A stretch of 11,653 nucleotides of DNA, from assembly GCF_006345805.1 (NCBI RefSeq), contig NW_021826879.1, positions 1 to 11,653 of the forward strand, read 5' to 3'. The notes under the pieces were generated by a model that worked only from the letters and a program-made list of their open reading frames with translations, was not told the DNA's origin and searched no databases. This stretch comes from Octopus sinensis (taxonomy: Eukaryota). Shown one piece after another: positions 1 through 11,653 of this stretch. Made by a program: the position numbers and the translations under genes. The stretch's first letter is position 1, and every line of letters begins with the position of its first letter.

Positions 1-700
1 CATTTTTTCGGCGCTGTGCTTCGAACTGCAGTCGTGTTACTCCCGTTATTTGTTACATTATTTGGAGTCCTGTTTCTTCTTTATGTTTCCAGACAGTCTG
101 CCCCTATTCATTTTCCATTTCCTTATTATTACAAGACGGTTGGAATGGTGCTACTGGTTATCATGAGGAGATTGTATCCATTTGCATCGGGTCTTGACAC
201 TGAGGGCAAGGCGATGTCTGCCAGAGTTTTAGGAGCCACAACTAGTGCTGCCTTGAAAAAAATGGCAATTTCCGTTGTTGTTGTTTTTGTGACTTTTCTT
301 ACTGATTCCTTCTTTGTCTTTCGAACTCCGCGTCAAAAAATTTTCAAGTTAGACTTAGTGATATATATGCAGCAATAAGGCTTTCTTTTCCACACCATCA
401 ATCTCACGGCCTTTCCTTCTGCACATTCGTCGAGGCACAGCCCCGGCATGATTCCCTGGATTCTGAGGGGACATTAAGGACTCCTGTGGTTATTGAGATT
501 CTAACCCATTCAATATCGTTTATGATTACCTCGGACCTCACTAACTGCAAGAATTGTGCCACAATGGTATCTACGAATCAATGACAAACATCATTACCAA
601 TACTTTTCATTTTGGCCTTTGTATTGCAGCAATCCATACCCTGTGGTACTAGTGCATAAGAAAACACCTGTCCGGCTTGCTTCTTCAGCACGTAATCAGT
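1..700 (-). mobile_element. Decayed non-LTR retrotransposon ORF1 (L1/Tx1-like gag-like protein) remnant
   Basis: Manual minus-strand translation gives VRSEVIINDIEWVRISITTGVL, then after a frameshift LRIQGIMPGLCLDECAEGKAVRLMVWKRKPY-CCIYITKSNLKIF*. At 374-333 the spacing is C-x2-Y-x4-N-x4-stop with codons TGC/TAT/AAC/TGA, and the last three are each one substitution from TGT/CAC/TGY, so this is a degenerate CCHC zinc knuckle. A K/T-rich low-complexity tail follows. Boundaries are approximate. Confidence 0.5.
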
Positions 701-749
701 CTTAAAATTGCATTACCGCCGTCATTTCCCTTCTATTGAGAAAGGAGAC

Positions 750-1330
750 ACCTATCAAGGGCGGGCAAAATTCCTGAGATCCATGGATGAGTTCCCTCCA
801 GTGGTCTTTGTCCCTCATCATCGCTGCCATGTCTTGTGACTCTCAGAGACCAGTGTCTGTCTTTAGGGCATCAACATATGTCGCCCTTTTCTAGTATGTC
901 CATGCAGGGGCTCCCACAGGAGTACTGAGTGCAGTATGGACTCTGAATGACGGCGAGCATATCCAGCTAACCACAGTCTCCTCTGTGTTATTTTCGAGCT
1001 AACTATTGGGAGGTTCTCATACAGCTCTGAGTTTCTCATCTTCAGTGTGTACTGATTAATGTTCAGAGCCATCCTTAGCATTCTTGTGTAGCACCCATCC
1101 ATCAGCTGAGTGAGTTTCTTGGTCAGTGTCCAAGTCTCAGACCCGTACAACAGCACAGACTCCACTGCAGCAATGAAGAGACGGATCTTCTGGACCCTAC
1201 GAAGGTCCGACTTCCATAGGGATCTCAAACTGTGGCATGCCGCCCAGGCTTTGCTCGTCCTCTCAACTATATCACTATCGGTGCTCCCAATCTTTACTTC
1301 CAGATACAAGAAGTCCTCAACCAACCCTAG
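750..1330 (-). mobile_element. RTE-clade LINE, 5'-truncated 3' end of ORF2 (RT motif 7, thumb and C-terminal domain), pseudogenised
   Basis: ORF 863..1372(-) reads VEDFLYL..KAWAACHSLRSLWKSDL..KIRLFIAAVESVLLYGSETWTLT..MDGCYTRMLRMALN..RRLWLAGYARRH..LLWEPLHG..RKGR. After a frameshift near 880 it continues TYVDALKTDTGL*ESQDMAAMMRDKDHWRELI. These are typical RTE C-terminal motifs. Confidence 0.9.
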
Positions 1331-1349
1331 GGAGATATATATTTGCACG

Positions 1350-1961
1350 CACCTACCAGGGATTTTGTGCACTTGGGATCCACAATCAGCACCAGGGGAT
1401 CAAGTACACCAGAGATACGGAGAAGGCTCGCGATAGCGAGGCAAACGGTACAAGATATGGAGAACATCTGGAAGAGTCGTGGCGTGTCAATGCTGCTGAA
1501 GATAAGGCTACTTTGGGCTGCCGCTTTCTCTATAGCGACGTAAAGCTGCGAGTCGTGGACAATGTTGAAGGCAGACGAGAAAAGAGTGAGCGCTTTTGAA
1601 ATGTGGTGTTACCGCAGAATCCTTAGATTATCGTGGACGGAGGGAAGGACGAACAACTGGGTACTAGAAAAGATCGGTTGCGAGATGACGCTTCGGCGAA
1701 ACGTCATAAAGCGGGAGCTACGGTTCTTTGGCCGCGTCATGCGCCGGGATGAACTTGAGCGAACGATCATAACTGGCAAGGTGACCGGCAGACGTAAAAG
1801 AGGCAGACCACCCCCACTTCTTGGCTGAAAGACATAGCAGCCACAGGATTGTCTTTATTCTCAGCTGTCCATGGGGTAGAGCACAGGAGAAGGTGGCAAG
1901 ACATCGTGATGACCACAGCAACGCGTAGTGCGACAGCTGACTAGGATGATGATGATGATGA
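1350..1961 (+). mobile_element. RTE-clade (BovB-like) LINE, 5'-truncated 3' end of ORF2 with (GAT)n tail, pseudogenised
   Basis: One frame reads RDFVHLGSTIS..EIRRRLAIAR..IWKSRGVSMLLKIRLL..FSIAT*SCESWT..AFEMWCYRRILRLSWT..RFFGRVMRRD..GKVTGRRKRGRP. The TAA at 1541-1543 replaces the Y of the YGCESW motif. After a frameshift near 1815 it reads SWLKDI..HRRRWQDIV..AD* (TAG 1942-1944), followed directly by (GAT)5 at 1945-1959, a short-tandem-repeat tail typical of RTE elements. Confidence 0.92.
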
Positions 1962-2042
1962 CCAGGGTTAACTTTAAGGAGCAGTCTCAGCGACAGGTAA
2001 CTGCTTCTGGGGATGCAGAAAGAAGTATACTTCCACTTCACG

Positions 2043-2243
2043 TTTTGGCACAAGGCCAGCAATTTCAGGAGTTGTTAAGGTGATTACATTGACTCCAGTG
2101 ATCAGCTGGTACTTGTATTATCGACCTCGGATGAATGAAAGGCAAAGTCAGCCTAGGCGGAATTTGAACTCAGAACGTAAAGACGGACGAAATGCCACTA
2201 AGCATTTTGTCCGATGCAGTAATGATTCTGCCAGCTCACCTCC
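2043..2243 (-). mobile_element. tRNA-derived SINE, family B (head GGxGGTGAGCTGGCAGAATC)
   Basis: The reverse strand starts ggaggtgagctggcagaatcattactgc (A-box-like) and has a B-box gagttcaaattcc (2171-2159). The central block gctgactttgcctttcattcatccgaggtcgataatacaagtaccag resembles the MetaSINE/Sauria-type domain, judged from recall. It is homologous to the copies at 5504-5720 and 7030-7152. Confidence 0.85.
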
Positions 2244-2306
2244 AAGAGAGCGATCTTAACGCCATCTACCGTCATACAATCTTTTCAAACTGTTTCAGGG
2301 TGAGAT

Positions 2307-2316
2307 CAGTAGCAGT

Positions 2317-2351
<35 letters not shown>

Positions 2352-2356
2352 TGGTG
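2307..2356. repeat. Compound (GCA)n/(GTA)n microsatellite
   Basis: Directly visible. Confidence 0.95.
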
Positions 2357-2384
2357 CGTGAACTCCTTTGCATGTGTAAGCACA

Positions 2385-2510
2385 TGTGGATATATACATA
2401 CATAATTCATACTTACATGCGCATATACATGTGTATGTGTGTGTATGTGTGTGTGTGTGCATGTGTGTGCGTGTGTGTGCGTGTGTGTGCGTGAGTGTGA
2501 GACTGTGTGA
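2385..2510. repeat. (TG)n-dominated microsatellite with TA/TGCG variants
   Basis: Directly visible. Confidence 0.9.
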
Positions 2511-2589
2511 ATGCTTGATTAATACATTTTGCAAAGATTCTCATTCCGTTTCGCAAATGAATATTTTTCAATCACGTAATGATGAAATG

Positions 2590-3075
2590 TAGAAAGAAAG
2601 AACGAAAGGAAGGAAGGAAGAAAGAAAAAGGATAGAGACAAAGTTTGTGTTACGAAGATGAGACTGGGAAGATGTTCAATGAAGAAGAAGAAGAAATAAA
2701 GGAAGCAAATGAAGTGGTAAAAGAATTAAAACAGAAGAAGAAGAAGAAGAAGAAGAAGAAGAAGAAGAAGAAGAAGAAGAAGAAGAAGAAGAAAGAGGGG
2801 ACGAAAGAGGGGACGAAAAGGTGGTGATGGTTGAGGAGGAGGAGGAGGAGGAGGAGGGGAGAAGAAGGATGAAGAGAAGAAAAAGATGATGAGGAGGAGG
2901 AGGAGGAAGAAAAAGAAAAAGAAGAAAAAAAAGAAGAAGAAGGAGAAGAAGAAGAAGGAGAAGAAGAAGAAGAAGAAGAAGAAGAAGAAGAAGAAGAAGA
3001 GAAGAAGAAGAAGAAGAAGAAGAAGAAGAAGAAGAAGAAGAAGAAGAAAGACACATAAAAAGAAAAGAAGGAAAA
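2590..3075. repeat. Polypurine tract: (GAA)n, (GGA)n and (GGAA)n
   Basis: Pure (GAA)n at ~2733-2793 and ~2940-3049, (GGA)n at ~2833-2856, and a 12-bp tandem duplication agaggggacgaa at ~2794-2817. Confidence 0.97.
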
Positions 3076-3379
3076 TGATGTGTCGATGAAGCGTTGCTTG
3101 TGTTTGCCAGAGACGAAATTAACCAAAGAAAACTTAAGTAAACAACAGGAGGTTCAGCTCTTGTTTGTTTTTGTTTTTTTCTTTCTTTTCATTTTCTATT
3201 TTATTTTCTATCGTTCTGAGGCAACCAGAAGAAAGTGGAAAACGCTGGTCGGAACTCGTACATGAAATAACAGATGTTGCTCACATTCATCATATAACCG
3301 AATCCTGGTTGCGTTCTATTTTGTGCTTCTTGCTCATCTTCTCGTCAACCATACGCAAAGAAAGAAACAAACCAAAATA

Positions 3380-3411
3380 ATACATACATACGTACATACA
3401 TACATACATAC

Positions 3412-3463
<52 letters not shown>

Positions 3464-3833
3464 GTTATTATATGTATATATATATATTATAATATTATAT
3501 ATGTATATATATATGTATATATATATATGTATGCATATGCGTATATATGTGTATGTGCATGCACGTGGATGTAGAGTTTTATATATATATGTATATGTAT
3601 GTGTGTGAGCGTATATTTATATATATATATGTATATGTATATATATATGTATATCTATATCTATATGTATGTATATATGTATATATAAATGTATATCTAT
3701 GTATGCATGTACGTATGTATGTATGTATGTATGTATGTATGTAGGTATGTATGTATGTATGTATGCACGCATGTATGTATGTATGTATGTATGTATGTAT
3801 GTATGTATGTATGTATGTATGTATGTATGTATA
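3380..3833. repeat. Compound (CATA)n-(TA)n-(TATG)n microsatellite
   Basis: Directly visible. Confidence 0.97.
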
Positions 3834-3923
3834 GTGAGAGAGAGAAAATAAAAACCTGTTTTACATGCCCTCAATTTTTCACCCAGCTTTTTGTGTTTCT
3901 TTCCCCCTATTTTTTAAACTTTG

Positions 3924-4180
3924 ATATATGTATATATATATGTATATATATATATTATATATATATATAATATATATATTATATATATATATACATAAGT
4001 TTGTATATATATATATATATTAAACACATACATACATACATAGTTACATACATACATACATACGTACATACATACATACATACATACATACATACATACA
4101 TACATACATACATACATACATACATACATACGTACGTACATACATACATATATACATGCATATATCATATACATACGTGA
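3924..4180. repeat. Compound (TA)n-(CATA)n microsatellite
   Basis: Directly visible. Confidence 0.97.
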
Positions 4181-4261
4181 GAATGCGCACAGACAAATAC
4201 ACATACATCACTTCGAAGAATTTCTTTTTCCGAAAAGGAAAAAGAAAAGGAAAACGAAAGA

Positions 4262-4306
4262 AAAATAAAATAAAATAAAATAAAGTAAAATAAAGTAAAA
4301 TAAAAA
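4262..4306. repeat. (AAAAT)n pentanucleotide repeat
   Basis: aaaat/aaagt units are directly visible. Confidence 0.9.
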
Positions 4307-4669
4307 CAAGGTCGAATTTCAATTAAGACTTGTCAAAATGACATTAAATTGGTTAAAATCACGAACGAAGCTTTATTTTGATGACATTTTCCTCGCATCG
4401 TTCCTTGTTCTAAGCAGTGGAAACTTATAAATAAATCATGTTTTCGTTGGTGTACAGTTAAAACAGTTTACTGGGAAACACTTCCACTAATACAATAAGA
4501 GAACGGTAAAGGAAATATATACGCAAACACATACATGTGCAAACGCATAGACGTACCTACACGTACACACGCGCACATACATACACACAAGCTCACACAC
4601 ACACGTATGTGTGTGTATAAGAAGGCAATGAGCAAGAGAACACGGAAGCAAGGAAGGGACAAGTTTCAA

Positions 4670-4703
4670 TGTATGTATGAGTATATATATATTTATGTAT
4701 GTA

Positions 4704-4780
<77 letters not shown>

Positions 4781-4838
4781 TGTGTATGTATGTTCATATA
4801 TATATGTATATATATATGTGCGTGTGTATGTATGTATG

Positions 4839-4888
<50 letters not shown>

Positions 4889-4970
4889 TATATATATACA
4901 CACACACACACGCACACATATAGACACGAACACATTAATTTACACGCATACATGCATACATACATACATG
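4670..4970. repeat. Compound (TA)n-(TG)n-(TA)n-(CA)n microsatellite
   Basis: Directly visible. Confidence 0.95.
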
Positions 4971-5074
4971 GGTCAGCGGCCATATTTATGTTCAGCATTC
5001 CGAATTTGCATATTTTAAGGTTGCCGGGGACAAGGAAAATTTTCCTCTTTCTCTTTACTTGTTTATTTACTCGG

Positions 5075-5076
<2 letters not shown>

Positions 5077-5145
<69 letters not shown>

Positions 5146-5146
5146 C

Positions 5147-5211
<65 letters not shown>

Positions 5212-5212
5212 A

Positions 5213-5245
<33 letters not shown>
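5077..5245. repeat. Long (TA)n microsatellite
   Basis: About 170 bp of nearly pure TA with a few interruptions. Confidence 0.98.
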
Positions 5246-5247
<2 letters not shown>

Positions 5248-5417
5248 TATTTTGCTTCTAGGAAAAAGAAATATGATATAAAAATTTCTCTACGTTTCAT
5301 TTCAATAACTTACCAACATTCTTCAAATAATTTAGCGAGTTTTAGTTTATGTGTTAAAGCCGCCATTTTCTTTCATTTTCTTTTCATTTAGGCGAATTGA
5401 AATTTACGACTGAAAAC

Positions 5418-5500
5418 GTTGCTGCTGTTGTTGTTGTTGTTGTTGCTGCTGCTGTTGTTGTTATTGTTGTTGTTGCTGCTGCTGCTGTTGTTGTTGTTGT
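5418..5500. repeat. (GTT)n/(GCT)n microsatellite in three alternating blocks
   Basis: Directly visible and abuts the 5' end of the SINE at 5504. Confidence 0.95.
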
Positions 5501-5503
5501 AGA

Positions 5504-5720
5504 AGGCGTTGAGGTGGCAGAATCGTTAGCGAATGAGACGAAATACTTAGCGGAATTTCTTCTGACTCATCCGTTACGTCTTGAGTTCAAATGTTGTCAA
5601 ATGCTGCCGACGTTGACTTCGTCAGTCATCCCTTTCGAGGATGGCAAAATGTGTACAAGTTGAGCACTGCCCCTCCCCTCAAAATAGCTGTTCTTGTCTC
5701 AAAATATAGAAAAGAATTAT
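5504..5720 (+). mobile_element. tRNA-derived SINE, family B, diverged copy
   Basis: ggcgttgaggtggcagaatcgttagc..gaaatacttagcgg..gagttcaaatg..gttgacttcgtcagtcatccctttcgagg is colinear with the reverse complement of 2043-2243. It carries a small internal duplication, tcaaatgttg/tcaaatgctg. Confidence 0.8.
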
Positions 5721-5729
5721 TTCGGTTGT

Positions 5730-5870
5730 GCATGTTACTGTTGCAGTTTTTGCAGCTGCAGCTGTTGCTGCAGGAGTTGTCTTTATCGGTATTGATGGTG
5801 GTGGTGGTGGTGGTGGTGATAGTCGCCGCCATCGTCGTCGTTGTCCTGGTAGTGGTCATGGTGGCGCTTC
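5730..5870. repeat. Degenerate trinucleotide tract (GCA/GTT/GTG/GTC)
   Basis: Includes pure (GTG)n at ~5798-5818. Confidence 0.8.
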
Positions 5871-5935
5871 GTCCCAGCAGAATTACGGTTGAATGAAGTC
5901 TTATGAAAAAAACAAAGAAAAAAAAAGAAAAAGGT

Positions 5936-6181
5936 GAACAGTTTCTGACGATCGAATTTCATTCAGAAAGTCTAGGTCGACACGACACTGTGGTAAAGAC
6001 ACTTGCTTGTCAAAAAGAGTCTGCGCAGTGAAGCAAGAGGAAGTGACTTCACAACCAAGTGGTTCCGCGTTCACTTCCTCCTGCTTCACTGCGCAGACTC
6101 TTTTTGACAAGCAAGTGTCTTTACCACAGTGTCGTGTCGACCTAGACTTTCTGAATGAAATTCGATCGTCAGAAACTGTTC
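5936..6181. repeat. Near-perfect long inverted repeat: 111-bp arms (5936-6046 / 6071-6181) with a 24-nt spacer
   Basis: Base-by-base comparison shows the arms are reverse complements at 110/111 positions, with the only mismatch A6036 vs C6081. The spacer contains aacca-ag-tggtt (6053-6064) on the same symmetry axis. Confidence 0.99.
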
Positions 6182-6330
6182 GGAAACCTTTCGGACGGAT
6201 TGTACTCGTTTTTCAAACAAATCCAACCTACACACACACTATGCCACATTAATTATCTCTTGGAATACTCAGCCACTTTGTTGTTAATTCAAAGAGTCGG
6301 TCATCCTGTTGATCGAACAGTTGCATGCCG
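6040..6330 (+). mobile_element. Old, diverged tRNA-derived SINE (family A head plus module T tail); includes the right arm of the palindrome
   Basis: cttcacaaccaagtggttccgcgttca..cactgcgc..gcaagtgtcttt..gtcgacc..gaaactg is colinear with the reverse complement of 6775-6895. Then tgtactcgtttttcaaa..ccaacct..cacact..ggaatactcagccacttt..gttaatt..gttgatcg (6200-6320) is colinear with the reverse complement of 9770-9925. Confidence 0.75.
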
Positions 6331-6414
6331 AAAGTTTATGAGCAATAAATATATTTTGGCAATTTCTTTTTTGTAAATGCAATTCTTAATAACATTGAAT
6401 TATGAAAATATACC

Positions 6415-6924
<510 letters not shown>

Positions 6925-6996
6925 ATAATAGAATTTCTTTTAACATGAGGGTTCAGTAGAGGGGTTCATATGCAAAAAATGGTTTGAGATCCTCTG
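6925..6996. mobile_element. Possible terminus of a non-autonomous hAT-like DNA transposon
   Basis: It ends aaaaaatggtttgagatcctctg, whose reverse complement cagaggatctcaaacc resembles the CAGTGGTTCTCAAAC termini of hAT-Charlie/MER5-type elements. No partner TIR was found. The AT-rich stretch at 6335-6412 may be the interrupted internal part. Confidence 0.35.
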
Positions 6997-7029
6997 GGTC
7001 AGTCAACGCCTTCGTTTCCAATTCTTGAA

Positions 7030-7152
7030 AGGTACTTTATGTTTTCGATTCTGGAGCATGAAAAGCAAAGTTGATCTTGGCAGGATTTGAGGCTAGAATT
7101 TAAAAAGCCGGAAGAAACATCGCTTAGCATTTTGTTCGACGCTCTAATGATT
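7030..7152 (-). mobile_element. Degraded SINE family B fragment
   Basis: ggtacttt..atgaaaagcaaagttgatcttggcaggatttga..cgcttagcattttgttcgacgctctaatgatt aligns by eye with 2108-2227. A further tail fragment, ttttggcacaa, lies at ~7196-7206. Confidence 0.7.
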
Positions 7153-7289
7153 ACATAATCTCAACACCCCTTTTAGCTAAATAATGGTTTTAAATTTTTG
7201 GCACAAAACCCTAAGTCTTTTCTCTCTTCATCACCGATTCTTTACCAAGAAAAACGTCTGAGTTTGGCCAGTTCAACTTGGCTCCAGCG

Positions 7290-7874
7290 TCATCGCAATG
7301 TTTGCAATCAAAATATAAAAACAACCAGAAAACATATCACAACGCTCTTTAACCGACCTTCAAAAAGCTCAGCCAATTCACCAGGTTGGGTCGGATGATG
7401 ATCGACAAATTTAAGGTGTTGGAAACAGATGTTAAGCCTTGGACGGATGAAGTATGCAGTGGAAAGCAATACGTGCGTACGTGTTTCAACAAAACTCAAA
7501 CACTTATCACAATGGATGCCAGGTAGTCTTTACGATCCTACAACACCAAACTTGCAGTCTACAAACTCTTCAGATCTAAATCCTATGGAGTTCAACGCAG
7601 AGAGCGTTGCTGAAAGAGAGACACATCGAGATCCTCAAGCTACAGCTTCAATAAAGGCCGCCATTGTCCAGGTGATGACGGAGATGAATAAGAACCATTT
7701 AGTGCAGGGATGTCTACGATTCCGGTTCTGCACTGAAGCGTTAATCGAAGCTGGAGGAGAATTCATGGAATATTCTAACAAGAAAACTTATCAAGAATTT
7801 TATACAAAATACATTTGGTTTTTGCAACGATAAAGTTGTTTTATTGGATTGCTAAATAACTCTCGCATCTTGTA
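7290..7874 (+). mobile_element. Tc1/mariner-superfamily transposase remnant, internally deleted and frameshifted
   Basis: From 7413 it reads KVLETDVKPWTDEVCSGKQYV, then across a tacgtg duplication YVFQQNS (the FQQD motif). It continues SQWM..NSSDLNPMEF..VAERETH..SIKAAIVQVMTEMNKNHLVQGCLRFR..EALIEAGGEFME (the SPDLNP motif and a typical C-terminus) to ~7770. A possible right end ..cgcatcttg|TA lies at 7872-7874. The 5' boundary is uncertain. Confidence 0.85.
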
Positions 7875-7880
7875 TATGCA

Positions 7881-8050
<170 letters not shown>

Positions 8051-8267
8051 TTTATTTATCCACACACACACACACATATATGCATGCACACATATATGCA
8101 TATATACACTAACCCCTCCCCCCACACACACGCACCATAGAGGTAAACAGAAGATGCAACAGTAATTAGTAGAGAAATGATGGGAGTGGCTTGTAAAGGA
8201 GATGATGAGCGGTTAGATACATGGCGGCTGGAATGAACCACCCTTCACTATACATGACAATATCAGC

Positions 8268-8303
8268 GATGATGATGATCATGATGATCATGATCATGAC
8301 GAC

Positions 8304-8350
<47 letters not shown>

Positions 8351-8401
8351 CGATGATGGTGATGAATTTGACGATTATGGTGATGATGATGACGATTATG
8401 G

Positions 8402-8461
<60 letters not shown>

Positions 8462-8477
8462 CGATTATGATGACGAC

Positions 8478-8521
<44 letters not shown>

Positions 8522-8583
8522 CGATGATGGTGATGATGATGACGATTATGGTGATGATGATGATGATTATGATGATGATGATG

Positions 8584-8617
<34 letters not shown>

Positions 8618-8639
8618 CGATTATGATGATGACGACGAC

Positions 8640-8689
<50 letters not shown>

Positions 8690-8742
8690 CGATGATGGTG
8701 ATGATGATGACGATTATGATGATGACGACGATGATGATGATT

Positions 8743-8775
<33 letters not shown>

Positions 8776-8812
8776 GTGATGATGATGGTGATGATGATGG
8801 TGATGATGATGA
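8268..8812. repeat. ~545-bp (ATG)n/(GAT)n array with patterned GAC/TAT/GGT variants
   Basis: Directly visible. The triplet phase is kept throughout, which produces the poly-Met and poly-Ile ORFs. Confidence 0.98.
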
Positions 8813-8977
8813 AGATCTCAGCAACAACTTGGCAATTAACACCGTTTCCATGGTAGCTTGTAAAGCGGAAATATGCCGGTTTTCCTAATTGCACGGTTGG
8901 GTAAGCGATGCGTAACATGACCGTCTCTTGGCTAACCTTGTTTACGATATCGGCAGGAGATGAGGCGAGAAAGCTAG

Positions 8978-9356
8978 AACAACGAACATCAACAACAACA
9001 ACAACAACAGCAATCGTGATTGGGAAGCTGACAACAAAAACAACAAAAATTATTGAGGTCCCAGCACCACCACCACCACCACCGTCACCAACAACAACAA
9101 CAACAACAACAACAAAAACAGTGATGGAATTAGCAACAGAAAAACTTACAAAACATCCTGATAACAAGAATAGCAACAATGGCACACTAACAACAACAAT
9201 ATTAAGTGTGACAACAATAGCAACAAAACTGATATAACCGCCGCCGCTGCCGCCACCCGCACAGTTATCAACAGCCACAACTGTGATAAAATTAGCAACA
9301 GCAGAAGTGAGAGCAATAACGCAGATAACAATAGCAACTACAGGACAGCAACGGCA
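8978..9356. repeat. Degenerate (CAA)n/(CCA)n/(CCG)n low-complexity tract
   Basis: Runs of aca/cca/ccg triplets. The same tract resumes at ~9690-9740 and ~10115-10160, between and after the SINEs. Confidence 0.85.
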
Positions 9357-9695
9357 GGAGGCGCAATGGCCCAATGGTTAGGGCAGCGGAGTCCCGGTCG
9401 GAGGATCGCGGTTTCGATTCCCAGACCGGGCGTTGTGTGTGTTTATTGAGAGAAAGTACCTGAAGCTCCACGAGGCTCCGGCAGGGGATGGTGGCGACCC
9501 CTGTTGTACTCTTTTGCTCCAACTTTCTCTCACTCTTTCTTCCTGTTTCTTATCCCCCGACTTCCTACGCAACCGCTGAGCCTGAATGCGCATTCATCCA
9601 TCCGTCGATGCTCTCTTTCCTGCGGGTCTTACGAATAGCAAAGGACCACGTTTCGGACTTCTCCCACTGGGACGAAGACCGCTTCGCTCAAACAA
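9357..9695 (+). mobile_element. tRNA(Arg)-like SINE, family C head plus its own 3' module
   Basis: ggaggcgcaatggcccaatggttagggcagcgga..ggatcgcggtttcgattcccagaccgggcg contains an A-box (tggcccaatgg) and a B-box (gtttcgattcc). A possible TSD, acagcaacggcag (9345-9357) / acagcaacagcag (9696-9708), lies in low-complexity sequence. Confidence 0.88.
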
Positions 9696-9741
9696 ACAGC
9701 AACAGCAGTGGCTGCAACGACAATAGCAACAATACTACTAC

Positions 9742-10110
9742 GGCACTCCGTCGGTTACGACGAGGAGGGTTCCAGTTCATCCGATCAACGCAAAAGCCTG
9801 CTCGCGAAATTAACGTGCATGTGGCTGAGGACTCCATAGACACGTGTACCCTTCACGTATTTCTCGGCGAGATTCTGTGTGGCACAGAGTGTGACAAGGC
9901 TGGCCCCTTTGAAATACAGGTACAACAAAAACAGGAAGAAAGTGCGAGGGAAAGCGTACAACAATGTTCGCCACCATCCCCTGCCGGAGCCTCGTGGGGC
10001 TTTAGGAGTTTTCGCTCAATAAACACTCGCAACGCCCGGTCTGGGAACCGAAACCGCGACCCTACGACCATGAGTCCGCTGTCCTAACCACTGGGCCATT
10101 GCGCCTCCAC
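9742..10110 (-). mobile_element. tRNA(Arg)-like SINE, family C head plus module T tail
   Basis: The reverse complement from 10108 matches 9357 onward at 134/153 positions by hand count. Homology stops at 9929/9548. A different tail follows: tgtacctgtatttcaaaggggccagccttgtcacac..ctcagccacatgcacgttaatttc..cgtaaccgacggagtgc. Confidence 0.9.
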
Positions 10111-10166
10111 ATGAAGCAACAATAGACTTAGCAACAACAGCGATAGCAATGCTAACATCGGTAAGG

Positions 10167-10190
10167 ATAATAATAATAATAATAATAATA

Positions 10191-10226
<36 letters not shown>

Positions 10227-10249
10227 TAATAATAATAATAATAATAATG

Positions 10250-10345
<96 letters not shown>

Positions 10346-10362
10346 AAGAAGAAGAAGAAGAA
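10167..10362. repeat. (TAA)n followed by (GAA)n microsatellite
   Basis: Directly visible, with the switch at ~10317. Confidence 0.97.
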
Positions 10363-10411
10363 TATGATAGCAACAATAACAGTAAAAATAGTGGCCGACA
10401 CTAGGAACAGA

Positions 10412-10683
10412 TCCTCCGTCGATTTCGACGATGAGCAATCATTTCCTCGATCAGTTAACCGACCTACACTTTGGTTCACGGCACGTAGTGGCCGTATATT
10501 CTACAAACACGGGCCCCCTTTGACATAAATCATAAGGAGGATCAATGAGACGTAGTCTGCGACAAAAGTGTTTACAGTTTCTTTTTTCGCAAGGTCCCAG
10601 TCAACCTTGAATCAAGCAGTGGGTTGAAATCGAAAACCTGACCGCGTGTTTCCGAAATGAACTTTTTAAACATTCGGCCATGA
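10412..10683 (-). mobile_element. Old, highly diverged SINE (family A-like head plus module T tail)
   Basis: ctccgtcgatttcgacgatgag..cgatca..gtggccg..acacg..ccctt..gcgacaa parallels 9746-9898. The minus-strand head catggccgaatgtttaaaaagttc..ttcaacccactgc..gaaactg parallels family A. Confidence 0.6.
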
Positions 10684-10765
10684 TGATGCATTGACAATAA
10701 TTGTTTCTCATTCAGTTCTTACACTCTGTTTCTCTAAAGGCCGCCGTTCAGAGCAATCGCTCTAA

Positions 10766-10830
10766 CCATCATCGTCGTCATCATCATCATCATCACCATT
10801 TTCCTCATCATCACCTTCATTATCATCATC

Positions 10831-10861
<31 letters not shown>

Positions 10862-10950
10862 TCATCGTCATCATCATCATCATCACCATCATTACCATCA
10901 TCATCATCATCATCGTCATCGTCATCATCATCATCATCATCATCATCATG
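10766..10950. repeat. (CAT)n microsatellite
   Basis: Directly visible. Confidence 0.97.
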
Positions 10951-11047
10951 ATTCATTACGACAACAATGACAACGACCGCCACCACTGATACCACAACTA
11001 TCATTTTTGCTACTTCCGTCACCATAACAACGTCATCAACAACAGCA

Positions 11048-11054
11048 ACTACTG

Positions 11055-11092
<38 letters not shown>
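11048..11092. repeat. (CTA)n microsatellite
   Basis: Directly visible. Confidence 0.95.
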
Positions 11093-11094
<2 letters not shown>

Positions 11095-11189
11095 AAGGTC
11101 TGAATAACAACAATAATTATAGATATTTTTATTTAAGCCTGATCACGAACAATAATGATGGCATTTCGATTGTACGTGGATTCATAATT

Positions 11190-11260
11190 ACCACTGCCAC
11201 CACCACCACCTCCTCTACCACCACCACCACCTCCTCTACCACCACCACCACCACCACCAC
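11190..11260. repeat. (CCA)n with a duplicated 21-bp unit containing tcctct
   Basis: accaccacc-tcctct occurs twice, 21 bp apart. Confidence 0.9.
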
Positions 11261-11387
11261 GATGACTAAAACATCAACACAGAGAATCACAAAAACAACG
11301 GCTACAACTTCCTGCTGTTTATTATTTACAATGGCAAAAGACGCCAGCGCCACCTACCAACACCGCCACCGCTACCATAAGCGAAAC

Positions 11388-11592
11388 CATTATCATCATC
11401 ATCATCATCAGCATCATCAACAGCATCATCTTCATCAACATCGTCAACATCATCATAATCATCATCAGCGTCATCATCATCATCGTCATCGTCATCATCA
11501 TCAGCCTCATTATCATTATCATATCCATCCTCCTCGTCGTCGTCGTCGTCCTCGCAGCAGCAGCTGCAGTAGTGGTAGTAGTAGTAGTAGTG

Positions 11593-11636
<44 letters not shown>
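11388..11636. repeat. Compound (CAT)n-(CGT)n-(GCA)n-(GTA)n microsatellite
   Basis: Directly visible. Confidence 0.95.
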
Positions 11637-11653
11637 TAAAAATAAGGTTCCTT

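What the first reader, a model, noticed from the sequence alone, without database searches (positions are those of the whole stretch)
5936..6181. 246-bp near-perfect palindrome built from an old SINE: arms far younger than the sequence they are made of
Seen: the 111-bp arms match at 110/111 positions around a 24-nt spacer. The arm sequence is a heavily decayed SINE that shares only short blocks with the well-preserved family copy 600 bp away, for example aagacacttgc at 5996-6006 and 6832-6842, cagtttc and cgcagtg. Even so, both arms carry the same private substitutions and indels. SINE homology runs through the spacer and right arm and continues to ~6320, while the left arm stops abruptly at 5936 beside an A-rich run. 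Inference: this is not two independent insertions or a MITE. The left arm was copied from the right by fold-back or template-switch synthesis, or the arms are kept identical by arm-to-arm conversion or by selection for a long dsRNA hairpin. It is a candidate TE-derived hairpin RNA locus (endo-siRNA or proto-miRNA).
Basis: partly seen in the sequence, partly recalled or inferred. Interest (0 to 1): 0.75.

Follow-up and report, generated by a model that had tools for sequence, protein, structure and literature searches.

The report
Fold-back scar in old SINE
A 111-base mirror-image copy inside an old jumping-gene remnant is real DNA, found in several sequenced samples, and likely arose once when a growing DNA strand folded back on the remnant's own small hairpin; no function is shown, so it is likely an ordinary mutation scar.

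Summary
The palindrome is real. Its arms pair at 110 of 111 positions and it is single-copy in this probable octopus assembly. Contigs from three further studies break where the palindrome predicts. It predates alleles about 1.8% apart. The source is an old SINE copy, about 70% like its family. One arm mismatch is what neutral decay since that allele split predicts (expected 2), so neither conversion nor selection is needed. New here: the axis sits on the SINE's own AACC-N4-GGTT hairpin, and 12 other head-to-head SINE pairs in the genome share this axis. Ten have a 13-35-nt second arm. Best reading: one fold-back (template-switch) event on an aged SINE. Near-perfect close inverted repeats are common here (5 in 586 kb). 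One sample has a 1-nt arm deletion that may sit in both arms, which would show arm-to-arm copying; contigs cannot settle it. Expression could not be tested. The scan earlier noted a similar fold-back scar and many Penelope palindromes on other DNA of this genome.

The parts
5936..6046 (-). Left arm: inverted copy of 6071-6181 (SINE sense on the minus strand); the inferred new segment
   Evidence: 110/111 pairs; family profile hit 6072-5936; X4 contig 5822-5965 runs 30 nt into the arm
6047..6070 (+). Spacer: original SINE head sequence kept as the loop
   Evidence: alignment; 15/24 identical to the family line
6053..6064 (.). Pre-existing SINE hairpin AACCA/TGGTT, exactly on the symmetry axis; inferred seed of the fold-back
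   Evidence: in-register pairs 6053-6057 with 6060-6064; chance 2/454 to 11/454 axes in the element and 95 to 356 of 13,426 genome axes; same hairpin in the young-family majority line
6071..6181 (+). Right arm: source segment, part of the old SINE copy, with two private insertions
6047..6327 (+). Old SINE copy lacking roughly its first 30-35 nt (the part that would hold the A box; box labels recalled)
   Evidence: E 1.3e-35; aligns to L003-L006
6040..6046 (.). GAAGTGA, possible priming microhomology with TCACTTC (6071-6077); the family has GAAGT near this place, but the ancestral letters are not shown
   Evidence: alignment; the DNA fold of 6040-6077 closes this stem; inference
5905..5935 (.). 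A-rich run at the return junction; its last 6 nt (5930-5935) pair with 6186-6191 after a 4-nt offset
   Evidence: fold; (such a 6-mer in 29 of 5000 shuffles, noticed after the fact)
6759..6925 (-). Head of a younger SINE copy, used for comparison only
   Evidence: E 8.8e-29

Best explanation
This is a real inverted duplication of 111 bases of an old SINE copy, likely made once when a growing DNA strand folded back on the SINE's own small hairpin and copied itself, and its arms likely match only because that event is far younger than the SINE. Shown: the structure, its presence in independent samples, the SINE source, the axis on the AACC-N4-GGTT hairpin, and the same axis at 12 other loci. Inferred: a minus-strand 3' end near 6046 (stalled fork or resected break) folded on the hairpin, paired at about 6071-6077, was extended for 111 nt (perhaps 6 more after a 4-nt slip), and rejoined at the A-rich run, losing the SINE's 5' head. 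Since then the arms have likely drifted neutrally. Whether replication or break repair did it cannot be told. If a passing transcript covers the locus it would form long dsRNA, but none is shown.
For: Reality: X1 and X2 give contigs 6006-6111, 6082-6181 and 6152 onward, the breaks simulated for the palindrome; without the left arm the simulation gives one unbroken contig. X4 has a contig 5822-5965 at single-copy depth across the left junction (30 arm letters, one short of the tool's 31-letter bridging rule but the expected k-1 overlap). X6 shows the collapsed arm and loop. X5 (another organism label) holds 28 nt of left arm beyond the spacer. Age: X4 differs at 11 of 623 flank bases, so about 2 arm mismatches are expected and 1 is seen, P(<=1) = 0.42. 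The changes 6046 A>G (X2) and 6081 (C in the window, X1, X2; T in X4, X5, X6) affect one arm only. Mechanism: axis on the hairpin. B-box pairs lie 18 nt apart in 4 of 8 hits (P about 2e-4), and the on-axis register holds 10 of 23 loci (P 8e-5); reversed-pattern controls gave 0. L126 keeps the SINE head beyond its short inverted arm, as a template switch predicts. L131, a long on-axis pair, has arms 91% alike and each 95% like the family, so such pairs can decay freely.
Against: No allele without the left arm was seen, so the parent state is inferred from the family only; X7 is uninformative. The arm is 3-8 times longer than the 10 short on-axis arms (13-35 nt). Arms vary somewhat less than flanks: right arm 2/111 against right flank 12/191 segregating substitutions, p = 0.09; X4 1/222 against 11/623, p = 0.20; X7 has 0 differences in 95 arm bases against 7 in the flank. 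X6 depths favour a deletion in both arms of one haplotype over a one-arm heterozygous deletion by 13-24 to 1. Contig assembly can hide arm-to-arm differences in the outer arm. The on-axis searches demand exact motifs, so they favour well-matched short arms.
Confidence: 0.72

Rival explanations
1. The palindrome is kept matched by repeated arm-to-arm copying (conversion or repeated template switching), and may be much older, even dating from the SINE's insertion through fold-back of its cDNA.
For: In X6 the contigs with and without a 1-nt deletion at 6017/6100 have depths 10.8 and 8.9, which fits two copies each, for example both arms of one haplotype with one junction word lost (ratio 13-24). 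Arm variation is slightly low. Passages of PMC8794818 describe template switching repairing stems.
Against: The X6 contig layout matches a right-arm-only heterozygous deletion exactly; a homozygous right-arm deletion plus a stray word also fits the depths. No double change is seen between the window and X4 (2 expected under full concerted evolution, P(0) = 0.14). One-arm changes persist at 6046 and 6081. The long on-axis pairs L131 and L128 have arms 91% and 67% alike.
Confidence: 0.15
2. The hairpin is transcribed and kept by selection as a source of small RNAs or as an ADAR substrate.
For: Very stable fold; weak, non-significant deficit of arm changes. Template switching has produced miRNA genes in primates (PMC10710096 passages). 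Octopus has abundant dsRNA-forming loci and heavy hyper-editing (PMC5625713 passages).
Against: No Rfam family reaches its gathering score (11 weak matches). The 111-bp stem is far from the 35-bp stem preferred for miRNA precursors. The SINE head is lost and the B-box region disrupted. The two one-arm substitutions give a G-U pair on opposite strands, so neither strand is favoured. No host gene is evident in the window (by eye).
Confidence: 0.07
3. Assembly or library chimera (fold-back read).
For: The window is a whole unplaced 11,653-nt contig; loop depth is only 0.30-0.40 of flank depth.
Against: The same junction pattern appears in runs of three other studies, with sample-specific alleles in the arms; the X4 left-junction contig has depth 58 against 45-52 in the flanks. 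Low loop depth is expected of hairpins.
Confidence: 0.02
4. A mobile palindrome: a MITE, a Penelope-style inverted end, or a recent retrocopy of a SINE-containing RNA.
For: MITE-like and Penelope palindromes are frequent in this genome.
Against: No second copy of the arm or whole in the assembly (the search skips very common words). Flank contigs are unbranched at single-copy depth. The right arm runs on into the SINE body. No hammerhead family at E<=1. No poly-A tail at the SINE's 3' end by eye.
Confidence: 0.04

Closest known systems
Template-switching mutations that create hairpins (PMC10710096; PMC8794818; passages read)
   Same: One-step reverse-complement copy of adjacent sequence giving a near-perfect stem; an existing hairpin loop is proposed to trigger the intrastrand switch.
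   Different: Their miRNA-like stems were 30-55 bp and the largest rRNA pattern 59 bp, against 111 here. They had parent alleles; here the parent state is inferred. No expression is shown here.
Local fold-back inversions at double-strand breaks in yeast (PMC11724301; abstract and section 15 read)
   Same: A 3' end folds on a nearby inverted microhomology, is extended by 5 to over 150 nt, and joins the other end with 0-5 nt of microhomology.
   Different: Induced breaks in yeast with a 10-bp imperfect seed and 41-nt loop. Here a germline event with a 4-5-bp SINE hairpin and at most a 5-7-bp further seed; a break is not shown.
Sex-chromosome palindromes under arm-to-arm conversion (search listing and abstract starts only)
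   Same: Arms about 99% identical.
   Different: Those exceed 10 kb and show shared changes in both arms; here 111 bp and no proven double change.
Octopus tRNA-derived SINEs OK/OR1/OR2 (OR2 named as a CORE SINE in PMC4758252 passages; the names OK and OR1 and the match are recalled)
   Same: Abundant short repeat with a tRNA-like head shared between young and old subfamilies.
   Different: Family name not tested against a library; this copy has lost its 5' head.

Membership tests
Template-switch / fold-back inverted duplication | New segment is the reverse complement of an adjacent source, private changes included | tested here: met
Template-switch / fold-back inverted duplication | Locus-specific, not a dispersed palindromic family | tested here: met
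   the search skips very common words
Template-switch / fold-back inverted duplication | Pre-existing hairpin or inverted seed at the switch point | tested here: met
   on-axis 4-5-bp stem, present in the family line, recurrent at 12 other loci
Template-switch / fold-back inverted duplication | Microhomology at the return junction | tested here: inconclusive
   6-mer 5930-5935 / 6186-6191, 29 of 5000 shuffles, after the fact
Template-switch / fold-back inverted duplication | Parent allele lacks the hairpin | tested here: inconclusive
   none of 6 runs laid shows an allele without the arm; the X7 contig stops at 6087
MITE | Multi-copy element bounded by its inverted repeats | tested here: not met
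   single copy; the right arm continues into the SINE body
MITE | Target-site duplication flanking the arms | tested here: not met
   the bases on either side of the arms differ (by eye)
Penelope inverted end | Hammerhead-bearing, multi-copy terminal repeat | tested here: not met
   no hammerhead family among 11 Rfam matches at E<=1; single copy
miRNA / endo-siRNA hairpin | Transcription and 21-23-nt products | not testable with these tools
   no RNA run was laid; only contigs were served
miRNA / endo-siRNA hairpin | Stem of about 35 bp, or match to a known family (canonical pre-miRNA) | tested here: not met
   111-bp stem; all Rfam scores below gathering
Palindrome under arm-to-arm conversion | Changes shared by both arms between lineages | tested here: inconclusive
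   0 seen against X4 (2 expected); X6 deletion ambiguous; partner of 6119 in X5 unseen
Octopus OK/OR SINE families | Match to the published family consensus | not testable with these tools
   no repeat library here; homology shown only to genomic copies

The most novel reading that the evidence does not exclude
The tRNA-derived hairpin in the head of an abundant octopus SINE is a recurrent seed for fold-back synthesis that keeps making new long hairpins, and once made, a 111-bp palindrome copies changes from arm to arm in the germline (the X6 deletion standing in both arms). SINE heads would then be a standing source of self-repairing dsRNA hairpins in an animal with very high ADAR activity.
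Probability: 0.12. Interest if true: 0.6.

Novelty: new member of a known kind. Interest (0 to 1): 0.3.

Why it matters
As a single locus it matters little. It is a clean germline example of a long fold-back event that several samples share. The wider point is that fold-backs in this genome recur on one inherited SINE hairpin, a natural test of the proposal that existing hairpin loops trigger intrastrand template switching. If raw reads show the X6 deletion in both arms, it would be direct evidence of arm-to-arm copying in a palindrome of only about 250 bases.

Tried and rejected
Remnant of the SINE head in the left flank: score 14, reached by 3678 of 5000 shuffles and 1416 of 2026 real tiles; rejected. 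A longer decayed outer arm: reached by 4107 of 5000 shuffles; rejected, apart from the 6-mer. A decayed target-site duplication (5885-5912 against 6317-6349): 32 of 3000 mononucleotide shuffles, after the fact and overlapping the SINE tail; not relied on. A second haplotype or copy in the assembly: none. No RNA holder listed; this says nothing about expression. X5 and X7 have no cover on the left flank; not used as evidence. tRNA scan: 0 genes. Octopus miRNA sequences could not be compared: in PMC9699675, supplement 1 was too large to read, part 1 of 3 of supplement 3 lists no sequence table, supplement 2 was not opened. Pfam on 1592-1816: 0 families. Earlier findings near the locus or by sequence: none.

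Full report
Observation. The arms 5936-6046 and 6071-6181 pair at 110 of 111 positions around a 24-nt spacer, with one mismatch at 6036/6081. None of 200 shuffles folds as well. The window is a whole unplaced contig of a 2.7-Gb genome. I take it for an octopus from recalled SINE families and from earlier notes of the scan; this was not tested. Searches with 5900-6330 and 6047-6200 found the arm only here, with the caveat that the search skips very common words.

Is it real? Of 24 runs listed, 11 from 5 studies hold part of the stretch. I laid 6 of the 11; all are contigs. X1 may be the assembly's own source and is not counted as independent. X1 and X2 give contigs 6006-6111, 6082-6181 and 6152 onward, which is what a simulated graph of the palindrome gives; without the left arm the simulation gives one unbroken contig. 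X4 has a contig 5822-5965 at depth 58, ending 30 nt into the arm, and a break at 6152/6181; only half of its loop is covered, which I cannot explain. X6 shows the collapsed arm and loop. X5, under another organism label, carries 28 nt of left arm beyond the spacer. X7 stops at 6087 and says nothing about the left arm. An artefact is therefore very unlikely.

What it is made of. A profile from 15 genomic copies (chosen for length from 37 hits) matches 6038-6327 at E 1.3e-35. The right arm is 65/93 and the downstream part 108/143 identical to the majority line; the members themselves are 70-84%. It is an old SINE subfamily that shares its head with the younger copy at 6759-6925. Both arms carry two private insertions. 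The first 30-35 nt of the head are gone, and no remnant is detectable in the left flank.

Age of the arms. X4 differs from the window at 11 of 623 flank bases. If the duplication is at least that old, about 2 arm-to-arm mismatches are expected and 1 is seen (P = 0.42). The 95% interval on 1/111 is 0.02-4.9%, against 25-30% for the SINE. The changes at 6046 (X2) and 6081 lie in one arm only; the partner of 6119 (X5) is unseen. Against this reading, arms vary a little less than flanks (p = 0.09 and 0.20), though 7 of the 12 right-flank changes cluster in 30 bases. Assemblers may also hide outer-arm differences.

The open point. X6 has a 1-nt deletion at 6017/6100. Its contig layout equals the simulation for a right-arm-only heterozygous deletion. 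Its depths (8.9 and 10.8) fit two copies each, and a rough likelihood favours a deletion in both arms of one haplotype, with one junction word lost, by 13-24 to 1. A homozygous right-arm deletion with one stray word also fits the depths and was not scored. Only raw reads can decide.

Mechanism. Inside the spacer, AACCA pairs with TGGTT in the same register as the long arms. A stem this good falls on 0.4-2.7% of axes, and the young family's majority line, from 59 copies, has the same hairpin. Mapping this axis on the family gives 18 nt between facing B-box motifs; I derived that before the search but wrote it down only afterwards. A genome search over gaps of 8-30 gave 8 hits, 4 at 18. A second pattern gave 23 loci over 9 registers, 10 of them on the axis; 5 at the widest register look like mutated normal heads by eye and were kept in the count. 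Together 12 loci are on-axis. Ten have one short arm of 13-35 nt and two have two long arms, 91% and 67% alike. Those two may be separate insertions joined at the hairpin. L126, and weakly L113 and L132, keep the head beyond the short arm. Some of these young cases could have formed at insertion; for the present locus that would need long concerted evolution. The inferred path is fold-back of a minus-strand 3' end on the hairpin, priming near 6071-6077, 111 nt of synthesis, and return at the A-rich run.

Background. In 585,784 bases from 60 hand-picked stretches, 40 close inverted repeats were listed; 5 have arms of at least 100 nt and at least 97% identity. Three of the 5 have relatives elsewhere in the sample and two do not; none was checked against reads. 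Passages of PMC5625713 also report an exceptionally high share of dsRNA-forming loci in octopus. Such a structure is not rare here.

Function. None is shown. Rfam gives only sub-threshold hairpin matches, the stem is three times the preferred miRNA stem, and the SINE head is lost. Expression could not be tested.

Literature. I read passages of PMC10710096, PMC8794818, PMC4758252, PMC9699675 and PMC5625713, and the abstract and one section of PMC11724301. The listings of seven searches showed no report of fold-backs centred on an octopus SINE hairpin; I judged this from titles and abstract starts only. Unread supplements of PMC9699675 may hold miRNA coordinates that bear on this locus.

Verdict. 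A real germline fold-back duplication, a new member of a known kind, most likely neutral (0.72). The recurring axis is a modest addition. Interest 0.3.

Noticed in passing
L110, L111, L112, L113, L116, L119, L122, L126, L128, L129, L131, L132 (each near position 1500): Twelve head-to-head SINE pairs centred on the same AACC-N4-GGTT hairpin; ten have a 13-35-nt second arm, some sharing private variants with the long arm (L116, L126, L129).
   Followed up: partly
L085:6543-6997: Perfect 200/200 palindrome of a young SINE head around a (TA)n spacer that holds an extra 18-nt piece of the head; a real fold-back at the TA run or an assembly artefact.
   Followed up: no
L066:6777-7105; L076:4865-5113; L091:7967-8498; L047:2613-2751; L098:352-431: Near-perfect local inverted duplications, several beside or around TA-rich runs; L066, L076, L091 and L047 have no other copy in the sample (L098 not checked).
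   Followed up: partly
L109:1501-1552: Complex SINE head with both an inverted and a direct duplication, like a double template switch.
   Followed up: no
window 5885-5912 and 6317-6349: Weak direct similarity (32 of 3000 shuffles), possibly a decayed target-site duplication or another SINE tail.
   Followed up: partly
window 9777-9925 (-), 10429-10686 (-): Further copies related to the old SINE subfamily; other short repeats at about 5505-5720 and 9356-9790 by eye.
   Followed up: partly
window 1-1950: Broken pieces that look like non-LTR retrotransposon coding sequence by eye; Pfam gave no family for 1592-1816.
   Followed up: partly
window 7402-7860: Multi-copy repeat, 66-80% like its other copies, with a 143-aa frame that recalls a mariner transposase end (recalled motif, untested).
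   Followed up: no
window 6298-6327: Seven of the 12 right-flank substitutions among the laid runs cluster in these 30 bases.
   Followed up: no
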